Below are positions 1 through 64,000 of a stretch of 64,000 bases of DNA, in pieces. The stretch comes from an uncultured Chloroflexia bacterium (GTDB lineage: Bacteria > Chloroflexota > Limnocylindria > Limnocylindrales > CSP1-4). The translations under genes were made by a program, and so were the position numbers. Numbering within the stretch: the stretch's first letter is position 1; each line of letters starts with the position of its first letter. The notes below the pieces were generated by a model. It was not told where the DNA came from and did not search any database. It was given only the letters and a program-made list of their open reading frames with translations. Location: the NCBI GenBank assembly GCA_963833285.1, contig CAWHXM010000004.1:192481-256480 (forward strand). The letters are read 5' to 3'.

Positions 1-125
1 AGCGCTTCGACGCCGTCGGTGCAGTGGATGAACCCCTCGGTCGCCAGCGACCCTGCCGCATAGGGCGTCCCCGCGTCGGCTGCGGCCCAGACCTCGGCCG
101 GCACGAGATGGTAGGTCGGTCGCAT
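1..125 (-). CDS. DUF952 family protein, N-terminal 41 codons (gene runs off the left edge)
   Basis: ATG at 125..123 in an ATGA overlap with the stop of the upstream TPP-enzyme gene. Translation MRPTYHLVPAEVWAAADAGTPYAAGSLATEGFIHCTDGVEA fits my recollection of the DUF952 N-terminus (W...GFIHC). Confidence 0.5.
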   Translation of the reverse strand, partial: MRPTYHLVPAEVWAAADAGTPYAAGSLATEGFIHCTDGVEA

Positions 126-2092
126 CAGCCCGGCGGCTGGTCGATCGACAGCCACGCCTTGTCGAGCGCGACCTGGATGACCGTGGTGCGGTCGGCGGCG
201 AGCGCCGCGCGCAAGGCCGGCTCGAATTCGGCATCGCGCTCCACGCGCGCGCCGCGGGCGCCGCACGCCCGGGCGATCGCCGCGAAGTCGACCGACCCGA
301 GCTCGGTCGCGACCCCGATCCCGGTGCCGCGCCGTTCCTGCCACATCCGGATCGTCCCGTAGCGCTCGTTGTCGAAGGCGACCACGACGACCCGCGCGCC
401 GAGCCGGGTGGCCGTCTCGAGCTCGGCCATCGTCATCGCCAGCCCGCCGTCACCGACGAGCGCCACGACCGGACGATCGCGATGGACCAGCGCCGCCGCG
501 ATCGCCGCCGGGAGGCCATAGCCCATCGCCCCGGACGTCGGTCCGAGGAACGTGCCAGGGCGCCGGAAGCGGAACCCGCGGCCGGCCCAGCTCGCGAAGT
601 TCCCCGCATCGGTGGTCACGATGGCGTCGTCGGGCAGGATCCGGCGGAGCGACGCGATGGTTCGGCCGGGGTGGACGCCCGGGCCGTCCCACGGCACGGC
701 GTCGACCACCGACGCCGCCTCCCACGCCTCCCGATCCTGGCGGTTGTGCTCCTGGCGGGTCGCGACCAGGGCGGCATCGAGCACGGCGCGACCGAGGAGC
801 CGCTCGTTCGCGGCCTTGAGGAACGCCTTGGCGTCCGCGGTCACGGCGATCGTCGGGGACGTCGAGCCCGTGGCGGCCGCCGGGACGAGGTCGACGTGCG
901 CCCAGGGCAGCCCCTCGCGCGGCACCGCGTAGCCGTACGTCGTCGGCTCGTTGAGGCGCGAGCCGAGCACGAGGAGCGCATCGGCGGCATCGAGACGTTC
1001 ACGGACCGATGACGCGGCCCCGAAACCAGCCATCCCGAGGTACAGGGCGTGGTCGTTGGAGATGACGTCTGCCCGTCGCCAGGCCGCGATGACGGGGACC
1101 TGCAGGAGCTCGGCGAAGCGAGTCAGCTCGGTCGACGTCCGGGCGCGGAGCACGCCGGCGCCGGCGAGGATGACCGGTCGCCTGGCCGAGGCGATGAATT
1201 CGATGACCGCCCGGAGCTCCTCGTCGGTGGCGCGCGCGACCGACGGTCGAACGGTGTCCAGGTGGGCGTCGTCGGGGACCGGCTCGTCGAGCAGGTCCTC
1301 CGCGAGCGACAGGAGGACCGGACCCGGCCGGCCGCCGAGGGCCTGGCGGATCGCCTCGGCCATCGCCGACGGGATCTCGCCGACCGACCCGGGCTCGGTC
1401 GCCCACTTGGCGAGGCCACCGAGGGTCGCCACCTGGTCGATCTCCTGGAACGCCTCGCGGCCGCGAACGGCACGCTCGACCTGCCCGACGATCACGAACA
1501 TCGGCGTCGAATCCTGGCGGGCGGTGTGGATGCCGATCGCCAGGTTCGCACCGCCGACCGCACGCGTGCCGAGACAGACGGCCGGCCGGCCGGTGAGCTG
1601 CCCGTGCGCCTCGGCCATGAACGCGGCGGCGCCCTCGTGGCGCGTCGCGACGACGCGAATCCCGGCACCCTCGAAGGCGTCGAGGAGCCCGAGGAACGAT
1701 TCGCCCGGGACCGTGAAGGCGTAGCGCACGCCCGCCGAACGGAGCGCATCCGCGATGAACCGACCGACCGTCCGCGGACCCGCCTCGACGATCGGCTCGA
1801 GATCGGGCGGCGGCGGGGCGCCCTCGACCAGGGACTCGACGTCTGCCGGCTCCCGGACGTCGGCGGCGGCGTCCCCGGGCGCAGGCTCGGCTGCAGCGTC
1901 GTCCGGTGGAGCTTCAGCCGGCGCGGGGGCGTCATCCGGTGCGGGATCCCCGGCCGGTTCGACCGCCGCCGGTTCGACGGCCGCCGGTTCGATCGCCTCG
2001 AGCGGCTCGGCGGCCGCAGCGTCGGATCCGGGCGCCACCTCGGCGACCTCGGTGGTCGGTTCGTCAGCGCGTGCGGCGTCGAGCTCGGTCAT
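125..2092 (-). CDS. thiamine-diphosphate-dependent enzyme, acetolactate synthase large-subunit-like, with ~100-aa acidic Ala/Pro-rich N-terminal extension
   Basis: 655-aa ORF. From ~aa 105: GRFIADALRSAGVRYAFTVPGESFLGLLDAF, RHEGAAAFMAEAHGQLTGRP, GAMGYGLPAAIAAAL, LVGDGGLAM. These are the three TPP-enzyme modules. Confidence 0.85.
   Translation of the reverse strand: MTELDAARADEPTTEVAEVAPGSDAAAAEPLEAIEPAAVEPAAVEPAGDPAPDDAPAPAEAPPDDAAAEPAPGDAAADVREPADVESLVEGAPPPPDLEPIVEAGPRTVGRFIADALRSAGVRYAFTVPGESFLGLLDAFEGAGIRVVATRHEGAAAFMAEAHGQLTGRPAVCLGTRAVGGANLAIGIHTARQDSTPMFVIVGQVERAVRGREAFQEIDQVATLGGLAKWATEPGSVGEIPSAMAEAIRQALGGRPGPVLLSLAEDLLDEPVPDDAHLDTVRPSVARATDEELRAVIEFIASARRPVILAGAGVLRARTSTELTRFAELLQVPVIAAWRRADVISNDHALYLGMAGFGAASSVRERLDAADALLVLGSRLNEPTTYGYAVPREGLPWAHVDLVPAAATGSTSPTIAVTADAKAFLKAANERLLGRAVLDAALVATRQEHNRQDREAWEAASVVDAVPWDGPGVHPGRTIASLRRILPDDAIVTTDAGNFASWAGRGFRFRRPGTFLGPTSGAMGYGLPAAIAAALVHRDRPVVALVGDGGLAMTMAELETATRLGARVVVVAFDNERYGTIRMWQERRGTGIGVATELGSVDFAAIARACGARGARVERDAEFEPALRAALAADRTTVIQVALDKAWLSIDQPPG
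1955..1999 (-). repeat. 3 x 15-bp tandem repeat inside the N-terminal low-complexity region of the TPP enzyme
   Basis: ccggttcgaccgccg / ccggttcgacggccg / ccggttcgatcgcct on the plus strand. It encodes the EPAAVEPAAVEP stretch. Confidence 0.8.
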
Positions 2093-2130
2093 GACGACAG
2101 TGCTCCTTCGGTCGGCCCCTCGCGGGGCGG

Positions 2131-2622
2131 TCAGCGATAGTTCTCGAACTGGAGCGGGACTGCCAGATCGAGTTCACGCAGTCGGGCGATGACACGCTGG
2201 AGGTCGTCACGGCTCTTGCCGGACACGCGGACGGCGTCACCCTGGATCTGCGACTTGACCTTCGGGAATTCCTCCCGGATCAGCTTGGTGATCTTCTTGG
2301 CGATCTCCTCCGACAGGCCTCGCCTGAGGCCTATGCGCTGGCGGACCTTGTTGCCGCCGGCCTCCTCCACTTTGCCCCAATCGAAGATCTTGAGCGACAG
2401 GCTGCGCCGGATCGCCTTCGACTCGATGAGGTCCTTGACCGCGGCCGCGCGGTACTCGTCGTCCGTGACCAGGATGAGCTCGTCCTTGGCCTGCGTCAGG
2501 TCGACGGTCACGCCCTTGAAGTCGAACCGGGTCCCGACCTCGCGACGCACCTGGTCGAGGGCGTTCCGGAGCTCCTGCTCGTCGAAATCGCTCACGACGT
2601 CGAATGATTGATCTCCCGCCAT
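2131..2622 (-). CDS. yajQ: YajQ family (UPF0234) nucleotide/cyclic-di-GMP-binding protein
   Basis: 163 aa. SFDVVSDFDEQELRNALDQVRREVGTRFDFKG...LQFENYR matches YajQ end to end. Confidence 0.9.
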   Translation of the reverse strand: MAGDQSFDVVSDFDEQELRNALDQVRREVGTRFDFKGVTVDLTQAKDELILVTDDEYRAAAVKDLIESKAIRRSLSLKIFDWGKVEEAGGNKVRQRIGLRRGLSEEIAKKITKLIREEFPKVKSQIQGDAVRVSGKSRDDLQRVIARLRELDLAVPLQFENYR

Positions 2623-2635
2623 CGATCCTCCTTCC

Positions 2636-3019
2636 CTACCCCGGCGGACCCGGCGCGACGATCCGCCACTCGTGGAGGCGGCTGATCCTGCCGTCGTCGG
2701 CGACCTCGGCGGTCATGAACCCGGCAACGTGAACGCGCCGGCCGTCCGCCCGCGCGATCCATGAAGCGTGCCACGCCGCGAGGATCGTCGAGCCCGACGC
2801 CCAGTGGCGCTCGACCGTGAAGTCGACGTCGCGCTGAGCCTCGGCCTCCCGGAGCATGAACGCCCGAAGAGCGTTGTGCCCGACGAGTGGCGCGCCGAAC
2901 GGGTCCTCATGGTACTCGGCATCCTCGCCGAAGATCGCCACCCAGGCATCGCCATCGAAGGCCTCCCAGGCCGCGCCATAGGCCGCGAGGAGATCGCCGG
3001 CAGCGGCGTAGTCGATCAT
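2636..3019 (-). CDS. SnoaL-like / NTF2-fold small protein
   Basis: 127-aa ORF with balanced composition (WEAFDGDAWVAIFGEDAEYHEDPFG...). The ATG overlaps the stop of the upstream Mur ligase gene. Family assignment is by pattern only. Confidence 0.55.
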   Translation of the reverse strand: MIDYAAAGDLLAAYGAAWEAFDGDAWVAIFGEDAEYHEDPFGAPLVGHNALRAFMLREAEAQRDVDFTVERHWASGSTILAAWHASWIARADGRRVHVAGFMTAEVADDGRISRLHEWRIVAPGPPG

Positions 3020-4572
3020 CAGGTCACCTCAAGCCGTGCCAGGAGCTGATCCGCGATCCGGTAGGAGTGCCCGCCACCCATGACCAGCACCGCGTCACCG
3101 GCGCGGACATGCTCCACAAGGGCCGCCGCGGTGGCGTCCACGTCGCCGGGGGCGAACACCGGGATCCCCGGGCGACGCGCGGCGACCGCGTCGGCCAGCG
3201 CCGCTGCTGAGGTGATCGTCGTATCGGGGTCGCGCCCGGCCCAGATGTCGGCGATCGCGACTGCGTCCGCCTCGGCCAGGACGTCCGCGAACGCGTCGAG
3301 CATCGCCGCCGTCCGGTGGTAGGTGAGCGGCTCGTAGACGGCCCACACGCGGCGGCCGGGCTCGCGCTGGCGGATCGCGGCGAGCGTCTCGCGGATGGCC
3401 GTCGGGTGATGTCCATAGTCGTCGTAGACGACGACGCCGGCGGCCTCGCCCTTGCGTTCCAGCCGGCGGCCGACCCCCTGGAAGCCGGCCAGACCGGCCG
3501 TGATCGCGGCGGGTGCGAGGCCAAGCGCCATGGCCGCCCCGGCGACCGCGAGCGCGTTCGACGCGTTGTGGCGACCGGCCGTGGCGAGCCGTACGCTGAT
3601 GGCGCCGGCCAGCTCGTCGAGCCCATAGACCTCGAGCGTCGTCCCATCCCGGTCCGCATCGACGATCCGTCCGAGCAGGGCCGCGGCCGGGCCTGCGGCC
3701 GTCGAGAATCGCTCACGGACGCCGCGCAGGTACCCACCGCGACCCGGCGACGTGTCCGCGACGGCGTAGGCGATCACCTTCAGGCGACGCCCGAGCAGGC
3801 GATCCACGACGACCTCCGCCCCGGGGTCGCCGACGTTGACCACGAGCGCGCCGTCGTCGGGCATCCCACGCAGCCACGTCTCGAACGCGGCGGTCACAGC
3901 GGCGCGGTCGGCGAAGACGTCGGGGTGGTCCCACTCGGCGCCGGTGAGGATCGCCACGTCCGGACGGTAGGCATCGAAGTTCCCGGCGTACTCGTCCGCC
4001 TCGACGACGAATGCCGCCCCCGCTCCGAGCCGGGCAGTGGCCGGCGGACCGCCCGTCACCGATGTCGGGAGCAGGGCCCCGACGAACGCGGACGGGTCCG
4101 CCCCGGCGGTGACGAGCGCGTGGACCAGCCACCCCGACGTCGTGCTCTTGCCGTGGGTCCCCGCGACCGCCACGAGCGTTCGCCCGGTCGCGGCATCGGC
4201 GACGACCTGCTGCCAGGGCTCGACCGGGATCCCCGCGGCGCGCGCCGCGGCCAGCTCCGGCTGGTCGGGGTCGATGGCGGTGAGTGCCTTGGTGACCGCG
4301 AGCCGATCCGGCGCCGGCGGCGTGGTGACGTGCGCCGCTGCGTGCTCGCCCGCGATCGGGATGCCGCGCGCTTCGAGCGCCGGGGTGTACGGGGACGGGC
4401 CACCCGGATCGCAACCGGTGACGGACGCTCCGGCGCCAGCGGCCAGGAGCGCCGCGGCGCTCGCCCCGGCTCCAGCCGCGCCCACGACATGGATCCGCTC
4501 GAGCCCCCGGATCGGTCGGGCCGGGCGGACGGGCGCCAGCCCCGCCCCGACGCGACCGGCTGCGGATGTCAC
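3019..4572 (-). CDS. Mur ligase family protein, MurC/Mpl type (UDP-N-acetylmuramate-L-alanine ligase-like)
   Basis: 517 aa. N-terminal Rossmann segment IHVVGAAGAGASAAALL..GCD, P-loop AGTHGKSTTSGWL, C-terminal DDYGHHPTAIRETL. GTG start in a GTGA overlap with the cinA stop. Confidence 0.8.
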   Translation of the reverse strand: MTSAAGRVGAGLAPVRPARPIRGLERIHVVGAAGAGASAAALLAAGAGASVTGCDPGGPSPYTPALEARGIPIAGEHAAAHVTTPPAPDRLAVTKALTAIDPDQPELAAARAAGIPVEPWQQVVADAATGRTLVAVAGTHGKSTTSGWLVHALVTAGADPSAFVGALLPTSVTGGPPATARLGAGAAFVVEADEYAGNFDAYRPDVAILTGAEWDHPDVFADRAAVTAAFETWLRGMPDDGALVVNVGDPGAEVVVDRLLGRRLKVIAYAVADTSPGRGGYLRGVRERFSTAAGPAAALLGRIVDADRDGTTLEVYGLDELAGAISVRLATAGRHNASNALAVAGAAMALGLAPAAITAGLAGFQGVGRRLERKGEAAGVVVYDDYGHHPTAIRETLAAIRQREPGRRVWAVYEPLTYHRTAAMLDAFADVLAEADAVAIADIWAGRDPDTTITSAAALADAVAARRPGIPVFAPGDVDATAAALVEHVRAGDAVLVMGGGHSYRIADQLLARLEVT

Positions 4573-5129
4573 CCGGGCCCCACTGCGGTCGCGCCGCCGG
4601 CCTCGATCCGCTCGAGCAGGAGCGTGAGGGCGGCCGCCGCGCTGAGCCGCTTGTTCTCACTGCGGTCGCCAGTCCACAGGTGGCGCTTGACCGCGACCCC
4701 GATCGCGTCCGCGACCGCGACGTAGGTCAGGCCCACCGGCTTGGCCGGGCTGCCGCCGTCCGGCCCCGCGATCCCGGTGACCGCCACCGCGAGGTCGGCG
4801 CCGGTCCGGGCGCGACCGCCGCTGGCCATCGCCATCGCGACCTGGGCCGACACCGCGCCGTGCGCCGCGAGGACGTCGTGGGGCACGCCGACCGTCTCGC
4901 GCTTGAGCTCGTCGGAGTACGTCACGAAGCCCCCGACGAAGTAGGCGCTCGATCCTGGGACCTCGGTGATGAGGTGGCCGACGAGACCGCCGGTGCACGA
5001 TTCGACGGTCGCGATGCGAAGCTCGTGGGCCTGGCAACGCTCGCCGAGCCGGACCGCGAGCACTGCCAGCGCGGCGGCGCCCGCGAACTCGTCCGTTGCG
5101 CCGCCGCCGGCGAGCCGGTCGTCCGCCAC
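4569..5129 (-). CDS. CinA family protein, C-terminal PncC-like (nicotinamide-nucleotide amidohydrolase) domain only
   Basis: The conserved part starts at GTG 5129, two nt after the rodZ-like stop: LRIATVESCTGGLVGHLITEVPGSSAYFVGGFVTYSDELK...GIAGPDGG. The track ORF extends to 5492, but that part is Arg-rich and overlaps the upstream gene. Confidence 0.8.
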   Translation of the reverse strand: MADDRLAGGGATDEFAGAAALAVLAVRLGERCQAHELRIATVESCTGGLVGHLITEVPGSSAYFVGGFVTYSDELKRETVGVPHDVLAAHGAVSAQVAMAMASGGRARTGADLAVAVTGIAGPDGGSPAKPVGLTYVAVADAIGVAVKRHLWTGDRSENKRLSAAAALTLLLERIEAGGATAVGPG

Positions 5130-5131
5130 GG

Positions 5132-6496
5132 CTAGGGCCGCTGCGTCTTTTCGGGCGGTTTCGGCGGCGCGAACAGCCACGTCTCGGGCACGCCGGGCCG
5201 GCCGAGCGTCCCGAGCGACGTGCCGTTCAACGTGAAGTACGTCACGCCGGACGACCCCGTCCTGACCTCGATCGAGTCGCGTCCGGTGAAGGTCAGGGCC
5301 TTGCCGTTCGAAACGACCTGGCCGGCCGCCCCGACGCTCGGCGCGATCTTGCCGTCGACCCACACCTTGATCCAGGCTCGCCCACCCTTGACCGTGACGA
5401 CGAGCGTCACGCCCTTGTAGGCGACCGTGACGCTGCGCGTCAGCGAGGCCGTCTTGCCCTCGGGACTGCGGGCGGTGACCGTAAGCGTCCACCGCCCGGC
5501 GGTGAGCTCGTACGGGGTGTTGAACGTGCCGTCATCGGCGACCTTGACCGTGACCGACGCCGGCACCGGCGGCGGCGCGGGCGACGCCTGACCGGCCGCC
5601 GTGGCCGGCCCGGACGAGCCGACCCAGGCCGCGCTCACGACCACGGACTCGGCGTTGGTCGCCTTGCCGGCGACCGGGATCGCCCCGTTCTCGAACGACG
5701 CGCCCTCCGACGGTTGGTCGACGGTCAGCGTCGGCGCCTCGATTACCAGGAACGGGACCGTGATGAAAAGATGGATCGTCTCCTCGGAGTGCTTGCCGGT
5801 GTCCGGGTCGAGCGCATTGACATCGAACTGGTTGCGGCCGCGACGCAGGTCGACGTCGGCCGACCACTTGCCATCGGACGTGGCGGTGACCTGGTAGGGG
5901 TCGCGCCCCGGCGTCGCGATCGACACGGTCGCACCGGGCAGGGTGTCGCCCTCGAGCGTGTACCTGGTCGTCAATTCGTCGACGTCGATGACGCTGGTCG
6001 CCGGCTGGGTCACCGCGATCGTGGGCGGCTTCGCGAAGCGGAGCACCTGGATGCCGAGATAGGCCCCGAAGGCGACCACGACGACCGTGAGCAGCGCCGC
6101 GACGACGATGCCCGGCGAGAACGTCAGACCTTTCCGCGGCGCGGTGATCGGCTTCGGGACGACGATCGCGGGGACCTGCTCCTTGCCGTCGCCGCGTTCC
6201 TTCCGCCACTGGAGGAGGACGTCGTCCGGATCGAGCCCGAGATAGAGCGCGTAGTTGCGCAGGAAGCCCTTGGTATAGACCGCGCCTGGGAGCTCCTTGT
6301 AGTCACCGCGCTCCAGGGCACCGAGGTAGCGCGCACGGATCTTGGTATCGCGCTCGGCCCGGTAGAGATCGACCCCCTTGCGCTCGCGCGCGGCGTACAG
6401 GCGCTCGGGCAGGCTCGGGCCGGGGTCGGCGCCCGCGCGGTCGGTGTCGGATCGATCGACCCGCACTGCGCGCTTGAGCTGCCCTCGCGTGGTCAT
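5132..6496 (-). CDS. RodZ-like membrane protein (N-terminal HTH, one TM helix, Ig-like middle, DUF4115-like C-terminus)
   Basis: 454 aa. LYAARERKGVDLYRAERDTKIRARYLGALERGDYKELPGAVYTKGFLRNYALYLGLD (RodZ HTH). TM helix IVVAALLTVVVVAFGAYLGI. C-terminal GGRAWIKVWVDGK...FTLNG. Confidence 0.75.
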   Translation of the reverse strand: MTTRGQLKRAVRVDRSDTDRAGADPGPSLPERLYAARERKGVDLYRAERDTKIRARYLGALERGDYKELPGAVYTKGFLRNYALYLGLDPDDVLLQWRKERGDGKEQVPAIVVPKPITAPRKGLTFSPGIVVAALLTVVVVAFGAYLGIQVLRFAKPPTIAVTQPATSVIDVDELTTRYTLEGDTLPGATVSIATPGRDPYQVTATSDGKWSADVDLRRGRNQFDVNALDPDTGKHSEETIHLFITVPFLVIEAPTLTVDQPSEGASFENGAIPVAGKATNAESVVVSAAWVGSSGPATAAGQASPAPPPVPASVTVKVADDGTFNTPYELTAGRWTLTVTARSPEGKTASLTRSVTVAYKGVTLVVTVKGGRAWIKVWVDGKIAPSVGAAGQVVSNGKALTFTGRDSIEVRTGSSGVTYFTLNGTSLGTLGRPGVPETWLFAPPKPPEKTQRP

Positions 6497-8838
6497 CCGT
6501 CTTCCCCGGGATCGTCGTCCAGTCCGCCCGTTCCGATCGCCTCGTCGCGACGAAGGACCGGCCGGGCATTCGACCCGTCGAATGCCCCGATATAGCCGCG
6601 CGCCTCCAGCTGATCGATCATCCGGGCCGCGCGCGCATACCCGACCTTGAGGCGGCGCTGGAGGAGCGACGCTGAAGCACGATCGTACTCCCGAATCACC
6701 TCGATGGCATCGGGCAGCAAGCGATCCGCATCCTCGTCCGCGAGATCGTCGGCCGAGCCGGTGGCCTCATCGCCGGTGTCGATGATCGCCATGTCGTACT
6801 GGGGGTCCTCGATCTGCGCCTTCCAGTGGTCCACGACGCGCGCGATCTCCGGGTCGGAGACGAAGACGCCCTGGAGCCGCATCGGGCGGGGCAGGTCCGA
6901 CGGCTGGTAGAGCATGTCGCCGCGACCGATGAGATCCTCCGCGCCCGGGGCGTCGAGGATGGTCCGCGAGTCGATCTGGGAGGCCATCGCGAAGGCGATC
7001 CGGCTCGGGAAGTTCGCCTTGATCAGCCCGGTCACGACGTTGACCGACGGGCGTTGCGTGGCCAGGACCATGTGGATGCCGGTCGCACGCGCCTTCTGGG
7101 CGAGGCGGACGATCGGGTCCTCGACGTTCTTGCCCTCGCGCATCATCAGGTCGGCGAGCTCGTCGACGATGATGACGATGTAGGGCATCCGATCCTCCGG
7201 GTCGGCCCGCGTCTCATTGAACGCCCGGATGTTGCGAGCCGATGCGCCGGCGAGGCGTCGGTAGCGGGCCTCCATCTCGTTGACCGCCCACTTGAGCGCG
7301 GCCTTGGCGCGCTCGGGCTCGGTGATGACCGGGACGAGCAGGTGCGGCAGCCCGTTGTAGGCCGCCAGCTCGACCCGCTTGAGGTCCATCAGGATCATCC
7401 GCACGTCATCGGGGGTCGCCTTGCACAGCAGGCTGGTGATGACCGCGTTGACCATCACGCTTTTGCCCGAGCCGGTCGCCCCGGCGATGAGCAGGTGCGG
7501 CATCTTGGCCAGGTCGACCGCCTTGGCCACGCCCGCGACGTCGCGGCCGAGCGCGAACGTCAGCTTCGACTCCGACGCGGTGAATTCGACCTCCTCGAGG
7601 ACTCGCCGCAGGGGCACCGCGTTGAAGTCCTTGTTCGGGACCTCGATACCGACCGCGCTCTTTCCGGCGATCGGTGCCTCGATCCGGAGCGAGTGCGCCG
7701 CGAGCGCCATCGCGAGGTCGTCGGATAGCGCCTCGATCCGGCTCAGCTTGATGTCCGGCGCCGGGTTCACCTCGTACTGGGTCACCACGGGCCCGGCGTT
7801 GCGCCCGACGATCCGGGCCGGGATGCCGAAGCTGGCAAGCTTCTTGACGATGATCTCCTCGTTGCGCCCGTGGACCGCCTCGTCGCCGCCGGCGTGGATC
7901 GGGATCGCGACGTCCTCGAGCACGGTGATCGGCGGGAGGATGTACTCGACGCGATCCTTGGTCAGCGGCGAATCGCCGGCGTCGGTGATGTCGTCGGGGT
8001 CGCGGACGGGCCGGATCGGAGCGACCAGCGTCGCCGCTGCCGCAGCAGTCCCGCGGGCGGGCGCGAACGTGTTGGAGGTCTGGCCCTTGCTGGGAACCGC
8101 CGCCGGGATGGCCAGCTCCTCGCCCTCGCCCCACGCGCCGGTCTGGCCGGGGGATGCGCCCGCCGGGACGGCCTTCCCGTTCGTCCGGGCACGATTGTTG
8201 GCCGCGATCGCGGCCTCCCCGGCAGCCACGCTCGCGTCGGCGTCGGGGTCAGGCGGGGTCCGGCGCATAGACGCGGCCGCGGTCGCCCCGAACCACCTGG
8301 CGGTCCCGACGGCGGGGTGCATGAGCCGCCGGAGCGGGATCCCGAACCCGACGATGATGCCGAGGATCGCGAGGCCGATGAGCAGGATGAACGCACCGGG
8401 CGCCGTGAACCAGTCGGTCAGGGTCCCCGCCAACGCTCGCCCGACGCGGCCGCCGGATACGCCGAGGACCTGGGCCGCGCCGACGATCCCGACGTAGGTG
8501 ATGCTCATCCCCAGGAGGGTGATCCCCCAGCCCGATCCGGGTCGCGTCCCAGGGCCCCATTCGAGCCACCATCCCGCGACCAGCAGGAAGAACGGCAACA
8601 GCCAGCGCATGGTGCCGAACCATGGTGCGAACACACCGGTCCACCAACGGGTAAGGGCACCCTCGCCGGACAGCATCAATGCGATGAACGTCATCGCACC
8701 GAGGACCAGCAGCGTCAGCCCGATGATCGAGCGGACGACCTCGGGCGTGATGCGCGAGCCCCAGGCGCTCGAGGTCGAGCGCGCCCGGGACGCGCGGGTG
8801 GGTGTCTTGCGGGTCGGCGTCCGGCGGCGCGTCGCCAC
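6493..8838 (-). CDS. ftsK: DNA translocase FtsK/SpoIIIE
   Basis: N-terminal TM helices, Walker A GATGSGKSV, LIVIIVDELADLMM, and a C-terminal gamma-like winged helix (LLQRRLKVGYARAARMIDQLE). The ORF runs to 8913, but I chose GTG 8838, just after the rnj stop. Confidence 0.92.
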   Translation of the reverse strand: MATRRRTPTRKTPTRASRARSTSSAWGSRITPEVVRSIIGLTLLVLGAMTFIALMLSGEGALTRWWTGVFAPWFGTMRWLLPFFLLVAGWWLEWGPGTRPGSGWGITLLGMSITYVGIVGAAQVLGVSGGRVGRALAGTLTDWFTAPGAFILLIGLAILGIIVGFGIPLRRLMHPAVGTARWFGATAAASMRRTPPDPDADASVAAGEAAIAANNRARTNGKAVPAGASPGQTGAWGEGEELAIPAAVPSKGQTSNTFAPARGTAAAAATLVAPIRPVRDPDDITDAGDSPLTKDRVEYILPPITVLEDVAIPIHAGGDEAVHGRNEEIIVKKLASFGIPARIVGRNAGPVVTQYEVNPAPDIKLSRIEALSDDLAMALAAHSLRIEAPIAGKSAVGIEVPNKDFNAVPLRRVLEEVEFTASESKLTFALGRDVAGVAKAVDLAKMPHLLIAGATGSGKSVMVNAVITSLLCKATPDDVRMILMDLKRVELAAYNGLPHLLVPVITEPERAKAALKWAVNEMEARYRRLAGASARNIRAFNETRADPEDRMPYIVIIVDELADLMMREGKNVEDPIVRLAQKARATGIHMVLATQRPSVNVVTGLIKANFPSRIAFAMASQIDSRTILDAPGAEDLIGRGDMLYQPSDLPRPMRLQGVFVSDPEIARVVDHWKAQIEDPQYDMAIIDTGDEATGSADDLADEDADRLLPDAIEVIREYDRASASLLQRRLKVGYARAARMIDQLEARGYIGAFDGSNARPVLRRDEAIGTGGLDDDPGEDG

Positions 8839-8839
8839 C

Positions 8840-10513
8840 TCAGACCTCGACGACGACCGGGAAGACCATCGGCCGTCGCTTCGTCTGCTCGTAGAGGTAG
8901 CGCGAGACCCCATCCTTGATCTGCGTCTTGAGGAGAGCGATCTCGCTGATGTGGTCGCCCGGCGTGTCGATCGAGGCCATGACCCTTTCGACCGCCTCGT
9001 CCATGATCGGGTCGCGCTCGTTGAGATGGACGAAGCCGCGGGTGATGATCTCGGGCTTGCCGACGATCGACCCCGTCTGCTTGTCGACCGTGACGACGAT
9101 CATGAAGATGCCGTCGTTGGCCAGCGCCCGCCGGTCGCGCAGGACGATGTCGCCGACGTCACCGACCGACAGACCGTCGACGTAGACGTAGCCGGCGGTC
9201 ACCGGTGTGCCACGCCGGGCCGATCCGTCGGCGTAGAGCTCGATCGGCATGCCGTTCTCGATGATGAACACGTTCTCGGGCTCGACCCCGGTCTCGATCG
9301 CCAGCCGGCCGTGCTGGACCTGCATCCGGAACTCGCCGTGCATCGGGATGAAGTGCTTGGGCTTGGTCAGCCCGAGCATCAGCTTCAACTCCTCCTGGCT
9401 CGCATGCCCCGAGACGTGCGCCCGCTTGATCGTGTGGTAGTAGACGTTCGCGCCGGCCTTGAACAGGTTGTCGATCGTGCGCGAGACGTATTCCTCGTTG
9501 CCCGGGATGGGGCTGGCGCTGACGATGACCGTGTCGCCCGGCTGGATCTCGACGAAGCGGTGGTCGCGATTGGCCATCCGCGCGAGCCCGGCCATCGGCT
9601 CGCCCTGGGCGCCGGTCGTGGCGATGACCAGCTGCGCGTCGGGGTGGTCCTTGATCCTGTCCTTCGGGACGATCCGCGACGGATCGTAGGTCAGGTACCC
9701 GAGATCGGTCGCGATCCGGAAGTTCTGCTCCATCGAGCGCCCGATGACCGAGACGTTGCGGTTCATGTCCGCGGCAGCGTCGAGGACTTGCTGGACGCGG
9801 GCGATGTTGCTCGCGAAGGTCGCCACGATGACGCGGCCGGTCAGCGGCTCCATGATCTCGCGGAAGGCGTCGCCGACGGTCCGCTCGGATGGCGTGTAAC
9901 CGGGGTTCTCGGCGCGGGTGGAGTCGGACAGCAGGCAGGCCACGCCCTCCTCGCCGAGCCGGGCGAGGATCGCGAAGTCGGACAGCTTGCCGTCGACCGG
10001 CGTGTGGTCGAACTTGAAGTCACCGGTGTGGACGATCGTCCCGACCGGGGTCCGCAGGGCGATCCCCATCGCGTCGGGGATGGAATGGCCGACGCGGAAC
10101 GGGATGACGTGGAACGCCCCGATGTCGAGCTCGTCGCCGGGCTCCAGCGCGATGAGCGGGTTGTTGTGAAGCTTGTGCTCCTTGATCTTGTTGCCGAGCA
10201 GCCCACGGGCCAGGGTGGACGCGTAGACCGGGACGCCCGGGAACTCCGGCAGCACGTATGGCAGCGCTCCGACGTGGTCCTCGTGGGCATGGGTGATGAG
10301 GAACGCCTTGACATTGGCGCGGCGCTCCTTGAGGTAGCTGATGTCGGGGATGACGAGGTCGATGCCGAACATCTCCTCGTCGGGGAACATCAGCCCGCAG
10401 TCGATGACGACGATCTCGTCGCGGTATTCGAAGACGTACATGTTCTTGCCGATCTCCCCCACCCCGCCGAGCGGGATGATTCGGAGCGGCTGGTCGTTGG
10501 TGGTGGCTGGCAT
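8840..10513 (-). CDS. rnj: ribonuclease J
   Basis: 557 aa. Metallo-beta-lactamase HAHEDHVGALP, beta-CASP and C-terminal domain. N-terminus LRIIPLGGVGEIGKNMYVFEY. Confidence 0.95.
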   Translation of the reverse strand: MPATTNDQPLRIIPLGGVGEIGKNMYVFEYRDEIVVIDCGLMFPDEEMFGIDLVIPDISYLKERRANVKAFLITHAHEDHVGALPYVLPEFPGVPVYASTLARGLLGNKIKEHKLHNNPLIALEPGDELDIGAFHVIPFRVGHSIPDAMGIALRTPVGTIVHTGDFKFDHTPVDGKLSDFAILARLGEEGVACLLSDSTRAENPGYTPSERTVGDAFREIMEPLTGRVIVATFASNIARVQQVLDAAADMNRNVSVIGRSMEQNFRIATDLGYLTYDPSRIVPKDRIKDHPDAQLVIATTGAQGEPMAGLARMANRDHRFVEIQPGDTVIVSASPIPGNEEYVSRTIDNLFKAGANVYYHTIKRAHVSGHASQEELKLMLGLTKPKHFIPMHGEFRMQVQHGRLAIETGVEPENVFIIENGMPIELYADGSARRGTPVTAGYVYVDGLSVGDVGDIVLRDRRALANDGIFMIVVTVDKQTGSIVGKPEIITRGFVHLNERDPIMDEAVERVMASIDTPGDHISEIALLKTQIKDGVSRYLYEQTKRRPMVFPVVVEV

Positions 10514-10532
10514 TCGGTTCCTTGGTATGGGG

Positions 10533-11288
10533 TCAGAAGAGGGTCAATTGGGGAGCCGGATCGTCGGTCGGGGCCGGCGGGTCCGCCGTGTCGGTGACCG
10601 CGGTCGCCTCGGCGGCCGACAGCGCGGTATCGTCGTCGGTGGGCAGTCGGGGCTCGGCCGCGCCGGGGATCGTCTTTCCAGGTGCGACCGCTTCGCGCCG
10701 CCGGCGCGCGTCGAGGAGCGCGGCCGGGACCGCGGCGATGTCGGCGTAGCTCTCACGCTCGATGACGGGCGTCCTGAGCGCGGCTGCCGGGTGGTACATC
10801 GCGAACACCAGCGCCGCCGCGGCGCCGGTCCCCGGATCCACCGGTCGGACGGTCCCATGTGCCTGCGAGATCCGGGCGCCGGGCATGAACGTGCCCATCG
10901 AGTAGCGACCGAGCGTCACGACGACGGCCGGGTCGAGGACCTCCAGCTGGCGCCGCAGGAAGGGCGCGCAGGCCGCGATCTCGTCGGGTTGCGGGTCGCG
11001 GTTCTCCGGCGGCCGGCATTTGACCACGTTCGTGATGAAGACGTCGTCACGCCGCCAGCCGATCGAGGCGAGGAGCTTGACCAGCAGGTCGCCCGCTCGG
11101 CCCACGAACGGGCGCCCCTGACGGTCCTCGTTGAAGCCCGGCCCTTCGCCGACGAAGACGACCTCGGTCTCTGCGTCGCCCTCGCCCGGGACGGCCTTCG
11201 TCCTGGTCTCGTGCAGACGACAGTTCGTGCAGGCTCGGACCTCGGTAGCGATCGCCTCGAGCGCCACGCGGCGCTCGACGTCCGTCAC
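10533..11288 (-). CDS. uracil-DNA glycosylase, family 4, with Ala/Pro-rich C-terminal tail
   Basis: CTNCRLHETRTKAVPGEGDAETEVVFVGEGPG...FVGRAGDLL...MYHPAAALR. GTG start in a GTGA overlap with the asd stop. Confidence 0.88.
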   Translation of the reverse strand: MTDVERRVALEAIATEVRACTNCRLHETRTKAVPGEGDAETEVVFVGEGPGFNEDRQGRPFVGRAGDLLVKLLASIGWRRDDVFITNVVKCRPPENRDPQPDEIAACAPFLRRQLEVLDPAVVVTLGRYSMGTFMPGARISQAHGTVRPVDPGTGAAAALVFAMYHPAAALRTPVIERESYADIAAVPAALLDARRRREAVAPGKTIPGAAEPRLPTDDDTALSAAEATAVTDTADPPAPTDDPAPQLTLF

Positions 11289-12391
11289 GCCGTGGCCTCG
11301 GAGGCGTCCAGGCTGTCGGTGGCTCCGAGGGCGTGATAGGGGCGCGCTCCCCGGTCGGCCGCGGGACGGACCCAGTCACGCTCGCGCAGCAGCTCGGCGA
11401 GCTCGACCGCGTTCGTGGCTGCGCCCTTGCGCAGGTTGTCCGAGACGACCCAGAACGCCAGCCCGCGGCCGTGCGCGATCGACGGGTCGCGTCGGATCCG
11501 GCCGACGAAGATCTCGTCGCGCCCGGCGGCCTCCGTGGCGAGCGGATAGCGGTGCCCGGCCGGGTCGTCCTGGACGATGACCCCGGACACGGCGGCGAAC
11601 AGCGAGCGGGCGCGCTGCGGGGTGATCGGCTCGCGGGTCTCGACGTGGACGGCCTCGGAGTGGCTGACGAAGACCGGGATGCGGACCGCGGTGCACGAGA
11701 TGCGCAGGTCAGGGAGATGGAGGATCTTGCGGTTCTCCGTGACGACCTTCCACTCCTCCCTGGAGTACCCGTTGTCGAGGAAGACGTCGATCTCGGGCAG
11801 CGCGTTGAACGCGATCGGGTGCGGATAGACGCTCGCGACCGGCGCCTCGCCGGCGACGTGCGCGCGGACCTGCGTCTCGAGTTCGGCCAGGGCGTCGGCG
11901 CCGGTGCCCGACACGGACTGGTAGGTGTCGACGACGACCCGTTCGAGCCCGACCGTGTCGCGCAGCGCCATCAGGACCGGGGCCAGCTGCATCGTCGAGC
12001 AATTCGGGTTGGCGACGATGCCCGGGTGGCCCTCGAGGTCGTCCGGGTTGACCTGCGAGACGACGAGCGGGATCGTCGGGTCCATCCGCCAGGCCGAGGA
12101 ATTGTCGACGACGGTCGCGCCGCGAGCGACCGCGGCGGGTGCGAGCTCGCTCGACACGCCGGCGCCGGCCGAGAAGAGCGCGATGTCCACACCCTCGAAG
12201 GCGTCGGGGACGGCCTCGCCGATCTCGAGCGTGCGACCGTCGATGGACACGGTCCGGCCGGCCGACCGCCCGGAGGCGAGCAGGCGCAACTCACCGACCG
12301 GGAATTCCCGCTCGTTGAGGATCTGGATCATCGTCCGTCCAACGACGCCGGTCGCTCCGACGACGGCGACGGTGAGGGGGTCAGGGTTCAT
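11285..12391 (-). CDS. asd: aspartate-semialdehyde dehydrogenase
   Basis: 368 aa. VGATGVVG NAD motif and active-site NPNCSTMQL. Confidence 0.95.
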   Translation of the reverse strand: MNPDPLTVAVVGATGVVGRTMIQILNEREFPVGELRLLASGRSAGRTVSIDGRTLEIGEAVPDAFEGVDIALFSAGAGVSSELAPAAVARGATVVDNSSAWRMDPTIPLVVSQVNPDDLEGHPGIVANPNCSTMQLAPVLMALRDTVGLERVVVDTYQSVSGTGADALAELETQVRAHVAGEAPVASVYPHPIAFNALPEIDVFLDNGYSREEWKVVTENRKILHLPDLRISCTAVRIPVFVSHSEAVHVETREPITPQRARSLFAAVSGVIVQDDPAGHRYPLATEAAGRDEIFVGRIRRDPSIAHGRGLAFWVVSDNLRKGAATNAVELAELLRERDWVRPAADRGARPYHALGATDSLDASEATA

Positions 12392-12440
12392 GGTAAGGCG
12401 CGGCTCCGCTCATCCTGTCGCAGGGTCGGGCACGGGCCGA

Positions 12441-12449
12441 AGTATAGCA
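12441..12449 (-). promoter_or_regulatory. extended -10 promoter element (cTGcTATACT) upstream of asd
   Basis: Minus-strand CTGCTATACT about 50 nt upstream of the asd ATG. It is one member of a recurrent motif (see findings). Confidence 0.45.
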
Positions 12450-12492
12450 GCGGGCCTTCTCCAACCGGCGTCGCAGCCGGTCGTGACCCCGA

Positions 12493-12528
12493 CCGCAAAC
12501 GAACGAGCCGCCGGTCTCCCGGCGGCTC
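12493..12528 (-). terminator. intrinsic terminator candidate downstream of pnp
   Basis: Minus strand GAGCCGCCGG-gaga-CCGGCGGCTC (10-bp perfect stem) followed by GTTCGTTTGC, about 20 nt after the pnp stop. Confidence 0.55.
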
Positions 12529-12550
12529 GCACGTTGTCTCGCGGGGGAAC

Positions 12551-15136
12551 CTACGCGACCGGATCCTTCGCCAGATGACGCTGCATCGCGGCCTTGCGCG
12601 ACAGGTTGATCCGGCCCTGGCGGTCGACCTCGGTCACGACGACCATGACCTCGTCGCCGACGGCGACGACATCCTCGACGGTCGGGACGTGGTAGTCGGC
12701 CAGCTCGCCGATGCGAACCAGGCCTTCCTTGCCCGGCAGGATCTCGACGAATGCGCCGAAGCCCATGATCCGGGTGACCTTGCCGAGATAGAGCGAGCCG
12801 ATCTCGACGTCGCGGGTGAGGCTCTCGATCCAGTTGATCGCCTTCCGGGCGTTCTCGCCGGACACGGCCGCGATCTCCACGGTGCCGTCGTCCTCGACGT
12901 TGATCTCGGTCTGGGTCTCTTCCTGGATCTTGCGGATCATCGATCCGCCCTTTCCGATGATCTCGCGGATCTTCTCGGGGTTGATCTTGATGGTGGTGAT
13001 GCGTGGCGCGAAGTCGCTCATCTCGTGGCGTGCCTCGGGCATGACCTCGGTCATCTTGTCGAGGATCTCGAGCCGGGCCGCGAGGGCCTGTTTGAGACCG
13101 TCGCGGATGATCGCCTCATTGATGCCCTGGACCTTGATGTCCATCTGCAGGGCGGTGATGCCGTCCCGCGTACCGGTCACCTTGAAGTCCATGTCGCCGA
13201 CCGAGTCCTCCTTGCCGAGGATGTCGGTCAGGACGACGAAGCGGCCGTCCGGCTCGCTGATGAGACCCATCGCCGCACCGGCCACCGGGGCCGAGATCGG
13301 CACGCCGGCGTCCATCAGCGCGAGCGTCGAGCCGCACGTCGAGGCCATCGAGGTCGAGCCGTTCGACGACATGCACTCGGACACGAGCCGGATGACGTAC
13401 GGGAAGTCCTCGCTGCTCGGCAGGACCGGGATGAGCGCCCGCTCGGCCAGGTTGCCGTGTCCGATGTCGCGCCGGCTGGGGCCGCGCATCGGCTTGTTCT
13501 CGCCGGTCGAATAGGGCGGGAAGTTATAGTGATGGATGTAGCGCTTCTCGGTCCTGGGGCTGATCGTGTCGATGCGCTGGACGTCCGATGACGAGCCGAG
13601 CGTGGCGATGGTCAGCACCTGGGTCTCGCCGCGGGTGAACAGGCCGGAGCCGTGCGCGCGCGGGAGGACGCCGACGTCGACCGAGATCTGACGCAGCTCG
13701 GTCAGGCCGCGACCGTCCATGCGGATCCCCTCGTCGAGGGCGAGCCGGCGGGCGGTCTTCTTGTTGATGAGGTTGAACAGGGCCTTGCTGACGCGGGCCT
13801 CGCGACGGGCAGCCTCGGCGAGGGCCTTGCTGTCGCCGCCGGTGCGGGTCGCGCGGATCGACTCGGCAATGCCGTCGCGGAGCGCGGCGATGCGACCGGG
13901 AAGGTCGTTGCCGAACCAGATCAGCAGGTTGGCCGTCGCCTCGGCGTCGGGGAGGGCCCGATGCGCCTGGGCGAGCTCGATGCCGAAGAAATGCGACAGC
14001 GTGGGCAGCTTGTAGTTCTCGAGATCCGGATAGCCCTCGCGTGCGATCGTCAGGGTATCGAGGTAGCGACCCGACTCGAAGTGCGTGCCGTCGGCCAGCG
14101 CAGCCTCGATGAAGGCAAGGTCGAACCCGACCGAGTGACCGACGATGATCGAGTCACCGATGAACTTGACCGCGTCCTTTGCGGCGTCGGCCGGCTTCGG
14201 GACCTTCTTGACGTCGGCGTCCGTGATGCCGTGCATCTGGTTGCCGATGATCGGACGGCCCGGGTTGACCAGCGTCGACCATCGGTCGGTGATGACGCCG
14301 CCCTTGACCTTGACCGCGGCGATCTCGAGCAGGTCGGCCATCCCGGGGTCGGTGCCGGTCGTCTCGACGTCGACGATGACGAACTCGTCACCCGCGGCGA
14401 CGCGGTCCGCAAAGTCGAGGACCGTGCCGGTCCCGGCCTCGAGGAACGGCGTGCTCTTGGCCTTGCCGACCGCCTCGCGAAGCTGCTCCTGGATGTCGAT
14501 GAGCGGCTGGAGCGCGCGGTGACCGAACAGGATCGCCTCGGCCATGACGGACTCGGGCAGCAGCTTGGCACCCGCCTCGACCATCATGATCGCGTCGCGG
14601 GTGCCCGCGACGATGAGGTCGAGCTCCGAGTCGGCGAGCTCGCTGTAGGTCGGGTTGACGACGAACTCGCCGCCGATGCGGCCGATCCGGACGGCGCCGA
14701 CCGGGCCGGCGAACGGGATCTCGCTGATCGTCAGCGCGGCCGACGCGGCAACCGTGCCGATGACGTCGGGCTCGTTCTCCTGGTCGGTGGAGAGGACCGT
14801 GATGACGACCTGGATGTCGTCCTTGTAGCCCTCGGGGAAGAGCGGGCGGATCGGGCGGTCGGTCAGGCGGGCGGCCAGGGTTGCCGCCTCGGACGCGCGG
14901 GCCTCACGCTTGATGAAGCCGCCCGGGATCTTGCCCGCGGCGTACATCCGCTCCTCGAACTCGACCGTGAGCGGGAAGAAGTCGAGGCCCGGGCGGGGAT
15001 CGGACCGGTTGGCGGTCCCGAGCACCATGGTGTCGCCGTAACGGACGGTGACGGCGCCGCCGGCGAGGCGGGCGAGCCTGCCGGTCTCGATGGTCAGCGT
15101 TCGACCAGCGAATTGCGTCTCGAAGATCTGAGACAA
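12551..15136 (-). CDS. pnp: polynucleotide phosphorylase (PNPase) with an inserted DEDDh 3'-5' exonuclease domain
   Basis: 861 aa with a TTG start behind AAGGAGGAA. PH1 (aa 1-230), PH2 ([35 protein letters not shown]...), KH ([14 protein letters not shown]) and S1 ([15 protein letters not shown]) are all present. Residues ~251-409 are a DnaQ-like exonuclease module (see finding). Confidence 0.95.
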
Positions 15137-15143
15137 GGGAAGG

Positions 15144-15175
15144 TTCCTCCTTGGTCGTGGAGGAGGACGACGACC
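15144..15175 (-). promoter_or_regulatory. pnp leader: alternative hairpins that sequester or release the pnp Shine-Dalgarno
   Basis: Minus strand GGTCGT-CGTCCTCCTCC-ACGACC-AAGGAGGAA. GGTCGT/ACGACC can pair, placing the anti-SD in the loop. Alternatively TCCTCC pairs with the SD GGAGGA. Confidence 0.45.
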
Positions 15176-15206
15176 TGCTGCAGATCGGCCGACTGGGCCT
15201 TGGGCG

Positions 15207-15251
15207 CCGGATGCGGCAGGACCCCGGTCTGTGCCGGGGTCCGGATGCGGC
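15207..15251 (-). promoter_or_regulatory. rpsO-pnp intergenic stem-loop flanked by an 11-bp direct repeat
   Basis: GGACCCCGG-6 nt-CCGGGGTCC (15219..15242) flanked by CCGGATGCGGC at 15207..15217 and 15241..15251. There is no U-tract. The position matches the rpsO terminator / pnp processing hairpin known in other bacteria. Confidence 0.5.
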
Positions 15252-15256
15252 GACGC

Positions 15257-15526
15257 CTAGCGGCGGAGTCCGAGTCGTCCGATGACGACCCGGTAGCGCG
15301 CGCTGTCCTTCTTCATCAGGTAGGCGAGAAGGCGGCGGCGCTGGCCGACGAGCTTGAGGAGGCCGCGGCGCGAATGATTGTCTTTGGGGAAGCTCTTGAG
15401 ATGCTCGGTCAGCTCCTTGATCCGCTCCGTCAGGAGCGCGACCTGGACTTCCGGCGATCCGGTGTCACCTTCCTTGGTGGCAAACCCGGTGATGATCTCC
15501 TGCTTCTCTTCCCGCGCGAGCGGCAC
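15257..15526 (-). CDS. rpsO: 30S ribosomal protein S15
   Basis: 89 aa with a GTG start 7 nt after [50 protein letters not shown]...RRRLLAYL. The 368-aa track ORF is only real in its last 89 codons. Confidence 0.95.
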
Positions 15527-15580
15527 TCGTTCCTCCGAACACGACGTGTTGACGTGATGTCTTCCATCTATGACCGGCGG

Positions 15581-15589
15581 ATGGTAGCA
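15581..15589 (-). promoter_or_regulatory. extended -10 promoter element (gTGcTACCAT) upstream of rpsO
   Basis: Minus-strand GTGCTACCAT about 55 nt upstream of the rpsO GTG. Confidence 0.4.
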
Positions 15590-15724
15590 CGAAGTTGGAA
15601 ACGTGGTCGAAGCCCTTCTCGACAGCCATCGTGCGCCCCAGGGCGGCTTCGGGCGTGGCTCGCCCGAGCATGGCTCGCCCGTCCCGTGCCCGGCCGGGCG
15701 TTCCCATCCGTGTGTCCGCCGCAC

Positions 15725-15775
15725 CGTAGCGTGCGTGGCCCCTGATCGGTGATTGCGACGGGCACGGAGACGCCC
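15725..15775 (+). mobile_element. relic resembling the left end/5' UTR of the IS256-family element at 24.2 kb
   Basis: Shares CGTAGCGTG, then the 12-mer GGTGATTGCGAC, then GGAG(t)ACGCCC in the same order as 24220..24296. There is no transposase ORF downstream. Confidence 0.3.
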
Positions 15776-15840
15776 TGCGAAGCCCTGGCGCCAAGCTAGC
15801 GCGCACGGCGCGCACGAATGAGAACGGGCGACGGCCGCGC

Positions 15841-16275
15841 TCAGCCGGTCGCGATCCGATGGCGCGCCCAGGCATACAGGGCGTCGTACACGGGGAGCTC
15901 CAGCTCGAGCTGACGCCGATCGTCGATCTCGAGCAGGGCGAACCCATCGGCGATGGCGAGCAGGCCGGCCAATTCGGGGGTCGAGGCGACGTCCTCCGCG
16001 ACGTCCGCGCCATGTACGACCCGCGCCATGAGCCTGAGCGCCGGGTCGTCGAGCCCGTGGTCCGCGATCAGTGTCTCGAACGTGCACATCCCGTCCCGGT
16101 GCGTGTACCGGGCACCTGGGGCGTCGAACGAGATCGCGCCCTCGCGCTCTGCGTAGGCCAGCACGTCGTCGCGCGGGACGTAGACGATCTCGGCCGCTGG
16201 ATCGATGAACGCCCGGATCAACCAGGGGCAGGCGACCCGGTCCGTCCTGGGGTGTTCGCGGGTGACCCATCGCAT
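15841..16275 (-). CDS. chromate-resistance (ChrB C-terminal domain-like) protein
   Basis: 144 aa from ATG 16275. [34 protein letters not shown]...[20 protein letters not shown] resembles the Chrome_Resist domain as I recall it. Confidence 0.55.
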
Positions 16276-16361
16276 CGGCTGCTCCTCGTGCGGGCCAGAT
16301 TCGCGTCCGTCCGGTCCACGGTACTGCGACGGCCCGCCCGTCGCTGCGGGACAATGACGAC

Positions 16362-16925
16362 ATGCCGCGACTGACGAGGATCTATACGAAGACCGGCGAC
16401 GAGGGGAGGACCGGACTCGGTGGCGGCCAGCGCGTGCCAAAGGATTCCCAGCGGGTGGAGACTTACGGCACCGTCGACGAGCTCAACTCGCAGATCGGCG
16501 TGGCGCTGGCGACCGGGTTGTGTCAGCGGCTGTCCGGGGAGCTGCGACTCATCCAGAACGAGCTGTTCGATCTGGGGGCGGACCTCGCGACACCCGCCAC
16601 GAGCCAGGCTCGCCACCCCGTCCCCACGGTCGAGCCGCGCCACATCGAGAAGCTCGAAGGGCTCATCGACGAGTTCAACGAGGTGGTCGGGCCGCTCACC
16701 AACTTCCTGCTGCCGGGCGGGGCGCCGGGAGCGGCCCAGCTCCATGTCGCCCGGACGGTCTGTCGCCGGGCCGAGCGGGCGGCCACCACCCTCGCCCGCG
16801 AGGAGACCATCGGCCCGACGGTCCTCCGCTACCTCAACCGGTTGTCCGACGCGCTGTTCGTCATGGCGCGCTACGAGAACCACGAACGTGGCGTCCCCGA
16901 ACCGCTGTGGGAGCCCGGAACCTGA
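16362..16925 (+). CDS. pduO: ATP:cob(I)alamin adenosyltransferase, PduO type
   Basis: 187 aa. [46 protein letters not shown]...LPGG...[12 protein letters not shown]. Confidence 0.9.
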
Positions 16926-17152
16926 TGTCGCTGCTGTCGAGGGTCAAGCACTGGTTCGTCGGATCGCCCGACGCCGACGACGCCACGCCGAGCCACGAGC
17001 CGCATGCCCCGCGTCACGAACGTCGCGAGGCCGGCCGCGAGCGCCACCACAAGACCGGCGAGCCGGCCTGGGAGGCGCACGACCGCGTCGACGAGGGCGG
17101 GCGGGGTACGAAGAACCCCGACGCCGCGCCGGAGATCCTCGGCGGCGGCTGA
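16925..17152 (+). CDS. small hydrophilic hypothetical protein (75 aa)
   Basis: ATG overlaps the pduO stop (TGATG). It has no recognisable family and its composition is partly plausible. Weak call. Confidence 0.3.
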   Translation: MSLLSRVKHWFVGSPDADDATPSHEPHAPRHERREAGRERHHKTGEPAWEAHDRVDEGGRGTKNPDAAPEILGGG

Positions 17153-17163
17153 GCCGCGGCCGG

Positions 17164-17922
17164 TCAGCCCGCCCCGAGCTCGACGGTGACCCTTCGTTCG
17201 GCGACCTGGCCGAGCAGGTAGGCGTCCCCGCCCGCGATCTGCAGCGCGAGTGGCTCGCCGTCGACGCGGACGTCGTAGTCGCCGTCGGGCGGCAGGGCGA
17301 TCGGCAGGCCGAAGTCGAGACGCGTCCGTCCGTCGACCGCGCCACCGATCGAGCCGGTGATGGTGACCGGCCGTCCGAGGAGCCTGGCCGCGCCCTCGAG
17401 GTCGCCGCCGGCGATCGCCGCGCGGATCGCCGAGCTCCTGACCTCCTGCCCGTCGAGCGTGAATGGCAGCACGACGACGACATCGAACCCGTCGCGCCCA
17501 CCGAGCTCGGCGAGCGTCGTCGGGGTGCCTCGCCGCTCGTAGCCGAAGGCGGCGTCGGGTGTCATCAGGATGCCGCTCAGGACCACTCCGGCACGGATCC
17601 GTTCGACGAAGGCGTCGTACGGCGTCCGGCGCAGGACGTCGTCGAAATGCTGGACGACCGTGACGGCCACCCCGGCAGCCTCGAGTCGCTCCAGCCGCTC
17701 CTCCGGATCGAGCAGGAGGGCCGGCGCCGTCCCGCGCAGGACCTCGTCCGGGTGGTGGTCGAAGGTGATGACCGTCGGTTGCGCTCGTCGCGCGGCCGCC
17801 TCGGACACGAGATGCTCGAGGAGATAGGCATGTCCGAGGTGCATGCCGTCGAAGACGCCCACCACGACGAACGCAGGCCCGAGCTCGGGTCGAAGCGCAT
17901 CGACCCCCAGGACCACGTCCAT
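17164..17922 (-). CDS. ribF: FAD synthetase (RibF) with shortened, degenerate riboflavin-kinase module
   Basis: 252 aa. FMN adenylyltransferase motifs VGVFDGMHLGHAYLL, VITFDHHP and SSAIRAAI are present. The C-terminal module is only ~72 aa. Confidence 0.8.
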   Translation of the reverse strand: MDVVLGVDALRPELGPAFVVVGVFDGMHLGHAYLLEHLVSEAAARRAQPTVITFDHHPDEVLRGTAPALLLDPEERLERLEAAGVAVTVVQHFDDVLRRTPYDAFVERIRAGVVLSGILMTPDAAFGYERRGTPTTLAELGGRDGFDVVVVLPFTLDGQEVRSSAIRAAIAGGDLEGAARLLGRPVTITGSIGGAVDGRTRLDFGLPIALPPDGDYDVRVDGEPLALQIAGGDAYLLGQVAERRVTVELGAG

Positions 17923-17928
17923 CGCGGG

Positions 17929-18885
17929 TCAGCCCACCGAGACGGGCGGCCGCGCGACCGGGGCGACGAACACCTTGTCCGGTGCGAGTCGTCCCGCCGA
18001 CGCGGTGGCGATCGCGACCAGGGCGCCGTCGGGCGCCCGAAGGCGGTACTGCCCCGTCGGCTGCGGCAGGCCGGCGCTCGGTCGCACGAACTGACCACGC
18101 GCGATGGCCGCGACCTCGTCGGTCGTGAGGGTCACGACCGGGAAGCCGTCCAGGCCGGTGTCGAGCGGGCGAAGGAGCGGCACGATCCCGGCCGGTCCGT
18201 CGGCCGCGGCGGCCCGGATCTCGTCGAGCGGGGTCGCGCTGTCGAGCGTGAAGGGCCCCGAGGCGGTCCGCGTCAGCGCCCCGAGATACGCGGCGCCGCC
18301 GAGCATCGCCCCGAGGTCGCGGGCGAGCGCCCGGATGTAGGTCCCGGCGGAGCAGCCGACGTCGACGACCGCGATCGGGCGGTCCGGGTCGGTGTCGTCC
18401 CAGCTCACCAGGGTCATCGACTGGATCGTGACCTCGCGCGTCGCGAGCTCGACCGTCTCGCCCGCTCGCGCCAGCGCGTACGCCCGACGGCCTCCGACCT
18501 TGATCGCGCTGTAGGCCGGCGGTCGCTGCCAGATCGTGCCGATCAAGCCGGGGAGTGCCGCCTCGACGGCTTCGCGGGTCGGCGGCGGTCCGCCGGCCGG
18601 CGTGAGCTCCCCCTCCAGGTCGTCGGTCGACGAGGCGGCCCCGAAGCAGACCGTGGCGCGATAGGCCTTGCGATCGCCGAGGTGGTACTCGACGATCCGT
18701 GTGGCGTGCCCGAGGAAGACGGGCAGGACCCCGGCCGCGAAGGGATCGAGCGTTCCGCCGTGGCCGACCCGTTTGGTCGCCGCCAGCCGCCGCACGAGGG
18801 CGACGATGTCGTGCGAGGTCGGGCCGGCCGGCTTGGCGATGACGAGGATGCCATCCAGCCCCGGACCCAGCGACGATCGGGCCAC
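17929..18885 (-). CDS. truB: tRNA pseudouridine(55) synthase
   Basis: 318 aa. GILVIAKPAGPTSHD, VGHGGTLDPFAAGVL, and a C-terminal PUA-like domain. Confidence 0.93.
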   Translation of the reverse strand: MARSSLGPGLDGILVIAKPAGPTSHDIVALVRRLAATKRVGHGGTLDPFAAGVLPVFLGHATRIVEYHLGDRKAYRATVCFGAASSTDDLEGELTPAGGPPPTREAVEAALPGLIGTIWQRPPAYSAIKVGGRRAYALARAGETVELATREVTIQSMTLVSWDDTDPDRPIAVVDVGCSAGTYIRALARDLGAMLGGAAYLGALTRTASGPFTLDSATPLDEIRAAAADGPAGIVPLLRPLDTGLDGFPVVTLTTDEVAAIARGQFVRPSAGLPQPTGQYRLRAPDGALVAIATASAGRLAPDKVFVAPVARPPVSVG

Positions 18886-18887
18886 GG

Positions 18888-19907
18888 TCAGCGCGCCAGT
18901 TGCGCGACGAGCCGATCCGCCTCGGCCAGGACCCTGGGGCGCGCCTCGGCCAGCGGCGCCTCCACGGTGGCGCCTGCCGCCCGAGCGTGCCCGCCCCCGC
19001 CGAACCGGCCGGTGAGGACTGTGGCGTCGACGCCGCCCGGCTTCGTCCGGACCGAGACCCGCGTCTCCGGGCCTGCTTCCTTGAACAGGATCGTCACCTC
19101 GGCCGCATCGGCCTGCGACAGCAGGTCGATGATCCCCTCGGAGTGGGCGCGGTCGGCACCGCTGGCGGTCAGGTCCGCCTCGGTCATGCTCGACCAGACG
19201 ACCCGCCCGTCATCGGAGCTCTCGAGCCGATCGAGGACCATCCCGAACAGGCGCAGCTGCACGTCCGGCTTGGTGCGGTAGAGCCGGCGCGAGATGTCCG
19301 ACAACGGTGCTCCAGCCTCGACCAGGGCTGCCGCGACGACGAGCGTCCGGGGAGTCGCATTCGAGTGGGCGAAGGTGGCGGTGTCCATGACGATGCCGGC
19401 CATCAGCGCCGCTGCCAGCCCGCCCGCGTCGGAGTCGAGGGGGACGCCGAGCCGGGCCGCGAGGAGGGTCACCATCTCGCACGTTGCCGCGGCGCGAGGG
19501 TCGATCCAGTCGGTCGCGCCGTCGGCGTCGTTCGATGCGTGGTGGTCGAGGATCACCCGCGGCAACCGCGCGAACAGCTCCGCGTGGCGGTCGGCGACGT
19601 CGCCGATCCGTTCGAGCGAGCCGCAGTCGGAGATGACCACGAGGTCGTACGGCGCGGCCGGATCCGGGTCGGTCCGGAAGCGCTCGACACCGACGATGAA
19701 GTCGTACAGCGGCGGGACCGGGTCGGTGCAGACCGGATCGGCCATCCCGCCGTTGGCCTCGATCAGCCGCACGACGCCCAGCGTCGCCCCCAGCGTGTCG
19801 GCATCGGGGTTCTCATGACCGACCGCCAGCACGCGTCGTGCTCCTCGCAGGCGATCGACGACGACCTGCGGGACTGCGTCGAGGTATGGGCCAAGGTCGA
19901 CCGTCAC
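18888..19907 (-). CDS. nrnA: DHH-family phosphoesterase (NrnA-like oligoribonuclease/pAp phosphatase)
   Basis: 339 aa. GHENPDADTLGA, DHHASN, and DHHA1 motif FGGGGHARAAG. GTGA overlap with the rbfA stop. Confidence 0.88.
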   Translation of the reverse strand: MTVDLGPYLDAVPQVVVDRLRGARRVLAVGHENPDADTLGATLGVVRLIEANGGMADPVCTDPVPPLYDFIVGVERFRTDPDPAAPYDLVVISDCGSLERIGDVADRHAELFARLPRVILDHHASNDADGATDWIDPRAAATCEMVTLLAARLGVPLDSDAGGLAAALMAGIVMDTATFAHSNATPRTLVVAAALVEAGAPLSDISRRLYRTKPDVQLRLFGMVLDRLESSDDGRVVWSSMTEADLTASGADRAHSEGIIDLLSQADAAEVTILFKEAGPETRVSVRTKPGGVDATVLTGRFGGGGHARAAGATVEAPLAEARPRVLAEADRLVAQLAR

Positions 19908-20446
19908 CGCGAGCTCTTTCGCGACGCGTGGCGCGACGACTTGCGCGGCCCCGCCGAGCGCGAGGCCGTCCGGTGATCGCGCTGCCGCGGCGGGATCGGC
20001 GGTCGTACCGCCGAGGGCGGCTCGTCATCGAGATCCTCGGGTTGATGGAGTCGCGCGACCGGCGTCGGGAGCGACTCGGCGACCGGGACGTCGGGGTCGG
20101 GGACGGAGCCGGTCTCGATGTCCGCGAGCAGCCGGAGGATGCGCGTCCCGCGCTCGGCGGTGTCGTCGAGCTGGACGTGCAGGTCGGGGATGCGCCGGAT
20201 CCGCAGCCGCGTCCCGAGTTCGTGGCGGATGAACGGCATCGCGTGGCGGAGCGCCGCGACCGCGGCGTCGCGCTCGGCGGGCTGGCCGATGACGCTGACC
20301 CAGACCTTGGCGTGGCGCAGGTCCGGCGTCGTCTCGACCGACGTGATGGTCGCGAACCCGACGCGCGGATCCGCGACCTCTTTGGCGATGATCGCCCCGA
20401 TCTCCTGCCGAAGCAGCTCATCGACCCGTTCGGTGCGCTGGCTCAT
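19904..20446 (-). CDS. rbfA: ribosome-binding factor A with basic/Pro-rich C-terminal tail
   Basis: ATG 20446. [52 protein letters not shown]. The upstream part of the track ORF is junk. Confidence 0.9.
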
Positions 20447-20462
20447 CGAACCCGGTCTATGT

Positions 20463-22353
<1,891 letters not shown>

Positions 22354-22367
<14 letters not shown>

Positions 22368-22680
22368 GGGCTCCTCCTTCGATGGTCGTAGTCGTGTTGG
22401 TGAGGCCCCCGGCCAGCGCCGTGCGCAGGTCGGCCGGGAGCGGTGTGGTCAGCGCCCGGCTGAGAGCGCGCTTGGCGATCGCCTTGTCGAGGCATTCGGC
22501 GGTTCGGCAGATATAGGCGCCACGACCGGGCGCCCGGCCCGACTCGTCGAGGATGACCTCGCCGCTCGGCGTCCGGACGACGCGCATGAGGTCGCGCTTC
22601 GGACGGACCGTCCGGCACGCGACGCAGGATCGATTGGGGACGCGCCGTGGGGCGAACGTCCGTTCCGCCCGGCCTACGAC
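22354..22680 (-). CDS. ylxR: YlxR (DUF448) family RNA-binding protein; start codon unresolved
   Basis: Conserved core RSCVACRTVRPKRDLMRVVRTPSGEVILDESGRAPGRGAYIC. There is no ATG/GTG/TTG in frame for >100 codons upstream of the core. The 5' limit is set at the first codons after the GGGGAGG SD. Confidence 0.75.
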
Positions 22681-24074
22681 GCCACCTCCCCGGATGGCAC
22701 GGCCGTCTTCTTCGACGCGCGCTTCGGCTTGGTAGCGGGCTCGACCGCGGCCTCGACCGCGGCCTCGGGTGGCGTGACGTCGGCGTCCGCGGTCGCGGCG
22801 GCCTTGGCGGCCTTCGTGGTCGCGGTGGCCGTCGTGGTCGCCTTGGCCTTCGTGGTCGCGGTGGCCTTGGCGGTCCCGGTCGCCTCGCTGGCCTCGGCGG
22901 CCTCGGTCGCTGCCTTGCTGGTCACGCGCTTCGGCATCGGGGCCGGGGCAGCGGTCGCCGCGGCGTCGGACGCCTCGGCCGGCGACTCGACGGCGGCCTC
23001 GGACTCGGTCGCCGCGTCGGCCGCCGCGGCCTTCGCCTCGGCGACGGAGACGTCGCTGCGGATGTCGATCCGCCAACCGGTCAGACGGGCGGCCAGCCGC
23101 GCATTCTGTCCCTCTCGGCCGATGGCCAGCGACAGCATCCGCTCCGGGACGGTGACGCTCGCGATGCGGTGCTCCTCGTCGATGTCGACGGAGATGACCT
23201 GCGCAGGGCTCAGCGCGTTCGCAACGAACAGGCTGGCGTCATCGCTCCACGGGATGACGTCGATCTTCTCCCCGGACAGCTCGGCGACGACGGCCTGGAC
23301 CCGCGCCCCGCGCTGGCCGACCGTGGCACCGACCGGATCGAGGCCGTCCTGGCGTGAGGCGACGGCCACCTTGGACCGGCTGCCTGCTTCGCGGGCGATC
23401 GCCTTGATCTCGACCGTGCCGCTGTGGATCTCCGGGACCTCGAGCTCGAACAGGCGCTTGAGGAACCCCTTGTGCGTCCGGCTGACGAAGATCTGCGGGC
23501 CTTTGGTGGAGCGCCGGACCTCGAGCACGAACGCCTTGACGTTCTGGCCGATCCGGTAGTGCTCGAGCGCGGACTGCTCGGTGGTCGCCAGGATCGCCTC
23601 GACGTTCTTGCCGACGTCGAGGATGATCGCGCGCGGCTCGACCCGATTGACCGTGCCCGTGATGAGCTCGCCCTCGCGGCTGGCGAACTGGTCGAAGACC
23701 TGGTCGCGCTCGACCTCGCGGATGCGCTGGAGGACGATCTGCTTGGCCGTCTGGGCCCCGATGCGCCCGAACACGTCGCCGTCGAGCTGCTCGGTCTCTA
23801 CGAGGTCGCCGAGGTCGGCGCCCGCGTCGTAGGCACGGGCCTGCTCGACGGTCATCTCGGTGAACTCGTCCTCGATCTCGCCGACGACGCGGCGCGCGCG
23901 AAAGACCCGGATCTTGCCGGTCTCGGCATCGATCCGGACATGGATATCCTCGTCGCCGGCCACGCGCCGGTAGGCCGACTGGATGCCGTCCTCGACCGCT
24001 CCGATCAATTGCTCGCGCGAGATCTGCTTTTCGGCGTTGAGCTGGAGGAGGGCACCGACGAAGTCTCGACTCAC
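22674..24074 (-). CDS. nusA: transcription termination/antitermination factor NusA with ~120-aa A/T/K/E-rich tail
   Basis: GTG 24074 lies 5 nt after GGAGG. S1 and KH modules are visible (VTGTVNRVEPRAIILDVG, AIGREGQNARLAARLTGWRIDI). The track ORF begins 30 nt further upstream. Confidence 0.93.
   Translation of the reverse strand: MSRDFVGALLQLNAEKQISREQLIGAVEDGIQSAYRRVAGDEDIHVRIDAETGKIRVFRARRVVGEIEDEFTEMTVEQARAYDAGADLGDLVETEQLDGDVFGRIGAQTAKQIVLQRIREVERDQVFDQFASREGELITGTVNRVEPRAIILDVGKNVEAILATTEQSALEHYRIGQNVKAFVLEVRRSTKGPQIFVSRTHKGFLKRLFELEVPEIHSGTVEIKAIAREAGSRSKVAVASRQDGLDPVGATVGQRGARVQAVVAELSGEKIDVIPWSDDASLFVANALSPAQVISVDIDEEHRIASVTVPERMLSLAIGREGQNARLAARLTGWRIDIRSDVSVAEAKAAAADAATESEAAVESPAEASDAAATAAPAPMPKRVTSKAATEAAEASEATGTAKATATTKAKATTTATATTKAAKAAATADADVTPPEAAVEAAVEPATKPKRASKKTAVPSGEVAS
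22740..22866 (-). repeat. short tandem/direct DNA repeats encoding the Ala/Thr/Lys tail of NusA
   Basis: ctcgaccgcggc x2 (22740..22763). The 22-mer ggccttcgtggtcgcggtggcc occurs at 22809 and 22845 (36-bp period). Confidence 0.7.
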
Positions 24075-24115
24075 GATGACCTCCGTTCGCTGTGCGTTGT
24101 TCAACGGCGACGCTC

Positions 24116-24142
24116 AAAAAGAAACGTGGGGGTCACCCACGT
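24116..24142 (-). terminator. canonical intrinsic terminator in the nusA leader
   Basis: Minus strand ACGTGGG-tgacc-CCCACGT followed by TTCTTTTTG. It lies about 45 nt upstream of the nusA GTG and downstream of a TATACT -10. Confidence 0.6.
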
Positions 24143-24168
24143 CGCGGAGCGGCCGTTCAGTTCGCAAA

Positions 24169-24177
24169 AGTATACAC
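24169..24177 (-). promoter_or_regulatory. -10 promoter element (gTGTATACT) upstream of nusA
   Basis: Minus-strand GTGTATACT about 95 nt upstream of the nusA start, between the IS end and the leader terminator. Confidence 0.4.
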
Positions 24178-24216
24178 CCGGGAGCGTGGACGGCTCAACG
24201 GGTGGGTCCGGCGCAG

Positions 24217-25498
24217 TGGCGTAGCGTGTCTTGTGGGGTTTCGAATCGAGGGGGCGTACAACTTCAGGTGATTGCGACACCAAAGGAGTACGCCCGATGG
24301 CAACTGTACCCGCCCTGACCGAGCGCACCGAGGCGCAGCGCTGGCTGGAGGTCCGCGATGACGAGGGACTGTGGGGTGACCTGCGCCCGGAGCTGCGCGA
24401 GGCGGTCCGCGTGATCCTCGAGACGACCATGGAGGACGAGCTGGCGGCCGAGCTCGTGGCGGCCCGCTACGAACGCACGCCGTGGCGGACCGATACCCGC
24501 AACGGCGCCTACCACCGGACGCTCGTGACCGAGCTCGGGGCGATCATCGACCTGCGCGTCCCGCGCCGGCGACTCGTCCCCTATCGACCATCGTTCCTGG
24601 TCAGCGCCGCGCGCCGGACGACGACCGTCGACCGCGTCCTGCGCCAGGCGTTCCTGCGCGGGCTGTCGACGCGCGAGACGGCGGCGCTGGCCGAGACCCT
24701 GACCGGGGTGACCCTGTCGGCGACCGCCATCAGCCGGCTCACCCGGCAGCTCGACGAGCAGGTCGCCGCCTTCCATCGCCGACCGATCACGTTCGCCGCC
24801 CGCTACCTCCTCGTCGACGGGCTGTGGGTCTCGGTCCGAGCCAGCGCCCGGGCCAAGCGGCGGGTCGTGCTCGCGGCCTACGGCATCGACGAGACCGGCC
24901 GCCGGGAACTGCTCGACTATCGTCAGGCGGCGTCCGAGTCGAGCGCCGAGTGGACCCGCTTCCTCGGCTCGCTGGTGGCCCGCGGACTCGACCCCGAGAC
25001 GGTCCGCCTGGTCACCGCCGACGGGGCCGATGGGATCGCCGCCGCGGTCGCCGAGGTCTTTCCGGCCGCCGACCTGCAGCGCTGCTGGACGCACCGCATC
25101 CGGAACCTCCTCGACGCCGTCCCGCTCGCCGAGCGACGCGCCTGCCTGGTCGGGCTGCGGGCCATCTATCGGGCCCGCACGCGACGAGCCGCGGTCGCCG
25201 CCTACTGGCGCTGGGCGACCCGCTGGCGAGCCCGCCATCCGATCCTGGTCCGTCGCCTCGAGGCCGACCTCGACGACCTGCTCGCGGTGTTCGCCCTGCC
25301 GGAGCCGATCCGGCGCAGCCTGCGCACGACGAACCTCATCGAACGCGCCTTCCGCGAGCTCCGCCGGCGACTCCGGCCGATCGGTGCGCTGGCCGACCGG
25401 CGCTCAGCCGACCGGATTCTGTATGGCCAGGTGATCAGGCTCAACGAGCTCCTGGTCCGACGCCCCCTCGCCACATTCACACAAGAGACTTGACGTCA
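24217..25498 (+). mobile_element. IS256-family insertion sequence (~1.28 kb), apparently intact; ends approximate
   Basis: Imperfect terminal inverted repeats. Left: TGGCGTAGCGTGTCTTGTGGGG..CGAGGGGGCGT. Reverse complement of right end: TGACGTCAAGTCTCTTGTGTG..CGAGGGGGCGT (~28/41 matches with a 2-nt gap). The right IR covers the transposase stop, as is usual in this family. Confidence 0.75.
24297..25493 (+). CDS. IS256-family (Mutator-type) DDE transposase
   Basis: 398 aa from the ATG 7 nt after AAGGAG. YERTPWRTDTRNGAYHRTLVTELG, LLVDGLWVSV, VTADGADGI..AVAEVFPAADLQRCWTHRIRN, TTNLIERAFRELRRR. Confidence 0.9.
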   Translation: MATVPALTERTEAQRWLEVRDDEGLWGDLRPELREAVRVILETTMEDELAAELVAARYERTPWRTDTRNGAYHRTLVTELGAIIDLRVPRRRLVPYRPSFLVSAARRTTTVDRVLRQAFLRGLSTRETAALAETLTGVTLSATAISRLTRQLDEQVAAFHRRPITFAARYLLVDGLWVSVRASARAKRRVVLAAYGIDETGRRELLDYRQAASESSAEWTRFLGSLVARGLDPETVRLVTADGADGIAAAVAEVFPAADLQRCWTHRIRNLLDAVPLAERRACLVGLRAIYRARTRRAAVAAYWRWATRWRARHPILVRRLEADLDDLLAVFALPEPIRRSLRTTNLIERAFRELRRRLRPIGALADRRSADRILYGQVIRLNELLVRRPLATFTQET

Positions 25499-25794
25499 GC
25501 GGCCGGCGCCGGACTGTTCGCGACGCGCACGAGGCTTGACCGTGAGCCGCTTCCCCGCGCCGCGGCCCGAGATCCGCGGCCCGAGCCGCAGCCCAGCCGC
25601 TGGAACGGAGGCGACCCATCGAACGGAGATCCTCGGCTTCCGACGCGGGTCGGCCCGTTGATGTGCCATGGGACACCCGATCTCGCCCTTGGAGCCACCC
25701 GCGTCGCGGTCCTTCGTCGGATGGCTCGCCGGCGATCCGGGTCGTTCAACGGGCGCCCATCGGCTGGCTCCCCAACAAGCTGGATTGATACCCG

Positions 25795-26172
25795 ATGCTC
25801 GAGTTCGATCGATCCTGGACCGTCACCCTGGACGGCATCCCGCATACCGTGCGCATCGAGTACGCGGCGATGTTCGGCTGGATGTCCATCTTCATCGACG
25901 GAGTCCGCGTCGCGCGCCGCTGGCGCGAATGGCAGTCCGTGTGGGGCGGGGCCGAGGTTTCGTGCACCGTGGATGGCCATCGCCTTGATGCTCGGGTCAC
26001 GCAGCCCTACGGGCGCCAGGAATATTCGTTCGCTCTCCGGGTCGATGGCGCGCTTCAACCAGGGAGCGACGACCTGCCGCCACCTCGGGCCGTCAAGCGG
26101 AACACGATCGTTGCCTTGGGCGTGCTTGCGCTCGTTGTCGCGGTCTTCACGCTGGTGGTGCAACTTCGGTAG
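25795..26172 (+). CDS. hypothetical small protein with C-terminal transmembrane anchor
   Basis: 125 aa. A beta-rich N-terminal part ([32 protein letters not shown]) and a C-terminal TM helix [18 protein letters not shown]. Codon usage looks like coding but GC is somewhat lower. No clear SD. Confidence 0.55.
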
Positions 26173-27409
26173 GCGCGTCCACCGGCGGGAACCGCTGCGC
26201 CACGTACCCCTCGAGGATCTCGATGAACTCGGCCACCAGCCCGTCGCCACGCAACGTACGATCGAGGCGGCCGTCGATGAATACCGGTGCGACCGGCTCC
26301 TCGAAGGTACCCGGCAGGCTGATCCCGATATCCGCGTGCTTCGACTCGCCAGGCCCGTTCACGACGCAACCCATGACCGCGACGCGGAGGTCCTCGGCGC
26401 CTGGGTGGGTCTCGCGCCAGACGGGCATCTGCTCCTTGAGGTGGGCCTGGATCTGCTGGGCCATCTCCTGGAAGAAGGTCGAGGTCGTGCGGCCGCAGCC
26501 GGGGCAGGCCGAGACCTGCGGCAGGAACGAGCGGAGACCGAGCGACTGGAGGACCTGCTGGGCGATCTCGACCTCACGCTCGCGGGGTGCGCCCGGCTCG
26601 GGGGTGAGCGAGACCCGGATCGTGTCGCCGATCCCCTCGTTGAGCAGGATCGCGAGGCCCGCGGTCGAGCCGACGACGCCCTTGTCGCCCATGCCGGCCT
26701 CGGTCAGGCCGAGATGCAGGGGGTAGTCGCTCCGTGCGGCCAGCAGGCGATAGGTGTCGACCAGGTCGCGCACGCCCGACACCTTCGCCGACAGGATGAT
26801 CCGGTCGTGGCGCATCCCGGTCGACTCGGCCAGCTCGGCCGATCGCATCGCCGACTCGAGCATCGCGTCGATCATGACGTCACGGGCATCGCGCGGAACG
26901 TCGGCTCGTGCGTTGCTGTCCATCAGCTCGGTCAGGATGGCCTGGTCCAGCGAGCCCCAGTTGACCCCGATCCGGACCGGCACCCCGTTGTCATTGGCGA
27001 TCCTGATGATCGTCGTGAAATGCTCGTCGTGGCGCTTCGCGCCGACGTTTCCGGGGTTGATCCGGTACTTGGCGAGCGAGGCGGCCATCTCCGGGTAATC
27101 GGCGAGGAGCTTGTGCCCGTTGTAGTGGAAGTCGCCGACGATCGGCACGTCCACGCCGAGCCCGCGGACCTTGCGGACCATCTCCGGGACGGCGGCCGCG
27201 GCCTCGTCCGAGTTGACCGTCACGCGAACGAGCTGCGAGCCGGCATGCGCGAGGCGCGCGACCTGGATGGCCGTTGCGTCGGCGTCGGCGGTGTCGGTGT
27301 TGGTCATCGACTGGACGACGACCGGGTGGGCCGAGCCGACTAGCACGCCGCCGACGTCGACGCTGACTGTCGGGCGACGTCGCGGCCGAAGGGCGTCCGG
27401 GGAGCTCAT
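26147..27409 (-). CDS. ispG: 4-hydroxy-3-methylbut-2-en-1-yl diphosphate synthase
   Basis: 420 aa. [26 protein letters not shown] cluster motif. Confidence 0.95.
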
Positions 27410-27416
27410 CGAGCGA

Positions 27417-28523
27417 TCAGGTCCCCCCGCCGAGACCGCGCGCGATGTCGAAGGTCGTGATCCAGATGATGAAGGCGAACAGGAACACGAAGCCGACCAT
27501 GTAGGTGAGCTGCTCGGCCCGCACGCTCATCCGTGCGCCGAGGAACCGCTTGAGCGTGATCATCAGCATGCGGCCACCATCGAGCGGCGGGAACGGGAGG
27601 ATGTTGACGACCGCCAGGTTGGCCGACAGCACCCCGGCGACCCAAAGCGTGAACAACGGTCCGAGCTGCCAGAAGATGTCGCCGATCTGGGTGGCGATGC
27701 CGACCGGGCCCTGGACCGGTGGCGCCTCGGTCGGGCGGTTGACGATCGATTCGGCGAGCGCACCGAGCCCGCCGACGATCAGCCCGAGCGCGTCGACGGT
27801 GCGCTGCGCGCCGATCCGGACCGCCTCGCCGACGCTGTAGTGGAGCGGATCCGGCAGAACGGCCGCCGTGGACCGTTCGATGCCGAGCGCGCCGTGCTGC
27901 GCGTCGATCTCGCTCTCTTGGCGCAGCGTCACCGCGACCTGCCCGATGGTCCCGTCCGTCGCCGACTTGACGCCGAGCATGACGGTCTCGCCGGCGTGCG
28001 AGCGCAGGTCGAGCAGCGGCGAGACCCGGTCGAACGCCACGTACGTCTTGCCGTCGATGGTGACGATCGTGTCGCCCGCGACGATCCCGGCCGCCGCTGC
28101 GGGCGAACCTGCCTGGACACCACCGACCTGGACGCCGACCGCCGGATCGCCATACAGCGCGATGCCGGTGAAGATCGCGAAGGCGAGCAGCACGTTCATG
28201 GCGACGCCCGCGACGAGGATGACCATCTTGGTGAGGTAGCGCTGCGCCGAGAACGAGCTCGGGTCGTCGGCGTCGGTGCCGTCCTCGCCCTCGAGCTTCA
28301 CGAAGCCGCCGATCGGCAGCCAGTTGAGCGTGTAGACGGTCGCGCCGTCGCCCTTCGAGCGCAGGACCTTCGCTCGCGGCGGGAACCCGATCCCGAACTC
28401 GAGCACGCGGACGCGGAACGCCCGGGCCGTGAAGAAATGGCCGAGCTCGTGGATCACCACGAGGATGCCGAGGATCAGGATGAACAGGACGATCGTGACG
28501 ATCGACTGGAAGAAACCGGTCAC
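27417..28523 (-). CDS. rseP: RIP metalloprotease RseP (site-2 protease, M50) with PDZ domain
   Basis: GTG 28523 in a GTGA overlap with the restored dxr stop. [12 protein letters not shown] ([20 protein letters not shown]), [11 protein letters not shown]. Confidence 0.92.
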
Positions 28524-29769
28524 GCAGGTGCTCCGAAGCGGGTCGTGGCGAATGCGGCGCGCACCTCGAGGTCGAGCGCGACGAGCCCATCGACATCCGG
28601 CGCGCCGGCGCCGGCCCCCCGAACCGCTCGAGGGCGGCCTCGAGCAACGCCGGGATGCCGGTGAAGCCGAGCGTCCCGGCGAGGAACCGCGCGACCGCGA
28701 CCTCGTCGGCGGCGATGAGGGCGGCGGAAGCGCGCGGCCCAAGCCGGCCCGCATCGCGGGCGATCCGCAGCGCCGGGAAGCGCGTCTCGTCGGGCGCCCG
28801 GAAGTCGAGCCGGCCGGCGGCGATGAGATCGGGCGGGGCTGCCGGTGACGGCCGGCGGTTGGGGTATGTCAGCGCGTACTGGATGGGGAGTCTCATGTCG
28901 GGGGTGCCCAGCTGGGCCTTGACGGAGCCGTCGACGAACCGGACGGCGGAGTGGACGACGCTCTGCGGATGGATGACGACCTCGATGGCGTCGTAGTCGA
29001 CATCGTACAGCCAGTGCGCCTCGATGACCTCCAGGCCCTTGTTGGCGAGTGTCGCCGAGTCGATCGTGATCTTGGCGCCCATCGTCCACGTCGGGTGACG
29101 GAGCGCCTGCTCGGGGGTCACCGCCGCGAGCGTCGCGGGGTCGGTGTCGAGGAACGGACCGCCCGAGGCGGTCAGGATCAGGGCTGCGACGGCCGTCATC
29201 GATTCGCCGACGAGCGACTGCCATATGGCCGAGTGCTCGGAGTCGATCGGGCGGAGCCAGGCCAGCGGGCTGGCATACGGATCGCCGGGACGCGTCGCCC
29301 CGACGCCCGCGGCCAGCCCGCGGGCAAGCGGCATGACGAGATGGCCGCCGGCCACCAGCGTCTCCTTGTTGGCCGTCGCCACGACCTTCCCGGCACGCAG
29401 CGCGGCGAGCACCGGGCGGAGGCTGACCACGCCGCCGGTGCCGACGACGACGAGGTCGACGTCGTCGCGTGTCGCGAGGGCCTCGAGCGCATCCGCCCCG
29501 CCGACCCGTTCCGTCCCGGGCGGCAGGTCCAGGCCGGCCAGCGCCGTGCCATCGGCGAGCGCGACCGCGACCGGCCGCAGGCGCGCCGCCTGGTCGGCCA
29601 CGAGACGGGCATTGGAGCCCGTGGCGAGCGCCACGACGCGGAACGCGTCCGGATGGGCCGCGAGCACGTCGACCGCCTGGCGGCCGATCGAGCCGGTCGA
29701 GCCGAGGAGTGCGACGCCGCGAGGTCGATCCCCTGCCCCGCCCGGCTCAGCCGATGAGGGCAACGACAT
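28520..29769 (-). CDS. dxr: 1-deoxy-D-xylulose 5-phosphate reductoisomerase, frameshifted as sequenced (1 nt missing at 28615..28620)
   Basis: N-terminal 383 codons in one frame (LLGSTGSIGRQAVDV...NKGLEVIEAHWLY...ALLEAALERFGG). The C-terminal 33 codons lie in another frame (APDVDGLVALDLEVRAAF...), ending in a TGA that overlaps the rseP GTG. Span is 1250 nt, which is 3n+2. Confidence 0.9.
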
Positions 29770-30574
29770 ACAACGTCACGACGGGAGCGGCGAACACGAA
29801 GGAATCGACCCGATCGAGCATCCCGCCGTGGCCGGGGATCAGCGTCCCGGAATCCTTGGCGCCGGCAGCCCGCTTGATCACCGACTCGGCCAGGTCGCCG
29901 GCCTGGGCGGCGAGGGCGGTCAGCGGGCCGAGGGCAAGCGCGTTGACCGGGTTCTGCCCCAGCGCCCAGAGCATGACCGCGACCACGAGCGTTGTCGCGA
30001 CGACTCCGCCGAGCACGCCCTCGACCGTCTTGGACGGCGAGATGTGGGTCAGGAACTTCGTCCGCCCGATGTTCTTGCCGACCAGGTACGCGCCGGTGTC
30101 GTACGACCAGACTGCGAAGATCAGGAGCAGGATCCAGCCGCGCTCGGATCCGATCACGCTCAGCGGCGAACCGGCCGGGATCGCTGGCGCGACCATGCCG
30201 AGTCGGATCAGGAACGCCAGGAGCGAGATGTACAGGGCGCCGAAGACCGTGGACATCCACGCCTGGAGCCCATCGGTGGGATCCACCTTGGTGAACGAGG
30301 CGATGGCGGTAAGGACGATCCCGACCGCGACAAGGAGCAGACCGCTGCTCTCGAGCACCTCGGGGACGGCGGCGTCGAGCACGATGACCAGCGCGAGGGC
30401 CGTGCCGAGGGCCGCGAACGGCCCGTAGCCGGCGCGCTTGAGGAGACAGAAGACCTCGATCGCGGCGAGGGCGGTGATGAGCGCGACGGCCGCGGCGAGG
30501 ACGACACCGCCGAAGGCGAGGACCACCAGCAGGACCGGCACGAGCACGGCGGCGCTGACGGCTCGCTGACGCAT
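29747..30574 (-). CDS. cdsA: phosphatidate cytidylyltransferase
   Basis: 275 aa, multi-TM. Signature SVIKRAAGAKDSGTLIPGHGGMLDRVDS. Confidence 0.93.
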   Translation of the reverse strand: MRQRAVSAAVLVPVLLVVLAFGGVVLAAAVALITALAAIEVFCLLKRAGYGPFAALGTALALVIVLDAAVPEVLESSGLLLVAVGIVLTAIASFTKVDPTDGLQAWMSTVFGALYISLLAFLIRLGMVAPAIPAGSPLSVIGSERGWILLLIFAVWSYDTGAYLVGKNIGRTKFLTHISPSKTVEGVLGGVVATTLVVAVMLWALGQNPVNALALGPLTALAAQAGDLAESVIKRAAGAKDSGTLIPGHGGMLDRVDSFVFAAPVVTLYVVALIG

Positions 30575-30592
30575 CTCCCCTGGTCCGTCCGC

Positions 30593-31399
30593 TCAGCGCC
30601 CGAAGCGGCGATGGCGGCTGGCGAACTCGAGGAGCGCGGTGTCGAACGCGTCGGGGCCGAAATCGGGCCACAGCGCGTCGCAGGAGTAGAACTCGGCGTA
30701 GGCGGATTGCCAGATCAGGAAGTTGGAGAGCCGCTGCTCTCCACCGGTCCGGATCACCAGGTCGGGGTCGGGCAGGCCGGCGGTATAGAGGGCCGCGCTG
30801 ATCACGCCCTCATCGATCTCCTCGGGCGTGATGCCGCTCGCGGCGAGTCGCCGGAATGCGTCGACCAGCTCGGTCCGACCGGCGTAGTTGAACGCGATGT
30901 TGAGCTGCAGACGCTCGCCGCCGGCCGTGGCGTCGAGCGCCTCGCCGATCGAGGCCCGGGTCGCGGCGGGCAGCTCGTCGAGCCGGCCGAGCAGACGGAC
31001 GCGGACGCCCTGCGCGCGAAGCTCGTCCGTCTCGCTCCGGATCGCCGCCTCGAGGAGTCCGAACAGCCCGGTGACCTCCTCGTCCGAGCGGGCCCAGTTC
31101 TCGCGGCTGAACGCATAGAGGGTCATGACCGGGACGCCGCGCCGAACGGCGTGCTTGAGCAGGTTGCGGATCGCCTCGACGCCCGCGGCGTGGCCGTCGA
31201 GCTCGGGAAGATCGCGCTGGCGCGCCCAGCGTCGGTTGCCGTCCATGATGATCGCCACGTGCCGGGGCAGATCCTCGGGTGGCAGGAGCGGAATCTCGCC
31301 CGTCGGGATCGCGGGGGTCGCATCGGCCTCCCCACGGGGCGCCGTTTCATGCGCCGCCGGCGGCGCGTCGGTCGGCCTGGCGAGGTGGACGTGAGCCAC
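30593..31399 (-). CDS. uppS: isoprenyl transferase (undecaprenyl-diphosphate synthase family)
   Basis: GTG 31399 overlaps the frr stop by 1 nt. HVAIIMDGNRRWA, FSRENW, RTGGEQRLSNFLIWQSAYAEF. Confidence 0.92.
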   Translation of the reverse strand: MAHVHLARPTDAPPAAHETAPRGEADATPAIPTGEIPLLPPEDLPRHVAIIMDGNRRWARQRDLPELDGHAAGVEAIRNLLKHAVRRGVPVMTLYAFSRENWARSDEEVTGLFGLLEAAIRSETDELRAQGVRVRLLGRLDELPAATRASIGEALDATAGGERLQLNIAFNYAGRTELVDAFRRLAASGITPEEIDEGVISAALYTAGLPDPDLVIRTGGEQRLSNFLIWQSAYAEFYSCDALWPDFGPDAFDTALLEFASRHRRFGR

Positions 31400-31956
31400 T
31401 AGACCTCGAGGACCTCCTGTTCCTTCGCGGCGCCGACGCGGTCGACGTCGGCGATGTGCCGATCGGTCGTGCGCTGGAGAGTCTCCAGCTGGCGATGACC
31501 CTCGTCCGTACCGACCAGCCCGTCCCGCTCTTCCTTCTTGAGTTGGTCCGCAGCATCCCGGCGCAGGTTCCGGATCTCCACCCTGGCCTCCTCCATCCGC
31601 TTGTGGACGACTCGCACCAGGTCCTTGCGCCGCTCCTCGGTGAGCGGCGGGATGTTGAGCCGGACGACCGTGCCGTCCACGTTCGGCATCAACCCGATGT
31701 CGCTCTTCGTGATGGCCTTCTCGATCGCGCCGAGGACGCCGCGGTCCCATGGCTGGATCACGATCTGATGCGGCTCCGGGACGCTGATCCCGGCGAGCTG
31801 GTTGAGCGGGGTCGAGGTCCCGTAATACTCGACGTGGATGCGCTCGACGAGCGCCGTCGAGGCGCGGCCGGTCCGGATGCCCTGGAAGTCACGCTCCATG
31901 GCTTCGACGGCACGGCCCATCTTGTGGTCGGTGTCGGCGAGGATCTCGCTGCTCAT
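31399..31956 (-). CDS. frr: ribosome recycling factor
   Basis: 185 aa. Typical Frr sequence ([20 protein letters not shown]...[13 protein letters not shown]-like). Confidence 0.95.
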
Positions 31957-32717
31957 GCTGGCGCACCTCCGGCGGCGCCCGCGGCGCCCGAGATGAGGGT
32001 CCCGACCGACTCGCCGGCGGCGACCCGCGTGATGTTGTCAGGCCGGTTGAGATCGAAGACGACGATGGGCAGGTCGTTCTCCATGCACAGGCTGACGGCC
32101 GTCGCGTCGAGCACCTTGAGCTGATCCCGAAGCAGGTCCGCGTAGTCGAGGTGAGCGTAGCGCTGTGCGTCGGGGTGTGCCATCGGGTCTTTGTCGTAGA
32201 CGCCGTCGACCTTGGTGGCCTTGAGCAGGATCTCGGCGTTGATCTCGACCGCGCGAAGGGCGGCCGCTGTGTCCGTGGTGAAGTACGGGTTGCCGGTGCC
32301 GGCCACGAACAGGGCGACGCGGCCCTTCTCGAGGTGGCGGATCGCCCGACGACGGATGTACGGCTCGGCGACCTCGTTCATGGCGATCGCGGTCATGACC
32401 CGGGTCGGGACACCGGCGCGCTCGAGGGCGTCCTGGAGCGCCAGCCCGTTCATGACCGTGGCAAGCATGCCTATGTAGTCGCCCGTCGCCCGGTCCATCC
32501 CGCGCGCCGACGCCGCAAGGCCGCGGAAGATGTTGCCGCCGCCGACGACGATGCCGACCTGCACGCCGAGGCCGTGGATCTCCGCGACCTGGCGGGCGAT
32601 GAACGTGCAGACGGCCGGATCCACGCCGTACGGGCGGTCGCCGAGGAGCGCCTCGCCGGAGAGCTTGAGCAGGATCCGGCGGTAGCGCAGGGGCCGGGCG
32701 TCGGCGGCGTCGGTCAC
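31953..32717 (-). CDS. pyrH: UMP kinase
   Basis: GTG 32717 in a GTGA overlap with the tsf stop. [36 protein letters not shown]. Confidence 0.94.
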
Positions 32718-33313
32718 AGCTCCTCCCCGAGCGCGTAGCGGGTGAACCGGCGGACGCGGATGTTCTCCCCGATCGTCGCGATCTTGTCGGTGATCAGGTC
32801 GCGCACGGTGCGCTCCTCGTCGCGGAACGGCTGGTCGTAGAGGCAGACCAGCGAGTGCCACTTCTTCAGCTGGCCCTCGACGATCTGGGGGCGGATGTTC
32901 TCCGGCTTCTTCTGGGTGGCCTCGTCGCCGAGCAGCTCCGCCTGCTTGGCGGCCAGGTCGGCCGGCGGGATCGCGTCGGCGTCGACGTACAGCGGCGCGA
33001 GCCCGGCAACCTGGACCGCGAGGTCGCGGACCAGCTTCTGGAACTCGTCCGTCCGGGCCACGAAGTCCGTTTCGCAGTTGACCTCGATGAGCACGCCGAC
33101 GCGACCACCCGTGTGGATGTAGCTCGAGACGAGCCCCTCGCGGGCCTCGCGTCCCGACTTCTTGGCAGCCGCCGCGAGGCCCCGCTCGCGCAGGATCGCG
33201 ATCGCCCTGTCGACGTCGCCGTCGGCCGCGGTCAGCGCGCGCTTGCAGTCCATGAAACCCGCGCCGGTTCGTTCGCGCAGCTCCTTGACGAGCTCCGCAG
33301 GGATGTCCGCCAT
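32714..33313 (-). CDS. tsf: elongation factor Ts (short form)
   Basis: 199 aa. [42 protein letters not shown]. Confidence 0.94.
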
Positions 33314-33397
33314 ACCTGTTCGTACTCCTGTCTCGCGGCGGCCTGCTGCGGTCGCCGGCGTGTGTCTTCGTGCGCGCCGGGAGCTGCCGGCGGCGGT

Positions 33398-34381
33398 TCA
33401 GCCGGCCGGGGTCCCGGGGACGGCGTCCTCGTCGTTCTTCTCGGCCGCTTCACGGGCAAGCTCGGCGGCGATCTCTTCGGGTGTGGCCTCGGGGGGCGCC
33501 TCGGACACGGCGGCCTCGGCGCGCGCCACGCGGTCGCCGGGCAGCAGGTCGTCATCGTCGGCGTCCGGCTCGAACGAGAGCGCGGCGCCACCGGCAAGCG
33601 CCGCGACGAGCTCGTCGGTCGCGCCGGGGACTTCGTCGTCGACCTCGGGCATCGCCATGGCCTCGATCTGCTCGGGCTCCGTGGCGCTCCGCGCGGAGCG
33701 CTCGCGGGCACCCTCGATCGCGGCATCGGCGACGAGCGTGCACAGCAGCCGGATGGCCCGGATGGCGTCGTCGTTGGCCGGGATGATGTAGTCGAGCTCG
33801 TCGGGGTCGACGTTGGTGTCACCCGTGCCGACGACCGGGATCTCGAGCTTGTTCGCCTCGGTCACGCCGATCCGCTCGCGGTGCGGGTCGACGATGAAGA
33901 TCGCGCCGGGCAGGCGCTTCATCTTGCGCATCCCGCCGAGCGTGCCCTGGAGCTTGACCATCTCCTCGGTCAGCTTGGCCGCTTCCTTCTTGGTCATGCG
34001 CTCGAAGTCGCCGTTCGCCTGGCGCGCCTCGAGCTGCTCGAGCAGGCCGATCCGCTTCTTGATCGTGACGAAGTTGGTCAGCATGCCGCCGAGCCAGCGC
34101 TTGTTGACGTACGGCTGGTTGGCGCGAGTCGCCTCCTGGGCGACCGGCTCCTGAGCCTGCTTCTTGGTGCCCACGAAGAGGACCTGATCGCCGCGCGCGA
34201 CCGTCTCGCGCACGAATTCGAGGGCGACGTCCAGGCGTTGGACGGTCTGGGCGAGATCGATGATGTGGATCCCATTGCGCTCGGCAAAGATGAACGGCTT
34301 CATCTTGGGATTCCAGCGACGGGTCTGGTGGCCGAAGTGGACCCCGGCCTCGAGCAGCTGCCGCATCGAAACGGATGGCAC
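33398..34381 (-). CDS. rpsB: 30S ribosomal protein S2 with acidic C-terminal tail
   Basis: GTG 34381 lies 9 nt after [37 protein letters not shown]. Confidence 0.95.
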
Positions 34382-34551
34382 GGTGCGCGACCTCCTGTCG
34401 GTTGCTTCCTCCGTGAACCTCGTCGCCGGGGGCCGGTGACCCATCCGGGCCCGCCGGCACCGTCCCGGTCGGAACGGTTCGCGTGTGTGCTCCACGCCTG
34501 GGGCGCGGGCGATGCTGGGCGATCGGCTCGGGCGGACCCGGACCGGGCGGG

Positions 34552-34560
34552 AGTGTAGCA
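34552..34560 (-). promoter_or_regulatory. extended -10 promoter element (gTGcTACACT) upstream of rpsB
   Basis: Minus-strand GTGCTACACT about 170 nt upstream of the rpsB start, implying a long leader. Confidence 0.45.
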
Positions 34561-34593
34561 CGGGTCGGGCCGGGAGCCCGCAACATCGTCTCG

Positions 34594-34992
34594 CTACATC
34601 GCGTGCCGATGATGACGCACACGATCCCCGGGCTCGACCACGACCAGATCGAACCTGAGCGGAAGCCGCGGGACGGGCGACCCGTCCGGGAGCACGCCCC
34701 GGTCCAGCAGCCCGTAGGCCGCCGCCCGGACGCGGACCCGCTTGCGATGGTCGACGGTCTCCTCCGGAAGACCGAAGTCGCGGCCGGCGCGCCAGCGGAC
34801 CTCGACGATGACGAGCGCGGCGGGTGGACCCGGGTCGACCGCCACGAGGTCGAGCTCGTGACGGCCGACATGGACGTTCCGCGCCAGGACGGTCCAGCCA
34901 GCTCCCGCGAGCCGCGACGCGACGAGCGCCTCGGCGGCATCACCCGCCTGCTGTGCCGTCGTTCGAGCCGGGTCGCCGGGTCGGTCCGCCAT
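34594..34992 (-). CDS. yraN: YraN family (UPF0102) endonuclease-like protein
   Basis: 132 aa from ATG 34992. [38 protein letters not shown]...LVIVEVRWR. Confidence 0.8.
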
Positions 34993-35062
34993 TGCGCCAT
35001 CCTGCCGATCGGCACTCACTCGCGGCTTATGCCGGCACGTCACGATCGTCCTCGACCGAGGC

Positions 35063-35091
35063 TTGACACTCACGAGGCAAAGGCATATATA
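35063..35091 (+). promoter_or_regulatory. near-consensus sigma-70 promoter for the cytochrome b gene
   Basis: TTGACA (35063..35068), a 17-nt spacer, then TATATA (35086..35091). This AT-rich island in a GC-rich genome lies about 90 nt upstream of the GTG at 35180. Confidence 0.6.
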
Positions 35092-35106
35092 TCGTCACAC
35101 GATATA
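35088..35106. promoter_or_regulatory. perfect inverted repeat TATATCG-5 nt-CGATATA overlapping the -10/TSS region (operator candidate)
   Basis: Read directly at 35088..35094 and 35100..35106, in the yraN / cytochrome b divergent intergenic region. Confidence 0.4.
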
Positions 35107-35179
35107 GCGGTCATCGTCCGTGTTGGTCCCATGACGGACAGCAGCTGGCCGGAACGCCCGGCGTGGCAGGAGGACCTCG

Positions 35180-35908
35180 GTGAGCTTCCTCGAGCGGGTG
35201 GACCAGAGCATCCGCCGCAGCGTCGTGTGGCGCTCGCTCTTCCGCCAGCCCTACCCACGCGACGAGCGCTCGCGCGCCTACGCGGTCATGAACAACGTGT
35301 TCCTGCACATCCACCCGGTGCGCGTCCGCCAGCACGCGGTCAAGTTCGCCTACACGTTCTGTCTCGGCGGGCTGTCGTTCTTCCTGTTCCTGGTGCTGAC
35401 CGTGACCGGCGTGTACCTGATGTTCTTCTACGTGCCCTCGGCCACCCAGGCGTACACCAACATCCTCGAGATCCAGAGCCAGGTGACGTTCGGCCTCCTG
35501 ACCCGCAACATCCACCGCTGGGCGGCCCATCTCATGGTCTTCTTCGTGTTCCTGCACATGATGCGGGTGTTCTATCACGGGGCCTACAAGCCGCCGCGCG
35601 AGTTCAACTGGGTCGTCGGCGTGGTGCTCCTCTTCCTGACCATCATGCTCAGCTTCACCGGCTACCTGCTGCCGTGGGACCAGATCGCCTACTGGGCCAT
35701 CACCATCGGCTCAAATTTCGGGTCGTACTTCCCGATCGTGAACTCACCGACGCGGGCCATCCTGCTCGGCGGTCTGGAGGTCGGCCAGAACACGCTCCTC
35801 CGCTTCTACGTCGCGCACGTGGTCTTCCTGCCCCTGATCGCAGCCGTGTTCCTGGCCGTCCATTTCTGGCGGATCAGGAAAGACGGCGGGATCAGCGGGC
35901 CGCTCTGA
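35180..35908 (+). CDS. cytochrome b6-type protein (cytochrome b N-terminal 4-helix domain only)
   Basis: 242 aa with a GTG start after GGAGGA. Haem ligand pairs H-x13-H in helix B (IHRWAAHLMVFFVFLH) and H-x14-H in helix D (HVVFLPLIAAVFLAVH), the b6-type spacing. LPWDQ motif present. Confidence 0.88.
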   Translation: MSFLERVDQSIRRSVVWRSLFRQPYPRDERSRAYAVMNNVFLHIHPVRVRQHAVKFAYTFCLGGLSFFLFLVLTVTGVYLMFFYVPSATQAYTNILEIQSQVTFGLLTRNIHRWAAHLMVFFVFLHMMRVFYHGAYKPPREFNWVVGVVLLFLTIMLSFTGYLLPWDQIAYWAITIGSNFGSYFPIVNSPTRAILLGGLEVGQNTLLRFYVAHVVFLPLIAAVFLAVHFWRIRKDGGISGPL

Positions 35909-35917
35909 CGCAGGCCT

Positions 35918-36700
35918 TCAGGGACCGGCGGGCGCCGCAGGCTCCAGCACGGCGAGATCGAGCGCATCGAGCATGGCGTCGTCGGCCATGACCGGCACGA
36001 GCTCGCGCGCCAGCATCTCGTACGTCGTTTCGGACGCCGCAGGATCGGCCAGCAGGTCGAGGTCGAGCTGGTCCCCGGCAAGCGTCCGCTGGAGCGCCAG
36101 GAACGAGCGCCGGTGGAACGGGGTCAGGCCGTGACGTCGGATCGCCTGGCGATGCTCGAGCGTGGCATACCCCTGGTTGCGCTCCCAGCCGTAGCCCGGG
36201 TAGCGGCCCGCCAGCCGCTCCATCATCCGGTCGCGGACGACCTTGGCCACGACCGACGCACAGGCGATCGAATAGACCTTGGCGTCACCGTCCACGATCG
36301 CGGAGTACGGCCCGACCTGCGCCTCGAAGCCCGCGATCCGGTTGCCGTCGACCAGCACGTGGTCATGCTCGCCGATGCGGGCGATCGCGCGGCGCATCGC
36401 GAGGTGCGTCGCGTGATAGATGTTGAGCTGGTCGATCTCGCGCACCGACGCGGCACCGATCCCGACGGCGACGGCACGCGCCCGGATGAGCGGGGCGAGC
36501 CGCTCGCGCTGGATCGCGGACAGGGTCTTGGAATCGCGAACGCCCGGGATGCGGTGGCACCCCGGGCGCATGATCACGGCCGCTGCGACGACCGCCCCGC
36601 ACGTCGGCGCGACGCCGACCTCATCGACGCCGACGACCCGGACCAGCCCGTCGTTCCAGAGTCGGCGCTCGTGGCGAAGGGTCGGGACGATCGGAGCCAT
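35918..36700 (-). CDS. rnhB: ribonuclease HII with ~55-aa C-terminal extension
   Basis: 260 aa. GVDEVG..., VRDSKTLS, VLVDGN, ACASVVAKVVRDRMM, GYGWERNQGYATLEH. Confidence 0.9.
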   Translation of the reverse strand: MAPIVPTLRHERRLWNDGLVRVVGVDEVGVAPTCGAVVAAAVIMRPGCHRIPGVRDSKTLSAIQRERLAPLIRARAVAVGIGAASVREIDQLNIYHATHLAMRRAIARIGEHDHVLVDGNRIAGFEAQVGPYSAIVDGDAKVYSIACASVVAKVVRDRMMERLAGRYPGYGWERNQGYATLEHRQAIRRHGLTPFHRRSFLALQRTLAGDQLDLDLLADPAASETTYEMLARELVPVMADDAMLDALDLAVLEPAAPAGP

Positions 36701-36708
36701 CGGCGTCT

Positions 36709-36714
36709 AGCCTA
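36709..36714 (-). promoter_or_regulatory. -10-like hexamer TAGGCT 8 nt upstream of the rnhB ATG (possible leaderless transcript)
   Basis: Minus strand CCGGTAGGCTAGACGCCGATG. There is no SD between the hexamer and the ATG. Confidence 0.3.
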
Positions 36715-36902
36715 CCGGAATCGGAGGGGCCCGCCGTCGGCGGCGGTTCTGTGGCCCCGGCCTCGCTTGCCCGCCCCGGGCGCGTGTCCGCCCGCGCCGC
36801 CTGCCGCCTGAGACGTCTGCAACCGGCGACTGTGCTGCCTCCAGCAGCCTCTCCCGCGGGAAGGCATCTACAACGGGACGCTGGGAGCGCGGAGCGCGGC
36901 GA

Positions 36903-36923
36903 ACGCGGGCGTGACGCCCGCGT
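36903..36923 (-). terminator. GC-rich hairpin just after the rplS stop (no U-tract)
   Basis: ACGCGGGCG-3 nt-CGCCCGCGT, 5 nt downstream of the rplS stop. Confidence 0.35.
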
Positions 36924-36927
36924 GGGA

Positions 36928-37278
36928 TCAGCCGTTGGTGCGCCGTTCGCGGAGGGTGGCCGCCTTGCCGACGCGGTCGCGCAGGAAGTAGAGCTGCGCC
37001 CGCCGGGCGACGCCGTGGCGGATGACCTCGATCTTCTCGATCCGCGGGCTGTTGATCTTGAACGTCCGCTCGACGCCCACACCCGACGCGATGCGACGGA
37101 CGGTAATGGAGCGGGTGATGCCGCCGCCGCGCAGGCGCATGACGGTCCCCTCGAAGACCTGGATGCGCTCGCGATTGCCCTCGACGACCTTGGCCGACAC
37201 CTTGACGGTGTCACCGGTGGCGAGTGCGGGGAGGTCGGTTCGAAGCTGGTCCTGGACGATCTCGTCGAGCACGGTCAC
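36928..37278 (-). CDS. rplS: 50S ribosomal protein L19
   Basis: 116 aa. [43 protein letters not shown]. Confidence 0.96.
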
Positions 37279-37357
37279 GGGGCGGTTCCTGACTCATCTG
37301 GGCAGCCGCGGCTGCGGGCGGGACTTCGGAAGCGACGCGGGCGGGCGTCGGCGGCGG

Positions 37358-37366
37358 AGTATAGCA
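37358..37366 (-). promoter_or_regulatory. extended -10 promoter element (gTGcTATACT) upstream of rplS
   Basis: Minus-strand GTGCTATACT about 80 nt upstream of the rplS ATG. Confidence 0.45.
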
Positions 37367-37380
37367 CGGCCTCGCGGGCC

Positions 37381-37428
37381 CCAGTCCTCGACCGTTCCAG
37401 TCCTCGGCCGTCTCAGTCCTCGGCCGCC
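37381..37428 (-). repeat. 3 x 16-bp tandem repeat reiterating the trmD 3' end
   Basis: Plus strand ccagtcctcgaccgtt / ccagtcctcggccgtc / tcagtcctcggccgcc. The third unit contains the last trmD codons and the TGA stop. Confidence 0.8.
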
Positions 37429-38087
37429 AGATCGGGTCGACGGTCGCGCGTTCGCTCGATCGCCTGCTCGCGCCGCCAGCGCTCGACGGCGCCATGGTCG
37501 CCCGAGGTGAGGACGGCCGGGACGCCCATCCCGCGAAAGACGGCCGGTCGCGTGTACTGCGGGTATTCCAGCAACCCGTCGGAGAACGACTCGTCGGCGA
37601 CCGACGCCGCCTCGATGGCGCCGGGCAGCAATCGGAGGACCGCGTCGATGACGACCAGGGCCGGCAGCTCGCCACCGGTCAGGACGTAGTCGCCGATCGA
37701 CAGCTCGAGATCGACCAGCATGCGGATCCGCTCGTCGACGCCCTCGTAGCGGGGACATACGAAGATGAGATGCGATCGTGTGGCCAGATCCGCAGCCCGC
37801 GCCTGGCGGAAGACCTCGCCGATCGGGTCGAGCAGGATCGTCGTCGAACCGTGGCGCCGGAGCGCCTCGAGGGCGTCCGCCACCGGTTCGGGCCGCAGGA
37901 TCATCCCGGCTCCCCCGCCGTACGGCGCGTCGTCCACCGAGCGGTGACGCCCGATCCCCCATTCGCGCAGGTCGTTGATCCGGATGGTGGCGAGGCCCTG
38001 CTCCTGGATCCGGCCCGGGATGCTCTCCGCCAGCGGCCCGTCGAACATCGCCGGAAAGAGGGTCAGGACGTCGATCTCGAGGGTCAT
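37413..38087 (-). CDS. trmD: tRNA (guanine37-N1)-methyltransferase
   Basis: 224 aa from ATG 38087 (ATGA overlap with the rimM stop). [51 protein letters not shown]. Confidence 0.94.
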
Positions 38088-38692
38088 GCGGACGGCTCGG
38101 TCGTGGGCGGTTCTGGCGCCTCGCCCGCCTTCGTGCGCCGCGTCCGCCGCCTGGGCGCCTTCGGGCGGTCGGGATCCGGCGTCCGGGATCGCCGCGGCCG
38201 GAGATCCAGCGATTCGGCATCGACCACGATCTCCCCGCGGCGCGGGGCGAAGACGCGGATGAATGCCCGGACGGCCGGGAGGTCGAAGCTGCCGAACGGC
38301 CCGCCGTCGACGGTGAAGACCTCGGTCTCGCCGATGCGGTAGATGTCGCGCACGGTCCCGAGCTCGGTGCCGTCGATGCCGCGTACCGCGCACCCGATGA
38401 CCTCGTGCCAGTAATACGACCCGCGCGCCAGATCCTGGTCCGGGACCACGACCGATTCGAGATAGGCGCCGCGGAGCGTGTCGGCGCCGTCGCGGGTGGT
38501 GATCTCGCGGAAGCGCAGGCGCCAGCCCGGGCCGTCCACGATCTCGGTCGCCGCCGCGATGGTCAGCGGACGCTCGTCGCCCTCGCGGAAGAGGACCCCG
38601 CCGACCACGAAGCGATCCTCCGGGCGGTCCGTCAGGACCTCCGCGCGGACCGCACCATTGAGCCCGTGGACGCCGCGCACGAGGGCGACCAC
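38084..38692 (-). CDS. rimM: ribosome maturation factor RimM with basic C-terminal tail
   Basis: GTG 38692 gives [21 protein letters not shown]..., followed by a PRC-barrel-like [13 protein letters not shown]. The upstream part of the track ORF overlaps the KH and rpsP genes. Confidence 0.85.
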
Positions 38693-38709
38693 GAGCCGTT
38701 CGTCGACGC

Positions 38710-38943
38710 TCAGAGGATCTCGAGCTGGACCGGTTCGCCGTCCCGGGCGGCGGTCACCTTGAGCAGGGTCCGGAGCGCCTTGGCCACGCTGCCGTTGCGC
38801 CCGATGACCTTGCCCATGTCGTCCTCGGCGACGTGGAGCTCGATGACGGTCGCGCCGTCCTCCTCGACGACCTCGACGGTCACCGCGTCCGGGTCGTCGA
38901 CCAGCGACTTCGCGACGTACTCGACCAGATCCTTGGCTGCCAT
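38710..38943 (-). CDS. KH domain RNA-binding protein (UPF0109/YlqC-like)
   Basis: 77 aa from ATG 38943. [56 protein letters not shown]. Confidence 0.88.
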
Positions 38944-38954
38944 CGTCTCGACCC

Positions 38955-39209
38955 CTACTTGGCTGCGGGCACGATGCCCGCGTTGCGGAACAGGCGCAGG
39001 ACGGTGTCCGACGGCTGGGCACCCTTGGCCAGCCACGACTTCGCCGCCTCGGAATCGACGACGAACTCGACCGGCTCGGTGCGCGGGTTGTAGTGGCCGA
39101 TGATCTCGATCGCGCGCCCATCACGGGCGCTGCGGCCGTCGGCGACGACGACGCGATACGTCGGCTGCTTGGTGGCGCCGACGCGCGTCAGCCTGATACG
39201 GACTGCCAT
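38955..39209 (-). CDS. rpsP: 30S ribosomal protein S16
   Basis: 84 aa. [42 protein letters not shown]. Confidence 0.96.
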
Positions 39210-39252
39210 GGGTGTGCCGATCCTCCTGTGTCGGGCGCTTGGGGACGCCTCG

Positions 39253-41166
39253 CTACTTGACCGTGATGATGACCGTGGACGTCGTCAGCCCCGACCCGGT
39301 CGAGTTGGACGCGAACAGCGCGTCGAACGGGACGAGGAACGGCTTGACGTCAGTGTCGTACTTCGTCAGCGCGGCCGGATCGCCGCTGGCGATCCATTTC
39401 TCGGCGATCCCGCGGATGGCCGCCAGGTCGACGAAGGCCGAGCTCGTGCCCGGACCGACCCGGTCGGCGAGCCGCTTGTACTGCGGGTCGGATGCGAGCG
39501 ACGTCGCGTCGGTCGTGTCGAGAACGTGCTTGACGAAGGCCGGGCCCGTGCCGATCACGACGACGTCGTCGGTCACGGCGTAGGCAAGCTGGATGTGCCC
39601 CGTCGGAAGCGGGATCGCCATGCCGCTGGCGCCGGAACTCGACAGCTTCGACGCGTCGCCGACGTCGACGATGGTGATGGTCGTCCCGGCGTACTGCTCG
39701 TCGCGGACGGTGATCCCCTGACCGGCGCCGCCGAGCCCGACGACGGCATGGAGCGCCGCGGACAGGCGGTCGGCCGCGGCCTTGTCGGTCGGGTCGATCA
39801 CGACGCCGCCCTCGAGCGTCCCGCCGGCGTCGTTGACGACGATCGCGGTATCGCCGATCCAGCCGATGGCCGCATCGCGACCGCCGATGAGGCCGAGCGC
39901 CTTGTCGACCTGGTCCAGCATGTCTTTGTACGCGGGCTGGGACGCATACAGCGCCAGCGCCTGCTTGATCGTCACCCCGAGGTCGTTGCTTATCGAGGTG
40001 GCGATCGCGGTCGACGGGATGTGCTTGACGAGGGGGGACGTGCGGTTCTCGGTCGGTCCGATCGGCGTCTCCGGCTTGGGTGCCGTTCCCTCGATGACCA
40101 TCGCGTCGTTGTCGAAGCTCAGCCAGCCCGCGGTCCAGGCCGGCAGCAGCTTCTTCATCGAGTCGTCCAGCGCCGTCATCGATGCGCCGGACTGGGATGC
40201 CGCCGCCTGGCTCAGCTCGCTGGACCAGTCGAGCAAAGGCTGCAGCGCGAGGTAGACGAACCCGACATGGTCCCCGCTGGACGAGGCGAGGGCGGCCTTC
40301 GGACCAGGCTCGGAGGCGAAGCCGCTCTTGCCGCCGGTGTCGACCGCGGCCTTCACTGAGGTGATGTCACCGAACGCGGCGACCTTGTCACCGATGACGG
40401 CGTACGCGATCTTGGGGCCCTCGCCATCGGCAAGGATGGTCAAGGTGACGCCGTTGTACGTCTCCGTCGTGGTCTTGGCACCGCTCGCCGCGATCGTCTT
40501 GTCGATCCACGCATCGGCGGCCGTCGGATCGGTCACCGACAGCAGCGCGAGGCCGCGAAACGCGTTCGTCACCGCCGCCGGGTCGGTCATCGAGGGGGCC
40601 GGCGGGAGTGGTCCGACCGTCAGCGCGATCTGGCCACCGAACCACGGCTTGATGTCGGCCGCATAGGTCTGCTTGTCGGTGGTGGCCCGCTTGATGAATT
40701 GGTCCAGCGTCTCGTCGAGCTTCGAATCGAGCGCGGCCTGGTCGTGGAAGCCGGGGAACTTCGAGAGGAACCCGGCGACCGCCTGGCGCTGGTCGCCGGG
40801 CAGGTCGAGACGGACCTCCGCGTACGCCACCGATCCGGGCGGGACGTAACCGAGGACCGCCGTTTGCGCCTGGCTGTTCGTGATGAGCGCCGCCACCGCG
40901 GCCGACGCGCCGAGCACGACGGCGACGATCGCGAGCGCAGCCGCCCAGCGGAGGCGTCCCCCGCGCCGGCGAGCCGGGGCGGTGCTGACCGGCACGGCCG
41001 GCGCCCAGGCGACCGCCGGCTCGTGTGGCTGCGGGGTCGGGTACGACGGGGTGCCCTCGCCCCAGACCGGCGGCGTGTGACCGATCGGCGTCATCGGGGT
41101 CGGGACCGCGGTCGTCGGATCGAGATCGGTCGTGGTGGTCGGTTCGTTCGGATCGAGGTCGCTCAT
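39253..41166 (-). CDS. membrane-anchored extracytoplasmic protein, DUF3352-like
   Basis: 637 aa. Pro-rich cytoplasmic N-terminus, TM helix [20 protein letters not shown], and a large domain with [11 protein letters not shown]. Family assignment is from memory. Confidence 0.6.
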
Positions 41167-41185
41167 CGTGGATCCTTCTGCCGGC

Positions 41186-42517
41186 TCATCGCCGGCCCGT
41201 CAACGCGCCGAGGGCCGCACGCTTGCCGCCGCCGGAGAGCTGTTTCATGAGTCTCTGCATCTCGAGGAACTGCTTCACGAGCCGGTTGACGTCGGGAGGC
41301 GTGGTCCCCGAGCCGGCGGCGATGCGCCGCCGGCGCGAGCTGTTGAGGATCGTCGGGTCGCGGCGCTCGGTCCGGGTCATCGCCCGGATGATCGCCTCGG
41401 TTCGTTTGAGATCGCCCCGGTCGACCGCAGCCTGGGCCTCGCCGGCCAGGTTGCCCATCCCCGGGATCATCGACATGACCTGGCCGAGCGGGCCCATCTT
41501 CTGCATCTGCTGCATCGAGTCGAGCATGTCGTCGAGGGTGAACGCGCCCTTGCGCATCTTGTCCTCGAGCTGGGCGGCCTGCTTCTGGTCGACGTGCTCC
41601 TGGGCGCGCTCGACGAGGGTCAGGATGTCGCCCATGCCGAGGATCCGGCCGGCGAGCCGATCCGGGTGGAAGACCTCGAGGGCGTCGGTCTTCTCGCCGG
41701 TGCCGAGGAACTTGACCGGGACGCCCGTCACTGCCGAGATGGACAGCGCCGCCCCGCCACGGGCGTCACCGTCGATCTTGGTCAGGATCAGGCCGGTGAC
41801 CGGGACGGCCGCGACGAACGCCTGGGCGACGGCGACGGCCTCCTGGCCGGTCATCGCGTCGACGACGAGGAGGGTCTCGACCGGGCGGACCGCGGCGTTG
41901 ACGGCGGCGATCTCCGCCATCAGCGCCTCGTCGATCGACAGGCGTCCGGCGGTATCGAGGATGACCACGTCGCGGACCTGGCGGCGGGCCGCCTCCACGC
42001 CGCCGCGGGCGATGTCGACGACGGACGTCCCGACCGGCGTCCGGTAGATCGGGATGTCCAGGCTCCGGCCGAGCGTCTCGAGCTGGTCGGCGGCGGCAGG
42101 GCGGTATGGGTCGGCGGCGACGAGGAGCGGCCGACGGCCGAGCCTGACGACATGACGCGCCAGCTTTGCGGTGGACGTCGTCTTGCCCGAGCCCTGCAGG
42201 CCGACCATCGCGACCACCGCGGGGTTGCCCGACAGATGGAATGTGCGATCGCCCGCCGACAGGAGCGCGACCAGCTCGTCGTTGACGATCTTGACCACCT
42301 GCTGCCCGGCCGACAGGCTCTCGAGCACCTCGTGGCCGATGGCCCGCTCGCGGACTCGTGCCACGAAGTCCTTGACGACCTTGAAGTTGACGTCCGCCTC
42401 GAGCAACGCCAGGCGGACCTCGCGCATCGCGGCATCGACGTCGGCCTCGCTGATCCGGCCGCGGCCGGTCAGGTCGCCGAGCGTCTTGCGCAACCGCTCG
42501 CTCAGGGTGTCGAACAT
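41186..42517 (-). CDS. ffh: signal recognition particle protein Ffh
   Basis: 443 aa from ATG 42517. MFDTLSERLRKTLGDL, GLQGSGKTTS, DTAGRL, Met-rich M domain. The track ORF extends 133 junk codons upstream. Confidence 0.95.
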   Translation of the reverse strand: MFDTLSERLRKTLGDLTGRGRISEADVDAAMREVRLALLEADVNFKVVKDFVARVRERAIGHEVLESLSAGQQVVKIVNDELVALLSAGDRTFHLSGNPAVVAMVGLQGSGKTTSTAKLARHVVRLGRRPLLVAADPYRPAAADQLETLGRSLDIPIYRTPVGTSVVDIARGGVEAARRQVRDVVILDTAGRLSIDEALMAEIAAVNAAVRPVETLLVVDAMTGQEAVAVAQAFVAAVPVTGLILTKIDGDARGGAALSISAVTGVPVKFLGTGEKTDALEVFHPDRLAGRILGMGDILTLVERAQEHVDQKQAAQLEDKMRKGAFTLDDMLDSMQQMQKMGPLGQVMSMIPGMGNLAGEAQAAVDRGDLKRTEAIIRAMTRTERRDPTILNSSRRRRIAAGSGTTPPDVNRLVKQFLEMQRLMKQLSGGGKRAALGALTGRR

Positions 42518-42607
42518 GGTCCGGGTGGGGACTCCAGCGTGGGGGTGGACCCGGGCGGCGCGGGCCGGACCGGGGGGTGCGCGAGTTCTGACGCACCGAG
42601 CGGGGCG

Positions 42608-42613
42608 AGTGTA
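42608..42613 (-). promoter_or_regulatory. -10 element TACACT (gcgcTACACT) upstream of ffh
   Basis: Minus-strand GCGCTACACT about 90 nt upstream of the ffh ATG. Confidence 0.35.
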
Positions 42614-42680
42614 GCGCAGGTCGTTGCGGGACGCCGCCGAGCCGGAAGTACCAGCGGGCCACCGACCATGCTCCCGCCCC

Positions 42681-42775
42681 ATGCGCAACCCGTTCTCATC
42701 GCCACTCTGGCGCAACCAGGCATTCGTGCGGGTCTGGGCCGCGGCGACTGTGTCGATCTTCGGCTCGCTCATCGG
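42681..42775 (+). pseudogene. relic of the first 31 codons of an MFS transporter paralog
   Basis: MRNPFSSPLWRNQAFVRVWAAATVSIFGSLI versus VRNPFSSPLWSNRAFVRVWSAASISIFGSLI at 42935: 25/31 aa and ~76% nt identity. The frame degenerates right after. Confidence 0.7.
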
Positions 42776-42888
42776 TGCGCCGCCTCGTGTCGCTCCCCGA
42801 GCGCGCCGGTGGCGAGCCACGGCCGGCGCTGGACGCCATCGCCGTCGCAGTCGCGACGGATATGGAGCAGCCGCCCGGGGCATAGGTG

Positions 42889-42903
42889 CTTCCGGACCGG
42901 AAG
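42889..42903. promoter_or_regulatory. 15-bp perfect palindrome CTTCCGGACCGGAAG upstream of the MFS gene (operator candidate)
   Basis: Read directly, 32 nt upstream of the GTG at 42935. Confidence 0.3.
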
Positions 42904-42934
42904 TCGCATCGGCCACGGCCTATGCTCCGGCTTC

Positions 42935-44257
42935 GTGCGCAATCCGTTCTCCTCCCCGCTCTGGTCGAACCGGGCGTTCGTCCGGGTCTGGAGCGCCGCG
43001 TCGATCTCGATCTTCGGGTCCCTGATCACGGGCATGGCGCTGCCCCTGACGGCCATCCTCGTGCTCGGCGCAGGCGCGGTCGAGGTAGCCATCCTGAGCG
43101 CGCTGCAGCTCGGCGCGGCACTCGTCTTCGGCCTCGTGGCCGGGGCCTGGGTGGACCGCCTGCGACGCCGGCCGGTCCTCATCTGGGCGGACCTCGGGCG
43201 GTTCGCGCTGCTCGGCTCGATCCCGGTCGCCTTCGCGTTCGGCGTGCTGACGTTCGTGCAGCTGCTCGTGGTCGCGGCGCTGGCCTCGATCCTCACGACG
43301 TTCTTCGACGCGGCCGACAACGCGTACCTGCCGACGGTCGTCGAGCGAGACCAGCTCGTCGAGGCTAACGGCGCTCTCGCCGCGAGCGGCTCCGCCGCCG
43401 AGTTCGCAGGGTTCGGCATCGGCGGCTTCCTCGTCCAATGGCTGACCGCCCCCGTCGCGATCGCGGTTGATGCGGGCACCTTCCTCGTCTCGGCGCTGTT
43501 GCTCGGCACGATCCGGGCGAAGGAAGATGCGCCGCCACCGCGCGAGGACCGTGAGCCGGTCCTGTCCGAGATCCGCGACGGCCTCCGGCTGGTTCGCCAC
43601 GACCCTGTCCTGCGCGCATTCGTCGGCGCGCAGATGTCGCTTGCCGTGCTGTACGGGATCTTTGGCGCGACGTGGCTCCTGTTCGTGCTCAACCAGCTGG
43701 GCATCGGGCCTGCGGCCATCGGTGTCATCGCGGGGGTCGGTGGGTTCGCGTCGTTCGTCGGCGCCATCGCAGCCACGCGCGCGACGCGGCGTTGGGGAGT
43801 AGGCCCGGTCGCCATCGGGGCCGTGCTCGTGACCGCGGTCGGGAACGCCTTCGTTCCGCTTGCCCCGAACGACCTGCCGCTCGTGGCGATCGGCTGCCTG
43901 ATCACGGCACAGCTCGTCGGTGACTCGGCCGCGACCGTCTACGAGATCACCGAGGTCTCGGTCCGTCAGACTGTGGTTCGCGATCGGGCGCTCGGGCGCG
44001 TCTCCTCGACGTTCCACGTCGCGGCGGGTGTGGCGCAACTCGCCGCCACCCTCGTCGCCGGACTCCTTGCCGCACTGATCGGGCTGCGCGCGACGATGTG
44101 GCTGGCACCGTTCTGGGCATTCGTTGCCGCGTGGATCCTGTGGCGCTCACCCGTCCGTCGGCTTCGGGAGCTGCCGGAGCCGGGCGTCGCGGACGCCTCG
44201 TTCGATCCCGTCGCGGCCGCGCTGGATGCGAAACGGGAGCATGAACCAGGGACCTGA
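42935..44257 (+). CDS. MFS transporter (EntS/transmembrane-secretion-effector-like)
   Basis: 440 aa from GTG 42935 with ~12 predicted TM helices. AGAWVDRLRRRPVLIWADLGR is the loop 2-3 motif. It is the last part of a 1041-aa track ORF whose upstream part is antisense to ffh. Confidence 0.85.
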   Translation: MRNPFSSPLWSNRAFVRVWSAASISIFGSLITGMALPLTAILVLGAGAVEVAILSALQLGAALVFGLVAGAWVDRLRRRPVLIWADLGRFALLGSIPVAFAFGVLTFVQLLVVAALASILTTFFDAADNAYLPTVVERDQLVEANGALAASGSAAEFAGFGIGGFLVQWLTAPVAIAVDAGTFLVSALLLGTIRAKEDAPPPREDREPVLSEIRDGLRLVRHDPVLRAFVGAQMSLAVLYGIFGATWLLFVLNQLGIGPAAIGVIAGVGGFASFVGAIAATRATRRWGVGPVAIGAVLVTAVGNAFVPLAPNDLPLVAIGCLITAQLVGDSAATVYEITEVSVRQTVVRDRALGRVSSTFHVAAGVAQLAATLVAGLLAALIGLRATMWLAPFWAFVAAWILWRSPVRRLRELPEPGVADASFDPVAAALDAKREHEPGT

Positions 44258-44271
44258 GCGGAGGGCGACCC

Positions 44272-45444
44272 TCAAGCGAACAGCGCAGCCACGAACGCGT
44301 CGGGATCGAACGGGATGAGGTCGCCGACCGCCTCCCCCACCCCGACGAAGCGGACCGGCACGTGGAGCGCGTCCTCGATGGCGAAGACGATCCCGCCCTT
44401 CGCCGTGGAATCGAGCTTGGTCAGGACGATGCCCGTCAGCCCGACGGCCTCGTGGAACGCCTTCGCCTGGGCGAGGCCGTTCTGGCCGGTCGTCGCGTCG
44501 AGGACGAAGATCGTCTCCGGCTCCGCGCCGGGCAGCCGCTTGTCGATGATGCGCCGGACCTTGGCCAGCTCGTCCATGAGGTTCGACCGCGTGTGGAGCC
44601 GGCCGGCGGTGTCGGCGATGACGAGGTCGGCGCCGCGCGCGACGGCCGCATCGAGCGCGTCGTACACGACCGCCCCGGGATCGGCTCCCGGGGCGTGGGC
44701 GACCATCGGGACGTTGGCGCGGTCCGCCCAGATGCGCAACTGGTCGATCGCAGCGGCGCGGAACGTGTCGCCGGCGGCAAGGATGACCGAGCGCCCTTCG
44801 GCGGCGTAGCGGCTCGCGAGCTTGCCGATGGTCGTGGTCTTGCCGGTCCCGTTGACGCCGACCACGAGGACGACCGCAGGGCCGCCGGGCAGTGCGGAGC
44901 GGGGGCTCCAGGCGAGATCGCGTGGAACCAGGAGCGCGGCGAGCTCGGCCCGGATGGCCGCCTCGGGACCGCCCGGTTCGCGGCGCTTGCGGGCGCGTTC
45001 GACGAGATCGATGGCCAGGGTCGCGCCGACGTCGCCCGCGATGAGCGTCTCCTCGACCTCGTCCCACGACGGCCCTTCGCCGGTCCCTGTCCCGAGGAAC
45101 CCGCGGAGACGGGACATGAAGTTGCCACGAGTACGCTCGAGACCGACCTCGAGCGCGGCCTCCGGGGTCGGGGCGGGCTCGCGGACGGGCTCCGCCCCGG
45201 CCGGGGTGGGTGGCGCTGCGATCGGGACCGGCGTCGGGAACTGGATGGTCATGACCGACGGCGACTCCGCCTCGAACGGCAGCAGGGGGTCGGCGGTCGG
45301 GATCGGCTCGACCGGGGTACCGTCGTCGAGGTCGCCGAAATCGGCCGGGTCCGGCTCCCAGTCGGGGTCGACCAGCGCCGGGTCGACCGGTTCATCGACC
45401 TCGGGCGTCGGCGGTTCGTCAGGGCGACGGCGCCAGAACGGCAT
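44272..45444 (-). CDS. ftsY: signal recognition particle receptor FtsY
   Basis: 390 aa. Acidic N-terminus, GVNGTGKTTTIGKL, DTAGRLH, TKLDSTAKGG. Confidence 0.95.
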   Translation of the reverse strand: MPFWRRRPDEPPTPEVDEPVDPALVDPDWEPDPADFGDLDDGTPVEPIPTADPLLPFEAESPSVMTIQFPTPVPIAAPPTPAGAEPVREPAPTPEAALEVGLERTRGNFMSRLRGFLGTGTGEGPSWDEVEETLIAGDVGATLAIDLVERARKRREPGGPEAAIRAELAALLVPRDLAWSPRSALPGGPAVVLVVGVNGTGKTTTIGKLASRYAAEGRSVILAAGDTFRAAAIDQLRIWADRANVPMVAHAPGADPGAVVYDALDAAVARGADLVIADTAGRLHTRSNLMDELAKVRRIIDKRLPGAEPETIFVLDATTGQNGLAQAKAFHEAVGLTGIVLTKLDSTAKGGIVFAIEDALHVPVRFVGVGEAVGDLIPFDPDAFVAALFA

Positions 45445-45453
45445 CGCTCGAGC

Positions 45454-48400
45454 TTACCCGGCAGCGGCCGCCACGCCGCGATCGCGGGCGGCGAGCGCCT
45501 GGGCCTCCTCGAGCCGAAGGCTGATGACCCGGCTGACCGAATCGTCGCCGACCGTCACGCCGTACAGCGCGTCGGCGGCCTCGATGGTCCCGCGGTTGTG
45601 GGTGATGACGATGAACTGCGTCTGGTGGGCGAGAGACCGGAGCGCGTCGGCGAAGCGGCCGATGTTCGCTTCGTCGAGCGCCGCATCCACCTCGTCGAGG
45701 ACGCAGAACGGCACCGGCCGGACCTCGAGCATCGCGAACAACAGCGCGACCGCGGTCAGCGCGCGCTCGCCACCCGACAGCATCGCCAGCGCCTGCGCCT
45801 TCTTGCCCGGCGGGCGGGCGACGATCTCGATGCCGGTCGACCCGAGATCGGTCGGATCGGTCAGCGACAGCTTGGCGAAGCCGCCGCCGAACAGCTGCTC
45901 GAACCGGTTCGCGAACGCGCTCTCGAGCGCGGCGAACGTCGTCCGGAAGCGGTCGGCGATCATCGAGTCCAGCTCGGCGATGAGATCGCGGGTTTTGACG
46001 ATGGCCGTGCGGAGGTCGGATGCCTGCAGTTCGAGGGTCTCGAGCCGGGACTTGAGCGCGGCGTACTCGTCTACGGCGTACGGGTTGACCGCACCGAGCT
46101 CGTGGAAGCGGCGGCGCAGCTGCCCGAGCCTGATCGAGCTCGGTGGCAGGGCGCTCGGCGGCCGGGCGGCCCACAGCGGCGTCACGCGGGCGAGGGCCGC
46201 TTCGAGGGCCGCGACCTCGTCCGAGATCGCGTCGTCGTCCGCGGCGACGTACAAGAGTGCCCCGCGCGGGTCGTCCCTGGGCGCGCCGCCGGCTTCACGC
46301 AGCCGGGCGATCCCGAGCTCCCCGAGACCACCGATCTCGACCACGACGCTCTCATGCAAGGCCTCGAGCCCCAGGCGCGCCTCGAGGTCGACGTGGTCTG
46401 CCGCGCGCAGACGGGCGTCGGCGGCCCGCAGGCGTTCGCGTGCCTCGCTCGCGTCGCGCTCCGTGTCGGCCAGTAGCTCGCGGTCGGCCGTTTCGGCGGC
46501 ATGGACCTCGGACAGGGCGACGCGTGCCGCCGCCTCGCGGGCGGTGGTCGCCGAGATCTCGGATCGCAGCGCGTCCCGTTCCACAGCGAGGGATCGCTCG
46601 CGTTCGGCGAGGGCGGCGACGTCGCGATCCGCGCGAGCCATCCGTTCCTCGGCCATCGCCGTCGATGCCTCTGCTCGCGAACGCCGATGCTCGGCGTCCC
46701 GGCGGGCCGCGTCGCGAGTCCCGGCTTCCTCTGCCAGGCGGTCACGTCGGGCACGCAGCTCCGTCGCGCGAGCCTCCCACGCGGCGAGTGCGGGACCGTC
46801 CGCTCCGCCGGGGTCGGCCGTGGGCGCGCTCACGTCGGCCGGCCGGGCGGCATCGGCGTCCGCGGCGGCCACGGCGAGCCGCGCCCGCTCAAGGTCGGCG
46901 GCGAGGCGCTCGGCCTGCGCTTCGTGCCAGGACGCCTCACGGACCACGGTCTCGAGCTGGCGAGCCGCGAGTCGTTCCGCCTCCTCGGCTGCCCGGCGCG
47001 CCCCGCTCGTCCGGGCCTCCTCCGCGCGGGCCGCCTCGGCGCCGTCGATCGCCGCCTGCGCGTCGGCCGCCGCGCGGATGGCGGAGGCCCGGAGATCCGC
47101 GACGTGGAGGTCGAGCGTCTCCACCTCACGGGCGAGGCGTTCGGTCTCGGCTCGCCGCTCCAGGACGGACTCGGCGGCGCCGAACGTGACCCCCAGATCG
47201 CCGACGACCGCACTGCCGTCGCGCGGGACGGCGATCCAGCCGGGTGGCAGCGCGGGCTGGATCGCCAGGCACGCCGCGACGTCCGGCAGCCACGCCGCGC
47301 GTGCGAGGAGGCGTCGGGCCGCGCCCGTCGTGTCGCGACGGACCGCCGTATCCAGCGTGCCACCGCCCGCCGCGGCGAGCGCCTCGCGGAAGCGACGCTC
47401 GCGAGCGTCATCGCCGCCGGGCTGGCCGGCCGCGCGTTCGGCCACGATGAGCGAGCCTCGCTCGGCCGCGAGCGAGGGCACCGCGTCGGCGCCAACGACG
47501 TAGGCACGCGTCGCGTCCGCCAGCGCGGCCTCGACAGCGGCCCGCAGTGCTGGATCGATGGCGAGGTCCTCGTCCAGCCGTCGACCACCCGCACGGCGTG
47601 CAGCACGGGCGATGCCGCGAGACTCCTCTTCGGCAAGGCGTGCCTCGAGCCCGTCGAGACGCGCACGGATGGCCGCGGCCGACGCACTGGTGGCCACCGC
47701 CCGCTCATGGGCTGCCGCCCGCCCGGCCTCGGTCGCGTTGGCCCGCTCGCGCGCCGCCTCGCGGCGAGTCGCCGCAGCGCGCTCCGCCTCGGTGCAGGCG
47801 GCGAGCGCCGCACGGGCACGGGCCACGTCCGCCTCCAGCCCGGCACGGCGAGCGGCCGACGCTGCCGCCTGCTCGCCTTGATCATCGGCACGGCGTTCGG
47901 CCTCGGACAGCCGGCGCCGGGCGGTCTCGCCCTCCGCCTGACGCGCCGCCGCCGCCCGTCGAAGCGCCGCCAGCTCCTCGCCCTGCGCCTGCCGCGCGCT
48001 GCGCAGCGTCCCGAGCTCCGCGAGCGCATGGGCCAGCTCCCGTTCCGCCTCGCCGAGCATCCCTTCGAGATCGAGATCGCGCGGCGGTACGGGCGCGGCG
48101 AGCGCGCGACTCCCGGCGGCCACCTCGGCCTCGGCCGCGGCCCGCTCCTCGAACAGCCTCCGCCGGTCGCGTTCCAGCGCCTCGAGCTCCGAAGTGAGGC
48201 GCGCGTCCCGCACCTGGGCGGCGGTCGCCGCCGAGCTCGCCGTGTCGTGCGCCTCCCGGCGCTCCCGTTCGAGCGTTGCGCGCATCGCGAGCTCGCCCGA
48301 CAGCACCGCGGCAGCCGCCTCGGCCGCCGCAAGCTCGGCCATCGCGCGGTCGACCAGCTCGCGGGCCGCGTCCCGATCCGCTTCGGCCGCGCCGAGCCGC

Positions 48401-49143
48401 GCGGCCGCGTCATGCCAGCGGGCGTGCATCGCGAGCAGGAGTGCACTCGCGAGCTCCTCGGCGGTCGACTCCCGCGTGGCCTGCTGCTCCGCCTGGGCGG
48501 CGAGCCGGCGCGCCTGTGGGCGCAGCTCGCCGAGGATGTCCTCCGCCCGCGCCAGGTTCGCTTCCGATTCGACGAGCTGCTCCTCCGCGCGCCGCCGGCG
48601 GCGTTCATGGCGCCGGACCCCGGCGACCTCCTCGAACAGGGGGCGCCGCTCCTCCGGCCGCAACGCGAGCGCCTGGTCGACCATTCCCTGCCCGATGAAC
48701 AGGAAGGCGTTGTCGGCGAGGTGGGCCGCGTCGAGCAGGTCGACGAGGTCGCGCAGCCGGATGCGGCTCTTGTTGAGAAGGTAGTCGTTCTCACCGGAGC
48801 GGTACAGCCGGCGCCCCAGTTCGAGGATCTGGAACTCCACAGGGAGGAGCCCGTCGGCGTTGTCGAGGACGAGGGTCACGTCGGCCATGCCCTGTGCGGC
48901 GCGCTTCTCCGAGCCCGCCCAGATCACGTCCTCCGAGCGCCGCGATCGAAGCGCCCGACCCTGCTCGCCGAGCGCCCAGCGCAGGGCGTCCGCGAGGTTG
49001 CTCTTGCCCGATCCGTTGGGCCCGACCACCGCGCTGATCCCCGGGCCGAACTCGACGTTGGTCCGTTCGGCGAAGGACTTGAAGCCCTGCAGCCGGAGCG
49101 CCAGCAGGCGCGGCTCGGCGGGCAGCGGGTCGGGCAGCGTCAC
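45454..49143 (-). CDS. smc: chromosome segregation protein SMC
   Basis: 1229 aa. GPNGSGKSN, long coiled coils, hinge, LSGGERALTAVALLFA, Walker B CVLDEVDAALD. Confidence 0.96.
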   Translation of the reverse strand: MTLPDPLPAEPRLLALRLQGFKSFAERTNVEFGPGISAVVGPNGSGKSNLADALRWALGEQGRALRSRRSEDVIWAGSEKRAAQGMADVTLVLDNADGLLPVEFQILELGRRLYRSGENDYLLNKSRIRLRDLVDLLDAAHLADNAFLFIGQGMVDQALALRPEERRPLFEEVAGVRRHERRRRRAEEQLVESEANLARAEDILGELRPQARRLAAQAEQQATRESTAEELASALLLAMHARWHDAAARLGAAEADRDAARELVDRAMAELAAAEAAAAVLSGELAMRATLERERREAHDTASSAATAAQVRDARLTSELEALERDRRRLFEERAAAEAEVAAGSRALAAPVPPRDLDLEGMLGEAERELAHALAELGTLRSARQAQGEELAALRRAAAARQAEGETARRRLSEAERRADDQGEQAAASAARRAGLEADVARARAALAACTEAERAAATRREAARERANATEAGRAAAHERAVATSASAAAIRARLDGLEARLAEEESRGIARAARRAGGRRLDEDLAIDPALRAAVEAALADATRAYVVGADAVPSLAAERGSLIVAERAAGQPGGDDARERRFREALAAAGGGTLDTAVRRDTTGAARRLLARAAWLPDVAACLAIQPALPPGWIAVPRDGSAVVGDLGVTFGAAESVLERRAETERLAREVETLDLHVADLRASAIRAAADAQAAIDGAEAARAEEARTSGARRAAEEAERLAARQLETVVREASWHEAQAERLAADLERARLAVAAADADAARPADVSAPTADPGGADGPALAAWEARATELRARRDRLAEEAGTRDAARRDAEHRRSRAEASTAMAEERMARADRDVAALAERERSLAVERDALRSEISATTAREAAARVALSEVHAAETADRELLADTERDASEARERLRAADARLRAADHVDLEARLGLEALHESVVVEIGGLGELGIARLREAGGAPRDDPRGALLYVAADDDAISDEVAALEAALARVTPLWAARPPSALPPSSIRLGQLRRRFHELGAVNPYAVDEYAALKSRLETLELQASDLRTAIVKTRDLIAELDSMIADRFRTTFAALESAFANRFEQLFGGGFAKLSLTDPTDLGSTGIEIVARPPGKKAQALAMLSGGERALTAVALLFAMLEVRPVPFCVLDEVDAALDEANIGRFADALRSLAHQTQFIVITHNRGTIEAADALYGVTVGDDSVSRVISLRLEEAQALAARDRGVAAAAG

Positions 49144-49865
49144 GTGCCGGTCCCTTCCGGGCCGGACCAGGCACCGGTCCGCCGCAACTGCTCGAGCGCC
49201 TGGGCCGCGGCGGCCGTCTCGGCGGTCCGTCGGGACGGCCCCTCGCCGACGCCCAGCATCTCCCCGTCGACCCAGACCTCGATGCGGAACGACTTCTCGT
49301 GGTCCGGACCGGATGCATCGAGCATCCGATACGAGGGACGATCCCCGGACCGACGCTGAGTGTACTCCTGGAGCCGGCTCTTGGGGCTCTTGAGGCTGCC
49401 GATCGGCGCCTCGGCCGCGAGCTCCGGGTCGGCCAGCCGGATCAGCCAGTCGCGCACGGGTTCGAAGCCAAGATCGAGATACAGCGCACCGGCGACTGCC
49501 TCGAACGTCGACGCGAGGAGCGACGGCCGGCGCCGCCCGTTGCGCTGGGCCTCACCCTCGCCGAGCAGGAGCGCCTGGCCGAGCGCGATCCGGCCGGCCA
49601 GCCGGGCAAGACCGGTCGTCGACACGATGGCGGCGCGCCGGGCGCTCAGGTAGCCCTCGTCGTCGTCGGGATGGCGGGCATAGAGCGCCTCCGAGATGGC
49701 CAGGTTGACCACGCTGTCGCCGAGGAACTCGAGGCGTTCATTGTGGCCGAGCGCGGCGTCGCGATGCTCGTGGTGCCAGCTCGAGTGGACGAGGGCCTGT
49801 TCCAGCAGGTCGATATCGCGGACCGGCAGGCCGATCCGCGCCGCAAAGGCCTCGCCGGGACGCAC
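49140..49865 (-). CDS. rnc: ribonuclease III
   Basis: 241 aa. NERLEFLGDSV signature and a C-terminal dsRBD. The smc GTG overlaps its stop (GTGA). Confidence 0.94.
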   Translation of the reverse strand: MRPGEAFAARIGLPVRDIDLLEQALVHSSWHHEHRDAALGHNERLEFLGDSVVNLAISEALYARHPDDDEGYLSARRAAIVSTTGLARLAGRIALGQALLLGEGEAQRNGRRRPSLLASTFEAVAGALYLDLGFEPVRDWLIRLADPELAAEAPIGSLKSPKSRLQEYTQRRSGDRPSYRMLDASGPDHEKSFRIEVWVDGEMLGVGEGPSRRTAETAAAAQALEQLRRTGAWSGPEGTGT

Positions 49866-49898
49866 GCTGACGTGGTCCGGTCGGCGCCGACCGAGCGG

Positions 49899-50135
49899 CT
49901 AGGAAGCGCGCTCGTCGATGTAGTCGACGGCGTCCTGGACCGTGCGGATCTTCTCCGCGTCCTCGTCGGAGATCTCCGTCCCGAACTCCTCTTCGAGGCT
50001 CATGATGAGCTCCACGAGGTCCAGCGAGTCGGCGTTCAGGTCGTCGACGAACGACGCCTCCGGCTTGACCTCATCCTCGTCGGCGCCGAGCTGCTCGACG
50101 ACGATCTTCTTGAGGCGCTCGTACGTTGTTGCCAC
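49899..50135 (-). CDS. acpP: acyl carrier protein
   Basis: 78 aa. GTG start 4 nt after [28 protein letters not shown]. Confidence 0.95.
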
Positions 50136-50601
50136 TGACTCCCTCCTCGGAGCTGGGTGTTGGTGCCGTCGGCCGGGCGCCGCTGGGCTCCGCTGCGATG
50201 TTCCCGAGGACGCCGTTCATGAGGCGTCGCATCGGTTCTCCACTGTAGGTGCGTGCCAGCTCGACCCACTCGGCGATGGCCACCCGGGCCGGCGTGGCCG
50301 AGTGTAGCACCTCGGATATGGCGCAACGGAGCAGGGCCCGGTCCATCCGCGCGAGGCCCGTGACCGGGTACTGGCGGGCCCGCCGGGTGATCTCCGCGTC
50401 GATCGCATCGCGGTGTTCCATGACCGCCGCGACCAGCTCGCGGGCGAGGCTCGCCGCATTCGCGTCGCGCTCCTCCGCGGCGAGGTGCCGTTCGAGGACG
50501 GCGTCGGCGGTTCGCTGCCCGAAGTCGGCCTCGAAGACCGCCGCCAGTGCCAGCCGGCGGCCCGTCCGCCGGCCGCGGACGCGGTCAGCCCCCGACGCCA
50601 T
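50071..50601 (-). CDS. nusB: transcription antitermination factor NusB (tail overlaps acpP by 65 nt)
   Basis: 176 aa. [56 protein letters not shown]. Confidence 0.88.
50301..50309 (-). promoter_or_regulatory. extended -10 motif (gTGcTACACT) inside nusB, ~165 nt upstream of acpP
   Basis: Minus-strand GTGCTACACT. The same 10-mer is found upstream of rpsB. Confidence 0.35.
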
Positions 50602-50899
50602 CGACCAGCACGGTCACCGCCCCGAGCTCGAGCCCGAGCAGCCGTTCCACGGTCGCCGCGACGGTCGTCCGGATCTGCGCGGTCAACGGCTCGAGCGGCT
50701 GCCCGGGCCGGGCGACCACCCAGAGGCGAACGACGACGCGCTCGTCGCCGATGCGGACGGAGACCGCGGGCCCGCCGACGATCCGCCGCCAGGCCGCCCC
50801 GCCCCGACCAACTCGGGCGACGCCGGGCACCTCGAACGCGGCGAGCCGTACGAGCTCCGTGATGACCCCTCGGCCGACCGTCAGCTCCGGACCGCTCAC
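50585..50899 (-). CDS. Asp23/Gls24 family envelope-stress protein
   Basis: 104 aa from GTG 50899 (GTGA overlap with the plsX stop). GVITELVRLAAFEVPGVARV...VVVRLWVVARPGQPLEPLTAQIRTTVAATV. Confidence 0.85.
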   Translation of the reverse strand: MSGPELTVGRGVITELVRLAAFEVPGVARVGRGGAAWRRIVGGPAVSVRIGDERVVVRLWVVARPGQPLEPLTAQIRTTVAATVERLLGLELGAVTVLVDGVGG

Positions 50900-52005
50900 G
50901 ATCCCTCCTCGGACGCACCGACGACCGCCGGCGCCGCCACGGCCGCCGGCGCCGTCGCGGGCGCCACCTGCCACGCTGCGGCGCCACTGAGCGATTCGGC
51001 GATGAGCGCCGGAACCCCGGTGCGGGCGGTCGCTGCCGCGACCTCGCAGGCGTAGGTCACCATCCGGCGCTTCGCCCGTCCGTGGGTGATGATGACCGTC
51101 CCCCGGACCCCGAGCAACGGCGACCCGCCGACCTTCTCGTAGTCGAAGATGCCACGGATCCGCCCGACCCCGGGTCGCAGCAGCAGATACGCCAGGCGGC
51201 CACGCAGCGACCGCTCGAACTCCCCGCGCCAAAGGTCGAAGATGTAGCCCGACAGGCCCTCGAAGAACTTGATCACGACGTTGCCGAGGACCGCGTCGCA
51301 GACCACCACGTCGGCCAGGTGGCGGGTCAAGTCCTTGCCTTCGACGTTGCCCTCGAATTGGAGGCCGGACGCGTCGAGCAGCTCCGACGCGCGCTGGATC
51401 CGGGCATCACCCTTGCCCTTCTCCTCGCCGATCGACAGGAGCGCCACGCGTGGCCGGGCGACGCCCAGGACGCGCTCGGCGAAGATCGCGCCCATCTGGG
51501 CGTACTGGACGAGGTTCTCCGGGGTCGAATTGGGGTTCGCGCCGATGTCGAGCAGGACCATCGGACCGCCGGAGGTGATCATCTGCACGGCGAGCGCCGG
51601 GCGATCGACACCGGGCAGCCGGCCCAGTCGCAGGACGGCGGCGGCCATCCCGGCGCCCGTGTGGCCGGCGGTCACGACCGCGTCCGCCTCACCACGCTTG
51701 ACGAGGTCGACCCCGACGACGATCGACGAGTCCTTCTTCTCGCGCAGGGCGAGGGCCGGGTGCTCGTCCATGCCGATGACCTGGCCGGCGTGGACGATCG
51801 AGACGTTGGCCGGCAGCGCGCCACCGAGGGAGCGGACGACCGCCTCGTCCCCGACGAGGATCACGCGGTCCTCAGGGTAGGCTCGGGCATGATCGAGCGC
51901 GCCCGGGACGACCTCCGACGGACCATGATCGCCGCCCATCGCGTCGACGGCGACGCGGACCCCGCTGCCCGCCGGTCGGGCTGGTCCGGGCTGCGGCTCG
52001 GTCAC
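50896..52005 (-). CDS. plsX: phosphate acyltransferase PlsX
   Basis: 369 aa. VAVDAMGGDHGP, TAGHTGA, GANP. Confidence 0.95.
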   Translation of the reverse strand: MTEPQPGPARPAGSGVRVAVDAMGGDHGPSEVVPGALDHARAYPEDRVILVGDEAVVRSLGGALPANVSIVHAGQVIGMDEHPALALREKKDSSIVVGVDLVKRGEADAVVTAGHTGAGMAAAVLRLGRLPGVDRPALAVQMITSGGPMVLLDIGANPNSTPENLVQYAQMGAIFAERVLGVARPRVALLSIGEEKGKGDARIQRASELLDASGLQFEGNVEGKDLTRHLADVVVCDAVLGNVVIKFFEGLSGYIFDLWRGEFERSLRGRLAYLLLRPGVGRIRGIFDYEKVGGSPLLGVRGTVIITHGRAKRRMVTYACEVAAATARTGVPALIAESLSGAAAWQVAPATAPAAVAAPAVVGASEEGS

Positions 52006-52009
52006 CGCG

Positions 52010-52210
52010 TCAGCGCGCGGCGTCGTCTGCGGCTGGCTTGATCTGGACCGCCAGGCGACCCTGGTAGTAGCCGCAGTTCGGGCAGACGTGGTGCGGCAAC
52101 TTCATCTCGTGGCAGTGCGAGCACTCCTCGAGCGTCGGCACGCTGATGGCGAGGTGCGATCGCCGCTCGCCCTGTCGGGCATGCGAGACGCGTCGCTTGG
52201 GTACACCCAT
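52010..52210 (-). CDS. rpmF: 50S ribosomal protein L32
   Basis: 66 aa. MGVPKRRVSHARQGERRSH, Zn-ribbon CSHC...CPNCG. Confidence 0.95.
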   Translation of the reverse strand: MGVPKRRVSHARQGERRSHLAISVPTLEECSHCHEMKLPHHVCPNCGYYQGRLAVQIKPAADDAAR

Positions 52211-52309
52211 GAGGTCGGAGGCTCCTTCGGATCATCGCGCGGTGGCGATGCGTTCGCTGACGTCGGGGCGTTCCGGGACCTCGGACGGAGGTTGTCGGAC
52301 CGACGGCGG

Positions 52310-52315
52310 AGTGTA
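52310..52315 (-). promoter_or_regulatory. -10 element TACACT (gcgcTACACT) upstream of rpmF
   Basis: Minus-strand GCGCTACACT about 100 nt upstream of the rpmF ATG, just after the DUF177 stop. Confidence 0.35.
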
Positions 52316-52335
52316 GCGCGAAATGGGCCCCCCTG

Positions 52336-52893
52336 TCAGGCGTCGTCGGCGTGGAAGCTGCGCAGGGCCTCCAGGCGGGGGTCGACGTCGTCGTCCGGAT
52401 GATCGTGTGGGCCGTCGTCGAGCCGCTCGCCGCAGACGATGCACAGGCCGGGGCAGTCCGGCCGGCAGAGCGGCGCGATCGGCTCGGCGATGACGATCGC
52501 GTCACGGACGGCCGGCTCGAGATCGAGCTCGTGGTGATCGCTCAGGCGACTGACGTCGGGCTCGTCGTCGGTGGCGAGCGGTCGCCCGGTCGCGAGGTCG
52601 AGCGACGGCAGGAATTCCTCCTGGAGTCGGATCTCGACCGGGTAGACGACCTCGCGCAGGCAGCGGCTGCACTCGAGACCCAGCGCGGTCCGCAGGTCCG
52701 CCGCGGCCAGGATCCCGCGGTTCGTCCGGAGCAGCCGGATGCGACCCTCGACCGGCGCCGCCAGACGCAGGTCGTCGCCGAGGTCGATCGTGATGTCGCC
52801 GACCTGGTGGACGCGGTCCGCACCCGGATCGTCGGCCAGCAGGCCTGCGACGTTCCACGCCAGCGGCCCGTCGAGCGGCCCGCCGGCGGTCAC
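52336..52893 (-). CDS. DUF177 (YceD-like) protein
   Basis: 185 aa with a GTG start. Cys motifs CSRCLREV and CRPDCPGLCIVCG, in the classic position upstream of rpmF. Confidence 0.85.
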   Translation of the reverse strand: MTAGGPLDGPLAWNVAGLLADDPGADRVHQVGDITIDLGDDLRLAAPVEGRIRLLRTNRGILAAADLRTALGLECSRCLREVVYPVEIRLQEEFLPSLDLATGRPLATDDEPDVSRLSDHHELDLEPAVRDAIVIAEPIAPLCRPDCPGLCIVCGERLDDGPHDHPDDDVDPRLEALRSFHADDA

Positions 52894-53426
52894 CGTGTCG
52901 TCGGCGACGGCTCCGCCTCGTCCTCCCAGGACTGGCCCTCGCCCTCGTCGTCAAGGCCGGCGCGGTCCGCCCCGAGGGACGCGCGACGCTCGTCGAGGAG
53001 CTCGATCCCCTTCTTGATGCTGGTGAGCGTCTTCACCACGTCGCCCTCGAGGCCGACCAGGACGCTGACCGCGTACTCGTCCGCACCGCGCCGGATCTCG
53101 TCGGCGTCGCGGTGCGCGTCGGCGATGATGTCGCGGCTCTGCGCCTCGGCGGCCTGGGTCAGCCCGCGTTCGTCGATGAGGTAGGCGGCCTGCTCCTGTG
53201 CCCGGCCGACGATCCGCTCGGCCTCCTCCTGGGCCTTCTCGATGATGCGCTCGCCCTCGGCGTTGATCCGCTTCGCGGCGCGGACCTCCTCGGGGACCGC
53301 GACGCGAAGCTCGTCGATCAGTCCGAGCGCCGCGTTCTGGTCGACGACGACGTTCGTCGTGAGCGGCAGCTTCTTGCCGTTGGCGATGAGCGATTCGAGG
53401 CGCTCGACGAGGAAGATGATGTCGAT
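52890..53426 (-). CDS. coiled-coil protein (ATP synthase b / V-ATPase G-like or DivIVA-like repeats), apparent ATC start; not in the ORF track
   Basis: Open frame of 178 codons between the TGA at 53465 and the TGA at 52890. (I)DIIFLVERLESLIANGKKLPLTTNVVVDQNAALGLIDELRVAVPEEVRAAKRINAEGERIIEKAQEEAERIV... SD GGAGGG lies 7 nt before ATC 53426. The stop overlaps the DUF177 GTG (GTGA). Confidence 0.7.
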   Translation of the reverse strand: MDIIFLVERLESLIANGKKLPLTTNVVVDQNAALGLIDELRVAVPEEVRAAKRINAEGERIIEKAQEEAERIVGRAQEQAAYLIDERGLTQAAEAQSRDIIADAHRDADEIRRGADEYAVSVLVGLEGDVVKTLTSIKKGIELLDERRASLGADRAGLDDEGEGQSWEDEAEPSPTTR

Positions 53427-53498
53427 CGGAGTGCCCTCCAGGCTGATGGGACGCTGCGTCGCTCAGGCTGGACCCAAGTATCGCACGCGGGCCGGGGC

Positions 53499-53999
53499 TC
53501 AGCGTCTGTCGGACGCCGCGGCCAGGGCGTCCCGGGCTGCGGCCGGGACCATCCCCGAGATGTCGCCACCGAAGCTCGCGATCTCCTTGACCAGGCTGGA
53601 GCTGACGTAGCCGTTCTCGACCGAAGTCATGAAGAAGACCGTGTCGACCTCCGGCGCCAGCACCCGGTTGTTATGGGCCAGCTGCATCTCGGACTCGAAG
53701 TCGCTGATGGCGCGCAGCCCGCGGACGATGGCGTTCGCACCGTTCGCCCGACAGAACTCGACTGTGAGGCCGTCGAACGCCTTGACCTCGAGGTGATCGA
53801 GGAGCGGGCCGGCGGTGGCGCGCAGCGCCTCGCGGATGACCGCGATCCGCGTCTCGACCGGGAAGAGTGGCGACTTCCGCGGATTCGCCAGGACGCCGAT
53901 GATGACCTGGTCGAAGACGGTCGCGGCGCGGGCCACGATGTCGAGGTGGCCGTTGGTGATCGGGTCGAACGAGCCGGGATAGACCGCGATCGTGTTCAT
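53499..53999 (-). CDS. coaD: phosphopantetheine adenylyltransferase
   Basis: 166 aa from ATG 53999 (ATGA overlap with the rsmD stop). AVYPGSFDPITNGHLDI, ISDFESE. Confidence 0.95.
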   Translation of the reverse strand: MNTIAVYPGSFDPITNGHLDIVARAATVFDQVIIGVLANPRKSPLFPVETRIAVIREALRATAGPLLDHLEVKAFDGLTVEFCRANGANAIVRGLRAISDFESEMQLAHNNRVLAPEVDTVFFMTSVENGYVSSSLVKEIASFGGDISGMVPAAARDALAAASDRR

Positions 54000-54568
54000 C
54001 GATCCTCCTGGCAGCGATAGAACGTCAGCGTCGTCTCGCCGAAGCGGCGCTCGCGCTCGGATGCTAGCAGCCCCACCCGCACGGGCGGCGGGTCCCGCCA
54101 GAAGTGCTTCGCGACTACCCGCGCGCCGGCCGGGAGCAGCGGCTCGAGCGCTGCGAGGGCCGTCGCGAGCAGCTCGGTCTCGGCGTACGGCGGGTCGACG
54201 ATGACGATGTCGAACGGTCCTGCGGCGGACGCCGCCGGCCCGCGCAGCCACGCGATCGCGTCGGCCCGCACGACCCGGGCTCGCTCCCTCGACAGGTGGG
54301 TCCGCCCGAGGTTCACAGCGATGACCGCGGCGGCGCCCTTGTCGCGCTCGACGAACGTCGCGTGCGCGGCACCGCGTGACAGCGCCTCCAGCCCGGCGGC
54401 CCCGGACCCCGCGAACAGGTCGAGCACGTTCGCGCCCGGCAGGTCGGGCTCGAGGATCGCGAACAGGGTCTGCTTGACGCGATCGGCCAGCGGCCGGGTC
54501 GCGGGTCCGGGTGCCTCGAGGCGGATCCCGCGCGCGTCGCCGGCGATGATCCGGCCGGCGTCAGGCAC
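53996..54568 (-). CDS. rsmD: 16S rRNA (guanine966-N2)-methyltransferase RsmD
   Basis: 190 aa. VLDLFAGSGAAGLEALSRGA, VIVDPPY. Confidence 0.9.
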   Translation of the reverse strand: MPDAGRIIAGDARGIRLEAPGPATRPLADRVKQTLFAILEPDLPGANVLDLFAGSGAAGLEALSRGAAHATFVERDKGAAAVIAVNLGRTHLSRERARVVRADAIAWLRGPAASAAGPFDIVIVDPPYAETELLATALAALEPLLPAGARVVAKHFWRDPPPVRVGLLASERERRFGETTLTFYRCQEDR

Positions 54569-54601
54569 GCGCGCGCCCGCGGCCGGCCGACCCCAGGCCC
54601 G

Positions 54602-56776
54602 TCATGCGCCGCTCGCCGGCTCGGCCGCGGCGACCCGACGGAGCCAGCCGGAGGCCAGTTCTGCGGCGAGGGCGGGCCTCGGTGGGTCCATGAGGCCATC
54701 GGCGTCGAGCAATGCCTCCGCATGGGCTCGCGCTCGGACAGCGAGCTCGCGATGGGCGGCGACCTGGAGCGAGGCGACCCGCAATCGCGGGAACCCGCTC
54801 TGCGCGAGACCGAGCACGTCGCCCTCCTTGCGCAGCTCGAAATCCTTCTCCGCGAGCTCGAACCCGTCATGCGTTTCGGCGACCGCCTTGAGCCGCGCCT
54901 GGGCGACCTCGTCGGTCGAGTCCGAGACCAGCACGCAGAACGACTCAACAGATCCGCGGCCGACGCGCCCGCGCAACTGGTGGAGCTGCGCCAGACCGAA
55001 GCGGTCCGCGCCCTCGACGATCATCATCGTCGCGGCCGGCACGTCGACCCCGACCTCGACCACGGTCGTGCCGACCAGGACGTCCAGCTCCCCATCGCGG
55101 AAGCGCGTCATCTCCGCGTCGCGTTCGGCGGGCTTGAGCCGGCCGTGGACCATGCCGACCCGGAGCGGCTCGAGCAGCGCCGCGAGGCGGACGGCCTCGC
55201 TCTCGGCGGCCAGCGCGCCGTCGGCCTCGTCGCCGCCCTCCTCGATGAGCGGGACGACCACGAACGTGCGGTGACCGAGCGCCGCCTCCGCGCGGACCTT
55301 GCGCCAGGTGCCCTCGAGCTCGGTGGGCCGGCGGATCCCGGTGCGGATCTGGACCCGGCCGGCGGGCGGCGTCCGCAGGTCCGACACGTCGAGGTCGGCA
55401 TACAGGACCTGGCCGAGGGTCCGCGGGATTGGCGTCGCGGTCATGAGCAGGACGTGCGGCGAGCGGCCGCCGGCCTTCGCCTCGAGGGCGCCTCGCTGGT
55501 CGACGCCGAAGCGGTGCTGCTCATCGATGACGACCAGCCCGAGATCCGCGAACGAGACCGATTCCTGGATCAGGGCGTGGGTCCCGACGACGACGAGGGC
55601 CTGGCCCGACGCGATCGACTCCTGCGCCTTCGCCTTCACGTCCGCCCGGAGCGACCCGGCGAGCAGCGTGACCCCGATGCCGACGCCGTCGAGCAGCGCA
55701 CCCACGGTCTCGAGGTGCTGCCGGGCGAGGAGGTCGGTCGGCGCGAGCAGCGCTCCCTGGAGGCCGGCCCGGGCGATGGCCGCGAGGGCGAACGCCGCGA
55801 CCGCGGTCTTGCCCGACCCGACGTCGCCCTGGAGCAGCCGAAGCATCGGCGTCGGGCGCGCCAGGTCTTCGCGGATCGCCGTCATCGTGACGTCCTGGTC
55901 CACGGTCAGTTCGACGGGCCGGCCGACCCGGACGGCCAGAGACGAGACGATCGCCGACCGGACGGACGCGTCCGCGGCGGCATCGAGCTCGACCCGCGGC
56001 GCCGCGTCGCGGATCCGCTGGCGGCGCCGCTGGACCATCCCGAGCTGGAGTGCAAAGAGCTCGTCGAAGGCGAGCCGTCGAAGGGCCGCGTCCCGGCCCT
56101 CGAAGGAGTCCGGGTAGTGGGCCTCCTCGACCGCCCGGGCGATGGGCACGAGCCGCTCCTCGGCGACGATGTCCACCGGCAGGTATTCCGGGTAGGCGTA
56201 GCCGGCCCGGTCGAGCGCCTCCCGGATGGCGGACCGCAGGCGGATCGAGGTCAGGCCCGCGGTCAGCGGATAGACGGGCACGATGCGGCCCGCGTGGAGG
56301 AGCTCCGTGTCGTCCGCCACGACCTGGAACTCGGGGTTGTCCAGCGTCAGCCGGCGGCCGAAATGCTTGACCTTGCCGGACACCACGATCTCGGCGCCGA
56401 CGGCGAGCCGGCGCTCGATGAAGCGGCGGCCGAACCAGGTCGCATCGATGCTGCCGGTGTCGTCCTCGAGCCGCGCGATGGTCCGCTGGGTGCGCCCGCG
56501 GAAGCCCGGCTCGACCCGGACGTCGCCGACCCGTGCCTGGGCCGACACGACCGTCCCGTCCCGCTCCCAGACGAGGTCGCCGAGCCGCCGCATCTCGCGC
56601 AGGTCGTCGTAGCGCCGGGGCAGGTGGAACAGGAGATCGCGGACCGTGTAGAAGTCCAGCTTGATCCCGGCCCGACGCAGCGCCGCACCGGCTGCCAGCC
56701 CGGACTGCGCCAGCGGCGTCGACAGCAGCTCGATCGGATCGGTCGGGGCCGGAGGCCGGCTCGTCGCCCTGGCCAC
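54602..56776 (-). CDS. recG: ATP-dependent DNA helicase RecG
   Basis: 724 aa. Wedge domain, GDVGSGKT, VIDEQHRFG, QLHQLRGRVGRG. Confidence 0.95.
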   Translation of the reverse strand: MARATSRPPAPTDPIELLSTPLAQSGLAAGAALRRAGIKLDFYTVRDLLFHLPRRYDDLREMRRLGDLVWERDGTVVSAQARVGDVRVEPGFRGRTQRTIARLEDDTGSIDATWFGRRFIERRLAVGAEIVVSGKVKHFGRRLTLDNPEFQVVADDTELLHAGRIVPVYPLTAGLTSIRLRSAIREALDRAGYAYPEYLPVDIVAEERLVPIARAVEEAHYPDSFEGRDAALRRLAFDELFALQLGMVQRRRQRIRDAAPRVELDAAADASVRSAIVSSLAVRVGRPVELTVDQDVTMTAIREDLARPTPMLRLLQGDVGSGKTAVAAFALAAIARAGLQGALLAPTDLLARQHLETVGALLDGVGIGVTLLAGSLRADVKAKAQESIASGQALVVVGTHALIQESVSFADLGLVVIDEQHRFGVDQRGALEAKAGGRSPHVLLMTATPIPRTLGQVLYADLDVSDLRTPPAGRVQIRTGIRRPTELEGTWRKVRAEAALGHRTFVVVPLIEEGGDEADGALAAESEAVRLAALLEPLRVGMVHGRLKPAERDAEMTRFRDGELDVLVGTTVVEVGVDVPAATMMIVEGADRFGLAQLHQLRGRVGRGSVESFCVLVSDSTDEVAQARLKAVAETHDGFELAEKDFELRKEGDVLGLAQSGFPRLRVASLQVAAHRELAVRARAHAEALLDADGLMDPPRPALAAELASGWLRRVAAAEPASGA

Positions 56777-56778
56777 GC

Positions 56779-58567
56779 CTACTCGGCTGCGATCAGGTAC
56801 CGGTAGAACGGCTGCCCGCCGTGGCGGACCTCGACCTCGACGCCGGGTGTCGCGGCGCCGATCCGGCGAGCCATCGTCTCGGCTTCCGTCAGGTCCGCAC
56901 CATCGCCGTAGAACAGGGTCAGCAGCTCGAACCCCGGGCTCAGCGCCGCGACCGCCGCGAGGACCGCCTTGTCGCGATCGTTGCCGGCCGCGATGAGGCC
57001 GTCGTCCGGGTCGAGCGCGATGGTCTGGCCGCGCTTGACCTTGCGTCCGCCGATCGTGGCGTCGCGGACCGCCTCGGTCACGACGAGCGTCTGGATCGCT
57101 CGGGCGGCCTCCGTCATCGGACCGCTGTTGGCGGTGGCGTCGAGGCTGGGGTCGAGCGACAGCAGCGCGGCGAACCCCTCGGCGGCGTTGCGCGTCGGCA
57201 CGACGACGACCGGTCGATCGGCCATCCCGGCGACCTGTCGCGCGGCGAGGACGACGTTGGGGTTGTTCGGAAGGACGATGACTTCGCGCGCGTCCACGGC
57301 CAGGATCGCCTCGAGGAGCTCGCCCGTGCTCGGGTTGGCCGATTGCCCGCCGCGAACGACGGCCGCCACCCCGAAATCGTTGAAGATCGCCGCCAGGCCG
57401 TCGCCCGCGACGACCGCGACGACGCCCAGCGCCGGCGCGTCGACCGCGACGGCGGCAGGGGCCGCGGTCGGTGGCAGCGTCATGGCCTCGGCCGTGGCCG
57501 TCGCAGCCGACGCCGTGCCCGACCGCGTTGGCGAGGCGCCATCGGTCGAGGTGGCAGCCCGCTCCGCCGGCGCCTCGTGGCCATCACCCGCGTCGCCGGT
57601 CGTGAACGCCGCGGCGCGCGTTTCGCGCACGTCGCGCGCCTGGTTGTCGAGGTTCTCGATGCTGATCCGGCTGAGCGCGCCCTGGCTCAGGCCGTAGCCC
57701 ACGACCAGGTCGGGGCGTTCGTTGTGGACGTGGATCTTGAGCGCGCGGCTGTCGCCCGCGACGAGCACCGACTCTCCGATCGATTCGAGGTGGTCGCGGA
57801 TGGCGTCGACGTCGAGGCTTCCGGTGCCGTTCGGCTGGAGGAGGAACATCGTCTCGTAGCCGAAGCCCTCGTCCGCATGGGCCACGAGGGTCGACATCTT
57901 GACGCCGGCTCCGGCGTGCGCACGGTCGCGCGCCGCACCCGCCGGTGCCTTCCCGACGAGGTACAGGAGCGCGCCCTGGAACAGCCGGTACAGGCCCTGC
58001 CCGCCCGAAATCGACGACGCCCGCCTCGCGCAGGATGGCAAGCAGGCTCGGCGTCCGCGCCACGGACTTCTCGGCGGCATCGAGCGTCGCCGTCAAGACC
58101 GTCTCGATGTCGTTGTCACGTTCGGCGGCGATCACCGCCGCATCGGCCGATTCGCGGATGACGGTCAGGATCGTGCCCTCGACGGGCTTGGCGACGGCGC
58201 CGTACGCGGTCCGTGCGCCTTCCGACAGGGCGTGCGCCAGATCGAGGCCGTTGAACCGGCGCTTGCCGCCCAGCCCTTCGGCCATGCCACGGAAGATCTG
58301 GCTGGTGATGACTCCCGAGTTGCCACGTGCGCCCATCAACGCCCCGAAGCTGATCGCCGCCGCGATCCGGTCGGCCGGCTGCCCGGCCGTCGACTCCGCT
58401 TCCTCGAGCGCGGCCCTGACCGTGGCCAGCATGTTCGAGCCGGTGTCGCCGTCGGGGACCGGGTAGACGTTCAGGGCGTTGATCTCGTCGACGTGCGCCT
58501 CGAGGTTGGCAACGGCCGCCCGGAACGCCTCCAGCAGGCCCTCGCCGTCGCACGCCCGGCGGGCCAT
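56779..58567 (-). CDS. yloV: DAK2 domain fusion protein YloV, frameshifted as sequenced (1 extra nt at 58008..58010)
   Basis: The DhaL/DAK2 part (NVYPVPDGDTGSNM...ILREAGVVD) lies in one frame. The continuation SGGQGLYRLFQGAL...GGQPFYRYLIAAE lies in another. Span is 1789 nt, which is 3n+1. Confidence 0.88.
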
Positions 58568-58989
58568 CAGGCGACGTCCGTCCCGCTGTCGGCGAGGTCC
58601 CGCGGTCCGACGGACCCCCGCTCCGCGTGGATGACCGACGGAGGAGCCCCGCCGGGACCGAAGCGCAGGCCATCGATGTGGATCGTCAGCCGCCGGACGT
58701 CGCGGCCCAGCGCGTGTCGCAGCGAGTAGCGGACGGCCGAGTCGACCTGGCGGGCGACCTCCGCGACCGGCACGCCGTAGGCGACGGTGAGGTCGAGATC
58801 GAGATCGATCGTGTCGCCGAGGTGGACCGCGATCCCCGGCTGGGCGAGACCGATCCGGCCGAGGAGGCGTTCGTGCAGCCGTCCGGCGAAGCCGGTCACG
58901 CCGTACGACCCGAGCGTCGCCGTCCGCACCAGATCGACGACAGCCTGGCGAGTGACGAACGATCGGCCGTATCGGCTTCGGGTGGGCAC
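58567..58989 (-). CDS. Asp23/Gls24 family protein (YloU-like)
   Basis: 140 aa. VTRQAVVDLVRTATLGSYGVTGF...DLDLTVAYGVPVAEVARQVDSAVRYSL. The stop overlaps the yloV ATG. Confidence 0.85.
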   Translation of the reverse strand: MPTRSRYGRSFVTRQAVVDLVRTATLGSYGVTGFAGRLHERLLGRIGLAQPGIAVHLGDTIDLDLDLTVAYGVPVAEVARQVDSAVRYSLRHALGRDVRRLTIHIDGLRFGPGGAPPSVIHAERGSVGPRDLADSGTDVA

Positions 58990-59052
58990 GCGGGCGACGT
59001 TCTCCTGGCGTGACTGGGTCGGGCAGTCCTGACATGGGCGTCGGGAGGCCGT

Positions 59053-59062
59053 GTGCTATTCT
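59053..59062. promoter_or_regulatory. shared AT-rich block giving TGcTATTCT (+, rpmB) and TAGAAT (-, yloU operon) -10 elements
   Basis: Plus strand tgctattcta. TATTCT lies 65 nt upstream of the rpmB ATG. The reverse complement TAGAAT lies ~68 nt upstream of the yloU ATG. Confidence 0.4.
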
Positions 59063-59125
59063 ACCGCTCCGTTCGGGCCCTTCCGGGCACGGCGACCTCC
59101 ATCTCGACCCTCCAGAGGACCACGC

Positions 59126-59323
59126 ATGGCCCGCTCCTGCGCGATCTGCGGCAAGGTATCGATGGGCGGCTTCAACCCGCAGTCGTCGGGGATGAACCGC
59201 GTTCGAGCCCACCGCCGCATGAAGCCGAACCTCCAGCCGCTCGTCATCGACATCAAGGGCACACCGACGAGAACGCTCGTCTGCACCCGCTGCCGGCGCA
59301 CCCAGCTCAAGTCGGCGAAATAG
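59126..59323 (+). CDS. rpmB: 50S ribosomal protein L28
   Basis: 65 aa from ATG 59126. MARSCAICGKVSMGGFNPQSSGMNRVRAHRRMKPNLQ. Confidence 0.92.
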   Translation: MARSCAICGKVSMGGFNPQSSGMNRVRAHRRMKPNLQPLVIDIKGTPTRTLVCTRCRRTQLKSAK

Positions 59324-59357
59324 CCCCGGGACGTCCCGCGACGGCACCACTCGAGAC

Positions 59358-59383
59358 GCACCGTCCGACCGGTCGCGCGGTGC
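59358..59383 (+). terminator. hairpin downstream of rpmB (weak U-tract)
   Basis: GCACCG-tc-CGACCGGTCG-cg-CGGTGC followed by GGTCGGTCGTTC. Confidence 0.3.
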
Positions 59384-59699
59384 GGTCGGTCGTTCAAGTG
59401 AGCGGGCCCGTGGCCGGCGGTCAGCGAGAGGATCCTGGGCGCATCGAGTGTCGGGGGCCGCGGATCCGCCGGCGACGACACGAGCCTCACGCCCCGGAGG
59501 GCTCCGTGCTCGGCGATCCCGGAAAGGTCCGCACCAAGAATTCTGAAGTGGCCTGGCGACCCGAGGACTGACCCTCGGCGGCAACCGTCCCGGATGTCGA
59601 CGAACCGATCGGGATCGTCGTGCTGAACGAGCCGTCCGCCGCGGCGACAGCCGAACCGACGAGGGCACCGTCGAGCAGGACGTCGACGGTCTCGCCTGC

Positions 59700-59989
59700 C
59701 TTGCCTCGACGAACGTCGCGCGGTAGAGCTCACCGATCTTCCCGTCCATCACGGCGGAGAACGGCTGGCCGCCGAACGCCCGGGCGAGCTCCATCTCCGG
59801 TGAGTCGATCCGGCGCACGCCACGGCGGGTCCGGCCGATCTTGAGGACGAAGTTCTCCAGCTCGGTCTCCGTGAAGGGCAGCCTGAACCGCCCCTCGTCC
59901 TCGCCCCCCAGCCCGCTGGCTTCGACGCGGTAGGTCCGTCGAGACGTGCCGCGCTCGATCCGGATGCGGAACTCGGCGTAGGTCGTCAT
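59700..59989 (-). pseudogene. truncated or frame-broken gene: N-terminal module resembling those of CHAT/STAND-type proteins
   Basis: ATG 59989. MTTYAEFRIRIERGTSRRTYRVEASGLGGEDEGRFRLPFTETELENFVLKIGRTRRGVRRIDSPEMELARAFGGQPFSAVMDGKIGELYRATFVEA. After that the frame turns Arg/Ser/Pro-rich. Family resemblance is from memory only. Confidence 0.4.
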
Positions 59990-60214
59990 CCGGCGACCGT
60001 GTCTGACGGCACCATCCCATCCGACCTCCACGGGACATTCCCGATGCCGCGCGCGTCGCCATCATATGTGCCCTGGCAATCGATCTCGGCGGGGCACAGC
60101 GACGGCCCACGTCGCATGGCGTCATGACGCGCGTCCGTCAGGCGCACCTTCGTTGCATTCGAGCGTGATACGCCCGCGGATTCCGGCGATCCCTGGCCTC
60201 GGCCCGCAGACGCG

Positions 60215-60934
60215 TCAGTCCCCCTCGAGGTCCAGCGATCGGATCGGCCGTTCGCGGTCGTCGACCAGGCGCCAGCCGGTGCCGAGCTCGTCGTCCTCTC
60301 CCGCCAGGAACGCCTCGATCGCGTCGACGACGGCGCGTCGTGGGGTCTTCGCATCCGCGGCCTGGCGGAGCCGCCGTTCGAGGGCGAGCCGGGCGAGCGC
60401 GGGGCGGCCGTCGACGACCTCGGCGCGAGCCACGGCCTCGGCCTCGTCGACGTCGAGGGCGCGCAGCCGGGCGATCATCTCCGCGGCCCGCTGGCGGCCG
60501 GCCGGCTTGAGGTCGCGGAACCAGCGCGGCTCGGGCGGCTCGTCGGGCTCGGGCCGCTCCAGCGGCTCGGCTGCTCCCGGCGACGCGTCCCGTTCGGGCG
60601 CCTGTCCGGCATCGGCCGATCGGTCCACCCCGGATCCATGCGCGGCGGGCCGGCCGCTCGGCGGCTTGCTCGACGATGCGGGCTCCGACCGCGCCTTCTC
60701 GATCCGGTCAGCCAGCGGCGACGTCGCCGGTCCCTCGGTCCGAGCCGATTCGATCGCATCCTTCGCCGCGCCGAGCGACGGGAAGGGCCCGCGCACGAGC
60801 GGCAGCCCGAACTCGTTCGTCTGGGTCGTGTCGACGATCACCCAGGTCCCCGACTGCGGCTCGATCTGGAACCGGCCGTCCTTCGTCTCCCATCGCCCGC
60901 CACCCAGGCGGCGGAGCGGGTCAGCGGTTGCCAT
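60215..60934 (-). CDS. hypothetical protein (globular N-domain, disordered linker, helical C-domain)
   Basis: 239 aa. GGGRWETKDGRFQIEPQSGTWVIVDTTQTNEFGLPLVRGPFPSLGAAKDAIE, then a Pro/Glu/Ser linker, then an Arg/Ala helical region ending in GWRLVDDRERPIRSLDLE. No family recognised. Confidence 0.6.
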   Translation of the reverse strand: MATADPLRRLGGGRWETKDGRFQIEPQSGTWVIVDTTQTNEFGLPLVRGPFPSLGAAKDAIESARTEGPATSPLADRIEKARSEPASSSKPPSGRPAAHGSGVDRSADAGQAPERDASPGAAEPLERPEPDEPPEPRWFRDLKPAGRQRAAEMIARLRALDVDEAEAVARAEVVDGRPALARLALERRLRQAADAKTPRRAVVDAIEAFLAGEDDELGTGWRLVDDRERPIRSLDLEGD

Positions 60935-60955
60935 GGACCCAGTATCCGCGCACGG

Positions 60956-61402
60956 CTAGCGGTCCGCCGTGTCGAGCCAGATCGTGAACGGGCCGTCGTT
61001 GACGAGCTCGAGAGCCATCTCGGCCCCGAAGCGGCCGGTCGCGACGGTCACGCCGAGCCTCCGGAGCGCCTCGGCGAAGCGCAGGTAGAGGCGCTCGGCG
61101 TGGTCGGCTGCCGCCCCGCCGGTGAACCCGGGGCGCCGTCCGCGGCGCGTGTCGGCATAGAGCGTGAACTGGGAGACGACGAGGGCCGCTCCACCCGTGT
61201 CGAGCAGGGACAGGTTGGTCCGAGCCTCGGCGTCGCGAAAGATGCGCAGCTCCGCGGCCTTGCGCGCGAGCTCGTCGGCGGTCGACTCGGTATCGTCCGG
61301 CCCGACACCCAGCAGGATGACGAGACCGGCGCCGATCTCGCCGACGACCGTCCCCTCGACGAGCACCCGGGCGCCGGTGGATCGCTGGAGGAGCGCCCTC
61401 AC
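60956..61402 (-). CDS. dtd: D-aminoacyl-tRNA deacylase
   Basis: 148 aa from GTG 61402 (GTGA overlap with the rpe stop). [40 protein letters not shown]. Confidence 0.92.
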
Positions 61403-62394
61403 GGCTGACCGGGCGGCGCGATGACCCGGTGCTCGGCGATGAAGGCCGTTCGCCACGCCGCGGCCTCACGCTCGTAGCGGGTCCGGATCGCTGCGAAGCG
61501 CTCGACCACGACACCCTCCGCCGACGCGGGAACGAGCAGGTCGTAGTCGCGGACACCATCGGGGTTGATCTGGCCGCCGCCCCGAAGCATGACCACCGGG
61601 ACTCCGCCGGCCTCGATCTCGTCCATGAACCGCTTGGCGAGATGCTTCGGCAGCGAGGCGAATGTGACCATCCGATCGCGCGGGATCGGGGGGACGCCGC
61701 CGTTCAGCGTGTACTGGTAGCCCTCGTCGGCGAGCGCGCGGATGAGGCGGATCTCGCGGCCCATGTCGTGGCCCTTGACGAACAGCGCCGATCCGACGAC
61801 GAGGATGTCCACGCCGAGGCCCCCGGCAAACTCGGCGGTCTCGCGGTTGATCCCGCCGTCGACGTGGACCTCGCCCCCGAACGCCCGATGGCTGAACAGC
61901 TCGCGCGCCGCCGGCAGCTTCGCCGCCGCGACGTCCTTCATGAACGACTGCCCACCGAAGCCCGGTTCGACGGTCATCACCAGCACGATGTCGAGGAGCT
62001 CACGGTACGGCTCGAGGGCCGACAGCGGCGTCGCCGGCTTGACCGCGAGTCCGGCGGCCCGGCCGGCCGCCCGGATGCGGCGGAGCGTCGGCTCGATCGC
62101 CTCCTCGATCTCGACGTGGAACGTGATCGAGTCGCAGCCGGCCTCGAGGTAGTCATCGAGGAAGCGGCCCGGCTCGTCGACCATCAGATGCGCGTCGAAC
62201 GGCAGCTCGGTGCGCCGCCGCAGGTGCTTGATGGACTTCGCCCCGAAGGTGAGGTTCGGGACGAAGTGGGCGTCCATGACGTCGAGGTGGATCCTGTCCG
62301 CGCCCGACGCCTGGACGCGACGGACGGCATACGCGAGGTTCGACAGGTCGGCGTCGAGGATGCTCGCCGCGACCCGGGCACGGCCGTCGGCCAC
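61399..62394 (-). CDS. rpe: ribulose-phosphate 3-epimerase with ~105-aa C-terminal extension
   Basis: 331 aa from GTG 62394. [42 protein letters not shown]. Residues 225-331 are an extra domain. Confidence 0.9.
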
Positions 62395-62396
62395 GG

Positions 62397-63575
62397 TCAG
62401 TCCCCCACCCCGGCCGGGACCGGCTCGTGACTGCGTTCGCCGAGCAGCGCGGCGGCGCTCTCGGCCACGAGACGGGCGCGCCGCCGGGCGACGACCGGCG
62501 GGGCCGGCTCGCCGGCCCGTTCGGCCGCCAGCTGGCCACAGGCGGCGCCGACCTCCTGCCCGCGGTTGCGCCGGATCGTGGTCTCGATCCCGGCCGCGCG
62601 GAGGGTCGTGGCGAAGCGCTCGATGACCGGCATCGGGCTGGCGGTCCACGGCGTGTGGGCGACCGGGTTCATCGGGATCAGGTTGACGTGGGCGTGATCG
62701 CCGCGCAAGAGCTCGGCCATCGCCGTCGCGTCGAGCTCGGTGTCGTTGACACCCCCGATCATCGTCACCTCGTACGAGATCCGCCGGCCGGTGGCGGCCG
62801 CATGGTCGCGGGCGGCCGCGATGACCTCGGCGACCGGCCAGCGCCGATTGAGCGGCACGAGCACGTCGCGCAACGGGTCGCGCGCGGCGTGGAGCGACAC
62901 GGCCAGCGTGAACTGCGGCCCGAGCGCGGTCAGCCGCCGGATCCCGGGCACGACCCCAGAGGTCGAGACCGTGATGTGCCGGGCCCCCAAGCCGTAGCGG
63001 CGACGATCGTTGAGCGCCTCGATGGCGGCCAGCACGCGATCGAGATTGAGCAGCGGCTCGCCCATGCCCATGAACACGATGTTGGTCAGGCGCCGGCCCT
63101 CCCCGGTCAGGCGGCGGGATGCGGACCGCACCTGGTCGACGATCTCGGCCACCTCGAGGTCACGCCCGAACCCGAGCTCCCCGGTGGCGCAGAACGGGCA
63201 GCCGACCGCGCAGCCGGCCTGGCTCGAGATGCACAACGTGTGCCGCTCGCGCGATCCCGGCCGCGCCGGGTAGTGCATCAGCACCGACTCGATGAGCGCC
63301 CCGTCGTCGAGCTTGTGGAGCGACTTCTCGGTCAGCCCGCCGTCGGCTTCGCGAACCTCGGTGTCGGCGACCGTGTCGAAGCGGAAGGCGGCGTCGAGGG
63401 CGTCGCGCAGCGGCGCCGGGAGCGTCCGGATGTCGGCCGCGCTGCGGGCGTCGCCGCGCCAGACCGCATCGCCGATCTGCCGGGCGCGATAGGCCGGCTC
63501 GCCGCGCTCGACGAGCCAGTCCGTGAGCGCCTCGGTCGTCAGGCCGGAGATCCCGGGTCGCGTTTCATCGGTCAC
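62397..63575 (-). CDS. rlmN: 23S rRNA/tRNA (adenine-C2)-methyltransferase RlmN (radical SAM)
   Basis: 392 aa. SSQAGCAVGCPFCATG, GMGEPLLN, and a C-terminal Cys (GAACGQL). Confidence 0.94.
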   Translation of the reverse strand: MTDETRPGISGLTTEALTDWLVERGEPAYRARQIGDAVWRGDARSAADIRTLPAPLRDALDAAFRFDTVADTEVREADGGLTEKSLHKLDDGALIESVLMHYPARPGSRERHTLCISSQAGCAVGCPFCATGELGFGRDLEVAEIVDQVRSASRRLTGEGRRLTNIVFMGMGEPLLNLDRVLAAIEALNDRRRYGLGARHITVSTSGVVPGIRRLTALGPQFTLAVSLHAARDPLRDVLVPLNRRWPVAEVIAAARDHAAATGRRISYEVTMIGGVNDTELDATAMAELLRGDHAHVNLIPMNPVAHTPWTASPMPVIERFATTLRAAGIETTIRRNRGQEVGAACGQLAAERAGEPAPPVVARRRARLVAESAAALLGERSHEPVPAGVGD

Positions 63576-63592
63576 GAGATGATGCTAGCCGG

Positions 63593-64000
63593 TCACGGAC
63601 GACGGCCCGTGAGCATCTCTCGCCAGGACCCCTGCAGGCCGCGTCGGAAGGCCGCGCCAGACATCCTGCGCCCGCCCGGCGGTTGGACCTCCAGCAGGCG
63701 CAGCCGGCCGTCGCTGGTGGCCACCGCGATGCCGTCCCGCCCGTCATCGACGAAGGTCAGCGGCCGATCCGTTGGCCGACCAGGCATCGCTTCGGCGGCC
63801 CACACGATGAGCCGCTCAGGCGCCTCGATGAACGAGCCCGGCCACGGCTGGTAGGCGCGGACCTGGCGCTCGAGCTCCACGGCCGGCCGGAAGGGATCCA
63901 GCCGGCCGTCCTGGCGCGTGAGCCGCCTCGTTACCGTGGCGCCCTCGGCAGGCTGTGGTCGAGCGGCGACCTCGCCACGCAACCACGGTCCGAGCTCGTC
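63593..64000 (-). CDS. fmt: methionyl-tRNA formyltransferase, C-terminal part (gene continues beyond the right edge)
   Basis: The frame is open to 64000. ...RPQPAEGATVTRRLTRQDGRLDPFRPAVELERQVRAYQPWPGSF...LRLLEVQPPGGRRMSGAAFRRG is a typical Fmt C-domain. Confidence 0.88.
   Translation of the reverse strand, partial: DELGPWLRGEVAARPQPAEGATVTRRLTRQDGRLDPFRPAVELERQVRAYQPWPGSFIEAPERLIVWAAEAMPGRPTDRPLTFVDDGRDGIAVATSDGRLRLLEVQPPGGRRMSGAAFRRGLQGSWREMLTGRRP

Follow-up and report, generated by a model that had tools for sequence, protein, structure and literature searches.

The question raised by this locus is why a PNPase should be 861 residues long, when the domain layout of this enzyme, in bacteria as in human mitochondria, is among the best conserved in RNA decay. 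A preliminary description of the DNA (the window, that is, the whole stretch of 64,000 nucleotides analyzed) had called the protein longer than usual and had attributed the surplus to a DEDDh 3'-5' exonuclease domain carried within the helical linker. The length holds, as solved PNPases in the PDB have chains of at most 784 residues (typically 705–731 in bacteria), and none of them has a DEDDh insert. A second nuclease domain inserted in PNPase across a whole lineage is unexpected.

When the protein was searched against NCBIfam, it matched the PNPase equivalog model TIGR03591 with 937 bits (cut-off 525), the match being broken into two stretches by the insert. Pfam recognized two RNase_PH domains, RNase_PH_C, KH_1, and S1. 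In the alignment to the PNPase structure 5yjj, residues 3–224 of the query corresponded to 18–239 and residues 452–851 to 311–709; since the gap falls between query residues 224 and 452, the extra residues are located in the helical linker. The second RNase PH domain (PH2) contains the motifs SNGSTSMAS (from residue 591) and GDMDFK (residues 647–652, nucleotides 13181–13198), which were invariant in all related loci covering PH2. We take these phosphate-binding (SNGSxSMA) and metal-binding (GDMDFK) motifs to be the counterparts of the E. coli catalytic residues. Foldseek comparison of the model with PNPases gave target-normalised TM scores of 0.7–0.87. The results thus bear out the earlier view that the insert lies in frame within the helical linker, as seen from the split 5yjj alignment and the split TIGR03591 match, and that the PH2 site, KH, and S1 are intact. 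The 861-residue protein is the housekeeping PNPase of the class Limnocylindria (Chloroflexota), and as a member of the PNPase family it is predicted to form a homotrimeric ring that degrades RNA 3'-5' in a phosphate-dependent manner.

The features of the gene are collected in the table. The locus order is the canonical rpsO-pnp, with the S15 motif upstream of pnp in 14 of the 15 related loci, and an AAGGAGG Shine-Dalgarno sequence stands directly 5' of the TTG start. The Limnocylindria PNPase shares the PH1-linker-PH2-KH-S1 order (with a linker modeled as helical), the PH2 catalytic motifs, and the operon position with canonical bacterial PNPase (TIGR03591; E. coli 3cdi/3gcm, S. epidermidis 5yjj, C. 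crescentus 4am3), from which it differs by the 159-residue DEDDh domain added in the helical linker. An Rfam scan of the 64-kb window at the gathering threshold returned zero RNA elements. A UDG-family gene, unremarkable in itself, is located two genes downstream of pnp.

Features of the rpsO-pnp locus and of the encoded PNPase (positions in the window)
Feature	Position	Strand	Residues	Remarks
rpsO (ribosomal protein S15)	15257..15526	(-)		Pfam Ribosomal_S15, E=1e-35; directly upstream of pnp
rpsO-pnp intergenic leader	15137..15256	(-)		Shine-Dalgarno and stable hairpin at ~15219-15242
pnp CDS	12551..15136	(-)	861 aa + stop codon	TTG start
First RNase PH domain (PH1 with RNase_PH_C)	14465..15136	(-)	1-224	Pfam; 5yjj alignment
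Linker segment before insert	14387..14464	(-)	225-250	Divergent; loop 224-236, then helix 237-248
DnaQ-like DEDDh 3'-5' exonuclease domain (predicted)	13910..14386	(-)	251-409	159 aa; PF00929
ExoI motif D256-x-E258	14363..14371	(-)	256-258	Invariant
ExoII aspartate D339 (GHSVGFD)	14120..14122	(-)	339	Invariant
ExoIII motif H392-x4-D397	13946..13963	(-)	392-397	Invariant
Linker segment after insert	13784..13909	(-)	410-451	Weak PF03726 match, profile positions 45-80
Second RNase PH domain (PH2)	13037..13783	(-)	452-700	Pfam; 5yjj alignment; phosphorolytic site motifs
KH domain	12824..12997	(-)	714-771	Pfam
S1 domain	12593..12808	(-)	777-848	Pfam

The profile search placed RNase_T/PF00929 on residues 253–405, covering the profile from end to end (1–164 of 164; E=5.5e-27; 95.8 bits, cut-off 24), and the insert alone scored 99 bits. 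The domain boundaries predicted from the letters (~251–409, flanked by RNase_PH, KH_1, and S1) were thereby recovered, and the residue numbers given for ExoI (D256/E258), ExoII (D339), and ExoIII (H392, D397) were exact. The histidine H392 in ExoIII makes the domain DEDDh, not DEDDy. When assessed in the loci of 14 species whose ORF is intact and in an 80-sequence family alignment, all five catalytic residues were invariant across lineages that are only ~52–55% identical in this region, and the surroundings of the Exo motifs were the best-conserved parts of the insert. AlphaFold2 modeled the insert with a pLDDT of 82–97 and gave it the RNase H-like alpha/beta fold of DnaQ-type exonucleases (model pLDDT 85). 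The Foldseek matches of the module were DinG, PolC, DnaQ, and epsilon, with 8h18, 2gui, 1j53, and 8fyc at target-normalised TM scores of 0.77–0.78 and rmsd values of 2.5–2.9 Å. The insert is a member of the DEDDh (DnaQ-like) superfamily PF00929 and is apparently intact. Judged by its sequence, it would act as a metal-dependent hydrolytic 3'-5' exonuclease, so that one polypeptide would hold a phosphorolytic and a hydrolytic active site, as the preliminary description had proposed.

That description had called the domain 'DnaQ/RNase T-like', and only the first half of the label stood. By identity, the nearest relatives of the insert were a DinG-type helicase-nuclease (45%), PolC (40%), and a DEDD-GIY-YIG protein (38%). 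NCBIfam and PDB agreed, their best matches being PRK07883 (DEDD-GIY-YIG), DinG, and PolC, with E=2.7e-22 for the PolC exonuclease 2p1j. There was no RNase T family among the best 25 of 30 NCBIfam matches. RNase T itself (2f96) was a marginal PDB match (E=1e-3) in which no stretch passed alone, and in Foldseek DinG, PolC, and epsilon all ranked above it; RNase T thus survives in the Pfam family name only. Orn/REXO2 was absent from the NCBIfam matches listed, the PDB sequence matches, and the best 50 Foldseek matches. On these rankings, the insert is not an orthologue of RNase T or Orn. Nor is it an epsilon subunit proper, as it reached 67.6–72 bits with TIGR01406 against a cut-off of 222.7. Since only the broad subfamily-domain model TIGR00573 ('dnaq') was passed (75–77 bits, cut-off 71.5), the JGI name 'DNA polymerase III epsilon subunit family exonuclease' is a domain-level label and not proof of an epsilon subunit. 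The insert falls into the DnaQ/PolC-exo/DinG-exo branch, and its close relatives (DinG-exo, PolC-exo, DEDD-GIY-YIG, and FAN1-DEDDh) all act in DNA metabolism.

Without the insert, the linker amounts to 26 + 42 = 68 residues, in agreement with the ~71 residues of 5yjj. We asked whether the insertion is a clean one whose removal restores the helical-domain profile PF03726, and this was partly so: Pfam gave no PF03726 match in the native protein, and in silico deletion of the insert regained only profile positions 45–80, weakly (E=0.004–0.04, below the gathering score). PF03726 thus recognizes the C-terminal half of the helical domain weakly and the N-terminal half no longer. The median dN/dS of the linker segments was 0.39–0.58, the upper value being that of residues 225–250. 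AlphaFold2 placed helices at residues 237–248, 394–432, 436–447, and 451–469. The ExoIII helix (394–432) ran unbroken into the PNPase helical domain in two separate AlphaFold2 models, a monomer geometry suggesting that the DEDDh domain is rigidly mounted on the helical domain via a single continuous helix. In canonical PNPase, the helical domain is variable and dynamic; it occupies the opposite face of the ring from S1/KH and borders the side pore that leads to the active site of PH2 (PMC2723993).

An insert of this kind could be a chimera made in assembly, could have arrived recently by mobile insertion, or could belong to a pseudogene. Its overall GC was slightly low (0.656, compared with 0.65–0.75 in other regions), and otherwise there was nothing in favor of such an origin; the mild dip is common to the KH-S1 region, and GC3 is uniform over the gene (0.91 in the insert, 0.88–0.95 in the rest), which also speaks against a recent horizontal acquisition. 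The same in-frame architecture was found in independent assemblies, hundreds in number, from JGI, ENA, NCBI, and Logan. Clustered at 90% identity, the proteins that share it form more than 230 independent clusters; the 120 + 120 clusters listed (70–95% identity) all have PF00929 together with the PNPase domains, on contigs of up to 2.8 Mb. At least 15 GTDB species representatives carry the fusion with conserved synteny, and 15 loci span both junctions. The median dN/dS was 0.29 in the insert and 0.16–0.18 in the PNPase core, and the insert is under purifying selection. We therefore regard an artefactual, recently mobile, or pseudogenic origin as refuted; the chimera concern raised in the preliminary description is thereby excluded.

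The carriers among the matches listed all belong to the Chloroflexota class Limnocylindria, from soil lineages to the freshwater Ca. Limnocylindrus. The insert is kept in the Ca. Limnocylindrus clade, the family of which is described as strongly genome-reduced (PMC13212565). Catalytically dead inserts in divergent lineages were considered, as P0171 had a partial RNase_T match and P0174 no Pfam match; both proved to be frameshifted translations, as did P0131, P0133, P0151, P0152, P0160, and P0188, all with long R/P/S/A-rich runs in the alignment. There was no evidence for independent PNPase-DEDD fusions elsewhere: among the best 150 50%-identity representatives, all PNPase-containing proteins formed one family, and the other DEDDh matches of PNPase-like length were FAN1/VRR-NUC, GIY-YIG, PolC, or DinG proteins.

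In keeping with the earlier remark that no such PNPase is known to have been described, a full-text literature search, together with a targeted look through a 2026 Limnocylindria genomics paper, returned no description of a PNPase with a DEDDh insert. The architecture is, however, already visible in public databases under inconsistent names: NCBI annotates the orthologues as PNPase, whereas JGI often calls them a DNA polymerase III epsilon-family exonuclease. It is thus uncharacterized rather than unseen.

Starting from the observed architecture, distribution, catalytic-residue conservation, purifying selection, and fold, we infer that the protein is a bifunctional phosphorolytic and hydrolytic 3'-5' exonuclease in which an active DEDDh site works on RNA and is coupled to the PH core; we put the probability of this reading at roughly 0.55. 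An ancestor of the sampled Limnocylindria lineages would have gained a DEDDh domain of the DnaQ/PolC-exo/DinG-exo type in the helical linker between the RNase PH domains. In each protomer, the PH2 site would act in a phosphate-dependent manner and release NDP, and the DEDDh site would act as a metal-dependent hydrolytic 3'-5' exonuclease and release NMP. The latter may hydrolyse 3' ends that are poorly handled by the phosphorolytic channel, such as those of short limit oligonucleotides that exit the core and those in base-paired structures, and RNA decay could then be completed without dependence on phosphate. The activity on 3'-phosphorylated ends suggested in the preliminary description was unsupported. 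An NrnA-like DHH/DHHA1 nanoRNase gene is located ~4 kb from pnp in the same cluster, so the clearing of short oligonucleotides may already be covered, which weakens the idea that the insert stands in for a missing oligoribonuclease.

The ancestry of the insert counts against an RNA substrate. Its nearest relatives, whether ranked by identity or by NCBIfam and PDB matches, are DNA-metabolic enzymes, and the DinG exonuclease of B. subtilis leaves linear ssRNA uncut when supplied with Mg2+ (PMC12525004). The DEDDh module might instead serve a DNA- or R-loop-linked role of PNPase, the fusion joining two enzymes that share substrates in other bacteria. The preferred substrate of the DinG exonuclease is ssDNA, and in R-loops it degrades the RNA strand (PMC12525004). 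The PNPase of B. subtilis can digest the RNA of RNA:DNA hybrids (preprint PMC13251995), and PNPase degrades ssDNA during repair (PMC2709576, PMC3241651, PMC5379764). The DinG/PolC-type ancestry fits these reports of PNPase and DinG exonuclease both removing R-loop RNA, and the fusion may thus point to a shared function. On the other hand, the host protein is a single-locus housekeeping PNPase in an rpsO-pnp operon with fully conserved RNA-binding KH and S1 domains, and the gene neighborhood of pnp held no hint of DNA repair except the UDG-family gene. Moreover, DEDDh enzymes are often poor at telling sugars apart, so that ancestry does not fix the substrate. On balance, we regard a DNA- or R-loop-linked role as rather unlikely.

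It is also conceivable that the insert is catalytically silent and only gives the helical domain structure, a means of binding nucleic acid, or a docking site for partners. Some other proteins have DEDD-fold domains that are inactive, the variable and dynamic nature of the helical domain was noted above, and the case for two active sites is built on conservation. Against this stand the invariance of the five catalytic residues across such divergent lineages with conservation highest around the motifs, the dN/dS of the insert, and the finding that the seemingly degenerate copies are frameshifted translations. We therefore consider a silent insert improbable.

The domains most similar to the insert, those of PolC (2p1j, 9qpc), DinG (8zef), and DEDD-GIY-YIG (PRK07883), have the same ExoI/ExoII/ExoIII motifs (38–45% identity, TM ~0.77), and the PolC exonuclease is likewise nested in another domain, with a PHP match at 329–680 around RNase_T at 415–566. 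Their hosts, however, are DNA polymerases, helicases, and repair nucleases, whereas the Limnocylindria host is an RNA phosphorylase. In the Cas2-DEDDh fusion (8fy9; E=3e-12 with the insert), a related DEDDh domain is fused to a host protein and trims the 3' ends of the host's substrate, but that fusion is terminal, acts on DNA prespacers, and belongs to an unrelated pathway.

Closer in function, a DEDD-family exonuclease works beside PNPase in two known systems: REXO2 turns the tetranucleotide end products of human mitochondrial PNPase-SUV3 into mononucleotides (PMC7261184), and the Caulobacter degradosome contains RNase D, with exosome Rrp6 named by the authors as a parallel (PMC4245959). Both are separate proteins and belong to other DEDD subfamilies (Orn/REXO2 and RNase D) than the insert. 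In the eukaryotic RNA exosome, a PNPase-like PH ring works with the hydrolytic 3'-5' exonucleases Rrp6 (DEDDy) and Rrp44, and the plant exosome (Exo9) combines phosphorolytic and hydrolytic activities in one machine (PMC5735172). The exosome nucleases are separate subunits, the DEDD member being of the DEDDy/RNase D type, whereas the Limnocylindria DEDDh domain is covalently inserted in each protomer of a predicted homotrimer; the likeness is an analogy and not homology of arrangement. The fusion might even be a single-polypeptide bacterial counterpart of the exosome's mixed chemistry, in which three DEDDh sites sit rigidly on the exit/side-pore face of the phosphorolytic ring and substrate threaded via the S1/KH face, or limit products, would be handed directly between sites. 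We hold this for doubtful. If true, RNA decay or R-loop RNA removal would be phosphate-independent and tolerant of secondary structure.

Should both sites prove active, nature would have run an experiment in the Limnocylindria PNPase by placing phosphorolytic and hydrolytic 3'-5' decay in a single polypeptide, a parallel within one protein to the pairing of PH ring and DEDD nuclease known from exosome, Caulobacter degradosome, and mitochondria. One could then test directly why cells pair two chemistries, and what role the helical domain and the side pore have. The Limnocylindria are abundant, uncultured bacteria of soil and freshwater. Their peak abundance reaches up to 18–30% in soil and sediment communities (PMC13212565), which would make the fused enzyme environmentally common.

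The 861-aa pnp product was compared with Pfam, where RNase_T (PF00929) matched full-length over residues 253–405 (E=5.5e-27, 95.8 bits; gathering score 24 bits), sandwiched by the PH domains, and the remainder contained RNase_PH twice, RNase_PH_C, KH_1 (714–771) and S1 (777–848). The 159-aa insert on its own reached 99 bits with PF00929. The NCBIfam PNPase model TIGR03591 scored 937 bits (cut-off 525 bits) in two stretches split by the insert. The protein is about 150 aa longer than solved PNPases, and alignment to S. epidermidis PNPase 5yjj paired residues 3–224 with 18–239 and 452–851 with 311–709, which locates the surplus residues in the helical linker. Pfam, NCBIfam and the split alignment thus confirmed the PNPase with an inserted exonuclease domain proposed in the preliminary description, including the flanking RNase_PH, KH_1 and S1 domains; its numbering of the DEDDh residues, D256 and E258 (ExoI), D339 (ExoII) and H392 and D397 (ExoIII, H-x4-D), was exact. 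The domain architecture of the Limnocylindria PNPase is certain. A strong Shine-Dalgarno sequence, AAGGAGG, lies directly 5' of the pnp start codon.

Homology searches on the spread of the fusion recovered it in more than 230 clusters and at least 15 GTDB loci from Limnocylindria/Chloroflexota. PF00929 and PNPase domains occurred together in 120/120 of the best 90%-identity clusters (83–92% identical, 845–866 aa), which came from JGI, ENA, NCBI and Logan assemblies with contigs of up to 2.8 Mb and whose named members were Chloroflexota or Candidatus Limnocylindrales. The most divergent genuine full-length relative listed in the 50%-identity library, P0122 from the freshwater genus Ca. Limnocylindrus, was 54% identical over insert and flanks, and all 120 of its listed relatives carried the fusion. 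The GTDB loci (at least 15, 55–87% identity), essentially all labelled Chloroflexota or Limnocylindrales, spanned the insert and both junctions; the listed matches that ranked lower covered the DEDDh core only, at 45% identity or less. As in the window, rpsO lay directly upstream of the fused pnp in 14/15 loci and asd downstream in 10/15. Among the best 150 representatives, no PNPase outside the Limnocylindria family had a DEDDh domain. PMC13212565 divides the class into four clades across soil, sediment and freshwater; since soil-type and Ca. Limnocylindrus relatives and the GTDB loci all carry the fusion, it is common to at least two major branches of Limnocylindria.

Some 50%-identity representatives appeared degenerate (P0131, P0133, P0151, P0152, P0160, P0171, P0174 and P0188), and we rejected them as frameshifted translations of a high-GC gene, artefacts and not divergent variants. 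The fused pnp of L015, a nanopore-derived GTDB locus, is also frameshifted. Over the insert region, the fused genes of L006 (a 2.2-kb contig labelled Verrucomicrobiia) and L013 (16 kb, labelled Polarisedimenticolia) share 83% and 62% identity with the pnp of the window; both are probably mis-binned Limnocylindria contigs.

The preliminary description knew of no such PNPase, and we likewise found no description of the DEDDh-in-PNPase arrangement in full-text literature searches, no extra domain in the solved PNPases matched by Foldseek, and no mention of a fused PNPase in a recent Limnocylindria genomics paper (PMC13212565). Both domain families are well known; it is their nested combination, conserved across a lineage, that these searches did not turn up. 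Domain tables in the databases already show the fusion, under inconsistent names: because of the inserted domain, orthologues (P0003–P0120, P0289–P0382) are 'polyribonucleotide nucleotidyltransferase' at NCBI, and JGI often lists them as 'DNA polymerase III epsilon subunit family exonuclease'.

All five DEDDh residues were invariant in 14 of 15 GTDB loci, those with intact ORFs (the fifteenth is frameshifted), and in an 80-sequence alignment covering both sub-clades; the PH2 motifs SNGSTSMAS and GDMDFK were likewise invariant in the loci. Median dN/dS (Nei-Gojobori, 55 pairs) was 0.29 for the insert, 0.16–0.18 for PH1, PH2 and KH-S1, and 0.39–0.58 for the linker segments beside the insert, values meaningful only relative to each other, as extreme GC3 compresses dS. 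The GC3 of the insert (0.91) lies within the range of the rest of pnp (0.88–0.95), giving no sign of recent acquisition. The Ca. Limnocylindrus clade keeps the insert although its family is strongly genome-reduced, according to PMC13212565; this retention points to a selected function.

The insert's best NCBIfam models were the PRK07883-type 'DEDD exonuclease domain-containing protein' (142 bits), DinG and PolC, and it scored far under the cut-offs of the epsilon equivalogs. In the PDB sequence search the PolC exonuclease of T. maritima ranked first (E=2.7e-22), ahead of DinG and Cas2-DEDDh. The closest listed genomic non-PNPase relative was a DinG-type helicase-nuclease (45% identity), with PolC at 40% and a Chloroflexota DEDD-GIY-YIG protein at 38%; other relatives were FAN1/VRR-NUC-DEDDh proteins. 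The donor was thus a DEDDh domain of DNA replication or repair type; the DEDDh domain of PolC is likewise a nested insertion. The earlier label 'DnaQ/RNase T-like' was confirmed for the DEDDh class but not for RNase T itself: RNase T was marginal in the PDB search (E=1e-3), RNase T and Orn families were absent from the NCBIfam matches listed (best 25 of 30), and RNase T ranked lower than DinG, PolC and epsilon in the Foldseek list for the module.

The full-length AlphaFold2 model, with the 80-sequence alignment as input, had a mean pLDDT of 75.8 and pTM of 0.72, with pLDDT 82–97 over residues 251–430. Helix 237–248 runs into the first DEDDh strand, and the final DEDDh helix, from the ExoIII motif, carries on without a break (394–432) into the helical domain of PNPase; a second model (residues 205–475; pLDDT 85.4, pTM 0.79) gave the same continuous helix. 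These monomer predictions suggest that the domain is rigidly mounted and not flexibly tethered. In Foldseek, the whole model fitted solved PNPases (target-normalised TM 0.7–0.87) and the module matched S. aureus DinG, PolC, a CRISPR-associated DnaQ domain, Cas2-DEDDh and epsilon (TM ~0.77, rmsd 2.5–2.9 Å). The helical domain of E. coli PNPase occupies the side of the torus that faces away from S1/KH and helps to form an active-site side pore thought to govern NDP/phosphate traffic (PMC2723993); by inference, the trimer's three DEDDh domains would sit on that side.

We favour, at a probability of roughly 0.55, a bifunctional exonuclease in which the conserved phosphorolytic core is joined by a hydrolytic, putatively active DEDDh site on the face formed by the helical domain. 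This site would process 3' ends or limit oligonucleotides that the channel cannot finish, and would do so without phosphate. Precedents include REXO2, which clears tetranucleotide products of PNPase-SUV3 (PMC7261184), the Caulobacter degradosome, which contains RNase D much as the exosome carries Rrp6 (PMC4245959), and the dual chemistry of the plant exosome (PMC5735172). Against the simplest version, however, the pnp cluster itself encodes an NrnA-like protein, so that the lineage has a separate candidate oligoribonuclease; the relatives of the insert are enzymes of DNA metabolism; and the B. subtilis DinG exonuclease with Mg2+ left linear ssRNA uncut (PMC12525004).

The main rival, a DNA or R-loop role of the module, is less probable. 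The DinG exonuclease strips R-loops of their RNA strand (PMC12525004), an activity also reported for B. subtilis PNPase (preprint PMC13251995), and PNPase degrades ssDNA during repair (PMC2709576, PMC3241651, PMC5379764), so the fusion could be the sign of a pathway common to DinG and PNPase. A purely structural insert is improbable, as it fits poorly with invariant catalytic residues. An assembly chimera, the artefact considered in the preliminary description, is excluded by the same architecture in many independent assemblies and by synteny in the GTDB loci.

The surroundings of pnp are a canonical minus-strand cluster (infB, rbfA, DHH/DHHA1 gene, truB, ribF, rpsO, pnp); next in order come asd, a UDG-family gene, RNase J and ftsK. 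The leader hairpin, just past the rpsO stop codon, is a perfect, GC-rich 9-bp stem (GGACCCCGG/CCGGGGUCC); the complete leader has a folding energy of -53.4 kcal/mol (z = -2.6). By analogy with other pnp leaders, the hairpin could act as a terminator, an attenuator or a site of processing. No Rfam family was found at gathering thresholds anywhere in the 64-kb window. The ribF-like ORF gave no match to a riboflavin kinase domain at E<=1e-5. The N-terminus of the 187-aa ORF presumably resembles PduO-type cob(I)alamin adenosyltransferase.

Features of the pnp region
Feature	Position	Strand	Remarks
ftsK	6493-8913	-	next after RNase J
RNase J	8840-10513	-	beta-CASP and RNase_J_C domains; third gene downstream of pnp
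pnp	12551..15136	-	861 aa, TTG start
rpsO-pnp intergenic leader	15137-15256	-	stable hairpin at about 15219-15242
187-aa ORF	16362-16925	+	breaks the ribF...rpsO run from the opposite strand
ribF-like ORF	17164-17922	-	252 aa; FAD synthetase domain match only
DHH/DHHA1 protein	18888-19907	-	339 aa, NrnA-like nanoRNase/pAp phosphatase type; between rbfA and truB
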